Positions 1 through 64,000 of a stretch of DNA of 64,000 bases are shown piece by piece. A program made the translations under genes and the position numbers. Under the pieces are notes generated by a model. It searched no databases. It had not been told where the DNA came from and saw nothing but the letters and a program-made list of their open reading frames with translations. This DNA comes from a phage, in the sequence record OZ413487.1, one strand, 5' to 3'. Numbering within the stretch: position 1 is the first letter of the stretch; every line of letters starts with the position of its first letter.

Positions 1-422
1 TCTGGACCCGATCTAAACACTCTTTACTTAATGCATACCAACAAAATGGCGGTGCATCGTTGTGTGACTTAGTTGGAATACTCATGCACCACCAGATGGT
101 GAAGCGTGGGTGGTACGATGAAGGTGTTCGTCGTATTATTTATTACCATAAATAACATTGTGGCTTCATAGAGTAATCTATGTCGAATAACCTCTTTAAC
201 TGCGGGAAGCCTAAACCTTATGGCAAGGTAATCCGCAACGAAGCGCTCAAAAGAGCGAACGCTCAGAGGCCATTCCGAAAGGAAGTAGACCAGCAAGTGC
301 GGTCGAAATGGGAGGATTCCTGTGGTTGCTTATCATAGGAATATGAGATGGTCCGATCCTACGTGAAAACGTATGGCTATGCACGTAATGGTGCGGGGTA
401 GCTTAACGACCTACCTGAACTA

Positions 423-779
423 TTGGATGAGTACCAACTTCAAGTGCCTGACACACCGAAGTATAAGACTGTGTACACCTTCGACACAATTGAAGAACTG
501 GAAGCATTTAAGGCAGAGCAGGAAGCCAAACTTCATGTGTTCGACGGTCATAAGTACAAAAAGGCACGCAAGGATGAGGACGGAAACGAAGTGGTTGACA
601 GAGACGGAAACACGGTGTACGATCCTATCCTGAACGATGACGGAAAGCTTGAACTTATCTGGAGCCCTGTGGGTGAAATGGTGGTACATTGCTTCTGGCA
701 AGCTTCTAAAATGATGGGAGTCCCGTTCCAGATCACAGGTGAATACTTGTGTGGTCGTAATTGGGGTGATTGTCACTAA
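423..779 (+). CDS. hypothetical protein
   Basis: 118-aa track ORF; TTG start, no clear SD; protein-like composition. Confidence 0.3.
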   Translation: MDEYQLQVPDTPKYKTVYTFDTIEELEAFKAEQEAKLHVFDGHKYKKARKDEDGNEVVDRDGNTVYDPILNDDGKLELIWSPVGEMVVHCFWQASKMMGVPFQITGEYLCGRNWGDCH

Positions 780-828
780 TGTAAACTATCAACACATGGA
801 AGTGTTGTTGAGCAAAGAGGAGACTTTT

Positions 829-1113
829 ATGGTAGTAGAACCAACAAAAACATTTACATCCATGACTATCCCTGTTATTATGCAGGTGGAGTGTGTTCAG
901 GTATCTCAAGTGTGGCCTGGCACCAAAATCCCAACAGGGCCTGATTTCTTTCAGGTTGGGAAAGTGTACAATGTCTGGAAGGCACCAGATTGTTACCCTT
1001 TCATTAAAGATGACCGTGGGATGCTGTGGTACCTTGGAAATGACTTGACACTGCACCTTGGGAATACTATTATTGCAGTATTCAGACTTAACAAGAAGGA
1101 GACCGATCAATGA
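829..1113 (+). CDS. hypothetical protein
   Basis: Start trimmed to ATG 829 after GAGGAG SD (track ORF 739..1113, same frame). Confidence 0.5.
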   Translation: MVVEPTKTFTSMTIPVIMQVECVQVSQVWPGTKIPTGPDFFQVGKVYNVWKAPDCYPFIKDDRGMLWYLGNDLTLHLGNTIIAVFRLNKKETDQ

Positions 1114-1337
1114 CGACTTTGGTTAAAGCTACCTTTGTAGAAGAAAAGATGACAGACCTGTCATTCTTTAAAGAAGGAAAGACCTACGAGGTTTATTACG
1201 ATAAAGCTCGTGCAAACAAAATGATTAAAGACGAGGAAGGGGTTGCCTGGTATATCTCTCACCTGGCAAACGGTGAGTATCATATCTACGGAACCACTTT
1301 GCTTGCCAAGTTTGTAGTTGTTGAAGAGGACCTATGA
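1110..1337 (+). CDS. hypothetical protein
   Basis: 75 aa; AAGGAG SD; start overlaps upstream stop (ATGA coupling). Confidence 0.55.
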   Translation: MTTLVKATFVEEKMTDLSFFKEGKTYEVYYDKARANKMIKDEEGVAWYISHLANGEYHIYGTTLLAKFVVVEEDL

Positions 1338-1528
1338 AAGTAAAGTATCTTGCTGAAGGTATGAATAGGTATTTTACCCTTGGTGAAGAATATTGGCCCT
1401 TTACAAACAACGGCGATGTCTACGTGAAAGATAATTTCGGCACGCCGTGGTTTCTGCACTCTAATGGGCTGGGATACTCCATTTACTGCGGTGCAGTGAA
1501 CAACACAACTCTTGCAGAGTTCGTTTAG
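1334..1528 (+). CDS. hypothetical protein
   Basis: 64 aa; GAAGAGGA SD; start overlaps upstream stop. Confidence 0.5.
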   Translation: MKVKYLAEGMNRYFTLGEEYWPFTNNGDVYVKDNFGTPWFLHSNGLGYSIYCGAVNNTTLAEFV

Positions 1529-1538
1529 AGGAGGTAGG

Positions 1539-1910
1539 ATGTTAGTAAAAGGTACCCACACAGTCAAACAACGTATTGAAGTTGAGATTGATGATTGTGA
1601 GCTGAAGCATATTTTACGGTCATGCTCCAACGTTTTGCTCCTTAGTATTCTTCAGGAGCGAGCGGAGAACGAGTTCTTAAATGCATTGGCAGGCCGTCCC
1701 GGTGACTTCTGTGTGCGTAAGCGTGGTGACAACAAGTCGTGGTTGTGGGAGATCGATGCCGACTGGGATTACCACAAAAATGAGGGTATAGATGAGCCTA
1801 TTCGTGAACTGACGGACAAAGAGATTCAGATGTACAATGAAGTTTGTCATTGGGCAACACGCCAACAAATTTACCTAGACCCTGTGTGGCTGATTGAAAA
1901 TAGTCGTTGA
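1539..1910 (+). CDS. hypothetical protein
   Basis: Start trimmed to ATG 1539 after GAGGAGG SD (track 1512). Confidence 0.55.
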   Translation: MLVKGTHTVKQRIEVEIDDCELKHILRSCSNVLLLSILQERAENEFLNALAGRPGDFCVRKRGDNKSWLWEIDADWDYHKNEGIDEPIRELTDKEIQMYNEVCHWATRQQIYLDPVWLIENSR

Positions 1911-1986
1911 CAAGAAGTAAGGCTAGATGTAAGATACTCCCCACAAACAGAGTATTGATTGTTAAATAATTAAGGAGACCTCTAAG

Positions 1987-2241
1987 ATGAAAATCATGTT
2001 GAAACCAGAATGCGTTGCAAACGACCGAGCTTTTAAAGATTGCACACTTGGCGCTACTTATGAAGCAGAGTTTTGTGAGAACCCTTTGGTAAAAGCCCTT
2101 TTGGAAGAAGGGGCCCCTCTATCACAAGAAGAGCTTGATGAGCTGGAAAACTCAGCACAGTGCCTTACCTTTAAAGATGATGAAGGAGACTCTGTCTGGT
2201 GCACTGTTAATGAAGTAGTTTTTGTAAAACCTGAACATTAA
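1987..2241 (+). CDS. hypothetical small protein (paralog family A)
   Basis: 84 aa; AAGGAGA SD; promoter 1907-1935 upstream; shares AF(K/R)DCT and DxxW-C-T motifs with 2305..2565. Confidence 0.6.
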   Translation: MKIMLKPECVANDRAFKDCTLGATYEAEFCENPLVKALLEEGAPLSQEELDELENSAQCLTFKDDEGDSVWCTVNEVVFVKPEH

Positions 2242-2304
2242 TACTTGACAACAGTGATGGGGCCTAATATAATGGCCCTATCAAAACGAAAGGGGACCAC
2301 AGCA

Positions 2305-2565
2305 ATGACCAAACAATATCAACGAATTAAAGCCAAGGTTAAGCCAGACTATCTGGAGAAAGACTCTGCTTTTCGGGACTGCACAGCCGACAAAGTTTAC
2401 ACAGGGGCTGTCCTGTTGAACGATAAACTTGAAGTAGATGTGCTGGGTAAAGAGGCCGTTATCGAGGATGACAACGGTGACTGGGTTTTCTGCACCACAC
2501 GAGAGCTAGAAGTCTTAGAATATTTCGGTGAAATCTTCAACTCCTTAGACGACGAGGAAGCGTGA
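2305..2565 (+). CDS. hypothetical small protein (paralog family A)
   Basis: Track start 2245 is the -35 TTGACA of a consensus promoter; real ATG 2305 after AGGGGA SD; paralog of 1987..2241. Confidence 0.6.
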   Translation: MTKQYQRIKAKVKPDYLEKDSAFRDCTADKVYTGAVLLNDKLEVDVLGKEAVIEDDNGDWVFCTTRELEVLEYFGEIFNSLDDEEA

Positions 2566-2954
2566 TGAAAAATATTTGGGATATCGATATCTTTGAAGCC
2601 TCTAAGCTTGACGGTGCTGATGGAGTGATTATGGTGTCTGATGGCAAGGCAACACTAACTTCCGGAGATATCATCTATGCCTTGGACGAGCTGGCGCTTC
2701 TGAAATCTACCGGTAACACTTTGGAGGAGCGTCTTCAAGGATTCGCTTTCAAAGAAGGTACAAATACAGCCATGATGTGCACCACACGGACAGTTCAGGT
2801 TGGTAACGGTGTCTATATGATTATTGCTGTGTGTCCTAAATTCAGCAACGTCAACAAAGATGATGCTGACGCGGTCAACGATGTGGTTGTTCTCTTCGTG
2901 GGTGACGCTATGGCAGATCTGATGAATGCAGGAGAAGCAGCAAATGAAGACTGA
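2565..2954 (+). CDS. hypothetical protein
   Basis: 130 aa; ATG overlaps upstream TGA; GAGGAAG SD. Confidence 0.55.
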   Translation: MKNIWDIDIFEASKLDGADGVIMVSDGKATLTSGDIIYALDELALLKSTGNTLEERLQGFAFKEGTNTAMMCTTRTVQVGNGVYMIIAVCPKFSNVNKDDADAVNDVVVLFVGDAMADLMNAGEAANED

Positions 2955-3246
2955 AAACATCACCCCAGCAGGGTTCTTAAAAGTATACCGTGAACTGCTA
3001 TATACTACAGAGGACAGTGTTCTAGAGTATCCAGAATATCTTTTGCTGTATAAGTATCTGCAGGAGGCTGGTGAAAATCTGCCAGTTAGTGCAGAAGGTG
3101 GTCCAAACTGGATATACAGCGCATGGAGAAAGGTTGACATTCTCCCAGACCCAGGTAAAGATATGGTAGTTTGGCAGCTTATCAACAACATCGGGATTCC
3201 AATCTTTGATGAAGCTGTTAAAATCTATTTTGAACTTGACGATTAA
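2944..3246 (+). CDS. hypothetical protein
   Basis: ATG 2944 after AGGAGA SD (track 2926, same frame). Confidence 0.5.
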   Translation: MKTENITPAGFLKVYRELLYTTEDSVLEYPEYLLLYKYLQEAGENLPVSAEGGPNWIYSAWRKVDILPDPGKDMVVWQLINNIGIPIFDEAVKIYFELDD

Positions 3247-3263
3247 TATCAGGAGACCTTAAG

Positions 3264-3509
3264 ATGACTGAAGCAGTTGCTCGCGCAGGACAGAAAGTAC
3301 GTTGTGTTGAAGTAGGTTTTGGTGGCAAAGGGTGTCAAAACTTGACTCAAGGTAAGGAATACGCTGTTATCTCTGGGGGTGGAGACGAAAGTATTGTGTT
3401 CGAGGGCCACATCCTGGATGCTGAAAACTTTGAAATCTTTGACGACGATGGGGACCCGATCACCTGCCTGCTGGACGGGAATTGGGGAACTTTCGAAGTG
3501 ATTGGCTAA
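3264..3509 (+). CDS. hypothetical protein
   Basis: 81 aa; CAGGAGA SD; Gly-rich acidic product. Confidence 0.55.
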   Translation: MTEAVARAGQKVRCVEVGFGGKGCQNLTQGKEYAVISGGGDESIVFEGHILDAENFEIFDDDGDPITCLLDGNWGTFEVIG

Positions 3510-3592
3510 CAAATACCTATTGTAATTTACAGAAGGGGATGCTAAAATAGTGTCTCCTTCTATGTTGTTCAAATAAAATCGGAGATTCCATA

Positions 3593-3958
3593 ATGGAACA
3601 AATGAACGATCAAGCGTCGGTTGCGATGAACGAGCAAGAACAACCTCAAGAATTTTTCTTAGGGTTAAGTAAAGATCAAGTGTCTCTTCTGCTAGTGCTT
3701 TCTTCTTTCATGGGAAGACTTCAGGAGCTTACACAACAGCCAGAGGCTGAACAATTATTCCAGGCTCTGCGTGAAGAAGAAAAATATCGTCGTTTGGACT
3801 ATGCCTTAGGTTGGGTAGCTCAACAACGAGATATGCTGATGGCCCTCTCTGGGACCACAAGTTTTGCAATGGGCCTGTTGGCTCAAGTTCAGGACAAATT
3901 AATTCAAGCAGGGTTTGCACACACGGCAAACACTAACGAAGAACAAGGAGATAAATAA
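3593..3958 (+). CDS. hypothetical protein
   Basis: 121 aa; GGAGA SD; Q/E-rich. Confidence 0.55.
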   Translation: MEQMNDQASVAMNEQEQPQEFFLGLSKDQVSLLLVLSSFMGRLQELTQQPEAEQLFQALREEEKYRRLDYALGWVAQQRDMLMALSGTTSFAMGLLAQVQDKLIQAGFAHTANTNEEQGDK

Positions 3959-5184
3959 TGAGCGTTATTCAACAATTCGCTAACCCGATGAATCCGCGTG
4001 AAACTGTTTTACTAGCTCACGGCATGATTAAACGTGTCAGCATCAAGCCTATCAAAGGTGCTGATCCTACAACAGGTATTAAAACCACTGTGTGGCAAGG
4101 TAAGAAAATTGAATCCAGCCACACCATCTCTTTACTGATTTCTGAACTGGATTCCTCTGATAACCTACTTCAAGGTGGTGAAGAAGTTTGGATCAGTATG
4201 GGCGATAAGCTGCTTAAACCAGGTCATCAAGACTCTGTCTCTGTTAAAATTGATGACAAGTGGGAAACCGTAACGCCAGGATGGATCGTAAATATCCCTT
4301 TGAAGGCAAACGAGCATAACGGTAAGACCTACTACAAAGGCTCACTGGCTAAGATGGTTAAGCTGGGTGCAGGAGAGGCTCCAGCAGCGACTCAGCAGCA
4401 AAAACAGCAACAAGGTGCACAATCACAAGGCCAGAAGCAGAAACCTCAGCAGAATGCCAATCAGGACGTTTTACGCATCTATGGTGATGTGACTCAGATT
4501 GTTGGCAACGTGGTTACTGTTAATGACCACAAGATTGGCGAAGGTGCTATGGTTGTCACTGATGAGCAGCTTAAAGACCTGGTGGTAGGTGGTCGTGTTG
4601 CAGCCATTGTTGACAAAGACACCGGAAACATTATCAGTGGCTTCAAGGCCTATCCTCCTAAGGCAGAGAACGGCACTCAAGGCTCTGGTGGCAAGCGTAA
4701 ATCCTCTTACGACCCTATCGGTGTGGAGACGGGACATAGCATCAATGCGTTGCAGATCATCCTGGATCGCGGGTTTAAGGTGGACGACCCACTAGGCGTG
4801 GCTAAAACACTGCACGTAGTCACCATTGAGCTTAAGAAAGAGTATGCTCAAGCCACCAACCGAACTGAAGATGAAGTAGGTGCCAGTGTCGGCAATGCGG
4901 TGTTGAACGCTTGTCGCCGTATTGACAAGAAAACGAAAGTTGATGATTTTGCAGCGGCAATTACTGCAGAAGCAAAAGATGTCTTGACTAATCTGGCTGA
5001 GCCGTTGTACGATTGGATCAAGAACGGTGCTGGGTCCACTGACCATCAAGAACCTCAAGCTGCCAAACAGGAAGCAGCTCCACAGCAAAACACTGTAGAC
5101 GCTCCTCCTGTAAATGACGAGGAAGATGACCCGATGGATCAGAATCCAGCACAGTATGAGTTCGATGACTCGATCCCTTTCTGA
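3958..5184 (+). CDS. single-stranded DNA-binding protein-like (SSB-type acidic C-terminal tail)
   Basis: 408 aa; AAGGAGA SD; C-terminus ...EFDDSIPF matches the canonical SSB tip (D-D-D-I-P-F); Q-rich linker; OB fold not verified. Confidence 0.5.
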   Translation: MSVIQQFANPMNPRETVLLAHGMIKRVSIKPIKGADPTTGIKTTVWQGKKIESSHTISLLISELDSSDNLLQGGEEVWISMGDKLLKPGHQDSVSVKIDDKWETVTPGWIVNIPLKANEHNGKTYYKGSLAKMVKLGAGEAPAATQQQKQQQGAQSQGQKQKPQQNANQDVLRIYGDVTQIVGNVVTVNDHKIGEGAMVVTDEQLKDLVVGGRVAAIVDKDTGNIISGFKAYPPKAENGTQGSGGKRKSSYDPIGVETGHSINALQIILDRGFKVDDPLGVAKTLHVVTIELKKEYAQATNRTEDEVGASVGNAVLNACRRIDKKTKVDDFAAAITAEAKDVLTNLAEPLYDWIKNGAGSTDHQEPQAAKQEAAPQQNTVDAPPVNDEEDDPMDQNPAQYEFDDSIPF

Positions 5185-5192
5185 GGTCAGTT

Positions 5193-5771
5193 ATGAAATG
5201 CAAACGTTGTGGAGAGGACAAGGAGGCCTCCGACTTCTACACCAGTAACAAATCAACGTGCAAAGAGTGTTGCAAGAAGGCCAGCAGGGAGGCTGACCAA
5301 TTTGCTAAAGACTCTTCAGAAAAAGGTGTAATACGTGTGTTGTACAAGGCTCAAAAGTGCAACAGCAAGCAAAGAGGTCACCCTCCTCCGACTTACACCA
5401 AAAAAGAGTTTAAGGAGTGGCTATACCTTAACGGTTACAAAGAGTTGTATGATCAGTGGGTAGCCAGCGGATACGACAAAAGGAAAAAGCCTTCTTGTGA
5501 CAGGATAGATGATTTCAAAGGGTACTCTTTTGATAATATCCGTTTAACGACTTGGGGAGAAAATAAAGACAAGCAGACAGAGGATATTCTGTTACATAGA
5601 AGCACCAGCGGTAGACGGTGCAAAAATGTAAGGAGGTTGGACATGAATGGTAACGTTCTTAAAGAATGGGTATCTCACAACTCTTGTAGCAGAGAAACCG
5701 GAATATATATTGGTTACTACATTCATGAAAAAATTCCAGCTCCAGATGGATACTTATACGAATACTTTTAA
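5193..5771 (+). CDS. zinc-ribbon protein with degenerate HNH-like segment (possible homing-endonuclease relative)
   Basis: 192 aa; N-terminal CxxC..CxxC; central C-D-R-I-D...N...N spacing resembling an HNH motif with the His replaced. Confidence 0.35.
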   Translation: MKCKRCGEDKEASDFYTSNKSTCKECCKKASREADQFAKDSSEKGVIRVLYKAQKCNSKQRGHPPPTYTKKEFKEWLYLNGYKELYDQWVASGYDKRKKPSCDRIDDFKGYSFDNIRLTTWGENKDKQTEDILLHRSTSGRRCKNVRRLDMNGNVLKEWVSHNSCSRETGIYIGYYIHEKIPAPDGYLYEYF

Positions 5772-5786
5772 CACATAACTAACATA

Positions 5787-5816
5787 GCCCTGCCCGAAAG
5801 GGTGGGGCATTTTTGT
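5787..5816 (+). terminator. rho-independent terminator
   Basis: GC-rich hairpin (gccctgccc-gaaa-gggtggggc) followed by ATTTTTG. Confidence 0.55.
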
Positions 5817-5833
5817 ATAAGGAGATCTGAAAA

Positions 5834-6250
5834 ATGACATTAGAAGATATCATTGTTAAACCTGAGAACTATGACCAATACAACCTGTCAACTCAATCTG
5901 TAGACCTTGGATGCGCCACAGTTAGTGCGTGGCTGGTTAATGGAAAAGAGCTGGACAAGTGCTTAGAAGCTCACATGTCTGTTAACAAGTTTCTGGATGA
6001 AAATACTCACTGGCTTGAGGGTGCTGGAGTATATGCTTCATGGTTGGAGAGCATGGGCTTTGACTATCAATCTGATGAAGGGTGGTGGAGCTATCTGGCT
6101 ATCTGTCCAGAAACACTGCAATGCTTCATGAAATACTCTGAAGATCTTGAGTACCGAGCGGTGGTTGATAGTGCTATTGCCCGTTATAGCCGTAAACCTT
6201 TTTCCCATGACATTAAAACTGTGGAAGAATTTGTTGAAGTTTTCTGTTGA
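5834..6250 (+). CDS. hypothetical protein
   Basis: 138 aa; AAGGAGA SD. Confidence 0.55.
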   Translation: MTLEDIIVKPENYDQYNLSTQSVDLGCATVSAWLVNGKELDKCLEAHMSVNKFLDENTHWLEGAGVYASWLESMGFDYQSDEGWWSYLAICPETLQCFMKYSEDLEYRAVVDSAIARYSRKPFSHDIKTVEEFVEVFC

Positions 6251-6346
6251 CACAGGTTGAAAGGTGTGCAATTATAACTTCATAAAACGGGAGGACGCGA
6301 TGAACGAAGAAAACTGGGATGTATAACTAACAGGAGACCACTGCCC

Positions 6347-6544
6347 ATGATTTATCGAATCCGTGTAAGAGAAGATGCACCAGGCTGTTACTTTGACTGG
6401 CGTGGGTGGTGGTTTCTCCACCCGATGGATGGACTCACAGATAGAATGCTGGATGCTGCCCTTTATACAGATACCGACATAGAATATAATCTTTATCTGA
6501 AGGACGGTATAGATAACGGCCTATTTGAAGCAATTCCTGTGTAA
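6347..6544 (+). CDS. hypothetical protein
   Basis: 65 aa; CAGGAGA SD; promoter-like TTGACA at 6247. Confidence 0.5.
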   Translation: MIYRIRVREDAPGCYFDWRGWWFLHPMDGLTDRMLDAALYTDTDIEYNLYLKDGIDNGLFEAIPV

Positions 6545-6612
6545 GAGACTGCGATAGCCATGTTTTATGATCTTCCTGTAGCACCACCACCTATTGAACC
6601 CGGAGAACCAAG

Positions 6613-7032
6613 ATGATCTATGAAATGCCAAAATTGATCCGTGACGATGCCCAAAACCACACCATTATTATGGGTAAACGCATGAATATCCTTTGCCGTA
6701 ACGATTTCTGTGGTGGAGAATACGTTGCAGACTACTTCGGTGAGAATGGTAAACACCCTGTTCAGTTCTTCCTTGACCATGAGGATAACATTATCTGGGA
6801 GTTTGAAACTGAAGATATCCGCAACCTCTTCATCTTCCTCGGTGTCAAGGTTAAGGCCAATTTCGCAGAAGGTGAGTGCGACGATTGTGGATTTTATGAG
6901 GTGACAGACTTTTATCTCCCGAGTGGCAAGAACCTTTACTATGAGAGTCACTTCGGAAACACCAACATGCCTCAAAGCTGGGAAGAATTTTTCAGTATCG
7001 TAGAAGAGGAGCTGGCATACCGTGATTATTGA
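6613..7032 (+). CDS. hypothetical protein
   Basis: 139 aa; CGGAGAA SD; directly upstream of and overlapping the macro-domain gene. Confidence 0.55.
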   Translation: MIYEMPKLIRDDAQNHTIIMGKRMNILCRNDFCGGEYVADYFGENGKHPVQFFLDHEDNIIWEFETEDIRNLFIFLGVKVKANFAEGECDDCGFYEVTDFYLPSGKNLYYESHFGNTNMPQSWEEFFSIVEEELAYRDY

Positions 7033-7480
7033 TACTGTAAAGGGAGATTTAATCTCCCTTTTTAAGAGCGGTGCTGGTCACCTGATCCACGGTTGTAACT
7101 GCTTCCACACAATGGGTAAAGGTATAGCAAAACAGATTGCCCGTGAGTTCCCTCAAGCATTGGCAGCCGACAAAGAGACGAGACACGGTTGCCTAAGTAA
7201 ACTGGGTGCGTTCTCCCGATGGGAGCACTTATCTCCGATAGGTATTGTCTACGGAATCAATCTGTATACTCAGTTCTACCCAGGGCCTAATGCTGAATAT
7301 TTCTCAATCCTGAAAGGCTTTGAGCTAGTCAATGAGGTATTCAAGGGATCGACTTTACCATTCTACATCCCTAAGATCGGGTGCGGCATAGGCGGTTTGA
7401 AGTGGGAGCACGTAGAGGACGTTATTAACCTCGCCACTTTTGATATAGATATTATCGTGGTGGAGTACAAAGAGTGTTGA
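7022..7480 (+). CDS. macro-domain protein (TARG1/OARD1/DarG-type ADP-ribose hydrolase-like)
   Basis: 152 aa; GTG start overlapping upstream stop; N-terminus GDL..(8)..AGHLIHGCNCFHTMGKGIA follows the TARG1-type pattern GDLF...LAHCIS.DC.MGAGIA. Confidence 0.65.
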   Translation: MIIDTVKGDLISLFKSGAGHLIHGCNCFHTMGKGIAKQIAREFPQALAADKETRHGCLSKLGAFSRWEHLSPIGIVYGINLYTQFYPGPNAEYFSILKGFELVNEVFKGSTLPFYIPKIGCGIGGLKWEHVEDVINLATFDIDIIVVEYKEC

Positions 7481-7533
7481 CAGCTGGCTTTTGAGATGGT
7501 ATAGTCACCACAACGATTGAGAGAGGGAGCACT

Positions 7534-7734
7534 ATGGAGACTAAAATCTTAATTCTGGCTGTGATAGATACGACCGAAGGGGCCGTGTTCGAATCTGCAG
7601 GAGGGTATTTCTACCTGCCCTACGGAAAAAGAACTTCCGAACCGAGTAAAGATTCAATCCTTAAAGTGTTCCCTTGTGCTTTCTGGCTGGAGATTCTGGT
7701 AGAAGATTGCAGAGGATTGGGGAGAGAATTATGA
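7534..7734 (+). CDS. hypothetical protein
   Basis: 66 aa; GAGGGAG SD; promoter 7477-7505. Confidence 0.45.
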   Translation: METKILILAVIDTTEGAVFESAGGYFYLPYGKRTSEPSKDSILKVFPCAFWLEILVEDCRGLGREL

Positions 7735-7925
7735 GAAACAAGAAAGAGCTTTACTCTGGCGAGTGGATCAACGATCAACAGGTCGGAGAGGTAACCTGCT
7801 TCCGATGTTTTACCAGGTACAATCTTAAAACTGCACCAAAAAGTGTTCCAAAGACTGATGGTTATTATATAAAAGAACCTCATTGCCCAAAATGTAAATG
7901 CCGATTGTACTGGAGCAATCTGTAA
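7731..7925 (+). CDS. small zinc-ribbon protein
   Basis: 64 aa; ATG 7731 after GGGGAGAG SD; CxxC...CPKCKC. Confidence 0.45.
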   Translation: MRNKKELYSGEWINDQQVGEVTCFRCFTRYNLKTAPKSVPKTDGYYIKEPHCPKCKCRLYWSNL

Positions 7926-7988
7926 GAGGTTGACATCTGAAAACTGCAGTGTATAATATACGCATAAACTAACAGAGAGCGATGTATT

Positions 7989-8180
7989 ATGGTAATTTTT
8001 AACCGGGATGGTATCATAGTTAGACAGCACCCGTTCCTTGAATACTATCAAATTGAGCAATGGTGCTACGGGGATTGCAGTCACTCCTATGGGCAAAGTT
8101 GGGGATACCGTACAGTTTTTGAATCCACAGACCTTGACAAAGTAAGACAGAAAGTTTTAGAACTTATTAACAACAAGTGA
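7989..8180 (+). CDS. hypothetical protein
   Basis: 63 aa; consensus promoter 7930-7958 upstream. Confidence 0.5.
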   Translation: MVIFNRDGIIVRQHPFLEYYQIEQWCYGDCSHSYGQSWGYRTVFESTDLDKVRQKVLELINNK

Positions 8181-8187
8181 GTATGAT

Positions 8188-8520
8188 ATGGTAACATTAG
8201 AAAGACGTAAAGCTATTGCCGCCACACTGGCAGACATCTTTTGGGATTGTAATTTAAAATCTACCCGAAATTGTGGCGCATCTGTAGATGTATTATTCCC
8301 ACGGCCTACTATTGTTGCAATGGGCAACCTTCTTGATGTGGTATATGGAGCATGGGACAAGGAAGGTGGATTCTATATCTGGCAACCTGACTACGGGACT
8401 TGGAAAGAGGTTAGTGGTTCTACGGACTTCACTCCTGCAGTGGCTAAAATGGATGGCTGGAAAATCTATGTCGGTAACGACATGGAACTGAAAGGCGAAA
8501 TTGTTTACTGGTTACCTTAA
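8188..8520 (+). CDS. hypothetical protein
   Basis: 110 aa track ORF, ATG start. Confidence 0.5.
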   Translation: MVTLERRKAIAATLADIFWDCNLKSTRNCGASVDVLFPRPTIVAMGNLLDVVYGAWDKEGGFYIWQPDYGTWKEVSGSTDFTPAVAKMDGWKIYVGNDMELKGEIVYWLP

Positions 8521-8541
8521 GAGAATGCAGGAGATAAAGTT

Positions 8542-8787
8542 ATGAACAAAGGGTGGACATTTGTAGACGGCGTTAAAAACATGCCTCTAGGAAAGTATAT
8601 TGTAGCCATGGCTGATGAGGATGGCAATGTGGATTTCGGAGCTTGCGAGGTTGTTCTTGCAGGATCTGGTAACTATGTGGACAAAACCGGGATAATTAAC
8701 GGTCAGTTCTACTTTGATCACAACCCTGTTGTAGCGTATATGGCTATGCCAGAGTTTAAGTTCCCAAAGGATGGTGCTGATGTTTAA
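8542..8787 (+). CDS. hypothetical protein
   Basis: 81 aa; CAGGAGA SD. Confidence 0.5.
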   Translation: MNKGWTFVDGVKNMPLGKYIVAMADEDGNVDFGACEVVLAGSGNYVDKTGIINGQFYFDHNPVVAYMAMPEFKFPKDGADV

Positions 8788-8977
8788 GCTTAAATCCGCA
8801 TGGAGCATTGCTGTGGGTGATGAGATCCGTATCCCCGGTGGGAAGACCATTATGAAGATATCTCGTATTGAGTACGAAGGTGACCGTGTATTCCACATCT
8901 TCGCAGAAGATGGTCGAGAAATTTATATACAGGCAGGTTCTCACATTTATATCCGTAAGAAAGGGGACGACAAATGA
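8780..8977 (+). CDS. hypothetical protein
   Basis: ATG 8780 after AAGGATGG SD (track 8771). Confidence 0.45.
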   Translation: MFKLKSAWSIAVGDEIRIPGGKTIMKISRIEYEGDRVFHIFAEDGREIYIQAGSHIYIRKKGDDK

Positions 8978-9303
8978 CAGAAATCATCATTTCAACTGCA
9001 GGGTATGTGTTCCTGACAATCATTGCACTGACTATTTTGGTGACAGTGTATGGGTTTGTTATCCTTCCTATCCTTGAGACATTTAGTTTGTGTCGGTGTT
9101 GGAGAAAAGCTTACGGTCCACAACCATGGAAGGACTGGCCCCACCTGGTGCGCTTAGCGTTCTCTTATGCTTACGATCACTCCAGTAGTGCATGCATAAC
9201 CGGATACCACGCCCACAACTGGAGCTGGGAAGGGTTGAGGAAATGGAATGTTACAAAGACCATACCTCTGCGCATGTACAAACCTAAAAACAAAGACAAC
9301 TGA
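8974..9303 (+). CDS. membrane protein (N-terminal TM helix)
   Basis: 109 aa; AAGGGGA SD; hydrophobic N-terminal segment. Confidence 0.5.
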   Translation: MTEIIISTAGYVFLTIIALTILVTVYGFVILPILETFSLCRCWRKAYGPQPWKDWPHLVRLAFSYAYDHSSSACITGYHAHNWSWEGLRKWNVTKTIPLRMYKPKNKDN

Positions 9304-9611
9304 TACTTGAAAATTCTTGGCATATCAAGTATAAGGGGGATTTCTAAAATGGATTTCCTCCTTTTGATATTTCACCGGGCCGGATATTTTAAAATTCTTA
9401 GAAAATCAGAAAATGGATCGAAAACTAAAATGGATTTTTCAGAGTAGGCGCGACAAGCTGAATAACTCATCCTATCGTTTGCACCATATTCCAGGCCACC
9501 ATTATAGATTTCCCACACATGCTAACCTCCCTCTACTAGAACTTCCTCCACTTACCCTTGACCTTCTATGGTAACAATCTAACCGCTATCTTGAAGTTGC
9601 TGTGCAGCTTT

Positions 9612-9760
9612 CCAGGTACTCGATCTACTTTTCATTTCAGGGCTTGGATTTTCTGAAAATTTTTCTCGATAAATTTCTCAGTACTCGATCTGTTTTTCGT
9701 TTTCTGAATCGGATTTTCTGGAAATCGTTCCGGCTCTCGACCTGAAATTTTTGGGGACGA
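9612..9760. repeat. degenerate tandem repeats (about 70-bp unit x2) in non-coding region
   Basis: gtactcgatct, ggattttctg and tttttcgttttc motifs recur in the same order; aaaatggattt recurs 4x across 9340-9790. Confidence 0.5.
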
Positions 9761-9941
9761 AATCGATTTTTCGTTTTCAGAAATGGATTTTTAAAATTTC
9801 TATATGGGAATATTTTATGGGATACTGTTTTATAGGAAATTGTTACGGAGGGTAATTAGCGTGCTAATTAAATTTATTAAATGCGAGGAGTTCTCATTTA
9901 GAATTTTGAATGATAATCATTCTCGTTTGCAGAATAACGGG

Positions 9942-9961
9942 CAGGCCCGGTGATTGTCTCC
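9942..9961. repeat. GC-rich 20-mer, left copy of an exact inverted repeat pair
   Basis: caggcccggtgattgtctcc; exact reverse complement at 17381-17400; degenerate direct copy near 10077-10100. Confidence 0.6.
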
Positions 9962-10319
9962 CGGCCCCTACTGCCCCGGCTTGTTATTATAGTATCACAC
10001 AGGACAAAGAAAGCAAGGATTTTTTGCATAAATTTTTAAATGATAATGATAACCGTTCTCATTTTATGCAGCGCCCATCCCCGGTGGTTGTCTCCCCCGT
10101 CACCGGTGCCTGCCGTCCTTTCGATAGGTATATCGTGCCACCTGGCGGGGCCGCTGTCAACACTTTTCAAAAAATTTTTCTAACCTGATGCGCTAACCGC
10201 TGCAACCTGGCGGGGTCAGCCTGGCAGGACCTAACTGACCGGGTAGGAGAGAATGAAGGCTTGTAAACCTGGTGGGCCTATGCTACAGGATAGGTAACAA
10301 TTGAAGAGGAGGTACAAAA

Positions 10320-10487
10320 ATGAAAGGTAATATGATCCCCCTAGAAAATGTAGCTATTAATGACGCTGAGGCTATCGCCCTGGTTGAAAAGGCTATGGCG
10401 GGAGCGTTGGAACATAAAGAAGAGTACGAAAAATGGTGGTTAACCTGGCGGGGGCGGCAGGTGGATTCTATCATAAAAATAATTTAA
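10320..10487 (+). CDS. hypothetical small protein
   Basis: 55-aa ORF below the track cutoff; ATG after GAGGAGG SD; translated by hand to TAA. Confidence 0.4.
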   Translation: MKGNMIPLENVAINDAEAIALVEKAMAGALEHKEEYEKWWLTWRGRQVDSIIKII

Positions 10488-10495
10488 AATAGTCG

Positions 10496-10523
10496 TTGAC
10501 AACAAGGTTAATCATGGTATTAT
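10496..10523 (+). promoter_or_regulatory. sigma70-like promoter
   Basis: TTGACA-N16-TATTAT with upstream aaaatagtcgttgaca motif also present at 1899-1912. Confidence 0.5.
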
Positions 10524-10573
10524 TACCCTACAAGGTGAACAACACCGCACTAACCAGTAAAGAGGATAAATTT

Positions 10574-10771
10574 ATGAACGCATACGGGATCAAAGTACGT
10601 CGCAACACTCGCCAGGTGGTCACCAATCAAGTGATTTGCCGGGTGGATGTAACCATCAACAACGGGCAAGGCCTTTATAAATTTCGTCGCGGTCATAGCT
10701 ATACCCTGCAACAGCTTAATCGTTGCGCCCTGACAAAAGGTCAGATCAACCATTGGTTTAATAAAAAATAA
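10574..10771 (+). CDS. hypothetical protein
   Basis: 65 aa; ATG 10574 after AAGAGGA SD; track start 10496 lies in the -35 box. Confidence 0.5.
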   Translation: MNAYGIKVRRNTRQVVTNQVICRVDVTINNGQGLYKFRRGHSYTLQQLNRCALTKGQINHWFNKK

Positions 10772-10835
10772 GTATTGACATACAGTCCGACACCAAATAC
10801 ACTAAAAGCACAAAAGACACTAAGAGGATAAAATC

Positions 10836-11234
10836 ATGAAAACCACTACCTTTAATTTTGATAATGCAGACTTTTCTTTTTCTGATGTCAAGAACTGCCG
10901 CCGTGATCGTGGATTTTACAAGGCTTATAATCTGGTGGGCCTGGACGATGACAATAATTTGCACGAAGTAGCTGAGATCCGGTATTATGCCGCCGCCAGC
11001 GGTAACACTAACTACTGCGTTTTTTGGATACACGACAACAAGAACAATAAGTACGGTTATACTGGTGGCAAGGCTAGCGGTCACGGTTATGATAAAGCCA
11101 ACGCTGCACTTGAAAGCGCATTAAATGCCATGGGAATCACTGCCGACGGCTGGATCTATGAAGAAGAGTTTTTGGCGGCACTTGCTGCCCACCTGGGCTA
11201 TAAAAAGCACATTGTAACATGCGCCCACGAATAA
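10836..11234 (+). CDS. hypothetical protein
   Basis: 132 aa; AAGAGGA SD; TTGACA at 10775. Confidence 0.55.
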   Translation: MKTTTFNFDNADFSFSDVKNCRRDRGFYKAYNLVGLDDDNNLHEVAEIRYYAAASGNTNYCVFWIHDNKNNKYGYTGGKASGHGYDKANAALESALNAMGITADGWIYEEEFLAALAAHLGYKKHIVTCAHE

Positions 11235-11321
11235 AAAAAAAATTATTGACACGCTGCAAAATTCAAGTAAACTAGGCACAAAAGGCGGGAATGTTTCCCG
11301 CCAACACGAAGGAAAAAGATC

Positions 11322-11717
11322 ATGAATAAAAACGTACGCCGCATCATGAACGAACTGGCAAACGATGAAAAAATTATTGATATGCATTTGGTCAACATTT
11401 GCCGCCGTTGTGTAACATATAACAACCGCGCCGCAAAAGCGCGTGAGATGAACGCAAAAGGCACCTTAAAGCCCTTTCAGGTGGTTGTAAAATCTATGAC
11501 CAGTGCAGCAGGCCAGGCGCATGACCACAACAACGGGAGCACTAATATTGATCCATCTTACGTAATGAAACGGATCCGGACTTGCAAGAATAAAGAGCAG
11601 GTGTATAACGTCATAGATTGGCTGGACTCCCTGGGTGACGTGGTTTACAATAGGTTTTCTGCAGCTATTGAAATTCAGTTAGACAGGTTGGACGGGAAAG
11701 TACTGAAAACTTACTGA
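11322..11717 (+). CDS. hypothetical protein
   Basis: 131 aa; GAAGGAAA SD; TTGACA at 11246. Confidence 0.55.
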   Translation: MNKNVRRIMNELANDEKIIDMHLVNICRRCVTYNNRAAKAREMNAKGTLKPFQVVVKSMTSAAGQAHDHNNGSTNIDPSYVMKRIRTCKNKEQVYNVIDWLDSLGDVVYNRFSAAIEIQLDRLDGKVLKTY

Positions 11718-11764
11718 GTTTATTTTTAGATGGCCTTGACTCCAGGGCCATCAATAAAGTAAAC
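11717..11764 (+). repeat. intergenic stem-loop element, copy 1
   Basis: tttttagatggccttgactccagggccatcaataaagtaaac; 7-bp stem gatggcc/ggccatc with 10-nt loop; contains TTGACT..TAAACT. Confidence 0.6.
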
Positions 11765-11994
11765 TAATCCCAGTTAAGCGAAAAAGGAGGCTTGAAGATG
11801 AGCACTACACGCCAGCACACAAAGGTAACTATTATCGTTTGCATCATTGGTTATATCCTGGCGCAAATGTTGATGGGTAGCGCTAACGGTGTCGCAAAAT
11901 TTTTCTTAAACTTTTAATTGACAAGCTAACTTAGATCAGTATACTAAACACATAAACGGGAAAACTTCCCAGAACACCAAAAGGAGAAAACATT

Positions 11995-12345
11995 ATGAAT
12001 ACTTCCATCACTATGACCGCCGAAGAAAAAGCCCTGCAGATCGCCGCTCTGAAAAAACAGATTGCAGAACTTGAAGACAAGATCGACAATTTTGAAATCG
12101 ACGAAGACAAATACGACGATAAATATGATGAATGGTTGGACGAGATCTACGGCGAAATTATGATCGGAAACATTTCTTTTCTTCCGTCGCGTATCCTCAA
12201 GGAGCTAGATCCTATCGCTTACCGCTGCGGATTTAGCGACTACATCGACAGCCTGGATATTGAGGACGATGAAGAATACCAGGAATTGCAGACAGAGCTT
12301 GAAGAAGTGAAAGAAGAGCTTGCAGAACTGGAAGAAAACGAGTAA
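11995..12345 (+). CDS. highly acidic small protein
   Basis: 116 aa; AAAGGAGA SD; promoter 11917-11944; D/E-rich with heptad-like segments. Confidence 0.6.
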   Translation: MNTSITMTAEEKALQIAALKKQIAELEDKIDNFEIDEDKYDDKYDEWLDEIYGEIMIGNISFLPSRILKELDPIAYRCGFSDYIDSLDIEDDEEYQELQTELEEVKEELAELEENE

Positions 12346-12392
12346 GATTATTTTTAGATGGCCTTGACTCCAGGGCCATCAATAAAGTAAAC
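12346..12392 (+). repeat. intergenic stem-loop element, copy 2
   Basis: Identical to copy 1 over the hairpin and flanks. Confidence 0.6.
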
Positions 12393-12434
12393 TTTATACT
12401 GTTAACACTGAACTAATGCATAGGAGTTAAAACC

Positions 12435-12680
12435 ATGGCAGCACTAATCACCAAATATTATGCCCCTACCAACACCAAAAGCGCCCGTATCATGGTAAAA
12501 GGCTTCGGACGTAAAAAGGTTTACACTTGGGATTATTCCCTAGACATGGAAGACAACTACACCAACGCGATGACCGATTTTATTAATGAACTAAATAAGC
12601 AGATCTTAACCAATTATAAGGTGACCGACATCGCCTATGTTGGGGAAGGTGGGATCTGTTTTGTCGGTATTGTCAAATAA
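12435..12680 (+). CDS. hypothetical protein
   Basis: 81 aa; TAGGAG SD. Confidence 0.55.
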   Translation: MAALITKYYAPTNTKSARIMVKGFGRKKVYTWDYSLDMEDNYTNAMTDFINELNKQILTNYKVTDIAYVGEGGICFVGIVK

Positions 12681-12755
12681 GCTGTTTTTTCGGTGGTCCT
12701 GGTGGCAGGGCCATCTATAAAGATAGTTTATTAACACCATGAAAGGAGAAAGTAC

Positions 12756-13109
12756 ATGATCAGCGGGGCTAGTTTTATTATTGGCGCTATTGCTACAGCT
12801 TTAATTGTAAACAAGATCCAGGATAAAAAGGAAAGAGGAAGTACCGCCCTTGCAGAATATCCATTTTGGACATTCAACGATAACGAAGATTATATTATAA
12901 AGTATAAAAATAAAGAAGGTGACCAAGTAACACCGCGACCGATCCCGGCTTACAAGATGCAGGAAACACTATACCGCTTGGAGGCAGGGGGCGCAAAAAT
13001 TGTGGACTTTTGGGGATACGATCACACAGATCAGGAAGTTATAAAGCGCCGTATCCGGGCTATTCAGGCCAATATTGAAGTTAGCAAGGGGGGAATATAT
13101 GAAGATTAA
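12756..13109 (+). CDS. hypothetical protein (N-terminal hydrophobic helix)
   Basis: 117 aa; AAAGGAGA SD. Confidence 0.55.
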   Translation: MISGASFIIGAIATALIVNKIQDKKERGSTALAEYPFWTFNDNEDYIIKYKNKEGDQVTPRPIPAYKMQETLYRLEAGGAKIVDFWGYDHTDQEVIKRRIRAIQANIEVSKGGIYED

Positions 13110-13296
13110 TTTTGAGAAAATTGTAAAGCGATCTCATGATTCCGAAGAGCTGCCGGAACGCCGCCAGCGTAACAATAAACTGAATAAGCCAAAAAGATTT
13201 GGGAAGATCTGGCGGAATCATTATGATCGTAAATTGCCGGGCCTCCTTTTGGAACGTGAACGGCAGGCGGAACGATACCGCCACAAAGGCAACTAA
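13099..13296 (+). CDS. small basic protein
   Basis: 65 aa, R/K-rich; ATG 13099 after GGGGGG SD. Confidence 0.4.
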   Translation: MKINFEKIVKRSHDSEELPERRQRNNKLNKPKRFGKIWRNHYDRKLPGLLLERERQAERYRHKGN

Positions 13297-13303
13297 CAAC
13301 CAA

Positions 13304-13331
13304 CGCCCCGCCATCGTGCGGGGCTTTTTAT
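13304..13331 (+). terminator. rho-independent terminator
   Basis: cgccccgc-catcgt-gcggggc hairpin followed by TTTTTATTT. Confidence 0.6.
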
Positions 13332-13454
13332 TTCTACCCTACGAATAGCGCCCCTGGTTGGCCCCACAACGCCCTAAAAGCCCCCTACCCATGCAATCCC
13401 ATTTCTTAACCTGAAAACATCGTCAAAGGCTGTTTTAAAGCGTTAAAAATATTG

Positions 13455-13482
13455 TTGACATCTAAAATATTCTAGATATACT
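13455..13482 (+). promoter_or_regulatory. sigma70-like promoter
   Basis: TTGACA-N16-TATACT. Confidence 0.5.
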
Positions 13483-13517
13483 AATCACATCAAAGCGAGA
13501 AGTAAGGAGTAAACGCC

Positions 13518-13778
13518 ATGCGTAAATTAAAAAATTTTGATAAAGTTGATATTGTCCTGAATAATTTTTACTACTGCAATAACAAGGCCGTTTGGTGGCG
13601 TGATAGTTCCACCGATAAAGTCAAGGCGCGCTTTCTCCAGGGGCACTGGCAAGGCCGCCCAGTGATTAAAATCATGGGGCAATTGGTAGCGTTTAAAAAT
13701 TGCCGCCGTGTTGATGACGTTGAAGAGATTTTAAACATTTTGCGCCACAATAATTTAAAAAATAGTGTTGACAAGTAA
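13518..13778 (+). CDS. hypothetical protein
   Basis: 86 aa; AAGGAG SD. Confidence 0.55.
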   Translation: MRKLKNFDKVDIVLNNFYYCNNKAVWWRDSSTDKVKARFLQGHWQGRPVIKIMGQLVAFKNCRRVDDVEEILNILRHNNLKNSVDK

Positions 13779-13795
13779 ATCTCAATAAGTATAAT
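13768..13795 (+). promoter_or_regulatory. sigma70-like promoter
   Basis: TTGACA-N16-TATAAT preceded by aaaatagtgttgaca. Confidence 0.55.
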
Positions 13796-13852
13796 TAAAA
13801 ACACAGGCGGGAAAACTTCCCGCCACTAACAAAGAAAACAGGAGAAAATATC

Positions 13853-14476
13853 ATGACCACCGTTAACATTACCACAGGTTACAATTTATCTTTCGACGTG
13901 CTGACCGACGAACAAAAAGAAAAAGCCGTGGAAATGGTCCGCGAAAGAGAAGAACACAGCGGGGATAACTTTTTTGCAGAAAGTGTAATTGAGTACTATA
14001 AAGAATATGTTTTTCCAGAGTACGGCCTTGAAGATACCGATGTACATTGGTCAGGCTTTTGGTGCCAGGGTGACGGCGCGTCAATCAGTGCGGAAAACGT
14101 GGATTTAGAAAAATTCTTGCGTAAAGTCAAGTCTCTGACTAAATTCCGCTCAATTCGTCACTTGTTCGGCACAATGCACGATGGCGAGTTATCCGCAAGT
14201 GTTGAGCGTGATCCATATAGCCGCTATAGTCACGAAAACACTGTAAACGGATACATCGATACTACATGGCTAGACCTGACCACCAAACAAGAAAACAAAG
14301 TGGAAGATCTGGAAGAGCTGATCACCGAGACGGTACGGGAGTTATCCCGCAAGGTTTACGTAGACCTGGAGGAGGCCTATCTTGAACAATTCACCGCCGA
14401 AAACTTGATCGGCCTTATCGAGGCCAATGATTGGCGGTTTGATGTCGATGAACACGGTAAGATGACTTTTTCATAA
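13853..14476 (+). CDS. hypothetical protein
   Basis: 207 aa, largest ORF of the module; CAGGAGA SD. Confidence 0.6.
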   Translation: MTTVNITTGYNLSFDVLTDEQKEKAVEMVREREEHSGDNFFAESVIEYYKEYVFPEYGLEDTDVHWSGFWCQGDGASISAENVDLEKFLRKVKSLTKFRSIRHLFGTMHDGELSASVERDPYSRYSHENTVNGYIDTTWLDLTTKQENKVEDLEELITETVRELSRKVYVDLEEAYLEQFTAENLIGLIEANDWRFDVDEHGKMTFS

Positions 14477-14564
14477 ATAAAGTGTTGCAATAACCTAAAA
14501 ACCTGCTATATTAAAACTCAAGGGGCAAGACGTTTGCCCCACACAAAACAAAGAGGTAAACATT

Positions 14565-14945
14565 ATGAAAAACACTACTAAAGCTATTGACACCGTTATG
14601 TTTAACCTGGTTACATTCCGTGAAGATATGAAAGATCTTCCACGTGAAACAGTGTGCGATCACATTGAAAACTATCGCAAACTAATCAAAGAGTTGCCTT
14701 TAAAACGTGACCAGTATGCGGCTAACGCTATGCTTAACGCCATGATCAAAAAGATGATTCAGTGTGATTTAACTCTGGCCTATGATTATGCAGGTGGTCG
14801 TTTTGCAGTATACAATCAGCCCGTGCCTGGTATGAGCACCACCGAAGAATTGCACGCGTTAAATCTGAAACAAGATGTATGGGATAACATGCCCCGCGTG
14901 GTGGTGTGGGCAGAAAGCGGAAAGATTTACGGCGATAATTTTTAA
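14565..14945 (+). CDS. hypothetical protein
   Basis: 126 aa; AAGAGG SD; TTGCAA..TATATT promoter-like at 14485. Confidence 0.55.
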   Translation: MKNTTKAIDTVMFNLVTFREDMKDLPRETVCDHIENYRKLIKELPLKRDQYAANAMLNAMIKKMIQCDLTLAYDYAGGRFAVYNQPVPGMSTTEELHALNLKQDVWDNMPRVVVWAESGKIYGDNF

Positions 14946-15009
14946 TCAGGTAACAGGCGGCATATTTGCCGCCTTATTGTTAAACAGAACTGCAAAAGAG
15001 GTACATAGA

Positions 15010-15381
15010 ATGGAATTTATTATTTTGGCTGTAGTAGTTGCCTTGTTCAACGCCTGGATCGCTGGCAAGATAGGTAGATCCGCTTTTCTATGGTTTGTTA
15101 TATCTATTTTCCTGGGAGTGGTTGCAACTATTGTATTGGTTATCCTTGCAATTGTTGACAAGGGCGATAATAGAAAGGGTAAAGTGTTTTCCGACCTGTA
15201 TGACGCACAAACGTTTGTCAACGCCTATTATAGTGATCTTCCAGTCTCCCTACGCTGCAGCCTGGCACAACAGGTTTTTGATGAGGCTAAAACCAGAGAC
15301 CAAGCCCATGAGATATGTTTAACTGAAGCGGATCGCCTATTTGAGAGGAATAGAAAATATGTGGACCAGCCGTTTAAATAA
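15010..15381 (+). CDS. membrane protein (two TM helices)
   Basis: ATG 15010 after AAGAGG SD (track 14875); hydrophobic stretches. Confidence 0.5.
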   Translation: MEFIILAVVVALFNAWIAGKIGRSAFLWFVISIFLGVVATIVLVILAIVDKGDNRKGKVFSDLYDAQTFVNAYYSDLPVSLRCSLAQQVFDEAKTRDQAHEICLTEADRLFERNRKYVDQPFK

Positions 15382-15580
15382 CGCCACGTTAATTAATCCC
15401 TTTAGTGAAGATTTGAAGCCAGCCGCCTGGCGTGACGGATTCAATAACGAACGCTTTATTTTCAGGCCTGATCTTGAGGAATTTTATAACAATGGATCGA
15501 ACAACAGCGGAGATAATTTTTCTTGTGGTGTGCGTGGTGATAGGACTCCTGGGGGCCATTGTAAACCACGTCACTACTAA
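15359..15580 (+). CDS. hypothetical protein (doubtful)
   Basis: GAGAGGAA SD but N/G-rich low-complexity product; competing TM micro-ORF in another frame (15492..15617). Confidence 0.25.
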   Translation: MWTSRLNNATLINPFSEDLKPAAWRDGFNNERFIFRPDLEEFYNNGSNNSGDNFSCGVRGDRTPGGHCKPRHY

Positions 15581-15600
15581 CAGGAGGGAAGGGGGAGACG

Positions 15601-15720
15601 ATGACAACCAAAGATAAGCCATGCGCTGATAAGGTGCGCCGTGTTATGGTATGGCTTGAGATTATCGCCCTTGAAATATTGTTAGGCGTAGGGATGTACT
15701 TTATCGCTGTAAGTAACTAA
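15601..15720 (+). CDS. 39-aa hydrophobic peptide
   Basis: Below track cutoff; ATG after GGGGGAG SD; single TM-like segment; followed by terminator. Confidence 0.35.
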   Translation: MTTKDKPCADKVRRVMVWLEIIALEILLGVGMYFIAVSN

Positions 15721-15723
15721 GAG

Positions 15724-15752
15724 CGGCCCCCGATCATGGGGGCCTATCTTTT
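15724..15752 (+). terminator. rho-independent terminator
   Basis: ggccccc-gatcat-gggggcc hairpin then TATCTTTT. Confidence 0.6.
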
Positions 15753-15858
15753 AAAAAATTTTTCTTCCGGGGTGTTGCAATCCGGTCCGGAATGTGGATA
15801 ATAACAATCAACGGGGAGCTAATCCCCACCACCACAAAAACCAGAAAGGAGAAACAAA

Positions 15859-16059
15859 ATGAGCAACAATATCCGCGTTATTAACTTCAAAAAAGAAGAA
15901 AAAATTGCCGTGCTGATTGACGGTCAAGAAATCTTCAAGGGCGACTATGAAGATCATCAAACGGCGATTAGTATCACTCGCGTGATTGGTTATCATAATT
16001 TCTACCCCCAAGGCGCTGAGGCAGCAGTTAAACGAATCAAAGAGATTGTAGGCCTGTAA
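15859..16059 (+). CDS. hypothetical protein
   Basis: 66 aa; AAAGGAGA SD. Confidence 0.55.
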   Translation: MSNNIRVINFKKEEKIAVLIDGQEIFKGDYEDHQTAISITRVIGYHNFYPQGAEAAVKRIKEIVGL

Positions 16060-16060
16060 A

Positions 16061-16108
16061 ATTTATTTTTAGATGGCCTTGACTTCAGGGCCATCGATAA
16101 AGTAAATT
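16061..16108 (+). repeat. intergenic stem-loop element, copy 3
   Basis: Same 7-bp stem gatggcc/ggccatc; one loop and one flank substitution (compensation-free stem conservation). Confidence 0.55.
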
Positions 16109-16152
16109 TAAACCCTGTTAAAATACCACGCAGTTAACAAGGAGTGATAGAC

Positions 16153-16452
16153 ATGTTTATCCAGGCTAATAATCTTTATTTCTTTGATGGTCAGATCGTA
16201 GATGGTGTGGAAGTGGAGATCACCGGGTGCCCTGGCGGTCAGGCTATGACTTTTCGGAATAATGCCTTTGATGATTCTCATATCGTTATAAGAATGGAAG
16301 TTACGAAGCTGGACGACAAGAAAACACTTATTGACTATTCTGTGAAAGATCATCCAGACTACCGCATGATCCATGGTGATTTGTGCATTGTTGACCGTGA
16401 CAAGGTGGGCGGCATTGTGATCGCTATTGTGAACGATGTTTTCTCAAACTAA
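16153..16452 (+). CDS. hypothetical protein
   Basis: ATG 16153 after AAGGAG SD (track 16144 GTG). Confidence 0.5.
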   Translation: MFIQANNLYFFDGQIVDGVEVEITGCPGGQAMTFRNNAFDDSHIVIRMEVTKLDDKKTLIDYSVKDHPDYRMIHGDLCIVDRDKVGGIVIAIVNDVFSN

Positions 16453-16469
16453 TTTCAGCAGGCGATTTT

Positions 16470-16820
16470 ATGAAAGTCAAACTATATTACCTTAATGAGC
16501 TTAACCCCCTTGCCCAGGTCCGCGCCCTAGCTAATACCTTGATTTGTGAGAAATCTGTATATTGTGTTGAGCTTAACGCCATGCGTGAACGTCTCAAAGG
16601 TGGTTACTTTGACATCCATGCTGCAATCAACGGCCTGAATATGGAATTTATACGCTTACGTAACAGCCGCCGGAATCTGGCAAGAATGGAACAAGATCCG
16701 GCCCACCTTCGTAAACTGGTTATTGAAAATCATCTGATGTTTAATGCCGAGGGGGATTATTACCATTTTCACCGCAAACGCTGGTACCGTGGCGGCAATA
16801 CAGGCAAGAATGCAAAATAA
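16470..16820 (+). CDS. hypothetical protein
   Basis: 116 aa; weak SD. Confidence 0.5.
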   Translation: MKVKLYYLNELNPLAQVRALANTLICEKSVYCVELNAMRERLKGGYFDIHAAINGLNMEFIRLRNSRRNLARMEQDPAHLRKLVIENHLMFNAEGDYYHFHRKRWYRGGNTGKNAK

Positions 16821-16856
16821 GGCCCCTAGCAGGGCCTGCAGCAATATAATCACATA

Positions 16857-16889
16857 AAGGCCATGCGGTTGCATGGCCTTTATTATTTT
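16857..16889 (+). terminator. rho-independent terminator
   Basis: aaggccatgc-ggtt-gcatggcctt hairpin then TATTATTTT. Confidence 0.65.
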
Positions 16890-17380
16890 GGCGTTACAAC
16901 GGCATACGGGGCGCTTAAAAAATTTTTAAAGAAGTACTTGCATCATTCCCGACAATATGGATAATAAGAGTTGTCGAGGGGGAGGCCCCCAATCGTTGAC
17001 CAGATAGATAGGAGTTAAAATCATGGCTATTGTTACCGCTGGCTATCTTCAAAGATGCGGAAGCAAAACAACGCCGGATCTCAATACATGAGATCATCAA
17101 CCTTAACGCTGGAGGCACACCATACCGCCCAGGACCTGGCCGTGAGATGGACAATACGCTAGCGATCCTGAAGATACGCCGTAAACGGTCCTCCCTTACT
17201 CTGGACTCATTACACACAATGCAGCCTCCGTTCCAGGTGACCGGGAAACGGATCGCCAGGTCCTGGACAAAGGCCAATGATCGGACCGTATAAATAAAAG
17301 TGTTTTGGTACTGATTTTGGGGTTGACTTGTTCGGCCCCTTTTGCTATTCTTATTAAACGGGCGGCACTTGGGAACAGGG

Positions 17381-17400
17381 GGAGACAATCACCGGGCCTG
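17381..17400. repeat. GC-rich 20-mer, right copy of the exact inverted repeat pair
   Basis: ggagacaatcaccgggcctg is the exact reverse complement of 9942-9961. Confidence 0.6.
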
Positions 17401-17510
17401 CCTGTCATATAAGAACTATAAAAACCGTTGACATCTGCCATGGGGTGGGGTAACATTTATCTTGAAGGGGCAAAAGTGCCCACACAACAACCAAGAGAGA
17501 GGAAAACACT

Positions 17511-17783
17511 ATGTCAAACTGGATTAATCAAGAAGTCGAATCACGTTTTAATGCTATTTGGGATCTCATCGAAAAAGAAGACGGCACATCAAGCCCCTAC
17601 CTCAACAATTTGGAATTCCATTTTGTGGAAGCGATGAACGCAGAACATGATCACGAAGGTGGCGCGGATGAGTTCGCTAAAGGTTATGGCTTTAACAATG
17701 CCAACGAAATGATCGAGGCGGTAGTACTCCAGGCTGAGGAAGATTATCAACTAAAAACGCTTGAATTCTGCCGCCGCAAGTAA
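17511..17783 (+). CDS. hypothetical protein
   Basis: 90 aa; AGAGAGGAA SD; TTGACA at 17428. Confidence 0.55.
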   Translation: MSNWINQEVESRFNAIWDLIEKEDGTSSPYLNNLEFHFVEAMNAEHDHEGGADEFAKGYGFNNANEMIEAVVLQAEEDYQLKTLEFCRRK

Positions 17784-17843
17784 TAAGATAATGACACGGG
17801 CCAAAAGGCCCACTAATCAGAACCGCACAAAGAGGTAAACATC

Positions 17844-18107
17844 ATGAAACGTCTTGATCAGCTCAAATTAGTTCAATATATGGCTTATCGTGTTCTTGAA
17901 GTCCAGAAAGGTAGCAAAAAAGAGGTTTGCGAGAAAGCTTATAAGATCTTCACTCGCAAAAAAGATGACTGGATGCTACGCCAGACTAAAAAGGCTGACA
18001 TCTTGGGGTACCTGGAAGAAGAGATCCGCCTTGAAGAGCAAGAAGAGATCCGCCGTAGTGAGGCAGATTATCAGGCAGCTTGGGAAAACTGGATGAGCAA
18101 CAAATAA
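17844..18107 (+). CDS. hypothetical protein
   Basis: 87 aa; AAGAGG SD; K/E-rich. Confidence 0.55.
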   Translation: MKRLDQLKLVQYMAYRVLEVQKGSKKEVCEKAYKIFTRKKDDWMLRQTKKADILGYLEEEIRLEEQEEIRRSEADYQAAWENWMSNK

Positions 18108-18126
18108 TACAACAAGGTGCACGGTC

Positions 18127-18151
18127 AGGGGCTTAAAGCCCCTTTCTTTTT
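18127..18151 (+). terminator. rho-independent terminator
   Basis: aggggc-ttaa-agcccct hairpin then TTCTTTTT. Confidence 0.65.
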
Positions 18152-19019
18152 GTCTCCTCTTTTCCTACCACAAATGGCCCCGCCTGGCAAATGGAATAAT
18201 CAACAAGCCAGCAATTAACCCCACTGTACAAACATACATATAAAATAACTATTGCATAATTTTTCATTGTGTGGTAGCAGTGCCATTTTTACACGTTTTT
18301 CCTTCCAAAATTGCACGTAATGCAGCATTTGCACAAAATTTAACCTGATGCATATCTTCAATAGCTTGTCAACAACTAAAAATCTTTATAAGTCATACAC
18401 TTACATAACTACAAAAACGTTTTCTACGTGAAAAATCGAGTATAACTATAGCCGCCAGATCTCAGAATTTACGTACGCTCGCCATTCTATAGCCTGCTAA
18501 GCATTTATTCCAACCATAGAATAACGGAATAGTCAATACCTGCATAAAATAATTATTCGTGTAAACTGCATAACATAAATCGGCCCAGGTGTCAACATTT
18601 TTCGTAAACAGTCTGGAATTGTCACGTTAGGTTACCATAAGCAGAGAAATCTTTAGTCGTCTAATGTTTACTGTACATTACTATACTGACTGGAATCATT
18701 AGATGACTAAGAGAAAGATAAGAAATAATTAATAATGTAATTATTTTACCTGTAACAATAAGGCAACTATGCAAACGAATGGCATGGCGCGACGGAGTCG
18801 CGACATAATATAAAAGCAGTAACCATCACCCCCGTGATAGTTTGTCTGCAAACTATTAATCAGATCATAGTTGCCTTGTATTTAGTTAATCATGACATGA
18901 CAAGCAAGGCAACTATAGATCTGCTAATAGTTGCCCTGCTTTTATATTATGTCATGCTAATTATAATCAGTGCGATTATTGTCATGTATAATTATTGTCA
19001 TGCAAACGAATGGCATGGC

Positions 19020-19160
19020 TGATTATCGGTGTGTAAACAGTCAATCATGTAAATGGTTAGCATGTGAACAATCAGGAATGTAAACAATCCAGTGTGTAAA
19101 CTAATAGGTGTGTAAAAGTGTCATGTTGTGTCAGTTAGGTCACATTATGTCAGACAAGTT
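19020..19160. repeat. iteron-like array of (g)tgtaaac(a) motifs
   Basis: At least six tgtaaaca/tgtgaaca/gtgtaaaa variants within about 140 bp, flanked by 18-bp direct repeats gcaaacgaatggcatggc at 18771 and 19002. Confidence 0.5.
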
Positions 19161-19395
19161 TTTCTCCTCTTTGTCAAGTGCTGCATGAAAAATTTACAAG
19201 CTTGTATGGTAGCATTTTTGCGGCCCTGTTTACATTCAGTAATGTATGTATAATCCTTGTTGTGTGGGCGTTTAGACGTCTAGACGGTTGGAAGTCCACA
19301 GGTCAATATCTAATCTATCGGCTGCTAACTATATCCCACACAAATAGTAAGAAATATGATTGTTATATGCGTAAACTGTAACTCATGTTATCAAT

Positions 19396-19765
19396 CCCTG
19401 TATGGATCGCCAGTGGTGCGCATAATAGGTATTATGTTAAATTGCCCGTAATGATAACAGTTCTCACAATGATAGGTATTCTCATTCATCCACACAAAAT
19501 AGGTTGCAAATGTTGTGCCACTGTGTGAACGGCCTGGCCTATTAATTTCTCTCACTGCCTCGATATTTGAGAATTGTTATCCCTGTATGGATCGCCAGTG
19601 GTGCGCATAATAGGTATTATGTTAAATTGCCCGTAATGATAACAGTTCTCACAATGATAGGTATTCTCATTCATCCACACAAAATAGGTTGCAAATGTTG
19701 TGCCACTGTGTGAACGGCCTGGCCTATTAATTTCTCTCACTGCCTCGATATTTGAGAATTGTTAT
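19396..19765. repeat. perfect tandem duplication, 2 x 185 bp
   Basis: Unit ccctgtatgg...gagaattgttat at 19396-19580 repeats identically at 19581-19765. Confidence 0.85.
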
Positions 19766-20823
19766 AAGAATGAGAAGTATTCCCATTCCGTCCGCCTGGC
19801 AGCACTCCTGTAGGTCCTGCAAGGACTCTAGCTGAAAGCTAGACCCTTCGGGCCTCCCTGTAGGTCAGGTCAAAATCGTGGTAGAATTGGGCCTGTTCAG
19901 ATATTTCTGGCTGACTCTTCAGGTCTGTGTGGGAAAAGCCAACCTCTCCGGCGGGGCAGGGGGTCATGACGGGAAAATTGCAGGTCAATTAAAAAATTTA
20001 CGTGGTGTATGAAGCGCTCTTCAGGTAAGGCATGTATTATGGGATGAAACCCTCTTCAGGCAATGATATTTGTGGGTGTGATATTTGCTGGAAAGCCAGA
20101 TATGACGGGACTCCCGGCGGGGATGGGGTAGTACAGACAGGGAAAATATGAGAATGTAGTTGGGGAAATTGATCAGACAGGTAGAGTATGGAATATGTTA
20201 CAAGTATGTTAAATATGGAGGTTGAATATCTGTAGGATTTGTGTGTAAAATCAAAGACTTAAGGGGTGTTGTGGTATTTTCTATAAATAATTCAAGTTTA
20301 ATAGGCAATATTTGTCTCTATCCGCTTTGTGTGGTAAACAGATTCAGATTAGATTGGTTTACAAGTGTATACATAATATACAAATTAAAGATACAAGAAA
20401 CCCCCCTCCCCCTTCGGCTACCATTCACCTTTTCCTCTGACTGGTACTTAAACACTTATTCAGACTCTTCAGGTTATCACCCATATATCATATGGCAGTG
20501 ACTGGTGTCCTCCGGCCCCTCTTTCGTCACCCGTCCGCTTCGCCATGCTAATGCCATAGCCAATGGTTCGGTTGTTCACTCTGTTCACTCAGGTGTATCT
20601 CCATACCCCTTCAAACCGAAGAGAACAGAAAACCCGAATTACTCGGTAAAAGAAAAGAGAAGAACTTAATTTTATCAGGATAGGCAAGAATGTCAAGGCA
20701 TGACTGCTCACTAAACAAGCAAACAGTCATGTGTGGAAGGTAAGTGATTGTGGTGGTGGGAAATTTAGTTGAAAGATGTGTTATAGGTGCTCCCAGCACT
20801 TTAGCCGGGTAGCTAATTGTGTG

Positions 20824-21039
20824 TCAGTCCAGTGGTTCATCACCTACTTCACTGAAATCAATGTTCATGGTCTCCTCCCAACCATCAATCTCAGCACCAG
20901 AGTAGAGATCTTTAGGACTTACTCCCAAAGCATCAGCAACAGAGTCCATATTTAACACCTCTGGCAGGTATGATTCATCGAATTCAAGGTAAATCAGGCC
21001 ACGAGTGTTGTCAGCTCCACCAAATATTTCTATCTTCAT
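20824..21039 (-). CDS. hypothetical acidic protein
   Basis: Start trimmed to ATG 21039 after GAGGAG SD (track 21105). Confidence 0.5.
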   Translation of the reverse strand: MKIEIFGGADNTRGLIYLEFDESYLPEVLNMDSVADALGVSPKDLYSGAEIDGWEETMNIDFSEVGDEPLD

Positions 21040-21159
21040 GAAATCTCCTCTGGGAATGAGAGTGTGAACAGGGTTTATACGTTCCAATGCGCTGGAATTA
21101 TGCACGTTTGCCTCTTCAGGCCATGCTTCAGCATGAGGAACCTGTGTGGGCTCGGTGCT

Positions 21160-21372
21160 TCATAGTCTACCACCCCTGAACTCTTCGTGCTCAGGCATAA
21201 TAGAGAACCAGATATCTACGATGTCTTCCCACGTCAGGTCATCAGCCTCAGGATCTACCTGGAGCGAAGATGAAGAATCTTCAGAATCGAAGTTTTCCTC
21301 TTGCACTGGCTCAGTCAAGGGACATATAGTCACTCCTTTGGATGTCTCTTCAGATGCATGTGTGTTTATCAT
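21160..21372 (-). CDS. hypothetical acidic protein
   Basis: 70 aa; start overlaps the stop of an upstream micro-ORF (ATGA). Confidence 0.4.
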   Translation of the reverse strand: MINTHASEETSKGVTICPLTEPVQEENFDSEDSSSSLQVDPEADDLTWEDIVDIWFSIMPEHEEFRGGRL

Positions 21373-21458
21373 GTTCCACCCGTGAGTATTCCGGCAACAG
21401 CTGCTATGGACGTAATGATCATCAGGATCACCACTAAAACTTCGGACAATGTTCTCAT
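21369..21458 (-). CDS. 29-aa hydrophobic peptide
   Basis: Below track cutoff; GGAG SD 9 nt upstream; coupled to 21160..21372. Confidence 0.3.
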   Translation of the reverse strand: MRTLSEVLVVILMIITSIAAVAGILTGGT

Positions 21459-21732
21459 TGTGTACTCCATATTCTACAAACTATGTGTGGATACTATCAC
21501 TGGATCGGTAATGTGTCAACAGAAACGCCGCGAGGGTTTGGTTAAAATCCGAGCGTATGGTGATTTGGGTCAAAACGGACGTGCGTTCTCGCTACGCTCG
21601 AAATATGGAGTTGTTTGTAGGGAGCTCTTAAACGCTCTGTAATGAAATTAACTACCCAAGGTATGCAATCGTGCACCAGACAAAGAAAAGGACGCCACAG
21701 AGCGTCCTAGGTGTCTTAAATTTGATATTTTG

Positions 21733-22032
21733 CTATACCCACGAGGGCTTATCAAGGTTGGAGTAGCTGAAAGGTGTCAAAAGGTGACTGTCAAAATCTC
21801 TCAAACTATCCAAATCTTTTTCCTCGTCCTGACACCATCTGTGCCTACATTTGTTGTTGTAGTGCATGGAATGCATAGCGTTCTGCAACTTAACAGGCAC
21901 AAGTGATTCAGGAGTAGATAGTATTGTTGGGTATGCCAGAACCACCTCAAACAGTGGAAACACATCGAAACTAAAGTCTACCTCTGCAGAGGTTGATGGC
22001 ATATAGGAGTATTTAGCCGCCTTTGTAGACAT
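21733..22032 (-). CDS. hypothetical protein
   Basis: ATG 22032 after GAGGTGG SD (track 22044). Confidence 0.45.
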   Translation of the reverse strand: MSTKAAKYSYMPSTSAEVDFSFDVFPLFEVVLAYPTILSTPESLVPVKLQNAMHSMHYNNKCRHRWCQDEEKDLDSLRDFDSHLLTPFSYSNLDKPSWV

Positions 22033-22040
22033 AATCCACC

Positions 22041-22373
22041 TCACACAGGTTTGATAATACCTTCACCGAATAGCTCTTCGTATCTAATCTTGTCCGGATC
22101 CCACTCCTGTATAATTTCGAAGACAATATCCAACCCAGGAACAATCACTTCTCCAGTGTCAAGCTTAGCAAGAACAAAACCGGAAGGTTGAATGGTTTCC
22201 CAGTTACGGCGATCAGAATAAAATACTTCGAAAATATCACCAACCTCAATCCGTTTCTGTTGCTCAAGATGCTGAAGGTTCTCTTTCATACGGATGCAGC
22301 GTATTTTTCGTGCAGGCCATAGACCACCTGCATCACGTTCATTCAATTCTTTTACAGTGATCGGTATACCCAT
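22041..22373 (-). CDS. hypothetical protein
   Basis: 110 aa; GAAGGAGA SD. Confidence 0.55.
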   Translation of the reverse strand: MGIPITVKELNERDAGGLWPARKIRCIRMKENLQHLEQQKRIEVGDIFEVFYSDRRNWETIQPSGFVLAKLDTGEVIVPGLDIVFEIIQEWDPDKIRYEELFGEGIIKPV

Positions 22374-22394
22374 CTCAAGTCTCCTTCATGGATA

Positions 22395-22424
22395 GTAAAA
22401 AGAGGGGCCTAAGCCCCCCTCTTT
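22395..22424 (-). terminator. rho-independent terminator
   Basis: agagggggg-ctta-ggcccctct hairpin followed by TTTTT on the minus strand. Confidence 0.6.
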
Positions 22425-22428
22425 GTCA

Positions 22429-22734
22429 TTATTCTACAGAGCGTTTGAACAGAATGTCTGCCTCAGACATGTGCTCAACCTCTTCTTCGATTTTAGCTCG
22501 ACGTTTTTCAGCCTCATATCGAATATCGAACTCGGTAGCCACCAGAGATTTGATGAATTTAGGAGAATACAGATGATCCTGCTTCTCAACAAGAATGATA
22601 TCCTTGATGGCATCTTTCAAATCTTTAATCTGAAGCTGGAGTTCCACCAGTTCTTCAATTGTTTTGCGAAGGCGATCACGTTCTGCAGTGTCAGAAGGAA
22701 GAGAGGTGAACAGTTCAACTTTAGATTTAGCCAT
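22429..22734 (-). CDS. hypothetical protein (coiled-coil-like)
   Basis: 101 aa; AAGGAGA SD. Confidence 0.55.
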   Translation of the reverse strand: MAKSKVELFTSLPSDTAERDRLRKTIEELVELQLQIKDLKDAIKDIILVEKQDHLYSPKFIKSLVATEFDIRYEAEKRRAKIEEEVEHMSEADILFKRSVE

Positions 22735-22762
22735 AGTAAGAGTCTCCTTATGTTGTTTTAAA

Positions 22763-23014
22763 TTAACGTTCTACAAAAATACCGTTCAGTTCAATAACCA
22801 GGAATTTCTGGTCTTCACTATCGTCTCGTGCCAGCACCTCACAGACGTATCGGTCATCCCCATCATCATCGCAGTCAAATACAAGACTGAGGACTTTATC
22901 ATGGTAAACCTTCGCCACTACCGCCTCGTAAGTATTGCCGATTGTGAATCCAAGATAATCTCCGATGCATTTGACAACAACATGGTCTCCAGCATTTAAG
23001 TCAATCTTCGTCAT
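22763..23014 (-). CDS. hypothetical protein
   Basis: ATG 23014 after AAGGAGCG SD (track 23080). Confidence 0.5.
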   Translation of the reverse strand: MTKIDLNAGDHVVVKCIGDYLGFTIGNTYEAVVAKVYHDKVLSLVFDCDDDGDDRYVCEVLARDDSEDQKFLVIELNGIFVER

Positions 23015-23169
23015 TACTGCGCTCCTTGGGTAATAATACTGTATGTAAAACTTTAACCAGAGATGTGAATAACGCCCCAAAACACACCGATAGCGCTAAA
23101 ACAGACAAGGCCATCATTAAAGCTTCAGTAAAATCCGTCATTCCTCACCTCTTGTTAGTCACTATACTA

Positions 23170-23433
23170 TCATTTATCCTTGTCGTCAAGAACTTTTTTA
23201 AATCTTTCAGGGATATCTCCCGTTCTTAGATAGTTCATGACCTCGCAAGGTTCCCACTTGAATTTCTTACAGAGCAGGGCGGCTGAGATTGTTTCATTGC
23301 GAAAAGAAAGGATATTAATATCCCACTCTGAGAACCCCAACTTCCGAAGGGTAGCTACAGAAATCCTCACCGCAACCCAGCAGCAAAAACATGCAACAAA
23401 CGCCACTGCTACAACCCACATCAGGATGTTCAT
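23170..23433 (-). CDS. membrane protein (N-terminal TM helix)
   Basis: 87 aa; TAAGGTG SD. Confidence 0.5.
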   Translation of the reverse strand: MNILMWVVAVAFVACFCCWVAVRISVATLRKLGFSEWDINILSFRNETISAALLCKKFKWEPCEVMNYLRTGDIPERFKKVLDDKDK

Positions 23434-23522
23434 ATAAGCACCTTACTGAAATACAAGACACAGTGTTAAGGTTACTGACCAGCAAATAATTAACAGTGCC
23501 GTTGCAACCTTGGCAAGATTTA

Positions 23523-23810
23523 TCATAGTGCCTCTAAGATTTCATATCCTTCGGGTCGGAATACAAGCCACTCCGTGGCTCCGTTTGGTCGATACGCTTT
23601 ATACAGAACAACCTGATCTCGGCACATGCACATGGCTACATAGTTTTCATCCACACCTGCAGCCTGCATTGCATCTTCTTCTCCGGCAACCGCTTTGCTT
23701 ACAACTTCCTTGGTAGGCAGGTGTGCGATCAGCTCGTCACCATCATTAATTCCAAAATGGCTGAGTTCTCCATTGGTATCTTTGATCTTAATCTTAACCA
23801 GATCTTTCAT
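23523..23810 (-). CDS. hypothetical small acidic protein
   Basis: 95 aa; GGAGAAAG SD. Confidence 0.55.
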   Translation of the reverse strand: MKDLVKIKIKDTNGELSHFGINDGDELIAHLPTKEVVSKAVAGEEDAMQAAGVDENYVAMCMCRDQVVLYKAYRPNGATEWLVFRPEGYEILEAL

Positions 23811-24139
23811 TAGTCTTTCTCCAGGTTCAAAGGTCCTAAGATTTCATATGCCAGATTAGAAGTTACAAGAGGGTCTTCTGCGTCTTTAGTATTATACCAC
23901 CCGTGAATAACCAGAGTCCCACTTTGTTTCATGTCCAACTGTAACTCTTCTGCCGTTTCCTCATCCAGCTCCAAGATTTCCATAAGGTATTTGATGTTAG
24001 GGAGGTATGCAGCTGTTACAGTCCCCTCTACCAGACCTTCAGGCCAACCTACATCTGGATGACAAGTAGGAACCAGGTTGGTCAGCTTAATGGTGTACGC
24101 TTTTTCTGCACGAGCCTTCAGTAACGGGTCAATCTTCAT
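23810..24139 (-). CDS. hypothetical small acidic protein
   Basis: 109 aa; GAGGAGG SD; overlapping stop/start. Confidence 0.55.
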   Translation of the reverse strand: MKIDPLLKARAEKAYTIKLTNLVPTCHPDVGWPEGLVEGTVTAAYLPNIKYLMEILELDEETAEELQLDMKQSGTLVIHGWYNTKDAEDPLVTSNLAYEILGPLNLEKD

Positions 24140-24489
24140 TATTCGTCCTCCTCTTCGGTACCTGCTTCCAGTAATAAGTTAAGAATATCTTCTGCACAAG
24201 GCTCATAGAACTCTTGGCCTTCATTATCGATGATTTTATAGTCATCTCCACGAATAATCAGGGGATCACTCTCAAAATTATCGAGACCTTTAACAACGAC
24301 AACACGATCGATTGCCATCATTGTAAGAACTTTATCGACATCTTCCTCTGCTACACCATACTGCAGCAGAATGTCTTTGGTAGGAGGAACAGCATCCACC
24401 ACAACGCCGTTACCAAAACCTTCTGGAAGTTTAGCTAAAATATCTTCCGGAACCACATTCACATCAAAACCGGTAATTTCTACTTTCAT
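24139..24489 (-). CDS. hypothetical small acidic protein (family B)
   Basis: 116 aa; GAGGTG SD; MK(V/I)(E/K)... N-terminus and acidic C-terminus shared with 24490..24750 and 25914..26183. Confidence 0.55.
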   Translation of the reverse strand: MKVEITGFDVNVVPEDILAKLPEGFGNGVVVDAVPPTKDILLQYGVAEEDVDKVLTMMAIDRVVVVKGLDNFESDPLIIRGDDYKIIDNEGQEFYEPCAEDILNLLLEAGTEEEDE

Positions 24490-24750
24490 TTACAGCACCT
24501 CTTCGTCAACTACTTCATAAAAATGGCCTGGGATTGCAATAGCGTTCTCACCTTCACCTACAAACACAGTTCCGTCAAGAATCAACATCATAAGAATTTC
24601 TGTAATATCCTCTTCCGGAACGTTGCCAAAACCTTTAATCAGCTCGTAGGTTGGAATATTTACCTCTAAGATGTCACCATCTTTAGAACGGAAATCAACA
24701 CCGTCCTGAATCTCTGCCGTTTCAAGGTTTTTCAATTTAATCTTCATCAA
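24490..24750 (-). CDS. hypothetical small acidic protein (family B)
   Basis: 86 aa; CAGGAGA SD. Confidence 0.55.
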   Translation of the reverse strand: MMKIKLKNLETAEIQDGVDFRSKDGDILEVNIPTYELIKGFGNVPEEDITEILMMLILDGTVFVGEGENAIAIPGHFYEVVDEEVL

Positions 24751-24779
24751 TCGGTCTCCTGTCTTGTTAAGATGAAGGT

Positions 24780-24817
24780 ATTATTTCACACAGGGTTGGC
24801 GTTGTCAACACCTGTGT
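24780..24817 (-). promoter_or_regulatory. sigma70-like promoter flanked by inverted repeat
   Basis: Minus strand TTGACA-N17-AATAAT; inverted repeat cacacagg/cctgtgtg brackets the -35 box. Confidence 0.5.
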
Positions 24818-24826
24818 GCAAGAAAA

Positions 24827-25222
24827 TTACTGAAACAGTGCGGATAAATTACCTTCTGGTGGGAACTTATCTGCCAAAAACGGTGTTAGCACAGTAGCCC
24901 TCTGAAGATCTGGGGTCCACTCGTTGTTCAGAACATCCCAGTAGTACGCAATGTTGCTGTGTGGGTGCCGCATTACGAACTTTTTCCCTTCGTAGTCATC
25001 TGAAACCTCTACAGAAGAAATAACAACAGAATCTTCAAGGGTTTCTTCATAGAAAGATCCACCTTCAAATTTCCAACGAGATGCAAGAGCCCCTGCCTTG
25101 AACGCTGCAGATAACGGACTGTCGGCAAGAACATACATTTCTTGCACTCTGTCGCTGCGATCTTTGCTTCTTACGTTGTATACAGTATCTGAGCTATACT
25201 CAACACGGTATAGGCTTACCAT
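24827..25222 (-). CDS. hypothetical protein (family C)
   Basis: 131 aa; C-terminal region FVMRHPHSNIAYYWD..WTP aligns with FVIVHPDSRVKHYWN..WTP of 27029..27427. Confidence 0.55.
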   Translation of the reverse strand: MVSLYRVEYSSDTVYNVRSKDRSDRVQEMYVLADSPLSAAFKAGALASRWKFEGGSFYEETLEDSVVISSVEVSDDYEGKKFVMRHPHSNIAYYWDVLNNEWTPDLQRATVLTPFLADKFPPEGNLSALFQ

Positions 25223-25554
25223 TACCGAACCTCCTCAATAACTTCCACATCTGAACCTACCACAAATGCAAAAGGACAGGTTTCATGAAAGATATCCGGA
25301 TCGCCGCCAAGCTTGCTAACAATTTCTCCACCACTAATAAACACAAGCTCACCGATATTCATCAGATTGCTGAAATAGTACCCATAATGATTAAAGAATG
25401 CAGCAGGGTCAGGTAGACTAGTAGCCTCAAGCACTACATCGGTTGAGGTTACTTTCTTATCATAACCTCTCGCCTTTTGAGATGCAAGATCTGCAGAATC
25501 CTCAGGCGACCGGAGATGCACAGGAATTGTTTCACCAATAAAGCGTACTTTCAT
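25222..25554 (-). CDS. hypothetical small protein (family D)
   Basis: ATG 25554 overlapping upstream stop; MKV(R/K)(F/I/V)... family. Confidence 0.5.
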   Translation of the reverse strand: MKVRFIGETIPVHLRSPEDSADLASQKARGYDKKVTSTDVVLEATSLPDPAAFFNHYGYYFSNLMNIGELVFISGGEIVSKLGGDPDIFHETCPFAFVVGSDVEVIEEVR

Positions 25555-25558
25555 ATTA

Positions 25559-25822
25559 TCACCCAACAACCATAGCTTCAAAAGGAGTCATGAACGAATA
25601 AACGGCATCATCATCTGCTTCAGGGAATGCTCCCAAAGACTTCATATCTGAGCCCTTGACAAATACAAGGTTTTGATCAAAGGCTTCTTGGGGGTCAATC
25701 CGATACATATTTCGTAAAATATCGCTTACCTCCTCATCAAGAGGTGAGTATGCTGTGCACGTTTTTCCGATCAAGCTTTGAGAATCAGGGTATCCACCTG
25801 AAGTTTTAAAATAAACAATCAT
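25559..25822 (-). CDS. hypothetical small protein (family D-like)
   Basis: 87 aa; GAGGTGA SD. Confidence 0.5.
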   Translation of the reverse strand: MIVYFKTSGGYPDSQSLIGKTCTAYSPLDEEVSDILRNMYRIDPQEAFDQNLVFVKGSDMKSLGAFPEADDDAVYSFMTPFEAMVVG

Positions 25823-25913
25823 ATAGTATCACCTCTGGTAAGAGATTGGGACTCCTTTCCCACAAATAATTACAAATCTTCCTTAGCGAGGAAGTATGCT
25901 AATCCAAGCAGGA

Positions 25914-26183
25914 TTATTCCTCTACAATCTCATACACATCAGGAGTTACAATCAACTCTTCTCCGTTACCCGGTGCAACAAACACCACCAAACCTTCAGG
26001 TGTGTGCTTTTTAGCCATCTCGATAACATCTTCTCGCAGAGCTGGCTCCATCAGATCAAAACCTTCACCTAGGGCATCACGAACCACCTTCATATAGTCC
26101 ACTGGTTGTGCTTCAACAATCATGCCTTCAACCAGTCCACAATTTTTGTCTGCCAGCTCAGTTTGGAATAATTTAATTTTCAT
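25914..26183 (-). CDS. hypothetical small acidic protein (family B)
   Basis: 89 aa; GAGGAGA SD; hairpin downstream. Confidence 0.55.
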   Translation of the reverse strand: MKIKLFQTELADKNCGLVEGMIVEAQPVDYMKVVRDALGEGFDLMEPALREDVIEMAKKHTPEGLVVFVAPGNGEELIVTPDVYEIVEE

Positions 26184-26209
26184 TTAGAGGTCTCCTCAAT
26201 TATTTGATA

Positions 26210-26311
26210 TTAATAGCCGTAACCTAACACATTAACTACAACTGCGATTGCAAACATAATTTCAAAGCATGCAATCTCTACATTTGGGACTAATTTCTTA
26301 ATCACACCCAT
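26210..26311 (-). CDS. 33-aa hydrophobic peptide
   Basis: Below track cutoff; GGAGAATGAGGTG SD; immediately downstream of the HPF-like gene. Confidence 0.3.
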   Translation of the reverse strand: MGVIKKLVPNVEIACFEIMFAIAVVVNVLGYGY

Positions 26312-26320
26312 TGTAGCACC

Positions 26321-26638
26321 TCATTCTCCAAAGTCAATCTTTACTTTGCCTTTCCCCTTACCTTTCTTTCCACCGCATTTAGCCAGCTGACGTGCTGCAA
26401 CATCTACCATACGGTCAGTTGCCTCGTAAGCATCACTGCCTTTAGCCTTGGCAATAACTTCTTTTCCAGAATTGTCAAAAATGAACGCCATAACTTCCTG
26501 GTGATCATTTTCAACTTTTACACTCACACGTGCATAGTTGGCAGAGGGATGCAAACGCTCCAACTTAGACATTTTGTGGGAAATGAAAGACACCATACCT
26601 TCAGTGATTTCTACGTTGCCAGTGATTTCAATTTGCAT
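26321..26638 (-). CDS. ribosome hibernation promoting factor / RaiA-family homolog
   Basis: 105 aa; MQIEITGNVEITEGM...KLE...VSVKVE...ARQLAK follows E. coli HPF MQLNITGNNVEITEAL...KLE...VVLKVE...ARQLTK; K/G-rich C-terminal tail; AAGGAAC SD. Confidence 0.7.
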   Translation of the reverse strand: MQIEITGNVEITEGMVSFISHKMSKLERLHPSANYARVSVKVENDHQEVMAFIFDNSGKEVIAKAKGSDAYEATDRMVDVAARQLAKCGGKKGKGKGKVKIDFGE

Positions 26639-26685
26639 AACGTGTTCCTTTTAAAGAAGAGGGAACCGAACCCTCTTTGAAAACA

Positions 26686-26714
26686 ATGATACTAAATCTG
26701 AAGCGTTGTGTCAA
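26686..26714 (-). promoter_or_regulatory. sigma70-like promoter upstream of HPF-like gene
   Basis: Minus strand TTGACA-N17-TATCAT; 5' UTR contains hairpin aagaggg-ttcggtt-ccctctt. Confidence 0.5.
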
Positions 26715-26720
26715 CAGTTT

Positions 26721-27011
26721 TTACAGATTGTTGTCGATAGTTTTTAAAATATCCACAGCAAGATCTGCCATTTTTCGAACATACTCTGCAAACTCAACAG
26801 GATCCTTGATCAAAGAATTCACAGGGTCGTACCCTAGAGCGTTCAAAATGGCTGCAGCATCTACAACCTTCTCATCATTTGCGAAGATCTCTCCATCAAA
26901 CTTGTAGGTCCATTTTGAGTCAATCTTGGCAGGGAATGATTGGTCAACGCTTGTTACACCATCCTTTTTAAACGCTCCGGTGTTATCAGTGTCTAGAACT
27001 AAATCCATCAT
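26721..27011 (-). CDS. hypothetical protein
   Basis: 96 aa; GGTGAGGT SD. Confidence 0.5.
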   Translation of the reverse strand: MMDLVLDTDNTGAFKKDGVTSVDQSFPAKIDSKWTYKFDGEIFANDEKVVDAAAILNALGYDPVNSLIKDPVEFAEYVRKMADLAVDILKTIDNNL

Positions 27012-27028
27012 GTTAGTACCTCACCGTT

Positions 27029-27427
27029 TCAGTTTAGCTTTTCTTCAACAACCCCATAGCTCGGGACAGAGTCAAGAGCTTTCTGGTTTAAAAGTGGTGT
27101 AGCAGAATCTGCAAACGGTGTCCAAGTTTTTGTTCTGGCGTTCCAGTAATGCTTCACTCTGGAATCTGGATGCACTATAACAAAAACTTTTTCACTTGTC
27201 AACACATTAATTTCTTCCACACCCCTGCTGATAATTTCTCCGTCATATCCCCCGGTCTGGTATCCTTCGTACCAGGTTCTTGCATAGGCATAGCCAGCCT
27301 GCCAGCATGCAGCCTCCTCCGAGGTGGAGACTACGTAGAAGTCTTTCTCAAATTCTGGGATACGCCCTTGCTTTACGCTCCAAGCTCCGCGAATTTTCAT
27401 TGTAACTTTGAATAGTTTATTTTTCAC
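27029..27427 (-). CDS. hypothetical protein (family C)
   Basis: 132 aa; GTG start; paralog of 24827..25222. Confidence 0.55.
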   Translation of the reverse strand: MKNKLFKVTMKIRGAWSVKQGRIPEFEKDFYVVSTSEEAACWQAGYAYARTWYEGYQTGGYDGEIISRGVEEINVLTSEKVFVIVHPDSRVKHYWNARTKTWTPFADSATPLLNQKALDSVPSYGVVEEKLN

Positions 27428-27439
27428 AACGGTTACCCA

Positions 27440-27694
27440 TCACAGTTCTACAATATCTGCATCTGACCCTGCCCCAAAGGCATAATAGGACTCTTCCCCG
27501 AAATAATATTCCGGTGCACCAGCAGCGATCAGGTCTGATCCCAAAATGAATACCACGTTGTGGCCTACATAGCTGTGATTTTGCCGCACAGGATCATCCC
27601 ACGGCAACCCTTCGAAGTATACCGCAGGGACGACCTTTCCTTTCAGGAAGGATTGCCCCAAGTAGACGTTAGAATCAAGAATTTTAACCTTCAT
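27440..27694 (-). CDS. hypothetical small protein (family D)
   Basis: 84 aa; MKVKILDS...LIAAGA motif; GGAGGACG SD. Confidence 0.55.
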   Translation of the reverse strand: MKVKILDSNVYLGQSFLKGKVVPAVYFEGLPWDDPVRQNHSYVGHNVVFILGSDLIAAGAPEYYFGEESYYAFGAGSDADIVEL

Positions 27695-27908
27695 GATCGT
27701 CCTCCACTATCTCTACATCCTCACCTAGGGCAAAGTTGTAGGTCCACTGACTGTCAAAGCATTCCTGAGATGCACCAGCGGCAATAAGATCTGCCCCTTT
27801 TATTTTTAAAAGGTCAGGGTAATCTTCGTTAGGGACAGCAGTAAACACTTTCCCTACTAAAGGCTCCTGACCAATATAGAAGCTTGAATCTAAAACTTTA
27901 ACTTTCAT
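27684..27908 (-). CDS. hypothetical small protein (family D)
   Basis: ATG 27908 (ATGA coupling); MKVKVLDS...DLIAAGA. Confidence 0.55.
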   Translation of the reverse strand: MKVKVLDSSFYIGQEPLVGKVFTAVPNEDYPDLLKIKGADLIAAGASQECFDSQWTYNFALGEDVEIVEDDHEG

Positions 27909-28195
27909 CAACGGTCTCCATCAGGTGGTTGTGGGACGTAAACACTGTTACGAATATCGTCCGCAGTATAGTAATAAGTGTCTCCAACCCTATCTCTGGC
28001 TGCAATGTACTCTGCTATACCAATAAGTGCCATTGATTTGGTGGCGTATCTTCCCCACTCGTTAGCTCCCCAGTAGAATTTAGACCAGTAGGGAATAATA
28101 CCGAACAAATATACCTTTTGACGAACTTCCCAGTAAGTGCCTTTTCCGACAAGTTTAAACTCTACTTCACTACTGTTAATCTTTTTCATTATCAA
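27908..28195 (-). CDS. hypothetical protein
   Basis: 95 aa; GAGGGAG SD. Confidence 0.5.
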   Translation of the reverse strand: MIMKKINSSEVEFKLVGKGTYWEVRQKVYLFGIIPYWSKFYWGANEWGRYATKSMALIGIAEYIAARDRVGDTYYYTADDIRNSVYVPQPPDGDR

Positions 28196-28488
28196 TCTCC
28201 CTCTACCGTGGTCGGATTGTCAGTAAGAAATTGAGCATTGGCTGGAGGCACGCCTGACATTTTCCACACAACCATAAGTTTGTAACCAGGAACTCTATTA
28301 AGTGCAGATCGAGTAGAGTTTGTGCACGTATACTTTCGCTTTCCAAACCCGTTCTCCATCATAATCCAGTACCCAGTATCTTTGTCACCAGGTATCGGTA
28401 GACCACCTTCATCAACCCACTGAATGGACCACGGCACGATGGCTACAGCTTTATATTTAAACTTTTTAAACCACTCAAAAAGTTTCAT
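28192..28488 (-). CDS. hypothetical protein
   Basis: 98 aa; GCGAGGCTG SD. Confidence 0.5.
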   Translation of the reverse strand: MKLFEWFKKFKYKAVAIVPWSIQWVDEGGLPIPGDKDTGYWIMMENGFGKRKYTCTNSTRSALNRVPGYKLMVVWKMSGVPPANAQFLTDNPTTVEGD

Positions 28489-28491
28489 AAT

Positions 28492-28581
28492 TCAGCCTCG
28501 CATAGACATAATCACTATAAACAGGCAAACAATGAATCCGAATGCCACGCCACCCATAAACGTTAATATTGATGCAATCAT
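28492..28581 (-). CDS. 29-aa hydrophobic peptide
   Basis: Below track cutoff; GCGAGGCTG SD; stop overlaps next start. Confidence 0.3.
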   Translation of the reverse strand: MIASILTFMGGVAFGFIVCLFIVIMSMRG

Positions 28582-28583
28582 AG

Positions 28584-28769
28584 TCAATCAGCCTCGCTTG
28601 GCAACTCTTCTACCTTAACATGCCGAAAAGTGTTACCGTAATGGTTGATCCATGACATCAGCTCGCTTTCTTGCTCTTCCTCTGGGATGAACTCTCGAAT
28701 GCTGACAAGTTTTAAGAAAACCCAATCACAATCTGCACCCATTCTACCAGACAGGCAATAGTGCTTCAT
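28584..28769 (-). CDS. hypothetical protein
   Basis: 61-aa track ORF. Confidence 0.4.
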   Translation of the reverse strand: MKHYCLSGRMGADCDWVFLKLVSIREFIPEEEQESELMSWINHYGNTFRHVKVEELPSEAD

Positions 28770-28787
28770 AAAAACCCCCCGCCTGGT

Positions 28788-28982
28788 TTAGAATATTGCT
28801 TCTTCCATTGCACCTGAGAGCAACAAAGAGGTGATCTGGCTAACATTCATCTCAGACTCTACTTCCTCCCCTTTGAAAGGTTCGCGGCAGAATAGGACTG
28901 TTTCAGGACTTTTACTTCGAACAATATAATACAAATCATTCAATGTGTTGTAGTAATAAGTGTTAAAACGTAAGTTTTTCAT
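28788..28982 (-). CDS. hypothetical protein
   Basis: 64 aa; AAGGGGA SD. Confidence 0.45.
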   Translation of the reverse strand: MKNLRFNTYYYNTLNDLYYIVRSKSPETVLFCREPFKGEEVESEMNVSQITSLLLSGAMEEAIF

Positions 28983-29266
28983 TTTCTAGTCCCCTTCTTA
29001 GATTTTTGTGTAGAAACGCTTTCTGCAATACGAGACAAACGTTCTTCTGAAGCCTTGCCTATTCCAGGTTTTTTGAGTGGGTTATCTTTATGACCACAAT
29101 CCAATTGGATATTGGATACCTCTCCAACCTTGTAAGTCAATTCTAGCAAAAGGTTGTCGTCCTTGTCAAATGTTCTTACGATAAATTTTTTATCGTTCTC
29201 CTGAACTTCGTATCGGGTACCCGCAGTATACAGCATGGTGCCATCCGCATAGGATATCCAGATCAT
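28979..29266 (-). CDS. hypothetical protein
   Basis: 95 aa; GAAGGAGG SD. Confidence 0.5.
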   Translation of the reverse strand: MIWISYADGTMLYTAGTRYEVQENDKKFIVRTFDKDDNLLLELTYKVGEVSNIQLDCGHKDNPLKKPGIGKASEERLSRIAESVSTQKSKKGTRK

Positions 29267-29610
29267 TGAACCTCCTTCTGCTGCAACAGCATTAACTCTT
29301 TGTTGGAGATTTTTACTGCTGTTTTTATTGTTCCATCTTCACGAAACCACGACCAGAACTCTACAGTGTCCCCACTGTCAAGCAAAGCATACCCGTGGTA
29401 GAAGTCTTTGTCCTTAGACAGTTTCTCATCTATGTCTGCATCGACACATTCGTGATCCATAGCATTTTGCCTGAATGCATCGGTTATACCAATGCACGCC
29501 TTGCTCTCAAGACTGGTATATCCGATATCTTTTAATTCAGTTTCCCAAGTCCAGTACCCTATAAAAGCTAAAACAGCTACCCACATTAATAACGTTTTAA
29601 TCTTTGGCAT
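29263..29610 (-). CDS. putative secreted/membrane-anchored protein
   Basis: 115 aa; N-terminal hydrophobic segment; AGAGGTAGAGAG SD. Confidence 0.5.
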   Translation of the reverse strand: MPKIKTLLMWVAVLAFIGYWTWETELKDIGYTSLESKACIGITDAFRQNAMDHECVDADIDEKLSKDKDFYHGYALLDSGDTVEFWSWFREDGTIKTAVKISNKELMLLQQKEVQ

Positions 29611-29672
29611 TCTCTCTACCTCTTTCTTAGTTTATTTCACTATGGCACATCCTTTGTGCCATATCTCAACCA

Positions 29673-30134
29673 CTACTTAAATAGTAGTCCAAAATAGTGC
29701 AAAATTAACAGAAGTTGAACTACACCTAGTGCAACGGCGAGTATGTTAATCTTAGAATCGAAAAACTTCTTAACTTTTACTCTAAAAGGTTCCTTAATGT
29801 CCTTTACGATCCTATTTATAGATGATTTCATATCCCTGATTACCATCCTAAACATTAGAGACGGATCTTCCTTCTCTGTAATAGAATCGAAAACATACTC
29901 TCTTCGGTCATAAGGACCTCCAGATCTGCGTATTAACCTCTCCACAGAGACCTCGTACGACACACCTGTAACGTAATCATCTATGATAAGTAGTGACGGG
30001 TCTTTATCGTCCAAGGGTATTAAAGTTATCTTTCCAGATTTTGTTAAAATTTCTCCTTTTTCAAGCAAGGTGTACCAATGCTCTCTACCAAGATTGTTGA
30101 GGCACGTTTTTACATATTTAACAAACATCGTCAC
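29673..30134 (-). CDS. hypothetical protein with C-terminal TM helix
   Basis: 153 aa; GAGGGGTG SD. Confidence 0.5.
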   Translation of the reverse strand: MTMFVKYVKTCLNNLGREHWYTLLEKGEILTKSGKITLIPLDDKDPSLLIIDDYVTGVSYEVSVERLIRRSGGPYDRREYVFDSITEKEDPSLMFRMVIRDMKSSINRIVKDIKEPFRVKVKKFFDSKINILAVALGVVQLLLILHYFGLLFK

Positions 30135-30334
30135 CCCTCATCGCACGTCTGATATAACCACTCTATGAAATCTTGATACCATTCGCCCTCTGAGCGCTCC
30201 GTAGGCCAATAATCTTCACCCTCTCGTGCATTAAAATCTGAGTATTCAACTTTCCACTCCTTTACCAGCTCGTGGAGAAGGTTTTCAGCCTGCTCTAAAG
30301 ATTTATTTTTTGCCATTGCTGTCTCCTTTTTCAA
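30131..30334 (-). CDS. hypothetical protein
   Basis: 67 aa; AAAGGAGA SD. Confidence 0.5.
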   Translation of the reverse strand: MKKETAMAKNKSLEQAENLLHELVKEWKVEYSDFNAREGEDYWPTERSEGEWYQDFIEWLYQTCDEG

Positions 30335-30399
30335 GATAGTTATACATCAGAACTGCACCACCTAAGATGGCTACCAGTAACAATATCCCAGATAGCATC

Positions 30400-30552
30400 T
30401 CAATAAACATGGCTTGAAACACTGGAAGGTCTCCCTAAATTAACGCACCATTTTAAATACATGCTCTTTTCCCATAAAGGTGCCTGGCTAAGATCTGCGT
30501 AGAACGCAATCTCTTTAAGAACAGTATAGATAGTTTTAGGTGCGGTCTCCAT
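30400..30552 (-). CDS. hypothetical protein (doubtful)
   Basis: ATG 30552 after AGGAAGGAGAG SD (track 30588); overlaps a competing micro-ORF. Confidence 0.3.
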   Translation of the reverse strand: METAPKTIYTVLKEIAFYADLSQAPLWEKSMYLKWCVNLGRPSSVSSHVY

Positions 30553-30763
30553 CCCTACTCTCCTTCCTGATATTCTTGTAGTAATCAACTAGGCACATTG
30601 TTACGATGAAGATAACAACAGGCCAAAAAGGTGCAGCAGTGATGATGGTGATAAAATCATCAAACTTCACCCTTCGTCTGGACACGATGCATACACCTGT
30701 CAAGAATGCCGCTGTTATAACGGACATTACCAGGTAACCTATTAGCACAACATTTATACTCAT
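30536..30763 (-). CDS. small two-TM membrane protein (holin-like topology)
   Basis: 75 aa; two hydrophobic helices plus charged C-terminus; AGGGAGG SD. Confidence 0.5.
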   Translation of the reverse strand: MSINVVLIGYLVMSVITAAFLTGVCIVSRRRVKFDDFITIITAAPFWPVVIFIVTMCLVDYYKNIRKESRDGDRT

Positions 30764-30793
30764 TGGTCCTCCCTTTGTAGGTTAAATTGTATA

Positions 30794-31318
30794 CTACAAA
30801 TGGTCGCTGAGGGTGTCAAGAAAATTATCCCGTTCTTTCTCAGAGTTTTCATGTGTGTAGCTGAAAAACATATCGAGAATAACCTTATTGATATATTCCA
30901 GCTCCTCTGTGTTCAGATGCTTAGCAGGATCTACAATGACATCCCAAATATCATACAGACCACACTCATGATACCCATAACGCCACTCAATTGTCAAGCT
31001 GAGCGGCAAATCTTTACCTTCACAAACAACCTTCCATCTACATATGTTGGTATCTGGTCGTACCTGTGCACGGTACACCTGCACAAAATCCAATTTGAAT
31101 TTGAGGTACTCGTCATACAATTTAAGCACAAAGCTCTCGATTTGTGGAGACACTTTTGCAGCAAACTGTGCGTATTTGTACTTGCACTGGATGATCTTTC
31201 TACGTTTTGCAGTTAAATTTTTTGCCGCCAGTTGTTCTTCAGTGTATCTCCACCTACGATCAACAAACGCAACAGGGTCTTTGTCCCCATAGAGGTCTTC
31301 CCAGTTAATCAGAAGCAT
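30794..31318 (-). CDS. hypothetical protein
   Basis: ATG 31318 after GGAGGAG SD (track 31327). Confidence 0.55.
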   Translation of the reverse strand: MLLINWEDLYGDKDPVAFVDRRWRYTEEQLAAKNLTAKRRKIIQCKYKYAQFAAKVSPQIESFVLKLYDEYLKFKLDFVQVYRAQVRPDTNICRWKVVCEGKDLPLSLTIEWRYGYHECGLYDIWDVIVDPAKHLNTEELEYINKVILDMFFSYTHENSEKERDNFLDTLSDHL

Positions 31319-31323
31319 ACCTG

Positions 31324-31557
31324 TCACTCCTCCACAACTTCAAGGCCTTTACCGCCTCGCTCTGGCAGATTACTTAAAGATAGGTAATACATATAATCAG
31401 GAGAGATCCTGCCAGACTCTGCACCTGCAGCTAGTAAATCCTTCCCTTTAACCAGGACAACATTCTCGTTTGCAGATAGCCGTTTTGCTTCCACAATTTT
31501 ACCAACACAGTCAACCAAGGAAGGGTACCCTAAATCTGTAAGAAATTTAACTTTCAT
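31324..31557 (-). CDS. hypothetical small protein (family D)
   Basis: 77 aa; MKVKFL...DLLAAGA; GGTAGGAGG SD. Confidence 0.55.
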   Translation of the reverse strand: MKVKFLTDLGYPSLVDCVGKIVEAKRLSANENVVLVKGKDLLAAGAESGRISPDYMYYLSLSNLPERGGKGLEVVEE

Positions 31558-31594
31558 GCTACCTCCTACCTACCGTCCCTGGTAAGATAAATTA

Positions 31595-31993
31595 TTACTG
31601 AACAGAGCGCGGTGCTGGGAAGGATAACTCCTCTAAAGAGAAGATTTCATTTCCTACCACCCAAGTTGCTGGGTCATCTGGATCAACAGGTTGGATAATC
31701 ATTACCTCATCCGCCTCGCACACACGTTTCCCACCCATAGTAGCGTCAGCCACTAACATACGCGGCTCTTCAGAAATGCACAGGTAGCCACCTCGGCCCA
31801 CTGTTCCTTCCACGGGATCCTGCCCTTTGACCACAATGAATACCTTCTCTCCTGTGGAGATATTACTTTTCACACTAACAGTTTGACCAACTTTAGATGT
31901 ACCGATCTTGGTGGCTTCAAACATTAAATCCCGAATTACTGTTGCATAGTTGCCGGACACTTTCTTACCTTCTTTAGTAATCTCAATCTTCAT
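31595..31993 (-). CDS. hypothetical protein
   Basis: 132 aa; AAGGAGC SD. Confidence 0.55.
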   Translation of the reverse strand: MKIEITKEGKKVSGNYATVIRDLMFEATKIGTSKVGQTVSVKSNISTGEKVFIVVKGQDPVEGTVGRGGYLCISEEPRMLVADATMGGKRVCEADEVMIIQPVDPDDPATWVVGNEIFSLEELSFPAPRSVQ

Positions 31994-32229
31994 AATCTAG
32001 GCTCCTTAAATGAATCTATGTAATCAATTAAATCCCAAGCATCGCGATGGGCTGTCAGAGGGTATACTTCTCCGAGAGGGATCATAGCAATAAGTCTATC
32101 AAAAACCCAGTCTGGACGCAACATTTTATGGTGATATTCCCACTCACCTTCCACAGATTTTTTCTGAGTTATCAGGATCTCTGTGTAGTGTTTCTCCTGT
32201 CTTGAGTAGATTGAAAATGACTTGTACAT
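31990..32229 (-). CDS. hypothetical protein
   Basis: ATG 32229 after AGAGGGGG SD (track 32265 TTG). Confidence 0.5.
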   Translation of the reverse strand: MYKSFSIYSRQEKHYTEILITQKKSVEGEWEYHHKMLRPDWVFDRLIAMIPLGEVYPLTAHRDAWDLIDYIDSFKEPRL

Positions 32230-32265
32230 AAATGACCCCCTCTTGTTGAAAACAACAATACACAA

Positions 32266-32550
32266 CTACCAGGTTACTGTCAAGTAGGCAACCGTATTAT
32301 TTTTCTCTGGGGAGATGCCAACAACATCTACCTGCAGACCTCCTGCCCTTAAATCTCCAACAATGTGAGGGAAGTAATCTGAGAGATGCGAGGGTAGATT
32401 TATCGAAAATCCGCACCCCAGAAAGCCTGCTAACGCTTTATTTTGTATCTCCCCCACAATCGCATCATAAATGGAGTTAAGCTCGTCAGGGAGCGTTACA
32501 GGACGTTTTAGCGCTAACTGGTGTAATTTGTCCTTAGCACTCATTTTCAT
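32266..32550 (-). CDS. hypothetical protein
   Basis: ATG 32550 overlapping upstream TGA (track 32580). Confidence 0.5.
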   Translation of the reverse strand: MKMSAKDKLHQLALKRPVTLPDELNSIYDAIVGEIQNKALAGFLGCGFSINLPSHLSDYFPHIVGDLRAGGLQVDVVGISPEKNNTVAYLTVTW

Positions 32551-33080
32551 TTCAGGTCTACCTCTGGAGGTGCCAACCACATAAACGGCGGCAAGTCTAA
32601 ACGGTTTTTCTTATCCCACACAAAATATGCATATGCTTGCCCGTCAGTTCTGCCGTTTGATTGAAATGATGGACGCTTAGATATTGTGATCACAGTAGTA
32701 GGTGCATTATCAAGCCACCATTCAAATCTGGCTTTGCTTTCCAGAAAATTAAGACGCAAAAGCATAATAACTACGTCAGCATCTTTCAACGCCTTGTCTA
32801 CAAACTCACGAGCCAGGCTGTATGGTGGGTTGGTGATAATACAGTCAACATGGTTGTATTCTGTATTCAGATAGTCAACACCTTCTTGTATTTCTCCCCA
32901 TGCAGATCCTAACGGCATACGGGAGTAGAACACACCTGAGGCACTATTCCTGCAAGGCTCTAAGTAGGTCCAGTCTTCTGGGAACGGAATAAGGTCATAC
33001 AGCCCTTCTGCACACCACTCCGGTGTCACATACTCATCGTAGGCGTTACGTTGTTCATCAGGTTTTCGAGCACAAGTCAT
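32547..33080 (-). CDS. DNA methyltransferase (amino-methyltransferase, NPPY motif)
   Basis: 177 aa; DCIITNPPYS catalytic motif IV typical of N6-adenine/N4-cytosine MTases; no adjacent restriction gene. Confidence 0.6.
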   Translation of the reverse strand: MTCARKPDEQRNAYDEYVTPEWCAEGLYDLIPFPEDWTYLEPCRNSASGVFYSRMPLGSAWGEIQEGVDYLNTEYNHVDCIITNPPYSLAREFVDKALKDADVVIMLLRLNFLESKARFEWWLDNAPTTVITISKRPSFQSNGRTDGQAYAYFVWDKKNRLDLPPFMWLAPPEVDLK

Positions 33081-33096
33081 GCAAATCTCCAGATCA

Positions 33097-33121
33097 TAAA
33101 AGCCCTCCGAAGAGGGCTTTA
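33097..33121 (-). terminator. rho-independent terminator
   Basis: aaagccctc-ttcg-gagggcttt hairpin followed by TTATGAT on minus strand. Confidence 0.6.
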
Positions 33122-33131
33122 GAATTAATGT

Positions 33132-34181
33132 TTAAGCTTCTTCGACAATTCCTGCACCCAGGATTTTTTCATTGAGCTCTTTTGCTGTTTTAATAATATT
33201 GTCCACCAGACGCTTGCGAGTCTTATCTTTTACCTTAACCTCTTCACCGCCGTTTAGGGTTGTCTTCAATTGGGACAAAATGTCTTGAAGTTCAACGACA
33301 GAGAATCGCTGCAGATCTTCTGAGGTAATCTCACCTAAGGCAATCTTAACGGTCTCACCACTTTCCATCTGCAGGTTCAGGAACACAGTGTGAACATCCC
33401 CTTTCGAACCACCCGCTTTTGCAGATTCAACAGCATGAACTAACTCATCTAAAGATGTGCACTGGTGAATCTCCGGAAGACCTGCTTCACCTAACACGCC
33501 TTCTTCATCACCTTTTGCCAGAAGCTTTTTCGGTTTTTGTCCGTTCTGGATGCGTTGTATGTTGCCTTCATCCAGAATAATAGCTCCAGTGCGTGCTGCC
33601 AGCTCTTCTCCGTCCAACCACACTTCGCCACCAGCTGTGATGGATGCGATCTCATCTTCTGTCAGCACCCCACCGTAGTATTTTTCGATCAGGCGTTCAA
33701 AACGTTTTTTCCAGTAGCTGACCTGAGTATTCATGTTCACACCGTTACCATAAGTGCCACCTTGATAGTAGTGGAACATAAACTCTGTGTCCGGAGCCAC
33801 AGTACGTTCTTTGCAACCCAGCCATAAGATTGTTCCCGCAGAGCAGCACATCCCTTCCGCATGTGCAACAACGCTTGCCTGAGACTCGCGGAATGCCTGC
33901 AGATAAGCCATCGCAATGTGCACGCAACCACCAGGGCTGTTAATGATCACTCGAATGCTTTCTTCAGGCTGAGCCATACGGATCGTCTGCAGGCGAGACA
34001 TATGATCCTGCAGGTCTTCCAAATCGTCGATATAAAGAACGTGGTCAACAACAGGTGTTGGGTAGCTGTATGTTTCCATGATACCGCCCGGCATACCAAA
34101 CATTTTATTACTCATAGGTTCGAAACCGTTCTGTTTCTCTTTCATGCCGTGTACCATGGTGCTGCGAGGTGTTAAATTCAT
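33132..34181 (-). CDS. ClpP-like serine peptidase (S14 family)
   Basis: 349 aa; INSPGG and GMCCSAG motifs resembling ClpP LNSPGG / GQAASMG; long C-terminal extension. Confidence 0.6.
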   Translation of the reverse strand: MNLTPRSTMVHGMKEKQNGFEPMSNKMFGMPGGIMETYSYPTPVVDHVLYIDDLEDLQDHMSRLQTIRMAQPEESIRVIINSPGGCVHIAMAYLQAFRESQASVVAHAEGMCCSAGTILWLGCKERTVAPDTEFMFHYYQGGTYGNGVNMNTQVSYWKKRFERLIEKYYGGVLTEDEIASITAGGEVWLDGEELAARTGAIILDEGNIQRIQNGQKPKKLLAKGDEEGVLGEAGLPEIHQCTSLDELVHAVESAKAGGSKGDVHTVFLNLQMESGETVKIALGEITSEDLQRFSVVELQDILSQLKTTLNGGEEVKVKDKTRKRLVDNIIKTAKELNEKILGAGIVEEA

Positions 34182-34241
34182 GAGAAATCCTTAATATTGG
34201 AAGTTGAAAGCTATTTATTTAAACCTGATTCACATTTACCT

Positions 34242-34553
34242 TTATTTAGCAATCACTATGGAATACTTACGATTGTCAGAAGCATCACAGCTCAATGATT
34301 GCCAGTCTACCACATACCACGTATCATTGTCAACAATTACTTTATCGCCTGTTCTGTAGCAAGTGCTGCTTTCAATAATTCGAGACTCGATAAAGAATCT
34401 GTGTCGGCGCTCACGTAGCAACGCTAAGTTAATTATATTACCACCGCTGTCCTTGGTCCACACATTCTTGGATCCCTTATTTGCCAAAATTGTCTCGCCG
34501 TTATAGACAAACAGGCAGTATATTTTATTCAGTTTCTCTTGTATTGTAGCCAT
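34242..34553 (-). CDS. hypothetical protein
   Basis: 103 aa; AGAGAGAAGGA SD. Confidence 0.5.
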   Translation of the reverse strand: MATIQEKLNKIYCLFVYNGETILANKGSKNVWTKDSGGNIINLALLRERRHRFFIESRIIESSTCYRTGDKVIVDNDTWYVVDWQSLSCDASDNRKYSIVIAK

Positions 34554-34571
34554 ACTGTCCTTCTCTCTGTT

Positions 34572-34600
34572 TTGTCCGATAATAATATCTAAAGCTTACC
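34572..34600 (-). promoter_or_regulatory. sigma70-like promoter
   Basis: Minus strand TTGACA-N17-TATTAT; preceded by bidirectional hairpin 34620-34650 after PhoH stop. Confidence 0.5.
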
Positions 34601-34654
34601 TATTTGTCAACAACTGTTTTAGATATTTAAGGGTGGAATAACCACCCTTCTGTA

Positions 34655-35443
34655 TTACTCGGAAACAGGGGTCCAAATATGATTTGCACGATCCTCAATA
34701 AGATTGAGTGCGATCTGACGACCCAACCCAGAACGAACGACATCGTCTGGACTATCAAAGCTGATCATTCCAACCTCAGGATCTGGATGACGAGTAAAGA
34801 AATCCGTCACCCATGCAAGGCCAGATTTACCAGGGATGTCACGTTGGCTATTATCACCCATAATTACAAGGGTGGCTTGATCAGAGATCCTTGTGATAAT
34901 TGACAACATTTCTTCAGGGTTAGTTTGCTGTGCCTCGTCAATCAGGACAAAGCATCGCTCATCGAAACTACGACCACGAATGCTTTCAACTTCACAAATC
35001 TCGATACGACTGTTCTGACCGTCTCCCAGCATTGCGGCAAAAGCACCTTTGCCAACACGACGACAAATCGTGTCCATCATGCTTCGAAGATAGGGCCACA
35101 GTTTCTGCATTGCATTTCCGGGTTTAAATCCTGAAGTCTTTCCTGTCTGGACGTAAGGACGTGCAACAATGATCTTATCAATCTCATTCTTACGCAGAAG
35201 ATCACCTGCATATGCAGATGCCATGAATGTCTTACCGGATCCAAACACACCGTTTACAATAATAATCTTACGTGACCCTAGATAATCAAGATACTTTTGC
35301 TGCTTTTTATTCATTGGTCGGAGAGCTGGAGCGGTGTGCTCTCGTTCGTCAGCAAATTTCTCAGCAGCCTTACGCAGGCGATCAGATTTGCGAGCCTCTC
35401 TAGCTTCATCACGCATGCGTTTTGTTTCTTTAGCTCGACCCAT
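34655..35443 (-). CDS. phoH: PhoH-like ATPase
   Basis: 262 aa; Walker A GVFGSGKT and overall PhoH-like layout; AAAGGAG SD. Confidence 0.7.
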   Translation of the reverse strand: MGRAKETKRMRDEAREARKSDRLRKAAEKFADEREHTAPALRPMNKKQQKYLDYLGSRKIIIVNGVFGSGKTFMASAYAGDLLRKNEIDKIIVARPYVQTGKTSGFKPGNAMQKLWPYLRSMMDTICRRVGKGAFAAMLGDGQNSRIEICEVESIRGRSFDERCFVLIDEAQQTNPEEMLSIITRISDQATLVIMGDNSQRDIPGKSGLAWVTDFFTRHPDPEVGMISFDSPDDVVRSGLGRQIALNLIEDRANHIWTPVSE

Positions 35444-35481
35444 GTTGGGACTCCTTTCAGATTGAGATGTGCCAAGTACTT

Positions 35482-35832
35482 TTACTGCAACAGTTTTTCA
35501 ATAGCCGCTTCCATGCTGCTTGCAACAGCCTGAACTCGGATATTCATCTCTTCTTGGTGGATCAGCTCCTTAAGCTCTTTAATGGTAAATTCTTTAGAGA
35601 AACCTTCCACCATAATCTTGTGCAAGGCTTCTTGCGTGTCTACTTGCAAGAACTTTTCCAGTTTGTTGGCAGAGGCTTCTAAATCAGCCCGAATACGAGG
35701 GTCATCTGTGCGATTCAGCATTAGGCGTAAGCCATCAAGATTAGTAGAAATAGCGTCTGCATGTTGAGTAACTAACCGTGGCAAAATGAGATCTACAAAC
35801 TTATTAGCCAAATCGATACGTTCTTGTGTCAC
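35482..35832 (-). CDS. hypothetical protein
   Basis: 116 aa; GTG start after AGAGGGGG SD. Confidence 0.5.
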   Translation of the reverse strand: MTQERIDLANKFVDLILPRLVTQHADAISTNLDGLRLMLNRTDDPRIRADLEASANKLEKFLQVDTQEALHKIMVEGFSKEFTIKELKELIHQEEMNIRVQAVASSMEAAIEKLLQ

Positions 35833-35942
35833 TGTTGCACCCCCTCTTCATCCTCATGATATTTCTTTTCACGCTTGTGTTTTTTCTTAAGCTCAAGCGC
35901 AATCTCTTTTTTGTACGCCTTCTTCAAGGCTTTTTTAGCCAT
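35829..35942 (-). CDS. 37-aa basic peptide
   Basis: Below track cutoff; strong GAGGAGGTG SD; K-rich; stop overlaps next GTG start. Confidence 0.4.
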   Translation of the reverse strand: MAKKALKKAYKKEIALELKKKHKREKKYHEDEEGVQQ

Positions 35943-36004
35943 TTGGCACCTCCTCTGCTCTCATTACGCTAATTATAACCAACTTAACAAAGCTTTGTCA
36001 ACGA

Positions 36005-36478
36005 TTAGTCAACCTGAACCCAACCATCTGCTACCTTTTTAAACATTCTTTGGTTATCACTACCTCTGAATGGTTTTTTGGTGGGGTTATCTTTTTCGTA
36101 CTTACCATCCATAATGTAATCGACACTATCTTTAATATAATCTGGGACTTCTTCAAACAAATACCCTGTGTACACCCAGATAGTTTTTGTGTTGCCGAAG
36201 CGTTCACGGATAGCGAGAATGATCGAGTACATACCATCGATATTGTAAGGCGCTAAAGGTTCGCCACCACACAATGTAACTCCGGTAATATGTTTCGGCT
36301 CTATAGAGTGAAGTATACTCTCAATTGTGTCATTTGTTAACGGTTCCCCTTTAGCGGGTGACCAAACACTTTTGTTTTGGCAACCAACACAGTGATGTGG
36401 ACAACCAGAACAGAACACCGTTGTCCTAATGCCTGGGCCGTCAACCATGCTACACTCTATAATATTAACAACATTCAT
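36005..36478 (-). CDS. nrdG: anaerobic ribonucleotide reductase activating protein (radical SAM)
   Basis: 157 aa; CSGCPHHCVGC radical-SAM cluster motif; same operon as nrdD. Confidence 0.75.
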   Translation of the reverse strand: MNVVNIIECSMVDGPGIRTTVFCSGCPHHCVGCQNKSVWSPAKGEPLTNDTIESILHSIEPKHITGVTLCGGEPLAPYNIDGMYSIILAIRERFGNTKTIWVYTGYLFEEVPDYIKDSVDYIMDGKYEKDNPTKKPFRGSDNQRMFKKVADGWVQVD

Positions 36479-36711
36479 TCCTTACCCTCTTTGAGGTAGG
36501 GATATTCAGGCCCACAATAAGCTCTATCTAAGAAAACAGCTTCTTCCCCTCTGGAATCAGTAGATCTATAATACCCATCACCCTGGTAACTAACGAACCA
36601 GTAGCACCCATCATCGCTTTCTACTGTTGTGGCTCTGTCCGAATGAAAGATAATTTCGTAATCCTTGCCGAATGTAAACCATCTGTTAGCTTTTACACAG
36701 ACACCTACCAT
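36475..36711 (-). CDS. hypothetical protein
   Basis: 78 aa; AGAGAGG SD; overlaps nrdG start. Confidence 0.5.
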   Translation of the reverse strand: MVGVCVKANRWFTFGKDYEIIFHSDRATTVESDDGCYWFVSYQGDGYYRSTDSRGEEAVFLDRAYCGPEYPYLKEGKE

Positions 36712-36861
36712 AAGGAACCTCTCTTCTGTGGTGTGCTTCTATTCAAGATAAACTTATAAAAGTCCATTTGATGAAGCCGTATAACTTTTTATACTTACGC
36801 TTCAGTGCTAACAATTTTATCTTGAGTTTCTTGATAGATTTCCGCATTTCGACCCCTTATG

Positions 36862-36978
36862 CTTATAAGTACTCTGCATCGCATTCAGGACAATGCCAAA
36901 TAAAATCGTCCAGTGCCTTGCACCAACGAAGATTGCAACGACAACCACACTTGCAAATTTTATAAATACCTTTAGACA
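36862..36978 (-). CDS. 38-aa cysteine-rich peptide
   Basis: Below track cutoff; AGGAGGT SD; 8 Cys in CKCGCRC...CPEC pattern (zinc-binding-like). Confidence 0.35.
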
Positions 36979-37042
36979 TACTGTACCTCCTAGCTCACTG
37001 TGTGTCAATAATATGCCACATCCTTGTGGCTTTTGTCAAGTA

Positions 37043-39166
37043 TCAGCAAATACAACTTCCATAGTGCTTAACTCGCTCGATAACTTCCGCTTGCTTACCT
37101 TTATTGTAAGGACGGGAGTTAGGACTGGAAAGGTATCCAGACACACGTCGAATTACACTGATCGTTCCCTCTTCATGGTTTCCACACTCTGGGCATACAA
37201 AGCCTTTAGCTGTTGCACTGAACTCACCAGAGAAACCACACTTGAGACATTTATCCACAGGTTGGTTAATACCAAAATACATAATATGTTTATATCCGAA
37301 ATCAACAAGAGTTTCCAAAGCATCTAAGTTGTTTTTCAGATTTGGTGTCTCTACGTATCCGATGTTGCCACCAGAGGAGATCATAGCAAAACCTTCCTCA
37401 TACTCCCACTTATCAAAAGGAGAGCTACTGATCCATACTGGCTGATGGAAACTGTTGGTGAGATATTCATGCTCGTGCTTCAACACTTCCGGATATTCAC
37501 GATCCAGACAGGTTGCAGCTTTATAGCATAGACTTTCAGAAGGGGTGCCGTACAAGCTAAATGCTAGTCTACTTTCCTTCTTGTATCTCTCACAAGCATC
37601 TCTCATGTGCTGAAGGATTCCAAGAGCTAAAGCCTTGTCACCCTCTCTGCCCAAAATCTTACAGGTTTCATACACACCAATATACCCAATACTGATGGAA
37701 GCGTACCCGTCATAGAAGAGTTTATCAATACTCTCTTCAGGATCCAGGCGAGCAAGAGCGCCTTCACACCACATGATAGGGTTCTGCCCTGCCTTGGTGC
37801 CTTTCAGACGGTTAACCCTTACAAGGTGAGCTTCATATGCCAAATCCAGATACTCGTCAAGAACGGCAAAGAAATCAACACCTTCCGTCTTAGCTTTTGC
37901 CGCAATCATTGGTAGGTTAAGGCTAACAACACCCAAGTTGAATCTGCCGAGGTATTTCTCCTCACCTGTTTCCAAGTCATTGTATTTGCTAAGAAAACTC
38001 CGGCAACCCATACTCGTTACTTTGCCATCTGTCGAGCCTGTCACTTTACGATTTAGTGGAACAGAAACAAAGTCAGGATAAATCCGCTCTGCAGAGCATT
38101 CCAGAGCTAATCGTTTCAAATCATAGTTGGGATCTCCAGGGTTCATGTTGACACCCTCTTCTAGGAAGAACAGCACTTTAGGGAACACAGGTGTGATACG
38201 TTCTTCACCAAGACCCATTTTGTGGACTTTCAAGTAGTTTTTGGTAATCATTCTACCAAAGACTGAGGTGTCCAAACCTAAACTCAATGTGATGAATGGA
38301 GTTTGCCCGTTGACAGAAGTTAACGTATTGATTTGATAGAGCAAAGTCTGCATGCTGTCAAATACGTCTTTATCTGTCATTTGCATTGCAACAGTCTCAG
38401 CATCTGGCAACCAATGTTCCTGGCAAAATTTAAGGTTCTTCTCATAAGTCGCCTCAACATACTGTGCCAAATAATGGTCAATATGGCTCATAGTCTGACC
38501 CCCATATTGAGCACTAGCTACTGCACTAGAGATTTGGCTAAGGATTGTTGTTGCAACCCCTATTGACTTCGGCTTACTGACATGGGCGTTACCAATGTTG
38601 AATCCGTTTTCCAACATATCTGGATAATTTACCAAACAACAGTTTGTTAACGGACTGATCAAGTAGTCAAGATCATGCACATGGATGAAGCCTTTATTGT
38701 GCTCTTCTGAGACACGGTCTGGCAGGATCTGTGTTGATGCAAGGTGTTTGCTAAGGATGCCTGCAAGCAGGTCACGATGAGTGTGTACATGATTGGTAGG
38801 CTTATTTGCGTTTTCTTTTGTAAATTCATCACAAGTTCGATCCAAGAAGCCACTAATATCTGCAAGCAGTTTTCCACCTGCCTCTCTGTTATTATCTCTT
38901 GTCTGTCTATACTGGATGTATTCTCTGGCTGCACATTTTAAACCCATATCCATAAGAGCATCTTCAACAAGGATATGGATATTTTTTACAGAGATCGTGC
39001 ACTGGTCGGTTGGTAGATTGTTAGCAACAACTTCATTAACCGCACAAGCGATCCGGTAAGCTTCTTCTTCAGTATGTCCAGACTCAAGTAAGGCGGACTC
39101 TGCCGCCTTGATCACCTTAATTCCGTTATAGACCTCTTCTCTACCGTCCCGTTTTACAACTTTCAC
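37043..39166 (-). CDS. nrdD: anaerobic ribonucleoside-triphosphate reductase (class III)
   Basis: 707 aa; C-terminal glycyl-radical motif RRVSGYL; GTG start overlapping nrdH stop. Confidence 0.85.
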   Translation of the reverse strand: MKVVKRDGREEVYNGIKVIKAAESALLESGHTEEEAYRIACAVNEVVANNLPTDQCTISVKNIHILVEDALMDMGLKCAAREYIQYRQTRDNNREAGGKLLADISGFLDRTCDEFTKENANKPTNHVHTHRDLLAGILSKHLASTQILPDRVSEEHNKGFIHVHDLDYLISPLTNCCLVNYPDMLENGFNIGNAHVSKPKSIGVATTILSQISSAVASAQYGGQTMSHIDHYLAQYVEATYEKNLKFCQEHWLPDAETVAMQMTDKDVFDSMQTLLYQINTLTSVNGQTPFITLSLGLDTSVFGRMITKNYLKVHKMGLGEERITPVFPKVLFFLEEGVNMNPGDPNYDLKRLALECSAERIYPDFVSVPLNRKVTGSTDGKVTSMGCRSFLSKYNDLETGEEKYLGRFNLGVVSLNLPMIAAKAKTEGVDFFAVLDEYLDLAYEAHLVRVNRLKGTKAGQNPIMWCEGALARLDPEESIDKLFYDGYASISIGYIGVYETCKILGREGDKALALGILQHMRDACERYKKESRLAFSLYGTPSESLCYKAATCLDREYPEVLKHEHEYLTNSFHQPVWISSSPFDKWEYEEGFAMISSGGNIGYVETPNLKNNLDALETLVDFGYKHIMYFGINQPVDKCLKCGFSGEFSATAKGFVCPECGNHEEGTISVIRRVSGYLSSPNSRPYNKGKQAEVIERVKHYGSCIC

Positions 39167-39441
39167 TTTTTCTCTCCAAAACCATTCTTAACAAAAGAGA
39201 TGAAATCGTCGGCACCGCCTATATGGACACTTTCAAGATTGCTTTCTAAGAAGATCTGCGGCAACGTTCTGGGTACGATTGGACTGCACTTCTCAATAAG
39301 CTCTTCTTTTGTGTAACCCTCGCCAAGTGTCTTATATACAAAAGGCAGACCTTTACTGACTGCAAATTCTTTTGCTCTTACACAATGTGGGCAGTTATCT
39401 TTACCGTAAATAATAAAGAAAAAAGATTTTTCACAGCTCAT
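39163..39441 (-). CDS. nrdH: glutaredoxin-like protein (NrdH-type)
   Basis: 92 aa; CPHC redox motif; sits between nrdB and nrdD. Confidence 0.6.
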   Translation of the reverse strand: MSCEKSFFFIIYGKDNCPHCVRAKEFAVSKGLPFVYKTLGEGYTKEELIEKCSPIVPRTLPQIFLESNLESVHIGGADDFISFVKNGFGEKK

Positions 39442-39444
39442 GTA

Positions 39445-40533
39445 TTAAAACTCCCAAATTTCTTCTTCAGCGTCATTAACAGTTGTGTTGACGCGGTAGT
39501 CAGTGTTCGACATTTCTTGGTTCGCCGTCTGTTGCAATGAAGGTTTCATCCACACCTGCATAAACGGTAGAGGGTCCTTTGTTGGCGGCACAAAGTCTTT
39601 GTCGATGCCGTAGTAATCATAAATCGGTGAGCAGTTATAGTCAACCCATTCTTTAAGCAACGGTGAGTTAAGACCTATAATCGCTCTTCCTTCGCTGAAA
39701 ATATAGTCACTCCAACCGTACTCTTTGGTTCGTACTTCATCAAGAATCTCTTTTAACTCCCCTTTTATCTCAAGGAAGCTTTTCTCCCATGCCGGATCAT
39801 TAAGCAGGATATCAATGATGGCAAAATCACCTTTCGAGTGTAGCATTTCGTCAAGCATGATTTTTTGAACAAGCTGCGCCACCTGAACAAAAATACCCTG
39901 TTCAGCTACTGCGAAAGTGCATGCAAAACTTGCAATAAACTCAATACTTTCCAGGGCTAAAAGTGCAAAAAGCGCTCTAAGAATGCATTTCCGCACAATA
40001 TCTTCTTCAACACTAGAAGGATCCAGTCGGTATTTTGCACCAATAACCTCAAGCTCTTGCATGTATTTGACAATAACGCCAGATCTGCTCAGAACGTTTT
40101 GGTTTTCCTGAATCTCTTCTATAATCTCACGGGCATTGGGGAGGCATTGTCTAACAATCTCTGAGTAAGTTAGTGCGTGAAGAACTTCAATCTCTGACTG
40201 TTTCATCAATAGAGTGAAAAGCTCACTATTAGTGATGAATGGTGAAAAGAGGCAGATGATCGATCTTGCCGCAACGCTATCAGCCTCCCATTGCCACATC
40301 AAGGTCTGCACCATCACGTCATAAGTTGACTTGGAGCATGTTACAAAATCTGAAATAGATTGCGACAAATCCACTTCATCCTCTGCCCAATCTTGCTCTT
40401 TTTGTTTTTTGTATAGTTCAAACAGTTGTGGATATTTTTTGTTGATAGAGTCATACATACCCATTTGCTGTCCTAGAAACAGCGGATAGTCACCAGTTTT
40501 ATGAGCGGTGTTCTCAGCATTAAATACAGCCAT
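39445..40533 (-). CDS. nrdB: ribonucleotide reductase small subunit (class Ia)
   Basis: 362 aa; SFACTFAVAE...DEMLHS segment matches NrdB SFACSFAFAE...DEALH iron-ligand region. Confidence 0.85.
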   Translation of the reverse strand: MAVFNAENTAHKTGDYPLFLGQQMGMYDSINKKYPQLFELYKKQKEQDWAEDEVDLSQSISDFVTCSKSTYDVMVQTLMWQWEADSVAARSIICLFSPFITNSELFTLLMKQSEIEVLHALTYSEIVRQCLPNAREIIEEIQENQNVLSRSGVIVKYMQELEVIGAKYRLDPSSVEEDIVRKCILRALFALLALESIEFIASFACTFAVAEQGIFVQVAQLVQKIMLDEMLHSKGDFAIIDILLNDPAWEKSFLEIKGELKEILDEVRTKEYGWSDYIFSEGRAIIGLNSPLLKEWVDYNCSPIYDYYGIDKDFVPPTKDPLPFMQVWMKPSLQQTANQEMSNTDYRVNTTVNDAEEEIWEF

Positions 40534-40547
40534 TATTCTAACCTCTA

Positions 40548-40570
40548 AAATGGGGCCGAAGCCCCTTTAA
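40548..40570 (-). terminator. hairpin between nrdA and nrdB (terminator/attenuator)
   Basis: ggggcttcggcccc hairpin followed by ATTTTAG on minus strand. Confidence 0.45.
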
Positions 40571-40572
40571 AA

Positions 40573-42888
40573 TTATAGTGCACAACTTTCGCAATACGGA
40601 TCTTCAACCGAACTATCTGCAATCAAAGGGTAGTTCTTTCTGGTTTCATCTTCAGCCTGTTTCTTGGCATGAAGTTCCTCTGCCAATGAGTCACCAGCAC
40701 CAACCCTGGAGTTTAAATAATACCATGTCTTCATCCCGAATTTAGTGGCACGGATAAGGTACCCTAGCTGCTCCTTCATTGAAATTTTACCATCTTTCAA
40801 CTTGGTGTAGTCTATGTATAAATCCGCGCTGATTGCCTGACCTGTAAATTTTTGAATCACAGCATACATATCGATCATGTCGTTAGTATCAACGTCCCAA
40901 GCCGAGGTGTAATACTCTTTCAACTCATCATAGTCAGGAACGATAAACAGCACCTGCCCTTGTGGCGACTTTTTAAAGATAATGTGCTCACGGACAGGAT
41001 AAACCCCGTTAGTGGTGTTTGTTGCCAGCGAAGAGCTTTCATTAGGCATATATGCTTCAAGAACGCTATTACGTAGCCCACCATTTTCAATGATTTCTTT
41101 ACGTAACCCTTCCCAATCCTGTTTAAGAGAAGGATCTTTCACCACGCTATCGACCTCTTTGTTATAGGTGTCGATTGGTAACCAACCTTCTGGATATTTT
41201 GTTTTATGCATCCACTCGCAGACACCACGCTCTTTTGCCAACCGTAAACTTGCCTTATGCAAGCTGTAGCTGTGAAGTTCTGCAAGATCGTGAACAAGCT
41301 GTTTACTTTCAGGAGATCCGTAAGTAACCTTGTGGCTGGCAATAAAATGTGCAACATTGGTAAGGCCAACCCCGATGGATCTGCGTTTTTTAACTGTGCT
41401 TTCCATATTTTCATACGGATATGTCATGATTTCCATAACATTGTCAATCATAAGCACCGTGTAGTATGCAACATCCTCATACTCCTCTGGAGTAACCCTT
41501 CCAGCTACAAGAGATGACAGGAAGCACAATGCAACCTCTCCATCATCAGCATCGTACTTGAAGATATTACGCATATCTGAATAGCCTTTTGTAGGGAGGG
41601 CTATTTCTGCACACAGGTTACTTGAATAGATCACATCTTTAAAAGGTGTATGTCTATTCATCTCATCTGTCCAGTATACATACAGCCTTCCCACCTCAGT
41701 ACGCTGCGTGATCAGTTCAACAGCAAGATCTCTGGCTCGGATCCATGTTTTAGGAATACTGTCATCTTTAGCAATACGATCAACCTCTGCATCAAACTCC
41801 TCCATAGACATGGTGAAGATACCCTCATGCAGTTGAGGAGCGTGCTTATAAGAAACAAGCATCCAATCTAAATTCTTAGCCACACGGTTGATAAACGACC
41901 TATTAATACCGATGGAGTAGTCCATGGTGTTGATTCTTTTTGAAGCAACAGTCATAGGGTTTCTCAAGCGGATTAGCTCATCAATCTGCGGGTCTAGTGC
42001 AAGGAATGATACTGTTGCAGAACCGCCACGTGATTGTTGTCTGTTCTCCTTAACACCAGCATCAATACCTCGATAATATGGAATCTTACCCATGTGTTTA
42101 ATAGTGTTACCGCGAACACCATCACCTGCAGATCTTGATGATAAATAGTAGCCGATACCTGCTTGGTTAACCGTCATTGTGTACGCAACTTCACGTGCCA
42201 CACCAATAGATTTTGCTGTATCGTCAGCTTTTATTACACAACAAGATGCATACCCTGTCTTACCTGTGCGCAGCCCGTTTAAGTACGGTGTCGGGGCATT
42301 GATCTTTAAGTCGGACAGATAAGTGTATAATTTTACAACATCGTTGATACGACGTTCTTTTGGCATATTCTTCATGACAGCCATTGCTATCCCCATAAAC
42401 ATCATCTGGGGAGATTCAAACAAGGTGTCTTTAAGAGTATCCTTGATCCCGTATTTGTCGCGAAACTGTTTAAGGACTGCATAGCCATAACCGAGATCTT
42501 TACTGTGGTCAATAACAGCGTCTAAAGTGTTTAGCTCGGTAAAGCTATATCCCATATCCTCCCAATACCCTTTCTCAACCATGTCGTTGTAAAATGATGG
42601 TAAGGAAGGGATCTTTGTAAACCCTCCAAAAGCCTCTTTATAAATCTGACCAATAAGAACACGACCAGCCATACGGGAATGTGCTTCGTCTTTACGGCTA
42701 ACACAGGAGTCTATGATAGCTTGGTTAACTTCTTTGGTTGTACATCCATCATACAGTCGTTTGTATGCATCCAGTGCAATATGTGACCAATTGCCGTTAC
42801 CGTCGTCACCGAAAATAGCTGCCTTATTTAAACGTTCTGGATCGAATGCCACTTCACATCCGTTGCTTTTAATTACCTTGGTGATCAA
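40573..42888 (-). CDS. nrdA: ribonucleotide reductase large subunit (class Ia)
   Basis: 771 aa; N-terminal ATP-cone-like region, NLCAEI active-site motif; TTG start after GGAGGAAG SD. Confidence 0.85.
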   Translation of the reverse strand: MITKVIKSNGCEVAFDPERLNKAAIFGDDGNGNWSHIALDAYKRLYDGCTTKEVNQAIIDSCVSRKDEAHSRMAGRVLIGQIYKEAFGGFTKIPSLPSFYNDMVEKGYWEDMGYSFTELNTLDAVIDHSKDLGYGYAVLKQFRDKYGIKDTLKDTLFESPQMMFMGIAMAVMKNMPKERRINDVVKLYTYLSDLKINAPTPYLNGLRTGKTGYASCCVIKADDTAKSIGVAREVAYTMTVNQAGIGYYLSSRSAGDGVRGNTIKHMGKIPYYRGIDAGVKENRQQSRGGSATVSFLALDPQIDELIRLRNPMTVASKRINTMDYSIGINRSFINRVAKNLDWMLVSYKHAPQLHEGIFTMSMEEFDAEVDRIAKDDSIPKTWIRARDLAVELITQRTEVGRLYVYWTDEMNRHTPFKDVIYSSNLCAEIALPTKGYSDMRNIFKYDADDGEVALCFLSSLVAGRVTPEEYEDVAYYTVLMIDNVMEIMTYPYENMESTVKKRRSIGVGLTNVAHFIASHKVTYGSPESKQLVHDLAELHSYSLHKASLRLAKERGVCEWMHKTKYPEGWLPIDTYNKEVDSVVKDPSLKQDWEGLRKEIIENGGLRNSVLEAYMPNESSSLATNTTNGVYPVREHIIFKKSPQGQVLFIVPDYDELKEYYTSAWDVDTNDMIDMYAVIQKFTGQAISADLYIDYTKLKDGKISMKEQLGYLIRATKFGMKTWYYLNSRVGAGDSLAEELHAKKQAEDETRKNYPLIADSSVEDPYCESCAL

Positions 42889-43115
42889 TTTGCTTCCTCC
42901 ACTTCATCAACGTATTTATCAAGGCAGGTATCAGTATCTTGCTGGATAAAGGTATCCTCTTCTACAGAGATATTTATAATTTTGCCTGTATACTCGTCAT
43001 AATAAACATCATCATACATTTTAATATCGTTTGTCAGGCCGTTGAACCAAAGCCAACCAACATACTCTGACCGACTTGCAAAACCAAGATCCTTCCACTT
43101 GGAGTTATGACTCAT
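42885..43115 (-). CDS. hypothetical protein
   Basis: ATG 43115 after AAGGTGG SD (track 43193). Confidence 0.4.
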   Translation of the reverse strand: MSHNSKWKDLGFASRSEYVGWLWFNGLTNDIKMYDDVYYDEYTGKIINISVEEDTFIQQDTDTCLDKYVDEVEEAN

Positions 43116-43125
43116 CTTCACCACC

Positions 43126-43626
43126 TTAGCTTTCAATACCGAATAATTTTTCCAGGCGATGCAGATCTTCAAAATTGAAAGGTTCATCAACAATATGAAT
43201 ATCTTCAGCCTTTTCAGATTGTTTTGTATACTTTCTTACATTAACACGATCCTCTACAGGAATATCATACGGAAGATCTTGAACAAGCATTGCCTCACCA
43301 GGTGCTTTATCCACATCTAAAATATCTACACCGTTATACATTTGCGGGTATCTAAAGTCTGCACGCATGACACCAGCAAATACATCTGCCTTTCGATAAT
43401 GTGTTGGCTTATTTTTGCATCGAACGTTTTTTCCACGAAGAACATCAATACTTTTTAAATCAAACCCTACGGCAAAGAGTGCAGCTCGGAGACCGTTTCG
43501 TGTGCGAACGTTAAACCCGGGAACGGTAGATAGGAAATCCAAAGTAACTGAAATAAATGTCTTTTTAGGAATCATAACATTACTCATATCTGTCTCCATT
43601 TCTGGCTCACCAACAAAGTGAGCCAT
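43126..43626 (-). CDS. hypothetical protein
   Basis: 166 aa; no SD before first ATG, GGTGAG SD before an in-frame ATG 27 nt downstream. Confidence 0.45.
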   Translation of the reverse strand: MAHFVGEPEMETDMSNVMIPKKTFISVTLDFLSTVPGFNVRTRNGLRAALFAVGFDLKSIDVLRGKNVRCKNKPTHYRKADVFAGVMRADFRYPQMYNGVDILDVDKAPGEAMLVQDLPYDIPVEDRVNVRKYTKQSEKAEDIHIVDEPFNFEDLHRLEKLFGIES

Positions 43627-43685
43627 TATTATAGATTATCTAATACTATTAGTCAACACAAAAGTTACCTATCGCTGTGATAGGA

Positions 43686-44669
43686 TTAACCTTTCACGAA
43701 GTGGTTATTAAGCAGTTGTCTGTGCTGAACCCACCCACAAAAGTTGGCAGACCAGAATTTACCATCACGGTCTTGATGGGTTACACCTTCCTGCCAAGTA
43801 CTGATGTCTTGTGTGATTTCACATGAAGACAGGTAGTAGTTTAAACGTTCCATTGCGTTATCGTGATCCATAGGTGTTGCCTGGTGCTCGTAAGGGCTTG
43901 CATGAATACGATCCCCACCAATCAATTTTTTAGCAACACTATCTGCCTTTTCAAACGTGCTGTCAATATTTCGATAAGATACTTGTGCACAGCAACTAGC
44001 ACTGATAGACAGAGCTTCTTTAGTATCGAGAATGCAAAGCTTTCCTTCTGTGTCACGTACAGCGTAGTTAAACTCTCCGTCCAAATAAACGTGCTCTACA
44101 TATGGGGTGTGCCATTGACCCGGTTTAAGGATTTCAGGAGTGCTATTCTCAAGAGCCTCCCACATACAATTAGCTAACATCTGAATCGTAGGATCCGCAT
44201 CGTGCCAGCAACGGAGGTGGAAAAAATTATTCCACTCGGTGCTTGTTACAACTGTTTTCATGCGCTGGAACGGCTCCACTAAGCGGTTACATACTTGCTT
44301 ATGGTAACCAGCAAGGGCGAACTTCTCTGCATGCCAAGCGGCGTTTTTTGCAGCTTCTTTCCAAAACTCTTCAGGAGTTAGCTCCATGTCAGTGTACTCT
44401 ACACGGATCTTTTGATCGTGTTCCCCACCATCTTCCATTCCTCGCTTATTTACACCGAAGCGAACTGGCATTGCCGGATTCTCCACAATCTGTTGCAGCA
44501 TCTTTCCGACAGGCACTGCACGGGAAGACATGGCGTTTCGGCTGAACACTCGGTGCGTCATAAGCTCTGAGTGAATAATTCGAGGATACTCTAGCTCAAA
44601 AGTGGTGATGCGCTTACCTTTCTCGGAAATGCTGTCAGCAATGATCTTTGCAGTGCACAGTTTTAGCAT
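43686..44669 (-). CDS. thyX: flavin-dependent thymidylate synthase (ThyX-like)
   Basis: 327 aa; HRVFSRNAMSSR fits the ThyX RHRxxxxxxS signature; AAGGAGAG SD. Confidence 0.7.
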   Translation of the reverse strand: MLKLCTAKIIADSISEKGKRITTFELEYPRIIHSELMTHRVFSRNAMSSRAVPVGKMLQQIVENPAMPVRFGVNKRGMEDGGEHDQKIRVEYTDMELTPEEFWKEAAKNAAWHAEKFALAGYHKQVCNRLVEPFQRMKTVVTSTEWNNFFHLRCWHDADPTIQMLANCMWEALENSTPEILKPGQWHTPYVEHVYLDGEFNYAVRDTEGKLCILDTKEALSISASCCAQVSYRNIDSTFEKADSVAKKLIGGDRIHASPYEHQATPMDHDNAMERLNYYLSSCEITQDISTWQEGVTHQDRDGKFWSANFCGWVQHRQLLNNHFVKG

Positions 44670-44869
44670 TATTTAGCTCTCCTTGTTTTAATTTTGGAAA
44701 TTTCGTCTGGGTTTATGTTGGCCTTAAATGCAAGGTATCTGTTGAACATATCGGAGCACATGTCTTGGGTGATCCTAGAGGCATACACTAGCTTACCTCC
44801 TAGATCATACACCTCTAGCCAGTCACCGTATCTGACTACAGGATCGCCACCTTTAGAACATCTGCCCAT
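44669..44869 (-). CDS. hypothetical protein
   Basis: 66 aa; AGAAGGT SD. Confidence 0.45.
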   Translation of the reverse strand: MGRCSKGGDPVVRYGDWLEVYDLGGKLVYASRITQDMCSDMFNRYLAFKANINPDEISKIKTRRAK

Positions 44870-44870
44870 T

Positions 44871-45464
44871 TCAAATACCTTCTAAAAATTTTCCTATTTT
44901 ATACCAGCTATTAGCGGTATAGTCAACACTGACCTTTAACTCCTCGAATTGCTCATAAGGCGTATCTTTTAGGATTTTAATAACTTCAGGTCGTGAAGCG
45001 AATTGGTTCAGGTATTCATGCCTGTCATCAATTATAACATCTACAGCCACATTTCCTTTGAAATGTGTGGCGTAGAATCCGTGGCCCTGGGTGTGATCGT
45101 CCAGATCCATAAAATCACTGGTCCAACGCTTTAAGAACCTTGATTTAGATGCAAGGTGACCTTTCTTGCATACCGAGATAAATGCAAGCTTGTGACCACG
45201 AGCCACCAAATCTTTCATAACCTCAATAGCCCCCTCTTCAGGCTTAAGGAAGTCGTAGAGGGACGGATCACTCCAGAAATCAAAAGGTCCTATGATGTTT
45301 TCTTTGGGACGATCAGGCCAATACTTTGACAGATCGTAATACATTAGCCCATTAGAAGGTTTAGCTACTGTCTTACTGGCTGGACCATACAAACGCTCCA
45401 ACCACTCCCACCATGCTGTTCCTGAATCTACCAGTGTCAGATCTACATCAATTCCGATTAACAT
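44871..45464 (-). CDS. HAD-superfamily hydrolase (possible 5'-deoxyribonucleotidase)
   Basis: 197 aa; N-terminal DVDLT matches HAD motif I DxDxT. Confidence 0.5.
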   Translation of the reverse strand: MLIGIDVDLTLVDSGTAWWEWLERLYGPASKTVAKPSNGLMYYDLSKYWPDRPKENIIGPFDFWSDPSLYDFLKPEEGAIEVMKDLVARGHKLAFISVCKKGHLASKSRFLKRWTSDFMDLDDHTQGHGFYATHFKGNVAVDVIIDDRHEYLNQFASRPEVIKILKDTPYEQFEELKVSVDYTANSWYKIGKFLEGI

Positions 45465-46072
45465 TCTTCTTGGGCCTCTTTAGCATCAATATACTTGCAC
45501 ACAATCTCCGATGCACACTCCCAAGGTGCACCTTCAGGGTTTACAACATCAAACTCAACCCCTTTTATTCCGTTCTTTTCCAGACTTAGATAGGTTCTGG
45601 AATCATTTCCCCAGTCATATCCTACACGGTGAATACGGAACAACAACAGATCTCCACCTGTGCTGTATGCGTACTCGCTAAGGCATGCCAGCTCCTCTTT
45701 GAATCCCCCATCGGAGTAAACAATAACCCCTTTACCTTCAGGGAAATCTTTCTTCAAAGATGCGACTGCGGCTTTACCGAAAGCATCTTCACCAAAGATA
45801 GGTTTAATCAGATTTTCACTACAATGGATCATCCATTCTCGCGGAGAAACATGCTTGCCGTCTATCATTAAGAAAGGGCAAGGCTCTTCTTTGTAGTGAC
45901 GGTCATAAAGTGCATTCCAGAGTTGAGGAGTTACACCAGCTGCCTTAATTGCCACACTGAAGAGCATTTCCTTAACCTCGCGGTGGTGTGAGTTAGGAAT
46001 AGCTTCCAACAAGAGATCTGCAATGTGATCCTTACCACTGCTGGGTGGGGCGTTAAGAACAATAATATCCAT
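45458..46072 (-). CDS. P-loop kinase (dNMP-kinase-like)
   Basis: 204 aa; MDIIVLNAPPSSGKDHIADLL resembles T4 dNMP kinase N-terminus ...SGVKRSGKDTTADFI. Confidence 0.55.
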   Translation of the reverse strand: MDIIVLNAPPSSGKDHIADLLLEAIPNSHHREVKEMLFSVAIKAAGVTPQLWNALYDRHYKEEPCPFLMIDGKHVSPREWMIHCSENLIKPIFGEDAFGKAAVASLKKDFPEGKGVIVYSDGGFKEELACLSEYAYSTGGDLLLFRIHRVGYDWGNDSRTYLSLEKNGIKGVEFDVVNPEGAPWECASEIVCKYIDAKEAQEEC

Positions 46073-46275
46073 TAAAAACCTCCGTGGTATTCTTCAACTG
46101 CATCAATAATACTTTTACACTTATCTACCAGCTCGTTAGCCACTACAGAATCGTCTTCCCAAACAGCCTCCTCAATCTGATCAAGCAATGATCGCATCTT
46201 ACTCATCATTTCTGGGATAAAGTTTTCTGAAAAGTTGTCTGGAATTGTTAACTCTAGTGTCATTTCGGTCTCCAA
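46072..46275 (-). CDS. hypothetical acidic protein
   Basis: 67 aa; GGAGACC SD. Confidence 0.45.
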   Translation of the reverse strand: METEMTLELTIPDNFSENFIPEMMSKMRSLLDQIEEAVWEDDSVVANELVDKCKSIIDAVEEYHGGF

Positions 46276-46290
46276 TCATACTATGCGTTA

Positions 46291-46749
46291 TTAGAAGTTT
46301 GTTTTTACACGTCCCTTCTCATCAACCTCGTTGTTAGCTAAAAGCGTTACAAAGTCTGTGAAACGAACATGAAGAACCCTTTTCTTATCAAGGTATCCTA
46401 AAGCCACCCCTGAGAAATTTAGCATCAAAGGGGCTAAAGAAGCTCTGGCACTGAAATGCTGTTGTTCTACCCTTCCAACACCCTTAGTGTAGGATGGGTT
46501 AAGATTGTAAGTTCTGAATCCCAGTTTTGTTGGAGCTTTAGAATTAAAAACGACTTTATAGCGTTTCTTACTCAACTTATGCTCCAGGATAAGCATTCCC
46601 TTATCACCTTTGATAAGTTGAAAATCTGTAAAGTGCTCTTTTAAGACGAAAGGTAGTGCCAGTCCCATCGCCTGTCCTCTTTGTACCGCTGTCTCACCAA
46701 AAGCTTTTGCATCAGTAAGTTCTTTGGTCAAGTCTATGCTTTTGATCAT
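46291..46749 (-). CDS. hypothetical protein
   Basis: 152 aa; GGAGACC SD. Confidence 0.5.
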   Translation of the reverse strand: MIKSIDLTKELTDAKAFGETAVQRGQAMGLALPFVLKEHFTDFQLIKGDKGMLILEHKLSKKRYKVVFNSKAPTKLGFRTYNLNPSYTKGVGRVEQQHFSARASLAPLMLNFSGVALGYLDKKRVLHVRFTDFVTLLANNEVDEKGRVKTNF

Positions 46750-47530
46750 ACCTGGTCTCCAAAATGTATTGTAGTTCTTTCTTACCTATACTCTTCATTC
46801 CAGCAGTCTTACCTGCTTCTTCTTGAAAAGAAGAATAGCATTCAGCAAACACTCTGTCAACACCGTTAACTAAAGATTTTATGAAATATGTTGATTCTTC
46901 AGATTTTGGGTCATCATCCCCCAATACTTTTCCAGCATTATACCCAACACGTCTTACACAGAAGTCGTAGTCATCTGGTGTGCTAAAAGAAAATAACTTA
47001 TTCTCTCCAATCTCTACAGGATCCCTATTGCACGCCTTTTTCTCCCAAATTTGGAAAACACATGGCACGTCATAAGGTTTGCCATTAAGTAAAAACGAAT
47101 TCTTAGGGCACCTTTCGCTGTAGACAAGGTGCATCGACATGTCCAGTTTGTTTGCAAAAAATATTTTTTCAAATGTCCGTGGCAAGATGAAGGCTATAGC
47201 CCCTCCAAGCTCTAGCAATGATGCACAATGGTTAAAGAATTTGCAAGCTAAGGATGAATTCTTGCCAAATGGTGGGTTACCTATGAAGACATCTGCCTTG
47301 GGATGCACCTCCAAGAAGTTTGCCTGAATGCACGGTGTTGGTCCTTCAAATTCAGGATCTGGTACTAAATCGTACGACAGTATCTCTGAAAATAGTTTTG
47401 AAAAAGAACCCCTTCCAGCAGAAGGCTCAACGTATGCACAATTCCCATACTTATCTTTTACTTTACCAACAAGATATTCTGCATACTCAGGGTTTGTGTA
47501 GTATTTGTCGTTGGACTCTTTCTTGCTCAA
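46712..47530 (-). CDS. DNA N6-adenine methyltransferase-like
   Basis: EPSAGRGSF (motif I-like) and IGNPPFG (motif IV); TTG start after a terminator hairpin at 47552-47569. Confidence 0.6.
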   Translation of the reverse strand: MSKKESNDKYYTNPEYAEYLVGKVKDKYGNCAYVEPSAGRGSFSKLFSEILSYDLVPDPEFEGPTPCIQANFLEVHPKADVFIGNPPFGKNSSLACKFFNHCASLLELGGAIAFILPRTFEKIFFANKLDMSMHLVYSERCPKNSFLLNGKPYDVPCVFQIWEKKACNRDPVEIGENKLFSFSTPDDYDFCVRRVGYNAGKVLGDDDPKSEESTYFIKSLVNGVDRVFAECYSSFQEEAGKTAGMKSIGKKELQYILETRYDQKHRLDQRTY

Positions 47531-47575
47531 AGTGCCTCCAAAAGGAAAAGGGAGGCGCAAGCCTCCCTATAATTG

Positions 47576-48559
47576 TTAGATTATCTGAATCAGGGTATTT
47601 TTCATTTCTTCTCTGGTTCGGATGTTGTTACGGTCACGAACAACAGATCCACAACCTTCGCAGCGGTATGTTTTAAATGCACTCAGTTGAGTATACGCCA
47701 AAGCTTCTTCCTCGTGAAGGTGTTCTCCACCACAGCGTGGGCAACGAACTTTTGGCTCCTCATCCTGGTAGTACAATGACATGTTGGGGTGCTGCTTAGC
47801 AAACGGGCGAGCCAGCAAATACAGGCCTTCCAGAGATAGGATATCGCCAACATTGTACTCCCGCATCTGTTTAAACGCCTCAAGATCACCGTGAACACAC
47901 TTGATCCACATTTCAAATGTGTGGTCAATCAGTTTCTGTCGGGCAAGTTGGAAGTATTTGCATGCATACTCCAAAGTGTTTGCATTCAAACGGAATGCCT
48001 TCTTGATCATTTTAAGGGTGTCAACCTCTTTGTAGGGGCTTGTTGGAGGCAATCCGTGAAATGCAAATCGTTGGTTGGCCCACCCACAGTCAAAACCTGA
48101 ATTGTGGGCTACTGCGACATCACATTTATCCAGATAATACCACAAATCCTGAATCAATTCGAGATCATTGTGAATATCCTCATCCCACATTTTGTAATCA
48201 GGAAGAGCGCAGTCAACCACACTAGGACTGTCTAACCACTTACCTGCGAAAGTTAGCATGTAGGGCATAATTTCAATACCACAGGTTTGAATGTTGGTCT
48301 TATAGTGCCCAAAGAACCAGCCGTTTGTTGGGGATGTCTCTGTATCATACACCCAAACTTTAGCACCTTTGTGCTCCTCAAGGAAGCGCTCCGTTGCCTC
48401 TCCTACAATCTCTGACATATTCTCTTGTGCACGTTTAAGCTGTAGTCGGATCCAGCTCTCACGTGACTCACGGCCTAAAAATTCACGAGCAATTTGTCTA
48501 TTAGTGTATCCCTGTTGCTTTAGTGTTAAAATTTGCTCAAGAGTTAACTTTGTCATCAT
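47576..48559 (-). CDS. DEDD-family 3'-5' exonuclease
   Basis: 327 aa; Exo I VYDTET, Exo II VAHNSGFD, Exo III YNVGD; C-terminal CxxC..CxxC. Confidence 0.65.
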   Translation of the reverse strand: MMTKLTLEQILTLKQQGYTNRQIAREFLGRESRESWIRLQLKRAQENMSEIVGEATERFLEEHKGAKVWVYDTETSPTNGWFFGHYKTNIQTCGIEIMPYMLTFAGKWLDSPSVVDCALPDYKMWDEDIHNDLELIQDLWYYLDKCDVAVAHNSGFDCGWANQRFAFHGLPPTSPYKEVDTLKMIKKAFRLNANTLEYACKYFQLARQKLIDHTFEMWIKCVHGDLEAFKQMREYNVGDILSLEGLYLLARPFAKQHPNMSLYYQDEEPKVRCPRCGGEHLHEEEALAYTQLSAFKTYRCEGCGSVVRDRNNIRTREEMKNTLIQII

Positions 48560-48571
48560 CGTTAAGATTCC

Positions 48572-48793
48572 TTAGTAAAACTGAAGAATGTCTTTTAAAG
48601 CGAAGTCACGATATTCGCCCTTGTCTACATCGAAGGCACGCATCAACCACTGCTCTTCTTTATGATACTCTGTAGAGCCAAACCATAAATTAGGCTCAGT
48701 AACGCAGCGATCTGCAACAACACCTTTCCAGTTACGGTATTTCATCCTGATCAGGACTGAGTCGCAAGGATTGAATACCTTTTTCATCCCCAT
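48572..48793 (-). CDS. hypothetical protein
   Basis: 73 aa; GAGGAGAGAG SD. Confidence 0.4.
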   Translation of the reverse strand: MGMKKVFNPCDSVLIRMKYRNWKGVVADRCVTEPNLWFGSTEYHKEEQWLMRAFDVDKGEYRDFALKDILQFY

Positions 48794-49337
48794 AGAAATC
48801 TCTCTCCTCAGTTTTCTTTATAAACTCTTGCATGTAGGACTCAATAGCCTCATGCTTGGTGCACTCCGGATCAATGACAAGATTGAGATCTGATTCTGCT
48901 CGTGCAATAATCGTAGCTTTAGAGCATCTCCTCAAGAACTTTGTCATATCATCTCTGTAGTTTTTGTGGAGCGGGAAGTCGCTGTAGTCTTTCTCCAAAT
49001 AGTCAGCCATCCGGCGCAACGCCTCTGATAAACTGCAATCTGTATACTCGTTACAGTATTTCATCCAGTATTTAAGCACATACCCCTCAAAGGTATTAGT
49101 GCATTGAGACAAAACACCCCTGCAACGACCAGTCAGATGATCATGATCTAAACAAGGCTTACGAAGTGGCTCGCACAAGATCGGATCAAGACCATCCTGC
49201 TCCTCTGACAATTCTTTTCGAAAGTTGGCTATGTCCTTAGAATCTTTTAACCACCCGTTATGAACTGGGGCTTTGACAGCTTTCTTTCTTATTTTACGCT
49301 TTGCGATAATCCCTCCAGATGAGCCCTGCCTATCCAA
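48732..49337 (-). CDS. recombination endonuclease VII-like
   Basis: 201 aa; C..C...LDHDHLTGRCRGVL..C.N matches the endo VII family signature. Confidence 0.55.
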   Translation of the reverse strand: MDRQGSSGGIIAKRKIRKKAVKAPVHNGWLKDSKDIANFRKELSEEQDGLDPILCEPLRKPCLDHDHLTGRCRGVLSQCTNTFEGYVLKYWMKYCNEYTDCSLSEALRRMADYLEKDYSDFPLHKNYRDDMTKFLRRCSKATIIARAESDLNLVIDPECTKHEAIESYMQEFIKKTEERDFYGDEKGIQSLRLSPDQDEIP

Positions 49338-49918
49338 TAAGCATCTGCGAGATCGGCCTTACCTTGTACCAAATTGATCCCGTCTAGGAACCCAGGTTCA
49401 GATACTTCGCAGGCCTTAACCATCAACTTTTTATCCATTGTAACAGGTTTCTTCACAGTATGCTCTTTACCTGTCTTTTTGTCAAGCTTTTTCTTCTCCT
49501 CAAAAGCAAGTTCTTCAGGAAGATGACTACGAGCAAACTTTTTGGCAGTTGTTGGTGTCACTGTGTGGACCTTAAACAGGCCGTCATTTTCACAATCAGC
49601 TAAGGCATCCCAAAGCATAATTTCAAGACCGTAAAACAACCCAGCCAGTTCACGTGTGGCATCCCCGCGTGATCCAAAGGAAAGCCCTTCCATAACCACG
49701 GTGTCAACGTGATGCGTGTGGATATAATATCTGACCTGTTTGCAGATCCAGTCAATACGCTCAGCAGCTGTTGCAAAAGAAACCGTCCCTGGTTTCTTCT
49801 CTTTTGCAGATGAGCTTTGAGTTCGTAACACAACCTTATGAACAGGCTTTCCATCGTCCCATACAACGCAAGCTGTGTGTGTCAACGACTGGTCTATGGA
49901 TAATAGACGCTCTCTCAT
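49289..49918 (-). CDS. RuvC-like Holliday junction resolvase
   Basis: 209 aa; LSIDQSLTHTA (RuvC GIDPGS-like), VVMEGLSF, and ADLADAYWIG (RuvC ADAADALAIA-like). Confidence 0.55.
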   Translation of the reverse strand: MRERLLSIDQSLTHTACVVWDDGKPVHKVVLRTQSSSAKEKKPGTVSFATAAERIDWICKQVRYYIHTHHVDTVVMEGLSFGSRGDATRELAGLFYGLEIMLWDALADCENDGLFKVHTVTPTTAKKFARSHLPEELAFEEKKKLDKKTGKEHTVKKPVTMDKKLMVKACEVSEPGFLDGINLVQGKADLADAYWIGRAHLEGLSQSVK

Positions 49919-50250
49919 ACTTCCTCATCCTCCTCTCCTTCATCAGGAGCATAAGCCTTATCTTTGAACAAGACGAGAGAGCAAAGCTTAACATCTGTTT
50001 CCACACTGGTGAACATGCATAACCGCTCGCCCTCAATCAGTTCACAATCCTCTTTTAAAACAGCAGACCATACACGGTCATCTGCGTAATCATCAGTGTA
50101 CAGGATGTATGAAATGGTGTCATCTTCATACAACCGCCACATACCTGTGGCAACAACGAATGTATTTTTTGTTTTAAGTGTCCCTGTTGTATGATCATCC
50201 TCAAAAACAGCTTCCATAATTGCACTATCTACAGAATTTTTAGTCATCAA
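49915..50250 (-). CDS. hypothetical acidic protein
   Basis: 111 aa; TGGAGC SD. Confidence 0.45.
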   Translation of the reverse strand: MMTKNSVDSAIMEAVFEDDHTTGTLKTKNTFVVATGMWRLYEDDTISYILYTDDYADDRVWSAVLKEDCELIEGERLCMFTSVETDVKLCSLVLFKDKAYAPDEGEEDEEV

Positions 50251-51386
50251 ATTGCTCCAACATTTCTAAGAACGTTAACAAGTTTTGTTTGATCATTGAA
50301 TGTTCGCTTCATATACAAACAGTCAAAAATTATACTCATCCATTGACCTACGGAAATTCTACGATCAACACCATTGAAGTCAGTATACTTAACAACACCT
50401 TTCGGGAACCACTTCTTGTACTGATCAATAATAGCCACCCACATCTCCTTTGGAGTGCTGCACTGAGACAGTAGGTAGAATGCTGAGGCATCTCCGAACT
50501 TACCCTTACCGATAAGTCCCTGATACGGCTTGATGTTGTCAGCAGAGTCACCACACAGCATTTGGTATCCGAAGAACAGCATTCCGTAACCACCAACCTC
50601 TCCATTAGGCTTCATGAAGATGTTCCCCATACCGTTATCGATCAGCATAGGGGTTTCTCTTACAAAATCTCCCTTATCGTTTCGCATGGGATCGAACACA
50701 AGCCCCGGTAGTGTTCTTTGGTCCTTATCAATAGAGATAATAAACTTGTTGAACTTACCTGTTTTTTGGTAGTGGTTCCAACCTTCAAATTGCTGGATAG
50801 CTAACCAGTCGTCAGCCTCGATACCGTTGATCACTTGAGCATTATACTGCTTTTGGAGATACTGTCTTGCATCTCCAAGCAGCAGTGGTCGAAGAGTATT
50901 GTTACGGTTGGCTTTATATCTTTCCGGCATGGGAAGATCTAGTCTGAAATTACCTGTGCCTCCAAGTACCCCCACGCACCGATCTTCCGGAATACCGAGA
51001 TAATTAAGGACTGCATTAGCTTTACACTTAATTGTGTGCAAGCAGTTCTCTACAGGATCAGGGGTTTGGATATCCAAGACATCGAAATCTTCTCGTGTCC
51101 ACGGAATAAACTCCTTGCCAGCCTTTTTACATGCAGCTTCACGGTTGGTATTCTCAGCTTTTAACCAACCACCAACGGTGTTCTTCTGCCGCCCCCAGAA
51201 CTCTGTTCGTGTTTTAAACATCTTCTTACGTCCGGAGGCTTTGTGTGTTACCTCAATTGTCCTTTTTTCACAACTTGCTGCAGCTTGATATGCAACCTGA
51301 TCGAAGTCATAATAAACTATAGCGTCAGGTTCAAGAAGATCAGCCAGACAATCTATGGACTCAATAAGTGGATATTCTCTACTCAA
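50247..51386 (-). CDS. 5'-3' exonuclease / flap endonuclease (RNase H-like, FEN family)
   Basis: 379 aa; GIEADDWLA and GDSADNIKPYQGLIGKGK match FEN motifs GVEADDMAA / GDLGDNIRGVEGIGAKRG; TTG start after AGGAGGG SD. Confidence 0.7.
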   Translation of the reverse strand: MSREYPLIESIDCLADLLEPDAIVYYDFDQVAYQAAASCEKRTIEVTHKASGRKKMFKTRTEFWGRQKNTVGGWLKAENTNREAACKKAGKEFIPWTREDFDVLDIQTPDPVENCLHTIKCKANAVLNYLGIPEDRCVGVLGGTGNFRLDLPMPERYKANRNNTLRPLLLGDARQYLQKQYNAQVINGIEADDWLAIQQFEGWNHYQKTGKFNKFIISIDKDQRTLPGLVFDPMRNDKGDFVRETPMLIDNGMGNIFMKPNGEVGGYGMLFFGYQMLCGDSADNIKPYQGLIGKGKFGDASAFYLLSQCSTPKEMWVAIIDQYKKWFPKGVVKYTDFNGVDRRISVGQWMSIIFDCLYMKRTFNDQTKLVNVLRNVGAI

Positions 51387-51687
51387 AGACCCTCCTGTTA
51401 GTTATTCTGCAAGATGGTTGGATGCTGTAATGGAAGGCATCATCACTCTCTGCAATAAGTGACTCAACATCCCAATACTTTTCAAAAAGGAACGGATTAG
51501 ACCCCCAGTGGTGGGTTATTTTCATCAAGGAGTCTGGTATCATATAACCACAGATCTTAATTACATCGCCAGGTTGAATTGTGTTTTCATGAAGGTTGCT
51601 TGCCTTCTTCAGAATCATACCTTTATGATTCTCGTTTGCATACAACTGGACAATATCTTTATCTTCAACAATAAAAATTTTAAGCAT
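51379..51687 (-). CDS. hypothetical protein
   Basis: 102 aa; TAGGAGAA SD; promoter 51721-51750 upstream. Confidence 0.5.
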   Translation of the reverse strand: MLKIFIVEDKDIVQLYANENHKGMILKKASNLHENTIQPGDVIKICGYMIPDSLMKITHHWGSNPFLFEKYWDVESLIAESDDAFHYSIQPSCRITNRRVFE

Positions 51688-51720
51688 ATCTAGTTCTCCT
51701 AGTTTATAGATATCTTACCG

Positions 51721-51750
51721 ATAATATCAGATTAATAACACTTTTGTCAA
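51721..51750 (-). promoter_or_regulatory. sigma70-like promoter
   Basis: Minus strand TTGACA-N18-TATTAT. Confidence 0.5.
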
Positions 51751-52040
51751 GACTTTTTAGTCTTTCTTGGAGAGCTTTTTGTTGATCTTTTCCTTTTGTG
51801 GTAGATTCCAAGTGCAGCGTTTTCTTGGGCGCACGTTTTAACAGTTCTCAGACAAGAACTTTCAGCTTTAGGCAGGTTTAACTCCCACCAACCAAGCCAG
51901 TAAAGTTCTGATTCAGACAACTGCTCAGATTCAGCCTTCCGATACAAGGCTTGCATACCTCTGATGATATCGTCCAGAGGTGTATCGAATACAAAAGCTG
52001 TCTTATCGAATTTCTCTTTTACAGGTTTCTTAGCCATCAA
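51747..52040 (-). CDS. hypothetical basic protein
   Basis: 97 aa; GAGGGTT SD. Confidence 0.45.
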   Translation of the reverse strand: MMAKKPVKEKFDKTAFVFDTPLDDIIRGMQALYRKAESEQLSESELYWLGWWELNLPKAESSCLRTVKTCAQENAALGIYHKRKRSTKSSPRKTKKS

Positions 52041-52494
52041 GGTAACCCTCTATCCACGAAAAGTCAGTCTTCCACTCTGGAACTTTACTAAGCTCACGCC
52101 ACTCTGCAAAGCAGTCTCGGTAATACTCCTCTGCCATACCTTTGGTGATCTTATTCACCTTAGCCAACTGATTAACTGCCTGAGCATACTTTCCACGGAT
52201 ATTTGCTAACCCAGGGTGCACCGATGTGTGACAATCCGGGCACAACGCTATCAGTCCGACAAGCCGGATCACTCCCTCTTCGAAAGTGTAAAGTTCATGA
52301 CACTCCACTGGGTGTTTGCTGCCTTTACCGCCGCACACCTCACAGGTGTAGTTGGCTTCTCTATAGCACTTCTTGCGGATCTTATCCCACTCACTCTTCT
52401 TTACAGCGTTTCGGAGGTTATTATACCAAGCTGTTTCTGGGATCAGTTGCACAATAAGCCTGCGTTCAGACTTCATTAAACGTCCGTCTTCCAC
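52030..52494 (-). CDS. zinc-binding protein (possible HNH-like nuclease)
   Basis: 154 aa; CEVCGGKGSKHPVECHELY and CPDCH metal-binding pattern; GTG start after GAGGAGG SD. Confidence 0.4.
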   Translation of the reverse strand: MEDGRLMKSERRLIVQLIPETAWYNNLRNAVKKSEWDKIRKKCYREANYTCEVCGGKGSKHPVECHELYTFEEGVIRLVGLIALCPDCHTSVHPGLANIRGKYAQAVNQLAKVNKITKGMAEEYYRDCFAEWRELSKVPEWKTDFSWIEGYLDG

Positions 52495-52503
52495 GTATCC
52501 TCC

Positions 52504-52710
52504 TCATTCAAAGAAATGGGTACGAGGGCAGGAACCTGCCTCTCCTTGTTTCACAAGTTCGTAGAGCTCACCTTGGCTTGTCTCATAAAGGCAAATACGT
52601 TTACCATTGTCCCGATATACATCGACAAGATACGCTGTTTCACCTGCAAACACTACACCACAGGCCAGACATGCCGCCATGAACAAAATTGCCAACAGAA
52701 AATCTTTCAT
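52504..52710 (-). CDS. small secreted/lipoprotein-like protein
   Basis: 68 aa; N-terminal signal-like segment MKDFLLAILFMAACLACG with Cys after hydrophobic core (non-canonical lipobox). Confidence 0.45.
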   Translation of the reverse strand: MKDFLLAILFMAACLACGVVFAGETAYLVDVYRDNGKRICLYETSQGELYELVKQGEAGSCPRTHFFE

Positions 52711-52778
52711 GGTTAAACCCTCTCAAACATTTTATGAGGTGACAATACCACGTCCGTGTGGTTATGTCAATGATACTG

Positions 52779-53462
52779 TTACAAGCTTTCAGTAAGAGCC
52801 TTTGCGTAACACGCTTCAGCAGACTCTTTGGTGTCAAACCTGCCTAACGTTTTTCCTCTGAAAGTTACTTTCCATTTGCCCCTGTCTGCTTCAAATCTGA
52901 CACCTCTAGATTTATCCCTCCCTAAAGGCTGTCCACGATATTCCCTGACAAACGTGCCACTTTCAAAAGACTTTTGAGCAGCAATGGCCTCTTCTAAGGT
53001 ATCGTATTCTCCTAAATCTTTCTTATAGTAATGACCTACCTTACCAAAAGCAGCATACCTTCCAGATCTAGCATGAAAATATACACCCAAATGTCCAGTA
53101 TTGGATTTAGGTATCTTGCGTGCCAGGCATCCGTCATCTGCCGCCTTTTTTGCATTTTCTTCTGGTGTTAACAGTTGTAGGTTTTCTACCCTATCATCCG
53201 CAACACCATCGGAATAGAAAAGTGGCTTTATGTGATCAACTTCGTACCCTTCTGGGATTGGTCCATAGTGCATCTCCCACACCAATCTATGCCTGTAGTA
53301 ATGCACGCCACAATAGACTATATCCCTGTACCCGTCCATGTTAGTACATCCAGCCTCCTTTCCCAGTAGTTGAGGTTTGTTTTTTGGCGGGGACTTCCAA
53401 AACAACCTTCCAGTTCCTGTATCGTATCTAAAGACACTCCACCAGTTAATCCCGTTACTCAT
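52779..53462 (-). CDS. HNH homing endonuclease with AP2-type DNA-binding domain
   Basis: EVDHIKP...NLQLLTPEEN HNH motif; C-terminal GVYFHARSGRYAAF AP2-like repeat; ATG 53462 after AGGTGGAG SD. Confidence 0.7.
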   Translation of the reverse strand: MSNGINWWSVFRYDTGTGRLFWKSPPKNKPQLLGKEAGCTNMDGYRDIVYCGVHYYRHRLVWEMHYGPIPEGYEVDHIKPLFYSDGVADDRVENLQLLTPEENAKKAADDGCLARKIPKSNTGHLGVYFHARSGRYAAFGKVGHYYKKDLGEYDTLEEAIAAQKSFESGTFVREYRGQPLGRDKSRGVRFEADRGKWKVTFRGKTLGRFDTKESAEACYAKALTESL

Positions 53463-53943
53463 CTGTAACAACTCCACCTGCCTTCTTAAAGATATCCAGC
53501 ATCTTGTCTATACTTTCTGCTCGCTGATTGTACAGCTTTCCAGCTCCTGGCGGTGGTGGGAAGCTTGCCCAGCGGCTGCGGCATTTATAAATGGCCTGAT
53601 GAATACGCCCTTCGTCAATGTCAGCGAGAGCCTTGCACTCACGGATCAGTTGCAACGCAATCTTGTCCTGACTGGCAGGGCCAAAATCTGGTAATCCTAA
53701 CTGTTTCATGTAGTGTTTAGCAAACTTCTCCAAAACCTGGTAACGACCAGCAGCGGAGGAGGTAAGTTTAGCATTTAGCTTAACGTAAACACCTGGATGC
53801 TTGCTGTAATCGCTGAACAGCTTGCCGCCGACTATGACATCGTACCCCCGATCCTTGGTAGGTTGTCTACCATTATCTGTTCCTTCCGAATATGCGATCA
53901 TATCCAAGAAAGCTTTTCGTTGAACATTTTTATCAAGTTTCAT
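53455..53943 (-). CDS. endolysin (lambda R-type lytic transglycosylase)
   Basis: 162 aa; QRKAFLDMIAYSEGTDNGRQPTKDRGYDVIVGG nearly identical in pattern to lambda R N-terminus. Confidence 0.85.
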   Translation of the reverse strand: MKLDKNVQRKAFLDMIAYSEGTDNGRQPTKDRGYDVIVGGKLFSDYSKHPGVYVKLNAKLTSSAAGRYQVLEKFAKHYMKQLGLPDFGPASQDKIALQLIRECKALADIDEGRIHQAIYKCRSRWASFPPPPGAGKLYNQRAESIDKMLDIFKKAGGVVTDE

Positions 53944-54067
53944 TTTTCATACTCTCCAGTTTGCTCATAACTAACCCGATCAACAACACTGCATAGTGTG
54001 GTTATGTAGGTGCCAATTGAAAAACCATCATTCAATTGGCTACCGTTACCTACTAAACCATCCTACA

Positions 54068-55351
54068 TCATTCCAGAACCTCCCAAGTGTCTGGGTCAAC
54101 ATTTCGGACGCAGATACCGACAGGGAATTGGTAGTTGTTGTCTTCTGTCCTTGATTGATATTTGAAGGTGACAAACTTGCCGATCATTTCCTGCATCCTG
54201 TCATAGCTACGCTCCTCGTGCGTGCCTTTCATCTTCATTTTAACAATAACACCTTCCTTGTCAACACAGATAAGAACACCTTCATCATTCTTATCTTTCT
54301 CAACGTCAATAACTTTCACCTCTGCGTCGTTGAACTTTTTCCATTTCAATGCTTCAGATGTTCGCTGACCGTACTCGTATTTACCGCAGAAATTACGCAT
54401 GATAGTACCTTCATATCCTTCGGACATGAATATACCAACAGATTCTTCGCAATGATCAACTGTGTACGCAAGCTCTGCGTCAACAACCTTGATATGGTCA
54501 AGCATCAGAGTGGTAACGGTATCCTCTGCATCCATAAGATCCTTGCAGCGTCCAGACTCTGTTTCTGGATCCCACCACACCTTGTCGCTAGGAATATCAA
54601 AAATGTGATACTCCAGATCGTAGCTACAGTACCCACCGTAACGCAAATCATCACGAACAGGCTCAACATCGACAGGAATATCTACCTTGTTGAAGTTTTT
54701 GTATGTTGATAAGCCTGCCTTAATTGCTGCATGACGGCGTTTTTTATCTGCCTCATAGTCTTTATCGATCTCGGCCTGAATTTCTTCCTGTGTGCGCCAC
54801 CGTTTAGCAAGAGACACTATTTTCTGCAGAGGAAGACCATGAATATAGAGCTCTCCGTCGAGCTGTTTAATCCCGGTGGTTAGGTGGAAAGAGCGAAGTT
54901 GCTCCAGAAGCTTTCCTTGAATAGGGTAGGACTTATTACCACGGGAAATAAATTTAGGCTCACCATTTTGGAAAACAACAAGCAGACGAAGGCCATCTAA
55001 CTTACGCAAGATCCAGCAAGGTAATTTAAGTGCCTTGCCACGCTTCAGGTAGTCATGCACCAGCATGGGTAAAAGATCAACACCCTGCTCGCAATCTTCC
55101 ATGTTTTCAACATACCCCAGACGGACTTGTTTTTCCCACTTGCTGATAGCCTCAAGCTCGGCCTGTTGCTCAGCTGTAGTCTCGTTGGCACGACCTACGT
55201 TCTTAGGTGTGCATACCGTCTCTTTGTACTGCAGTTTACCATCAAGCTTGCCAAACTCTACGATAACCTTATCACCATCCGTGAATACTTTCCACTGTTG
55301 GTAGCTGCCATCTTTATTCAGTGCGTACAGTGTTGTTTTGATCTGATGCAT
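54068..55351 (-). CDS. DNA ligase (nucleotidyltransferase, KxDG motif)
   Basis: 427 aa; PML...KLDGLR motif I, EGYEGTIMRN and KWKKF downstream motifs; hairpin terminator after stop. Confidence 0.7.
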   Translation of the reverse strand: MHQIKTTLYALNKDGSYQQWKVFTDGDKVIVEFGKLDGKLQYKETVCTPKNVGRANETTAEQQAELEAISKWEKQVRLGYVENMEDCEQGVDLLPMLVHDYLKRGKALKLPCWILRKLDGLRLLVVFQNGEPKFISRGNKSYPIQGKLLEQLRSFHLTTGIKQLDGELYIHGLPLQKIVSLAKRWRTQEEIQAEIDKDYEADKKRRHAAIKAGLSTYKNFNKVDIPVDVEPVRDDLRYGGYCSYDLEYHIFDIPSDKVWWDPETESGRCKDLMDAEDTVTTLMLDHIKVVDAELAYTVDHCEESVGIFMSEGYEGTIMRNFCGKYEYGQRTSEALKWKKFNDAEVKVIDVEKDKNDEGVLICVDKEGVIVKMKMKGTHEERSYDRMQEMIGKFVTFKYQSRTEDNNYQFPVGICVRNVDPDTWEVLE

Positions 55352-55620
55352 TACTCGGCCTCTTCCTTAAAAATTTTAAACATCTCTTCTTTACTCATTA
55401 CCAACCAGTCTCCCATAAAGTCAACTAGCCAATCTCCCTGGTACAAGACAAGGTTACCAAAAGGCTCGACAAGCTCACACATGCGACGAAGATCTCTGGT
55501 CCGAACAGGTGACGATGTAAACACACCTGTATCAATCCACCGTTGCAGATCAGATACTGATGAAGAGCTTCCGTCAAACTGATGTGCTTCTACAGGTTTA
55601 GCAAGATTAAATAACGGCAT
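55351..55620 (-). CDS. hypothetical protein
   Basis: 89 aa; GAAGGAGG SD. Confidence 0.5.
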   Translation of the reverse strand: MPLFNLAKPVEAHQFDGSSSSVSDLQRWIDTGVFTSSPVRTRDLRRMCELVEPFGNLVLYQGDWLVDFMGDWLVMSKEEMFKIFKEEAE

Positions 55621-55936
55621 TGCAGTCCTCCTTCTGTAGTAGGTCTTTTATAGGATAAACAAGTAAGTGTGGGTCGTAATAACGTATAGTCCTATTCTGC
55701 CACACTATGAACTTTATTACAACCAAATTTACAATATCTTTATCACCATGTAGCCCAACACACACATTTGTCCATATTTTGTGGTTGAAGACCTTGCTAT
55801 CGATGTAGATTTTAGTGTCAAACTTATCCTCCATTCTACCAATAAGTTTAACCAACTCTTTCATCTGATCCCCAAACACAGCATCGTTTTCAAGATCTCT
55901 AGAGTGCTTGTACATAACTATCTGCCTCACTTGCAT
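55607..55936 (-). CDS. hypothetical protein
   Basis: ATG 55936 (track 55945 GTG); terminator hairpin agccgggattacccggct upstream. Confidence 0.45.
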   Translation of the reverse strand: MQVRQIVMYKHSRDLENDAVFGDQMKELVKLIGRMEDKFDTKIYIDSKVFNHKIWTNVCVGLHGDKDIVNLVVIKFIVWQNRTIRYYDPHLLVYPIKDLLQKEDCNAVI

Positions 55937-55978
55937 ACTTTCCACAACAAGTAAAGCCGGGTAATCCCGGCTATGTTG

Positions 55979-56692
55979 TTAAATATACTCTGTTACATCC
56001 TTGAAGCTCGAAGGCTTCATGATCTTACCTTTACTGTCAAGGAATATGATAACTTTATTACCGTTGTAGAATTCTTCCTTAGCAACAAAACCTTCATATC
56101 GACCATCAAAGCGTCGTTCAAGATCTTTAATCTCCAACTCGATGAGTTGTTCAGCAGGCATATCTGCACTGGCACCGTGTGAATACCGTAGATGGTTGAC
56201 CCGTGCAAACTTGCTGTCATTCGATTTGAGAACCTTACGCATCATCCCGCACACATCGCCGCGAAGCTGGAACAGCAAAGCTGTTGACAACTCTGCTAAG
56301 CGGTAAGCGGATGCTCTTTGCTTAGAGGTGTTTTTCGCAGCGATCAGTGTATCATAGAACTCACCGATCTTGAACTTAAGACCTCGTGGATTATCAAACA
56401 GGTTTGACCACTTTTCGTGATTGTCATTAACAAGATAAGCGGCATAACTTGTGACAACGTGAAGATCGCAGGCCTCTTTTAGCAGGTGATCTCCACCATC
56501 CCCTTTCTCCAGCTCTTCCAAAACTTCATTGAACTCTTCCTCAATGAAGCTAAGCTGTAATTCGAACGGTATGTATGATTTTTTCACTTTAGCTGCCACA
56601 CGGTTCCAGTTTTCCACCCAGTTGGCAGACCAAAGGTAGTTTTCAGGTTGGGACAGTTTTTCCAGGTTGTCAATTAATTTGGTATTCAGCAT
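55979..56692 (-). CDS. hypothetical protein (possible MazG-like NTP pyrophosphohydrolase)
   Basis: 237 aa; EEEFNEVLEELEKGD...ACDLHVV resembles MazG EExxE...D motifs (weak); AAAGGAGA SD. Confidence 0.35.
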   Translation of the reverse strand: MLNTKLIDNLEKLSQPENYLWSANWVENWNRVAAKVKKSYIPFELQLSFIEEEFNEVLEELEKGDGGDHLLKEACDLHVVTSYAAYLVNDNHEKWSNLFDNPRGLKFKIGEFYDTLIAAKNTSKQRASAYRLAELSTALLFQLRGDVCGMMRKVLKSNDSKFARVNHLRYSHGASADMPAEQLIELEIKDLERRFDGRYEGFVAKEEFYNGNKVIIFLDSKGKIMKPSSFKDVTEYI

Positions 56693-56705
56693 TAAAGGTC
56701 TCCTT

Positions 56706-57467
56706 TTAAAGTTCCATAAAGTTTTCTACGGTCTCAATGAATGTTTTATCAGAGAAGGCATCAACCGCACCGTTAAACCAAACTGGGATGCCGCGATCCT
56801 CATACTGGTAAATATCACTACGTGAAATGCCATTCTCCTCTAGATGCTGTGAGTCGTATTTATTAACGATCAGTAGTTTGGTTCCCTTATTGCAGGCAGG
56901 GAATAGCTCCCAGTTAAAATTGATAACTGTGTTGGAACACCCTACAAGGATAACCATATCATTGCTTGTAAGAGAAGTCAACAGGTCATACATGTCTGTA
57001 TACTTCGGAGCTACTTCTCCGAAGAACACCACATTAGGTTTAACCCAGGTATACTTTCCTGCATCTACCTCAGAGTATCCAATGTCCTTAATGACGTCAC
57101 TTCCTTCATCGTCCTCATAGACTATTTCTGGCAAATACCCGTGAACATGTAAAATATCTTCATGTTTTACACCAGCACGCTCCAGCAAATCATCTACATT
57201 GGTGGTAAGGTTGATCACACGACCAGACCAGCGGGAATACCACTCAGCGATCCGAAGATGTGCAAGGTTAGGCTCAACACCGCCTAGAGCTACACGACGT
57301 GCATTGTAAAAGTCATGCACCTTGTAGTAGTTCTTGGCAAAGGTGTGGATGTTGCACACCTCATCGATGCTGAAATTCTCCCACATTGCAGTGCTACCAG
57401 ATCGGAAAGTGGGAATACCAGATTCAGCGCTCAAACCAGCACCGGAGATAATAATCAGTCGTCGCAT
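56706..57467 (-). CDS. Sir2-family NAD-dependent protein
   Basis: 253 aa; ISGAGLSAESGIPTFRS matches the Sir2/CobB GAGIS..SGIPxFR signature; HG catalytic pair present; no CxxC zinc ribbon seen. Confidence 0.75.
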   Translation of the reverse strand: MRRLIIISGAGLSAESGIPTFRSGSTAMWENFSIDEVCNIHTFAKNYYKVHDFYNARRVALGGVEPNLAHLRIAEWYSRWSGRVINLTTNVDDLLERAGVKHEDILHVHGYLPEIVYEDDEGSDVIKDIGYSEVDAGKYTWVKPNVVFFGEVAPKYTDMYDLLTSLTSNDMVILVGCSNTVINFNWELFPACNKGTKLLIVNKYDSQHLEENGISRSDIYQYEDRGIPVWFNGAVDAFSDKTFIETVENFMEL

Positions 57468-57475
57468 AAGTGTCC

Positions 57476-57826
57476 TCAGTAGATGTTTTGTTTAATCTCT
57501 ATTCCAAACTTTTTAAACGAGTCAGCTGCAAGCATGAATTTACGAGCCGCTGATGGGTTAGAAGTATGCACGAAAATCTTCACGTTGTCAACTACAGGGG
57601 GCTTACCAAATACAAATTTTTCCTCCAACATAGATAGGCAATCGTACCCTTCGAACACCTCTCCAAGGTCGTTGTCCATGTGCCACTCAGAAACGCGTCT
57701 GTAGAGCTTTCCCCTATCGTTAATAAAATCTATAAACTCGGAGGAATTCTTTAGCCAAATAGCGTCTGGGAGCCCATAATTTGACGGATCTCTCAAGTCA
57801 TCCAGCCACACAATCAACTTCTTCAT
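57476..57826 (-). CDS. hypothetical protein
   Basis: 116 aa; weak SD. Confidence 0.45.
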   Translation of the reverse strand: MKKLIVWLDDLRDPSNYGLPDAIWLKNSSEFIDFINDRGKLYRRVSEWHMDNDLGEVFEGYDCLSMLEEKFVFGKPPVVDNVKIFVHTSNPSAARKFMLAADSFKKFGIEIKQNIY

Positions 57827-58740
57827 TGCATATAGTTCTCGTTGTGGAAATAGTAATCAAGTATCTCACGGCGTTCCTGCTCCAGGAGGCAGTTCCACAC
57901 ATCTTCTGTGTAATTGTTACGAATGAAGTTTACCATGCCGTAAAACTCTTCGTCAACACGTTTAAAGATATCATCATCCCAAATCCTCCAAGCTTTACCC
58001 CTCATTACGGCCTTCCGTGCCAGGTAGTATGGAGACTTGATCTTCAGCTGCAGGTCATAAGGGTAGTAAGGCTTACGGATCATATACCCTTCGCCCCTTG
58101 TTTCTGCGGCTAATTCTTTTGCATAGCTGAACGGGATTTCACGCACAGTGTGAGGACGTTTTGCACCAAGGTATTTGGCAATCCCATCTAAAGCTGCTTC
58201 TGGTAGCATTATTCCAGAATCATTATATCTGCAACCTATCAAATATGCGCCATGGTCTTCTTGAACAATATGCGGATCTGAAGGGTGACAAATTTCAAAC
58301 ATGAATGTCATGTTTTCATTGCCCATAACCTTCTTGATAAGATCTAAATTACCACATTGCTCTTGGATGGTTTCCTTTGCAAGGTTACAATATGGAGAAT
58401 CAAGAGACCCGGTTGTTGAGAACAATAGGTCACCTTTATGAGATGATACCACACCAAGGAATCCGTTCTTTTTCTCTACCGCAGTCACAAGCTTATTGTC
58501 AGGCAGGTTGGTGGAGTTTTCTCCCAAGTTAAACACTTTTGTGAAGGGCCATGCCACAACATTTCCTTCATTACCTACAACAATGCCTCGACACTCCAGT
58601 AAACGAGGGGACAAATGCCATAAATTGTTGTAAAATACTTTTCTAGCATATTTATAGATCTTTAACCCAAGATCCGGGTAATATCTACTGGTTACAAGAC
58701 CTTTGTCAACTAGGTCGTCTGCATTAAAATACTTCATCAT
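57823..58740 (-). CDS. rnlA: RNA ligase (T4 RnlA/Rnl1-like)
   Basis: ECRGIVV, KVFNLGEN, AVEKKNGFLGVVS, LFSTTGSLDS align with T4 RnlA ECRGIMF, KFFNLNEN, ILTKEDGSLVSTY, LFKSKGSIKS; ATG 58740 after GAGGAA SD. Confidence 0.75.
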   Translation of the reverse strand: MMKYFNADDLVDKGLVTSRYYPDLGLKIYKYARKVFYNNLWHLSPRLLECRGIVVGNEGNVVAWPFTKVFNLGENSTNLPDNKLVTAVEKKNGFLGVVSSHKGDLLFSTTGSLDSPYCNLAKETIQEQCGNLDLIKKVMGNENMTFMFEICHPSDPHIVQEDHGAYLIGCRYNDSGIMLPEAALDGIAKYLGAKRPHTVREIPFSYAKELAAETRGEGYMIRKPYYPYDLQLKIKSPYYLARKAVMRGKAWRIWDDDIFKRVDEEFYGMVNFIRNNYTEDVWNCLLEQERREILDYYFHNENYMQ

Positions 58741-58801
58741 ACGTTCCTCATTTGTCATTTTGTCAGTCTATCCTGCCACACAAATAACCTAGTGTCAACA
58801 C

Positions 58802-58830
58802 TTGAAATTAACAAAACAGTTAGGTATACT
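58802..58830 (+). promoter_or_regulatory. sigma70-like promoter (divergent from rnlA)
   Basis: TTGAAA-N17-TATACT; track ORF start 58802 is this -35 box. Confidence 0.5.
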
Positions 58831-58858
58831 ATCGTTGAAATTAAAACGGAGTATTACT

Positions 58859-59269
58859 ATGTCTAAAATGCTATATATCGTGCGTGGTCTACCAGGGTCT
58901 GGCAAATCAACACTGGCAAATGCGCTATCTTTAGAAGGTCTGTATCCACATTTTGAGAACGACATGTTCTGGTACGACGATGATGGAAATTACAACTGGG
59001 ATGCAAGTAAAGTAACACTTGCAGCAAAATGGTGCAAAGATAACGTAGAAGATATGATGCGTATGGGATACGACCGTATCGTGGTAAGTAATACGTTTAC
59101 AAAAGAAAAATATGTGCAAGAATATATTGACATGGCGATCAGTCATGGGTATAGTTATACCGTGATCGTGGTTGAAAACCGCCATGGTAATAAAAGCATT
59201 CATGATGTTCCAGACAGGGTTGTGGATCGTATGGAACGCCAGCTTAAAAACTGCATTAAACTTAAATGA
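58859..59269 (+). CDS. polynucleotide 5'-kinase-like P-loop kinase
   Basis: 136 aa; GLPGSGKST Walker A, VVSNTFT, HDVPDRVVDRM parallel the T4 Pnk kinase domain (GCPGSGKST, ISDTNL, VPIDVLRSM). Confidence 0.6.
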   Translation: MSKMLYIVRGLPGSGKSTLANALSLEGLYPHFENDMFWYDDDGNYNWDASKVTLAAKWCKDNVEDMMRMGYDRIVVSNTFTKEKYVQEYIDMAISHGYSYTVIVVENRHGNKSIHDVPDRVVDRMERQLKNCIKLK

Positions 59270-59276
59270 GGAATGT

Positions 59277-59831
59277 ATGAAATACTTTGTAACAAGCGAC
59301 ACACACTTTCTCCACCAGCGGGTCATGGAGTTCGATTCATGTCAAAAACACAGATCTCAGTATGATCACAATCTTGACAGTATGAATGCGGGAATCATCG
59401 CCGAGTGGAACTCTGTTGTGTCACCTGCAGACACTGTGTTCCACTTGGGAGATATTGCGTGCACTAATGATAAGAATATCAACAACTTACTTCCAGATAT
59501 TCTAAATATGTTGAACGGACATATTATTCTTGTTCGTGGCAACCATGACACAAGGACGACTGTCAGAATTATGAAAGAGTTCGGTCATGAGGTTGTAGAT
59601 TATTACGAGCTTCGCCACAACAAGAATTTGATCTGTATGAGCCATTACCAATTTGCAAAGTGGAACAGAAAGCCTCACGGATCAGTCCAACTGTTCGGTC
59701 ATGCTCACGGAACCACACAACAGTTGTTTGGCAGGCAGCTTGATGTCGGTTGGGATGTGTGGGGGAGACTCTTACCATTAGAAGAGGCATACCGTATTGC
59801 AATGAGTTTTGCTATTGACAGCGGGGAGTAA
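59277..59831 (+). CDS. calcineurin-like metallophosphoesterase
   Basis: ATG 59277 after GAGGAA SD; FHLGDI, RGNHD, GHAHG metal-ligand motifs. Confidence 0.7.
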   Translation: MKYFVTSDTHFLHQRVMEFDSCQKHRSQYDHNLDSMNAGIIAEWNSVVSPADTVFHLGDIACTNDKNINNLLPDILNMLNGHIILVRGNHDTRTTVRIMKEFGHEVVDYYELRHNKNLICMSHYQFAKWNRKPHGSVQLFGHAHGTTQQLFGRQLDVGWDVWGRLLPLEEAYRIAMSFAIDSGE

Positions 59832-59878
59832 TCCCTGCTATTTTAAAGAAAATTGCCACACAAGGAGAATCAGGAGAT

Positions 59879-60229
59879 ATGAAAGATGGGGATAAGCTGC
59901 TATATCTTAAAGTCCCCCTTGAAATACTGTCTATGTCAAAAGTTTTGAATGACACAACTGGAGAGGTTGTTGTTCTTGACTTGTATGACAAGATCGTATA
60001 CTGCTACCTGCACAACTGGTATAAGCTTGGAGGAAATTCACGCTTCACACCCAGCACAAGGAAAATTGCAGCAGATGTTGGGATAAAGAAAACAAAAGCA
60101 GCAGCGTGCGTTAAAACTTTAGAGTGTGCAGGGGTGGTTGAAACATCCACACAAGGGAGAGGTAAAAGATGCACATTTTCCAAAGTTTTGCCACCAGAAG
60201 AAGTTATTCGGATGTCAACAACTGGTTAG
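59879..60229 (+). CDS. hypothetical protein (possible DNA-binding)
   Basis: 116 aa; AAGGAGA..GGAGA SD; immediately upstream of palindromic site array. Confidence 0.5.
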   Translation: MKDGDKLLYLKVPLEILSMSKVLNDTTGEVVVLDLYDKIVYCYLHNWYKLGGNSRFTPSTRKIAADVGIKKTKAAACVKTLECAGVVETSTQGRGKRCTFSKVLPPEEVIRMSTTG

Positions 60230-60299
60230 ACCAGTAAAAACTTAAATATCTGTACTATAAGGATTCGTATGTTTTATGTTCGCCATGGAACGGATACTA

Positions 60300-60386
60300 T
60301 TAACTGTCCGTGATACGGACACTACTGTCCGTCACGCGGACACATCTGCCCGTAATACGGACACTAACTGTCCGTGATACGGACAC
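60300..60386. promoter_or_regulatory. array of four phased palindromic sites GTCCG-N5-CGGAC
   Basis: Sites at 60306, 60327, 60348, 60370 (gtccgtgatacggac x2, gtccgtcacgcggac, gcccgtaatacggac), spacing 21-22 bp. Confidence 0.6.
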
Positions 60387-60889
60387 ATAAAGAATATAAC
60401 TAAAATAACTAAATAATAAAAAATAAAAGATCTAGTACTTATGGTACTAAGTACATATACTTAACTTATGTAGAATATACTAGATCCTAAGTACCATGTT
60501 TTAAATTTATTACTTACTATGGGCAGTGTCGGCCCTTCATTGGCACTCGCCTACGAGGGGCGAGATGCCGTGCCTCCTTGGTGTACACAATAACAGAAGT
60601 GCATACATGCAGGTCTGTTAACATGTGTGGGAGCGAAGCGATAGCGCAGGCCAAAGGCCGAGCACTGCTGTGGACCACCGACGAAAGCTTGCCAGCGCCG
60701 TAAGGAGTCGGTTGAGAGTCTCCCGCGCGAGCTTGGATGAAGTTTATGTGTGGAAACTGACAAGAAGGTCCCTAAATCGCTCCACAGCCATGTAAACTAT
60801 ACCAAGTAAGGCAATCGCACCAGTTTGATAGAAAAGCTCGTTACAAAGCGATACAGTGAGTTTTTCTATAACTTGAAGAGGAGGCAGCT

Positions 60890-61468
60890 ATGAGTCCACG
60901 CAAAGATGACCGTGAAAAGATTGCAAAACGTTATCAGAATGAAGAACAGATGGAGAAAACTTTCAAGTGGAAGCCAGGTTTCCAGCGTAATCATTCTAAC
61001 GCTCGTGATCGTAAGCATCCGGATAAGTGGTTAACACCGCCAAATGATGGCATGCAGGTTGGGGATGAGAAGGAGCTGTCACCTGGAAAAGATGGCAACT
61101 ACATTCGCACTAAGGAAGCAGGTCCAAAGGATGACAGCTATCTTGTAGATAAGGTTCTTGATGGTATTGATGTAGATGTTGACACTGCACGAAACCTTTT
61201 TCTTGGTTGGTATCGTACAGGGTTTTTCGACATCAAGGCTATTCGTCGTGTTTGTGATATTAAAAAGTCTGCATATGATGATGACTCTCTACATCGCACT
61301 CTGAGACAATGCTCAGAGAGATACGGTCATCCAGTTATCACTCTTGACGATATTAACGAAGTGATGTATCATGCAGAGGTTGTTGCAGGTAGATTCGGTG
61401 ATGCATATCTCGGTATTCTTTCTGCAAAAGATGAGGTAATGTTAAATAAAATTTACTATGAACGCTGA
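60890..61468 (+). CDS. hypothetical protein
   Basis: 192 aa; GAAGAGGAGG SD; preceded by about 350 nt GC-rich leader. Confidence 0.55.
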   Translation: MSPRKDDREKIAKRYQNEEQMEKTFKWKPGFQRNHSNARDRKHPDKWLTPPNDGMQVGDEKELSPGKDGNYIRTKEAGPKDDSYLVDKVLDGIDVDVDTARNLFLGWYRTGFFDIKAIRRVCDIKKSAYDDDSLHRTLRQCSERYGHPVITLDDINEVMYHAEVVAGRFGDAYLGILSAKDEVMLNKIYYER

Positions 61469-61478
61469 GGAGCGCTTA

Positions 61479-61667
61479 ATGAACAACCCGGTAGCAAAGA
61501 ACTGTAATAAGTTCAACAAGTCTGCAATTCACACTGACAGGAAAAAGAGCTGGTCTCCTGACATTGACGAGGAGCTTGAGAGTTACTTTGAAGACCTGGT
61601 CACTAATGCAGATGAGGTTGCGATTAAAGAATACGCAGACAGGAAGGATAAGGCCGGAATCTGTTGA
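61479..61667 (+). CDS. hypothetical protein
   Basis: ATG 61479 after GAGGAGCG SD (track 61458). Confidence 0.4.
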   Translation: MNNPVAKNCNKFNKSAIHTDRKKSWSPDIDEELESYFEDLVTNADEVAIKEYADRKDKAGIC

Positions 61668-61743
61668 CAAAAATAGTGTTACCTGATAAGATCTGCAATA
61701 TGATGTGATGCAATTTTAACTTACGAGGTCTACAGGTAATGCT

Positions 61744-61986
61744 ATGTTTAAGGTTAAGCTCGTTTTTCGTTCCATGAATGAGGATTATTTAGAAGATGAA
61801 GGTGAATTTCGTGCACTGGATGATGCAATAGATTTTGCCAACGACTTAGCTTGTATGAATACAGGTTATGGGCTATGTTGTTGGGATGGTGGTGTTCAGA
61901 TCGGTGATAGCAAGATCTTCTACTTCTACCCTGAGCCTGATAACAAACAAATTAAGTATGTTTTATTTATTTGTGCTTTACAATGA
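61744..61986 (+). CDS. hypothetical protein
   Basis: 80 aa; promoter-like TTGACA-N17-TAAGAT at 61655. Confidence 0.45.
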   Translation: MFKVKLVFRSMNEDYLEDEGEFRALDDAIDFANDLACMNTGYGLCCWDGGVQIGDSKIFYFYPEPDNKQIKYVLFICALQ

Positions 61987-62275
61987 GGTTGTTTTCGTGT
62001 ATCATGATGAATATCCAATTTAAAGATGAATTTGATGGCTTTATCTCTGGATGCTTTGAAACAGGGTTCGGAGAAGACTGAGTTCCCCTTAGAGGGCTTG
62101 ATAGTGCACCACACTTAAAATGGTAGGGGCAGCCAGCACATGACGATGTGACCCCAGCCAACCTGTAACAAGGTCGAGCCGAAGCGCGGGTAATAGGCCT
62201 CTGGTAACCCACTTGTTGGGTCTTGCTGGCCCAGGACGCTGGACAAGTCGCAGGGAATACCACCCTGCGGCGAAC

Positions 62276-62304
62276 TTGACAATCAGTATTTGCTATGATA
62301 AAAT
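62276..62304 (+). promoter_or_regulatory. sigma70-like promoter
   Basis: TTGACA-N17-TAAAAT. Confidence 0.55.
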
Positions 62305-62332
62305 CCACCTATCACGTGATAATGGAGGAAAC

Positions 62333-62671
62333 ATGGCGGATACAACTAAAAAGCGTCGCCGTAGAGGCAGACCTCTGAAAGAGGAGTCCAACGCCATTCA
62401 GCTAGAGAAGAACATCCTTGATATGAAGGAATCTTTTATAGCGATGGTTCCAGAAGCTCACAAAGTTTTAAGAGAGCTGATGTTGGACCCGAAAACCAAA
62501 CAAAATATTCGTCAAAGCATTGCAGAGTATGTTCTTGATAAGGCAGACCGAATGCAGGAAGAATATGATGAGATGTTTGGTGAAGAGGAAGAGGTGGTAG
62601 TGGAAGAGGCTGAAAAACCAGCACCTTTTATGCCATTTACTACAGAAATACAGCCTGTTAGCAATAGCTAA
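62333..62671 (+). CDS. small DNA-binding-like protein with AT-hook motif
   Basis: ATG 62333 after GGAGGAA SD (track 62213); N-terminal KKRRRRGRP (RGRP AT-hook core), acidic C-terminus. Confidence 0.55.
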   Translation: MADTTKKRRRRGRPLKEESNAIQLEKNILDMKESFIAMVPEAHKVLRELMLDPKTKQNIRQSIAEYVLDKADRMQEEYDEMFGEEEEVVVEEAEKPAPFMPFTTEIQPVSNS

Positions 62672-62680
62672 AATATTTTC

Positions 62681-62709
62681 TTGACAAACTTTGCTTAACA
62701 GTGTAATAT
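62681..62709 (+). promoter_or_regulatory. sigma70-like promoter upstream of tRNA cluster
   Basis: TTGACA-N17-TAATAT about 60 nt before first tRNA. Confidence 0.55.
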
Positions 62710-62767
62710 TGTAAACATGGTCTCCCACCTTTTCTGGCGGCTAAGGTGTAAAAGAAAGCCACCCAGT

Positions 62768-62842
62768 GCCCTGTTAGCTTAGTGGATAAAGCAGCGGCCT
62801 TCTAAGCCGTTGACACTGGTTCGAGTCCAGTACGGGGTGCCA
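62768..62842 (+). tRNA. tRNA-Arg (anticodon TCT)
   Basis: Cloverleaf folded by hand: 7-bp acceptor (two G-U), loop CTTCTAA, T-loop TTCGAGT, encoded CCA. Confidence 0.7.
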
Positions 62843-62846
62843 AATT

Positions 62847-62933
62847 GGGGAGTTATCCCGTAGAGGTAGCGGTGTAGACTGTAAATCTATTGTCATTGCG
62901 ACTCGGGTGGTTCGACTCCACCACTCCCCACCA
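62847..62933 (+). tRNA. tRNA-Tyr (anticodon GTA), type II
   Basis: Acceptor ggggagt/actcccc, anticodon loop CTGTAAA, long variable arm, T-loop TTCGACT, CCA. Confidence 0.7.
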
Positions 62934-63047
62934 AATTTATATTTTTAGATGCATAAATAATACAGATAATGGCATTGATATTTATCGTCGTTTATACTAG
63001 TCACTAACTGCTCGAAAATCAGTGTCATTATCAGTATAATTTATAAA

Positions 63048-63138
63048 GGAGGGTAGGGAGCAATGGTGCTCAAGCGGTCTTGAAAACCGTCCCGTTGAGG
63101 ATGACTCGATGATGGTTCGATTCCATTACTCTCCGCCA
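63048..63138 (+). tRNA. tRNA-Ser (anticodon TGA), type II
   Basis: Acceptor ggagggt/actctcc, anticodon loop CTTGAAA, long variable arm, T-loop TTCGATT, CCA. Confidence 0.7.
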
Positions 63139-63236
63139 CATTGTTGACCTTGTAATTAAGCGAAAGCCGGAAGCAGAACCGGATTATCAAATGTTACAGT
63201 CGTCATCGCCGACTAGCAACATGGTCAACATGCTGA

Positions 63237-63335
63237 GCTAGGTAAGCCCTTTGGCAAGGGCGAGGATTTTTAATCCTGAAAATAGACGAGGTAGTCGTTG
63301 AATACATAGGTGGTTCGATTCCATCACCTAGCACC
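63237..63335 (+). tRNA. atypical tRNA-like element (possible tRNA-Lys TTT with long insertion, or pseudo-tRNA)
   Basis: Perfect 7-bp acceptor gctaggt/acctagc, good D-arm and T-arm (TTCGATT), but weak anticodon stem and about 30-nt insert before T-arm; no complete CCA. Confidence 0.3.
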
Positions 63336-63340
63336 TTTTT

Positions 63341-63416
63341 GCTGATGTAGCACAATCGGTAGTGCAATTGATTTGTAATCAATAGGTTGTAGGTTCAAAT
63401 CCTGCCATCAGCACCA
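63341..63416 (+). tRNA. tRNA-Thr (anticodon TGT)
   Basis: Acceptor gctgatg/catcagc, anticodon stem attga/tcaat, loop TTTGTAA, T-loop TTCAAAT, CCA. Confidence 0.8.
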
Positions 63417-63417
63417 A

Positions 63418-63492
63418 GGCCCTGTAGCTGGAAGGTTCAAGCAAGCGACTCATAATCGCCAGACGGTGGTTCAATTCCACCCAGGGCCACCA
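63418..63492 (+). tRNA. tRNA-Met (anticodon CAT; Met vs Ile2 not distinguishable)
   Basis: Acceptor ggccctg/cagggcc, loop CTCATAA, T-loop TTCAATT, CCA. Confidence 0.75.
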
Positions 63493-63503
63493 AATAGTAA
63501 ATA

Positions 63504-63581
63504 CTCCGCGTAGCTCAGCTTGGTAGAGCGCCTGATTTGGGATCAGGAGGTCGAGTGTTCGAATCACTTCGTGGAGACCAC
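63504..63581 (+). tRNA. tRNA-Pro (anticodon TGG)
   Basis: Acceptor ctccgcg/cgtggag, D-stem gctc/gagc, anticodon stem cctga/tcagg, loop TTTGGGA, T-loop TTCGAAT, CCA. Confidence 0.75.
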
Positions 63582-63626
63582 TTTCAGTTATACTTTAAAC
63601 ATATATAAACAAAAGGAACCTTTAAA

Positions 63627-63896
63627 ATGTATACACTTAAAATTGTAGAGCGTGTAAATCCAACCCATACTGTAGATTTTCGTGACGATTTCAATCCTCT
63701 GGCTGTAAATCTTCGAGAGTCATATCATGAACTCAGCTGCGATGCAGTGGTGGTCTTTTTTGAAGACAACTCTGAAGGGGCGGTAGCTTGTGTTGTTGAT
63801 AGTGAGCAGAAGTTTTATATTTACAGAGATGTAGATGCATACTTGATGAATGAAAACGCAGTTACTGTTAGAATCATCCACCGAGTGCCTCGATAA
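63627..63896 (+). CDS. hypothetical protein
   Basis: 89 aa; AAAAGGAA SD; followed by hairpin plus T-run. Confidence 0.5.
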   Translation: MYTLKIVERVNPTHTVDFRDDFNPLAVNLRESYHELSCDAVVVFFEDNSEGAVACVVDSEQKFYIYRDVDAYLMNENAVTVRIIHRVPR

Positions 63897-63949
63897 GTAT
63901 TAGTCTCCTTTTAGTTAGTTTCGATCTATTTAGGTTACTCAATTTTAAC

Positions 63950-63986
63950 CCGCCCCGTTAGCTGTATAGCTGCGGGGTTTTTTCGT
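63950..63986 (+). terminator. rho-independent terminator
   Basis: ccccg...cgggg hairpin followed by TTTTTTCG. Confidence 0.5.
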
Positions 63987-64000
63987 TTCTGGAGCCTTAA

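Follow-up and report, generated by a model that had tools for sequence, protein, structure and literature searches.

Between the homologs of rV5 ORF75 and ORF74, at positions 62083-62271 (+ strand) of the window, i.e., the whole 64,000-nt stretch of record OZ413487.1 that we analysed, lies a structured element which on balance we take to be a member of an uncatalogued family of phage RNAs that would act as autonomous stable RNAs and bind a conserved host factor or ligand. Comparison with homologs in other phages establishes the conservation, strand, architecture and covariation of this element, while its mode of action is proposed from sequence comparison and genomic context.

The window comes from a phage of the genus Vequintavirus (rV5-like), as the surrounding 1 kb has the same sequence (100% identity) in Escherichia phages rV5_ev168, JohannBauhin and others and shares 98.8% of its positions with rV5. 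In rV5, the counterpart of the interval lies between ORF75 and ORF74 with the tRNA cluster downstream, and promoter P74 is its sole annotation. An earlier note made from the sequence of the window had described positions 62000-62280 as a GC-rich, non-coding segment with paired stretches that ends at a consensus promoter just upstream of the tRNA cluster and might encode a small stable RNA. Composition and setting agree with this description, given that the GC content (100-nt windows) is 0.50-0.60 over 62050-62300 as compared to 0.27-0.43 in the flanks and that the interval contains only short ORFs (those compared are unconserved, with exception of a small ORF encoding a KDEFDGF stretch at 62005-62081). 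ARAGORN calls seven tRNAs in the window, all within 62768-63580, and none in 62000-62300. The landmarks of the locus are as follows:

61744-61986: homolog of ORF75, the 5' neighbour of the interval
61977-62005, + strand: promoter-like site TTTACA-N17-TATCAT (10/12 consensus positions), without annotation in rV5
62005-62081, + strand: small ORF MMNIQFKDEFDGFISGCFETGFGED of 25 aa, directly 5' of the RNA element
62083-62271, + strand: whole structured element of ~190 nt, corresponding to the GC-rich block and comprising a 5' accessory domain, the universal core and 3' accessory hairpins
62276-62304, + strand: downstream promoter TTGACA-N17-TAAAAT (11/12 consensus positions, extended -10 TG), which is P74 in rV5
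62333: ATG of the ORF74 homolog, the 3' neighbour of the interval
62768: start of the tRNA cluster

While the interval of the earlier note does contain the element, its boundaries had to be redrawn. The first ~80 nt (promoter-like site and small ORF) are replaced in the diverged relative L018, and only 62083-62271 is common to window-type loci and the diverged clade of L018, L058 and L064, with differing flanks beyond this span. At the 3' side, the limit is set by the promoter at 62276-62304 that serves the downstream ORF74 homolog, and the promoter-like site at 61977-62005 could drive the element itself. The KDEFDGF stretch of the small ORF is kept in L018, where an inserted promoter shortens the ORF to 8 aa, and some records annotate a hypothetical protein at 62005-62081. 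Within the tRNA cluster, a 99-nt tRNA-like gene (63237-63335, + strand) lacks annotation in rV5; ARAGORN gives it a 4-base anticodon (atcc) but assigns no amino acid to it, and it scores only 35.5 bits with the Rfam tRNA model. Further upstream in the window (60280-60390 and 60520-60800), four ~19-nt palindromic repeats (CTGTCCGTGATACGGACAC-like) downstream of a GntR-like ORF79 homolog resemble operator sites. After them come an AT-rich stretch and another non-coding block of high GC content, and an Rfam scan of this region at E<=5 gave nothing meaningful.

The element reaches far beyond rV5-like phages. A blastn search with the 331-nt interval retrieved, besides these, a 44-nt match (62154-62197) in several hundred T4-like phages that is 86-88% identical between the window phage and the T4-like phages, and some 600-1000 public phage genomes have the core (62157-62198, ~40 nt) in near-identical form (585-1043 of 50,697 phage records, varying with the query). 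Scanning IMG/VR and the JGI/ENA metagenomes for exact patterns, together with blastn searches using other variants, yielded 76 loci with 66 distinct flanks. The carriers comprise four T-even genera (Tequatro-, Mosig-, Karam- and Jiaodavirus), Vequintavirus, Pylasvirus (N4-like phages of the Schitoviridae), the unclassified 44-kb phage EcoPhCCP1 and six metagenomic lineages (L016, L019, L020, L038, L045 and L079). All classified carriers belong to virulent phage groups, and Seunavirus relatives are devoid of the motif. No blastn match was found in 5,426 E. coli genomes that would indicate an origin in this host, and the core pattern had four matches in 185,579 bacterial and archaeal genomes, all without the rest of the motif and about as many as expected by chance for 19 fixed bases (about four), so these genome searches revealed no bacterial or prophage copy. 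We note that eighteen "Campylobacter phage" records (MG065644-MG065690, host C. jejuni) are 96-99.8% identical to E. coli rV5-like phages at this locus; judging from their sequences, the host labels are probably wrong or the result of contamination.

Each locus has a single copy of the motif with two exceptions. In Klebsiella phage PKO111 (L082), two altered copies (1217-1248 and 1739-1772) flank the ipII gene, of which the first has GCC changed to GCG and the second joins a T4-type 5' half to a Karam-type 3' half and has a P2 helix that is unable to pair; the sequences of these copies suggest recombination within the element. In L040, a Karamvirus-like IMG/VR contig, a degenerate second copy was spotted by eye in tandem ~60 nt downstream of the motif (...CCCGCCTGTAATAAGGC...).

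All 66 variants follow one shared plan, which runs from P1 over the 5' strand of P2, P3, the junction J3/4 and P4 to the 3' strand of P2 and a pseudoknot (PK) formed by the tail. In the window, its parts are the following, with the universal part of the motif spanning about 75-80 nt (62126-62205):

62083-62125, + strand: Vequintavirus-specific 5' accessory domain with a CCCC-UUAGA-GGG(G) hairpin, CUUGAUAGUGC and an ACCA...UGGU hairpin
62126-62155, + strand: P1, formed by GGGG (62126-62129) with CCCC (62152-62155) and enclosing PKa and the inner hairpin P1.1
62132-62136, + strand: PKa (GCCAG), the 5' pseudoknot strand in the P1 loop, pairing with CUGGU at 62201-62205
62137-62150, + strand: P1.1 inside P1, formed by CACAU (62137-62141), a GACG loop and AUGUG (62146-62150)
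62157-62160, + strand: 5' strand of P2 (G-CCA), pairing with 62194-62198
62161-62174, + strand: P3 hairpin ACCU-GUAACA-AGGU (loop consensus GUARNA), with an invariant stem predicted by RNAalifold
62175-62177, + strand: junction J3/4, CGA in the window and CAA, CGG or CUA in others (alignment A2)
62178-62193, + strand: P4 hairpin GCC-loop-GGU (62178-62191) followed by AA, with an invariant stem predicted by RNAalifold
62194-62198, + strand: 3' strand of P2, U-(A bulge)-GG-C, pairing with 62157-62160
62201-62205, + strand: PKb (CUGGU), the 3' pseudoknot strand, 2 nt after the 3' strand of P2 as in other lineages
62207-62271, + strand: 3' accessory hairpins ACCCA/UGGGU (62207-62221), CCAG-GACG-CUGG (62231-62242) and GUCGCAGGG/CCCUGCGGC (62247-62271)

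The accessory parts are specific to Vequintavirus. The 5' domain is nearly invariant over rV5-like loci and absent in T4-like, Pylas-like and other lineages, and a module related to it recurs 3' of the core in L018. The 3' hairpins, read from the sequence and its minimum free energy (MFE) fold, were not found in other lineages, and the first of them is deleted in L073. Across lineages, P1 is a variable hairpin (with the inner P1.1 in some lineages only) that is spaced 0-2 nt from P2 (1 nt in the window), the 5' strand of P2 is N0-N3 and its 3' strand N1'-(bulged G)-N3'N4'N5', J3/4 is CNR, P4 is GCC-N7-GGU followed by AA, and the tail 0-2 nt past P2 pairs with the 5' part of the P1 loop. The window matches the resulting core consensus, N4-ACCU-GUARNA-AGGU-CNR-GCC-N7-GGUAA-N-(G)-N3 closed by the covarying P2, with two deviations: the P4 region has one extra G (GCGGGUAA instead of GCGGUAA, a single-base insertion in the covariance-model alignment), and the P2 bulge is an A in place of the G seen in all other homologs examined. 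A covariance model (R1) built from 39 other cores with the window left out finds 62154-62204 over the full model length with 50.4 bits and an E value of 8.8e-16, and this copy is the only one in the window (next match at E 0.7).

Covariation supports three helices, P1, P2 and PK. For P2 (39 distinct cores in the gapless alignment A2), pairing at the three inner pairs is kept in 97-100% of sequences, with both sides changed in 5, 13 and 13 of them and 2-5 pair types each, and the covariation score of 0.269 compares to 0.064 in shuffles (0/500 reach 0.269) and to at most 0.05 in controls with slid partners. Among the 17 type-B T-even sequences, the central PK pairs 16-112 (CG10/AU3/UA3/GC1) and 17-111 (GC13/CG4) as well as the P1 pair 10-57 (GC11/CG5/AU1) are 100% paired, as is P1 in ten Pylas-like sequences, where three of its five pairs are changed on both sides. 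Because MAFFT fails on the variable P1 loops, a cross-lineage alignment of P1 was abandoned in favor of lineage-specific alignments and a permutation test over 20 sub-lineages, in which upstream regions were matched better by the P1b and tail segments of the same sequence than by segments from other lineages (9/20000 permutations for P1, 18/20000 for PK).

The underlying substitutions are easily seen by comparing lineages, since the same P1-P2-PK spacing is built from different sequences in the window and elsewhere. P1 is GGGAA/UUCCC in T4, GAAUG/CAUUC or GAGUG/CACUC in Pylas-like phages, and AAAGG/CCUUU, AAAGC/GCUUU or AAAGA/UCUUU in type-B T-evens. The PK equivalents are GUGAGGG/CCCUUAC (L018), UGAGG/CCUCA (L064), CUCCGG/CCGGAG (L027), AAACCA/UGGUUU (L019), CGGA/UCCG (L005) and, in T-evens, CCG/CGG, CAC/GUG, CGC/GCG or CUG/CAG. 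Even the two Vequintavirus clades keep every helix though the sequences of P1, P1.1 and PK differ completely: L018 has GGAAC/GUUCC where the window has GGGG/CCCC in P1, and CUACG-GACG-CGUAG where the window has CACAU/AUGUG in P1.1, with the GACG loop common to both. Retention of the upstream hairpin through compensatory changes was also seen in an early alignment. In Pylas-like phages, we had considered that AGUGCUCUU...AAGAGCAUU might form a closing helix of the motif, but compensatory changes in L005 and L017 pair each 3' element with the next downstream 5' element, and by this sequence evidence the two elements belong to neighbouring hairpins.

The stems of P3 (ACCU-GUARNA-AGGU) and P4 (GCC-N7-GGU) are invariant in all 39 distinct cores, which makes covariation uninformative on their pairing, and RNAalifold predicts both on energy alone. 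As the conserved core served to find all homologs, ascertainment accounts for part of its invariance; when the P3 3' strand was left unconstrained in a scan, no P3 variants came up, and the sole additional locus (L080) lacks a complementary 5' strand. The paired segments of the earlier note are thus borne out by comparative covariation and not by the single sequence, given that the MFE z-score of the window sequence is -1.2 for the + strand and -0.4 for the - strand and that single-sequence z-scores overall (-1.2, -0.4 and -0.25) indicate a folding energy that is not unusual compared to shuffles and hence cannot establish pairing.

These data also bear on whether the motif might act as DNA, e.g., as a hotspot of recombination and shuffling or as a protein-binding site that has spread horizontally and has no function as RNA. 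Near-identical sequences in unrelated phage families do imply horizontal transfer, and the location at gene boundaries in variable regions as well as the two copies around ipII in PKO111, one of them apparently chimeric, fit with such a module. Yet three helices are kept by compensatory changes, the G-U pairs of P2 and P4 are compatible with the + strand only, which is not expected for a site in duplex DNA, and the orientation of the element equals the direction of local transcription in all lineages examined. We therefore regard a purely DNA-level role as very improbable.

Searches for known RNA families were negative throughout. At gathering thresholds, Rfam 15 matched nothing in the region and, at E<=10 on 61900-62400, it gave only chance-level snoRNA and sRNA matches at the edges (12.7-17.1 bits, E 2.8-8.6), and scans at E<=5 of seven homologous loci including T4 returned nothing that overlaps the motif. 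The earlier note had thought of tmRNA, RNase P RNA, a group I intron or a tRNA-like molecule, and all of these are excluded within the reach of covariance models: no match to the tRNA clan (E<=10) or to RF00028 in 61900-62400, no RNase P RNA at E<=10 in the region or at gathering threshold in the whole window, no tmRNA in the window region by ARAGORN or Rfam, and no ARAGORN call in 62000-62300. Its more general idea of a small RNA of the tRNA region holds up with regard to a structured RNA, considering the three covarying helices, the neighbouring tRNA clusters and the element's own promoter or terminator in some lineages. The sole match to the group I catalytic intron model (RF00028, 64.7 bits, E 4e-14, full model length) in the window is found elsewhere, at 140-375 (+ strand). 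Separately, the terminase large subunit of rV5 is annotated as three joined pieces.

Weak tmRNA-like matches in L008, a Pylas-like IMG/VR contig of 46.7 kb, fall outside of the motif. At 1721-2321, this contig has a promoter, then a tmRNA-like tag frame GCAAACGAAGAAATGTATCTGGCAGTAGCCTAA (ANEEMYLAVA*) and, ~400 nt downstream, a tRNA-like domain (GGCUGAUU...GGUUCGACUCC...CCACCA) with the motif and long covarying hairpins in between. ARAGORN calls no tmRNA here and Rfam tmRNA_permuted reaches only E 0.07, but from its sequence the arrangement may be an unusual phage tmRNA.

Specific mimicry of known RNAs was considered as well. The motif shares its genomic neighbourhood with tRNA and tmRNA genes and has GUA, the Tyr anticodon triplet, in the P3 loop, but it lacks a T-loop, a 7-nt anticodon loop, an acceptor stem and a CCA end; a mimic of the tRNA-Tyr anticodon arm was rejected since CUGUAA is present but a 5-bp stem with 7-nt loop is impossible. 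We take GCGGUAAU to be the sequence of the 16S 530 loop and GUAAUA that of the 23S H44 loop, and GCAGCCA presumably resembles 4.5S/GAC sequence, but the idea of rRNA mimicry was given no weight because the longer similarities occur in the window variant only and chance alone would be expected to give an 8-mer match to 4.5 kb of rRNA.

The motif folds compactly into a pseudoknot of ~75 nt, has numerous invariant nucleotides and occurs in varied intergenic contexts of lytic phages, often inside tRNA operons. This would be in line with a ribozyme that cleaves itself or with a signal dedicated to cutting polycistronic precursors of tRNA or mRNA, and the order of helix strands (A B [C C'] A' {junction} B') is, by our reading, that of the nested double pseudoknot of HDV-like ribozymes. 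No match to the hammerhead, twister, twister-sister, pistol, hatchet or HDV models was obtained at E<=10, and a hammerhead-like reading of the T-even P1 insert mismatches the consensus. Unlike HDV-like ribozymes, the motif is devoid of the cleavage-site G-U (the outermost 5' base of P1 is a G paired with C and not U, as read in the window, T4 and L005) and of P3/L3/P1.1 elements (minimal Pylas-like forms have only 7 nt at the place of P3/L3, again by reading), and its conserved nucleotides occupy the place of the dispensable P4 of HDV. With about 30 invariant nucleotides, the motif also goes far beyond the needs of known small ribozymes. Like a purely DNA-level role, such a function is less likely, and we consider it improbable.

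Full-text searches of the openly accessible literature turned up neither the core sequence nor an intergenic RNA between denV and vs.8 or in rV5. We class the motif as a new family of the kind of the orphan structured RNAs of phage tRNA regions, with an earlier mention in subscription-only papers or uncurated motif lists being possible. Two known groups of this kind come to mind. Species 1 and 2 RNAs of phage T4 (rnaC/rnaD) are small, stable, structured non-coding RNAs encoded together with the phage tRNA genes. The motif is likewise non-coding, structured and of the tRNA-region type, but in T4 it sits between denV and vs.8 outside of the tRNA cluster and, unlike species 1 and 2, it is common to unrelated phage families. 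GOLLD and ROOL are orphan structured RNAs of 500-800 nt associated with phages or prophages and found near tRNA genes. Compared to these, the motif has a core of about 75 nt and far higher sequence invariance, and it matches no family in Rfam.

The genomic contexts of the element differ greatly between lineages, though it is often located in or beside tRNA clusters. tRNA genes lie within about 600 nt in Vequintavirus, in Pylasvirus and its relatives and in L019, and T-arm-like sequences were seen by eye to flank the element in L079. Seunavirus relatives have tRNAs and tRNA-like sequence upstream of their ORF74 homolog, i.e., at the place of the element in Vequintavirus, and in GAP31 this homolog lies inside the tRNA array. 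In Pylas-like phages, the element is found in a long non-coding stretch between covarying hairpins with tRNAs upstream or downstream and, where a tmRNA-like tag ORF is found on one side of the motif, a tRNA-like domain and tRNAs on the other. Klebsiella phage Pylas encodes a tRNA with CTA anticodon of the amber-suppressor type (ARAGORN "Pyl"), and a tRNA of KpCHEMY26 is annotated as "tRNA-Leu-CTA"; these CTA-anticodon loci are L017 9535-9610 and L025 105-192.

Transcription signals around the element are similarly diverse. A consensus promoter separates it from ORF74 in both Vequintavirus clades, and L018 has another consensus promoter (TTGACA-N17-TATACT), stronger than the promoter-like site of the window, whose end is about 10 nt upstream of the conserved 5' domain. 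Since Vequintavirus has no terminator separating element and ORF74, transcripts from an upstream promoter would also carry the element as a 5' leader. The element of L019 follows a tRNA-Pro with no promoter in between and is itself followed by a strong intrinsic terminator about 20-25 nt past the 3' tail. Another strong intrinsic terminator is found in L045 ~60 nt past the core pattern match (~45 nt past the tail), with a weak promoter-like site on the other side, and a terminator 3' of the element was seen by eye in L020. The genes 3' of the element are unrelated across lineages (a P-loop protein, PHROG 3330, tRNAs or nothing), and flanking proteins had no informative Pfam or PHROG assignment.

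The T-even phages stand out from this pattern. In T4, denV and vs.8 are separated by a spacer of ~140 nt that contains the core on its transcribed strand, and the element is directly upstream of vs.8 at all T-even loci examined in four genera, even where the upstream gene differs. There is no promoter or terminator between element and vs.8, and a conserved GCCAnGGAAUGGC hairpin is located near the ribosome-binding site. The vs.8 proteins are as little as 37% identical, while the RNA core examined in these genera is invariant. A linkage of this sort with no intervening signal is the pattern that would be expected of a cis-regulator and counts against autonomy, so that a leader controlling the next gene, i.e., vs.8 in T-evens and the ORF74 homolog in Vequintavirus, as riboswitch aptamer or protein-binding operator is a serious rival at least in T-evens. 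Its fold would fit as well, because riboswitch aptamers with a three-way junction and pseudoknot likewise combine variable, covarying outer helices with an invariant core of junction and loops and a long-range pseudoknot, and the order of element, terminator and ORF in L019 could be read in the same way.

What speaks against a general role in cis is that the downstream genes share nothing across lineages. The P-loop protein vs.8 was detected by tblastn in T-even-like genomes only and is thus rejected as a universal protein partner, and the motif has neither the coherent set of downstream genes nor the expression platform of a riboswitch. In several lineages it is cut off from the next gene by a promoter, as in both Vequintavirus clades, or followed by a terminator, as in L045 and apparently L020. 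We saw no alternative pairing of the core with the L019 terminator or with any ribosome-binding site, and Rfam 15 gave no match to a riboswitch or leader. Taken over the whole family, we hold the cis-regulatory explanation to be doubtful, though one to be reckoned with.

Promoters, terminators, the hairpin setting of Pylas-like phages and the unrelated downstream genes instead favor an autonomous stable RNA. In its fold, P1 is directly followed by P2, which with its conserved bulged purine closes a three-way junction holding P3 and P4, and the tail after P2 folds back on the P1 loop as a pseudoknot. Arranged in this way, P1, P2 and PK can stack compactly and expose about 30 invariant nucleotides. 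We infer that the RNA is made within early or tRNA-region transcripts, with its own promoter in Vequintavirus and elsewhere at the ends of tRNA operons or between processing hairpins, and that it acts as a stable RNA of its own rather than as leader of the next gene, where the context favors co-expression and co-processing with other stable RNAs. The invariant surface would then bind a factor common to enterobacterial hosts, and recognition on the host's side is proposed because the carrier phages share little else. Candidate partners are a protein related to translation or tRNA, a defence nuclease that targets RNA and for which the element would be a decoy, or a small molecule.

If the element is functional, as its covariation suggests, T4 and many therapeutic or model coliphages (rV5-like, T4-like and N4-like Klebsiella phages) would share one RNA device, with a core kept almost base-for-base while neighbouring proteins have diverged to less than 40% identity. 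Conservation of this kind across unrelated lytic phages that share only their host group points to a target in the host. The element is small (about 75 nt) and tractable in T4, making the question directly testable, and annotators gain a concrete model for a region that is now left blank or mis-called as tiny hypothetical ORFs. It is a more tentative suggestion, made from sequence comparison, that T4 and about a thousand lytic enterobacterial phages carry a new class of functional RNA whose invariant pseudoknotted junction would specifically bind a translation- or tRNA-related component of the host, an RNA-targeting defence enzyme (as a decoy or anti-defence element) or a signalling metabolite. 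If true, this would reveal a widespread RNA-based device for host takeover or counter-defence that has been overlooked even in T4.

Follow-up and report, generated by a model that had tools for sequence, protein, structure and literature searches.

A tRNA-like element at positions 63237-63335 (+ strand), situated in the tRNA operon of a coliphage of rV5 type, represents in rV5 a conserved family of RNAs shaped like tRNAs, all of which carry an extra module of 31-41 bases. The DNA analysed, referred to here as the window, is a stretch of 64,000 nucleotides of sequence record OZ413487.1, and its 3' end (62700-64000) is 99.7% identical to Escherichia phage rV5 (Vequintavirus). Comparative sequence evidence indicates that the element is a real RNA gene, and neither a chance resemblance, a pseudogene nor an intron-bearing tRNA. 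The family is apparently undescribed, and no published description of the element or of its relatives was found in the literature searched.

A cluster of genes on the + strand was detected with ARAGORN in the order tRNA-Arg(UCU), Tyr(GUA), Ser(UGA), the element, Thr(UGU), Met(CAU) and Pro(UGG), the element being called at exactly 63237-63335 (+) as 'tRNA-???' with a four-base anticodon. The general tRNA model of Rfam (RF00005) matches it from 63237 to 63333 with 35.5 bits, against a gathering score of 29, and the alignment contains a 26-nt insertion in the variable region and a 7-nt loop, UUUUUAA. A sequence-only reading of this DNA had labelled the region an atypical tRNA-like element with the ends that ARAGORN now gives, and had proposed tRNA-detection software as a check; both ARAGORN and Rfam recognise the element, and neither found at this locus a canonical 76-nt tRNA with different boundaries. 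The perfect acceptor stem (7/7) and the canonical D and T arms that had been described were confirmed by direct reading and by the minimum free energy (MFE) fold, a five-arm cloverleaf of -34.2 kcal/mol (z = -3.66) whose stability was equalled by none of 200 shuffled sequences, and the extra sequence of about 30 nt before the T arm was measured as 31 nt (63278-63308). No Rfam family outside the tRNA clan, tmRNA and YrlA-type RNAs included, matches the element at E<=10; the search covered a 2-kb stretch, and the remaining matches outside the tRNA clan fall beyond the element. The rV5 GenBank record marks P(tRNA) at the site matching a promoter-like sequence at 62681-62709, and the element would belong to a tRNA operon transcript started there. 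The features of the element and its promoter-like site are as follows.

62681..62709, + strand: promoter-like site of sigma-70 type, TTGACA-17-TAATAT, found by consensus scan upstream of the tRNA cluster
63237..63243, + strand: 5' strand of the acceptor stem, GCUAGGU, with 7/7 Watson-Crick pairs to 63326-63332
63244..63245, + strand: positions 8 and 9, A8 and A9, of which A8 is invariant
63246..63261, + strand: D arm, GCCC / UUUGGCAA / GGGC, with G18 and G19
63262, + strand: invariant G preceding the anticodon-like hairpin and facing the invariant G at 63278 (G/G in 27/27)
63263..63277, + strand: anticodon-like hairpin, AGGA-UUUUUAA-UCCU, with the 'anticodon' UUU at 63269-63271
63278..63284, + strand: 5' flank of the extra module, GAAAAUA, a conserved single strand
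63285..63299, + strand: extra hairpin, G·U plus ACGA / GGUAG / UCGU
63300..63308, + strand: 3' flank of the extra module, GAAUACAUA, a conserved single strand with A48 as its last base
63309..63325, + strand: T arm, GGUGG / UUCGAUU / CCAUC
63326..63332, + strand: 3' strand of the acceptor stem, ACCUAGC, pairing with 63237-63243
63333..63335, + strand: the discriminator A73, followed by CC; a U comes next, which leaves CCA incompletely encoded

The tRNA-Thr gene starts 5 nt beyond the end of the element, and CCA is encoded by all six canonical tRNAs of the window, whereas the element encodes CC only.

Several other features were observed around the element. The 98-nt spacer that separates it from tRNA-Ser (63139-63236, +) has a closed three-way fold of its own (z = -2.15), in which the closing stem GTTGACC/GGTCAAC is replaced in other rV5-like contigs by AGGATCA/TGATCCT or GGATCATG/CATGATTC, changes that are compensatory, and in which the two inner hairpins hardly vary; this spacer is a further candidate non-coding RNA, so far seen in Vequintavirus only. 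The CAU tRNA at 63418-63492 (+) is annotated as tRNA-Met in most records and as tRNA-Ile (ATA) in the BASEL records, and may be a lysidine-type tRNA-Ile2. Eighteen GenBank records of 'Campylobacter phage' (within MG065644-MG065682) are ~99.5% identical to rV5 in this region (window 62700-64000) and look like mislabelled or contaminating coliphage. Downstream of the end of the window, at 3485-4301 of the rV5 record, the annotation joins the large terminase from three pieces (ORF64ABC), a sign that the gene may be interrupted by intervening sequences.

The comparison with related phages that had been proposed yielded, by BLAST and pattern scans, 27 distinct homologues from two phage subfamilies (Vequintavirinae and Stephanstirmvirinae) and from metagenomes, each with the extra module. 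They occur in Vequintavirus and Avunavirus, in Seunavirus (phages of Salmonella and Cronobacter, and E. coli phage 4MG), in Mydovirus (Klebsiella, Raoultella), in Henunavirus (Erwinia), in the phi92-like Justusliebigvirus, which belongs to the other subfamily (Stephanstirmvirinae), and in uncultured relatives. The rV5 form was present in 129 phage records and a Seunavirus query retrieved 189, these being overlapping sets, and 56 records had the phi92-like form; the element is present in well over 200 sequenced phage genomes, relatives of rV5, PVP-SE1, phi92 and KB57. A covariance model of the family found one copy per genome fragment, always inside the tRNA cluster, and no second copy or paralogue, the next matches being class II tRNAs at ~25 bits. 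A search of 5,426 E. coli genomes with blastn gave no match even at E<=10 and the family pattern had no match in 185,579 reference genomes, and on this absence from the E. coli and bacterial reference genomes searched a host origin was rejected. An origin from the phage's own tRNA-Gly was likewise rejected, there being no particular similarity. In one KB57-like contig the nearest paralogue, by comparison of the acceptor, D and T parts, was tRNA-Cys (score 21 vs 10), but this kinship was not repeated in a second contig and is a lead only. ARAGORN does not detect the element in the scanned relatives outside Vequintavirus, and Rfam gave nothing better than sub-threshold tRNA-Sec matches for the homologues of Av-05, KE22 and pEp_SNUABM_01 and no match at E<=0.1 for those of GAP31 and KB57.

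Existing annotation of these loci is varied. The rV5 type record and the genome paper list six tRNAs and omit the element. The BASEL phage records name it tRNA-Lys, Murica-type records name it tRNA-OTHER (Asp|Gly), the JLBYU08 record has it as tRNA-Stop(tta), the LL12 record gives tRNA-Lys with the tRNAscan isotype prediction flagged as inconsistent, and in the Erwinia phages Hena1 and pEp_SNUABM_01 the homologue is annotated as a tca suppressor. Records that name the element a suppressor or a lysine tRNA are probably misleading.

The tRNA clusters of the relatives contain further unusual elements. In Avunavirus and Seunavirus an odd element lies downstream of the tRNA-like element (at ~1012-1285 of the Av-05 sequence and ~1020-1190 of the KE22 sequence), in which a closing stem that resembles an acceptor (7/7; AGTGTAT/ATACACT in Av-05) encloses an insert of >100 nt, and which also has an anticodon-like hairpin with G33; it is recognised by neither ARAGORN nor Rfam. 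At 1198-1280 of Av-05 there is a tRNA-like sequence with a long variable arm, which gave a sub-threshold tRNA-Sec match of 29.6 bits and no ARAGORN call. In V18 (854-943) and O157 typing phage 4 (~840-925) natural deletions have joined the beginning of tRNA-Tyr to the 3' portion of the element, the junction lying in the variable region in V18 and in the shared T-loop sequence in typing phage 4, and both fusions remove tRNA-Ser together with most of the element.

Covariation across the family points to selection on the structure. The seven acceptor, four D-stem, four anticodon-stem and five T-stem pairs are paired in 27/27 homologues, except for the D-stem pair 12-23 (25/27), and two or three pair types each are found at 3-70, 4-69, 5-68, 6-67, 11-24, 12-23, 13-22, 27-43, 30-40, 49-65, 50-64 and 51-63. 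Pairing holds in 97.8% of the cells of the family alignment, and both sides have changed in 12 of the 22 pairs, values for pairing and covariation that were reached by 0 of 500 shuffled controls, and controls in which the alignment was slid were only 31-46% paired. RNAalifold, unaided, recovered the acceptor, D and T helices; of the anticodon-like stem it found just three pairs, and it missed the extra hairpin altogether. Position 19 of the D loop and position 56 of the T loop are G-C in 19 sequences and U-A in eight, with zero exceptions, and this co-switch is direct evidence for a tRNA elbow, and hence for an L shape. The D loop reads UUUG[G/U][C/U]AA and is invariant apart from the bracketed positions, and RNAalifold can extend the D stem by the invariant U14-A21 and U15-A20. 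A8 occurs with U14, and U15 with A48, in 27/27 homologues; canonical tRNAs have U8-A14, the reverse of the A8-U14 seen here. The acceptor/T branch is 7/5 in all sequences.

The same constraint is apparent over shorter distances. Among rV5-like phages the element is nearly invariant while the adjacent spacers diverge, and the helix substitutions found in the rV5 clade all keep pairing (A66G gives U·G and U64C gives G-C). Between rV5 and Av-05 (~93% identity) the acceptor pair A4-U69 has become G4-C69, a compensatory change, and the DNA match spans the element but not its flanks, the surrounding gene order being different. On the evidence of these alignments the tRNA core is shown to be held under strong structural selection. 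The suggestion that the element might be a pseudo-tRNA has accordingly to be abandoned: a tRNA pseudogene should have disrupted helices without compensation, and in the 27 distinct homologues all helices are kept via compensatory changes.

The extra module is present in every homologue, is 31-41 nt in length (31 in rV5), and has a common layout in which a conserved GAAAA… strand is followed by a hairpin of free sequence and then by a conserved …AAUACAUA strand. The flanks, GAAAA(U/A)… and …(A)AUACAUA, are among the best conserved parts of the whole family. In the 5' flank the leading G never varies, nor do three of the A's after it, and A stands at the second base in 26/27, and in the 3' flank, which reads AAUACGAAA in the phi92-like phages, AUAC is invariant and the remainder nearly so. 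These unpaired conserved flanks are 7-10 nt long across the family (7 and 9 nt in rV5), and when 28 sequences were folded singly the 5' flank was unpaired in every fold. A hairpin between the flanks appeared in most of these 28 folds, a few folding otherwise, and its stems are unrelated across genera; between rV5 and Av-05 one of its pairs has changed from A-U to G-C, and one subgroup instead has a large conserved loop, GAACUAACAGUA. Two other roles for the module were considered and rejected. If the extra hairpin is taken as the anticodon arm of an alternative cloverleaf, its loops range from 4-14 nt and are unrelated between genera, and as regards an antisense role for the AAUACAUA strand, the complement TATGTATT occurs three times in the window against an expectation of 2.96, and one of these occurrences is the element itself.

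The anticodon-like arm had been thought to pair poorly, but its stem, AGGA/UCCU, has four Watson-Crick pairs with two further U-A pairs possible; the pairing appears poor only when the G·G on either side is counted as a fifth pair. Across the family the stem has four invariant pairs (27/27) between the invariant G·G, with covariation at 27-43 and 30-40. The loop is 5-8 nt depending on the extent of stem closure, and in the rV5 MFE fold it closes to 3 nt. The loops fall into the following sets.

phi92-like phages, Henunavirus and several uncultured lineages: N-A-U-C-A-A-R, 7 nt, "UCA" with A33
Seunavirus and Mydovirus: one extra pair, then C-N-N-C-C-A, 6 nt, in which variation is confined to loop positions 2 and 3 (33 and 34) and yields UCC or GCC
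Vequintavirus: UUUUUAA
Avunavirus: UUUAUAA
one metagenomic copy: GUGAUA

The N-A-U-C-A-A-R loop is probably ancestral, because its set is the most diverse. Uncultured relatives with the UCA type of the element also encode a CUA-anticodon, amber-reading tRNA (7862-7934; 2791-2865), which ARAGORN calls tRNA-Pyl. Position 37 is A in all homologues, U33 is missing in most genera (A33 or C33), and the triplet is variously UUU, UAU, UCC/GCC, UCA or GAU, so that the earlier reading of it as TTT (Lys) holds for the Vequintavirus clade only and fails for the orthologues; a canonical 7-nt loop can be drawn for the rV5 copy only. These odd loop lengths, the missing U33, the short stem and the shifting triplets speak against ordinary decoding by the family taken as a whole. 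However, the tRNA-Ile(GAU) directly upstream of the element in Seunavirus and Mydovirus has C33 for U33, and since a bona fide neighbouring tRNA lacks U33 its absence is weaker evidence against decoding here. That tRNA-Ile(GAU), at 636-710 of a Mydovirus sequence and 819-894 of KE22, is called '???(ga)' by ARAGORN in KB57 and is annotated as tRNA-Ser in VIK251.

The discriminator and 3' end also differ between genera. In most genera the discriminator is U73 and CCA is encoded, the rV5 group has A73 and encodes CC only, and Avunavirus has a U or C discriminator with CCA absent. Most homologues combine U73, G1-C72, C2-G71 and C35-C36. Under the identity rules of E. coli, U73 with C35-C36 fits GlyRS and U73 with C35-A36 fits CysRS, and the LysRS identity elements are A73 with U34-U35-U36. 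The coherence of such identity sets across genera suggests that the RNA may be charged, and is a lead only.

Set against the known classes of tRNA, the element shares something with each and conforms to none. It has the 7-bp acceptor stem, the D arm with G18G19, the 5-bp T stem, the UUCRAnn loop and the 19:56 pair of a canonical elongator, but it lacks the 5-bp anticodon stem, the 7-nt loop with U33, a triplet conserved among orthologues, and a canonical variable region, which would measure 4-5 nt or form a class II arm whose foot has no more than 1-2 unpaired bases. Like the class II tRNAs (Leu, Ser, Tyr), it combines a 7/5 architecture with G18G19 and a canonical T loop, and a helix emerges between its anticodon and T stems; it differs in its variable region, which at 31-41 nt has 7-9 conserved bases left unpaired to either side of the hairpin, in having A8/U14 rather than U8/A14, in its short anticodon stem flanked by G·G and in a loop that is unconserved among orthologues. 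The tRNA-Sec model (RF01852) is the best Rfam match for several homologues at 26-38 bits (26.5-37.6), below its gathering score of 47, and the two share a long variable arm and perhaps a 6-bp D stem with a 4-nt loop, which the element may form. The E. coli tRNA-Sec loop, CUUCAAA, differs from N-A-U-C-A-A-R essentially at position 33. The element departs from tRNA-Sec, however, in its 7/5 rather than 8/5 branch, in U73 (A73 in rV5) rather than G73, in an anticodon stem of 4 rather than 6 bp, in A33, and in the triplet UUU of rV5. The anticodons of allo-tRNAs also vary. According to Mukai et al. (2017, PMC5389517), allo-tRNAs are non-canonical cloverleafs whose variable arms are long, and they occur in bacteria and in the phages of these. 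Their defining feature is an 8/4 or 9/3 acceptor/T branch, whereas the branch of the element is 7/5. Its sequence features place the element as a tRNA-family RNA that fails the defining features of an elongator, a tRNA-Sec, an allo-tRNA, an intron-bearing tRNA and a pseudogene.

The role that we favour, at about an even chance of being correct, is that of a selected tRNA mimic, processed as a tRNA, rather than an ordinary elongator. Its position and shape suggest that it would be transcribed together with the neighbouring tRNAs from the operon promoter, that RNase P would cut its 5' end and 3' trimming enzymes process the other, and that in rV5 the host CCA-adding enzyme would supply the final A. 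The acceptor, T-arm and elbow core, together with the extra module, would then engage a tRNA-binding partner, a mimicry to which the loop and stem anomalies of the orthologues point, and aminoacylation is possible. Of the earlier proposals, that of a tRNA-derived regulatory RNA is the one preferred, its non-decoding role being favoured at the level of inference. Counting against a mimic, the rV5 copy can form a textbook lysine loop (U33, UUU, A37, A38) accompanied by A73 and so may decode, and the loop is conserved within clades with A37 universal, as in real anticodon loops. The deletion of the element in V18 and O157 typing phage 4, two Vequintavirus lineages, indicates that, though selected in nature, it is dispensable on some hosts, a combination that is usual for accessory host-interaction functions.

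The main rival, which we consider rather unlikely, is that in rV5 the element functions as an aminoacylated tRNA-Lys(UUU), which decodes AAA/AAG in spite of an oversized variable region and might provide lysine decoding when the host tRNA-Lys is attacked. The Rfam tRNA score above gathering, the 7-nt loop U32-U33-UUU-A37-A38, the match of A73 and U34-U35-U36 to the LysRS elements, the tRNA-Lys calls of tRNAscan-based annotations and the invariance of the loop among the Vequintavirus sequences examined all speak for it. So does the behaviour of the unmodified anticodon loop of E. coli tRNA-Lys, which tends to close and is opened by modifications. Opposed to it are the orthologues with other triplets or non-canonical loop lengths, a stem of four pairs plus G·G, in which nucleotide 26 is missing unless the stem is taken to lack one pair, a 31-nt variable region with single strands of 7 and 9 nt unlike any class II tRNA, a CCA that is unencoded here and encoded in the six canonical tRNAs of the operon, and the inconsistent isotype flagged in the LL12 record. 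Moreover, AAA and AAG are not rare codons in E. coli. A further point in favour is that phage tRNA-Lys variants are known counter-measures to the PARIS defence system (PMC11464382, PMC12409363). In that system A41C in tRNA-Lys substantially inhibits cleavage by AriB, and T5 tRNA variants rescue infection (PMC11464382, PMC12409363). The element resembles the T5 variants that escape this immunity (tRNA-Lys/Thr/Asn) in being phage-encoded, with a Lys-type stem-loop changed around the AriB site; in rV5 it reads U36-A-A-U-C-C41, and so differs from E. coli tRNA-Lys by A41C. In other respects the tRNAs of T5 are canonical decoders of 76 nt, whereas the element has the extra module and an aberrant stem. 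It adjoins tRNA-Thr(UGU), another AriB target, which in rV5 retains the sensitive UAAUCA site. The element could be a resistant surrogate, or a decoy, or unrelated to PARIS.

A more specific form of the mimic, and one that we regard as distinctly unlikely, is a charged RNA that decodes marginally or not at all, whose identity has been retuned between lineages (U73 with C35-A36 or C35-C36 in most genera, A73 with UUU in rV5) and which acts as a decoy for, or a nuclease-resistant stand-in against, tRNA-targeting immunity. Candidate targets would be PARIS/AriB, PrrC, retron effectors, Schlafens and GNAT toxins, the extra module serving as a handle that binds or blocks a host factor, and in rV5 the element would mimic tRNA-Lys(UUU), presenting the AriB motif UAAUC with the protective A41C. 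There is a precedent for charging without decoding in the non-proteinogenic tRNA-Gly of Staphylococcus, which is charged yet kept out of ribosomal decoding. Most homologues resemble it in carrying the E. coli GlyRS identity set, but the Staphylococcus tRNA is of normal size with a canonical anticodon loop and belongs to Gram-positive hosts, and we know of no aminoacyl-transferase partner in the phages that bear the element. The rV5-like phages are absent from the papers on PARIS/AriB specificity, on bacterial Schlafens and on phage tRNAs versus retron Eco7; a narrower search of the first PARIS paper found no BASEL phage of the rV5 group, and the passages on retron Eco2 contained nothing on the element.

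It has also to be asked whether the Vequintavirus and Avunavirus copies are relics drifting to loss from a family that is functional elsewhere, which we consider improbable. The encoded CCA has gone in this clade (ACCU, ACAU, UACA, CACA) with the discriminator A, U or C, the loop is now composed of U and A only, and two Vequintavirus lineages have lost most of the element. Drift is contradicted by the changes between rV5 and Av-05, which are compensatory in both the acceptor stem (A4-U69 to G4-C69) and the extra hairpin (A-U to G-C), by the near invariance of the element and the pair-preserving nature of its helix changes in rV5-like phages whose spacers diverge, and by a DNA match between rV5 and Av-05 that is limited to the element, the flanks being unmatched. 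Finally, it is hardly credible that this is a tRNA gene bearing an intron or insertion, as had been suggested, from which ~30 nt are removed to leave a normal tRNA, for beyond the excess length and the tRNA-sized RNA that remains once the module is taken out, the insert occupies the variable region, after the anticodon stem and before the T stem, and not 37/38 or the anticodon loop, is universal, with no insert-free homologue among the 27 distinct sequences, has flanks conserved like functional sequence, a pattern the opposite of that of an intron or a random insertion, and at 31-41 nt is far below the size of a group I intron, and Enterobacteria are not known to have bulge-helix-bulge splicing machinery.

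Phage tRNAs have lately moved to the centre of the conflict between phage and host, since tRNAs are cut or modified by many defence systems and phages respond with variants of their own, and the phages that carry the element are widely used for typing, biocontrol and therapy. The family reveals how far a tRNA core can depart from the norm and be maintained by selection: its variable region holds a module of 31-41 nt, its 8-14 pair is swapped and its anticodon arm is shortened. If the element does decode, the known limits of functional tRNA architecture would be stretched; if it is a mimic or decoy, it would represent a new class of RNA-based counter-defence.
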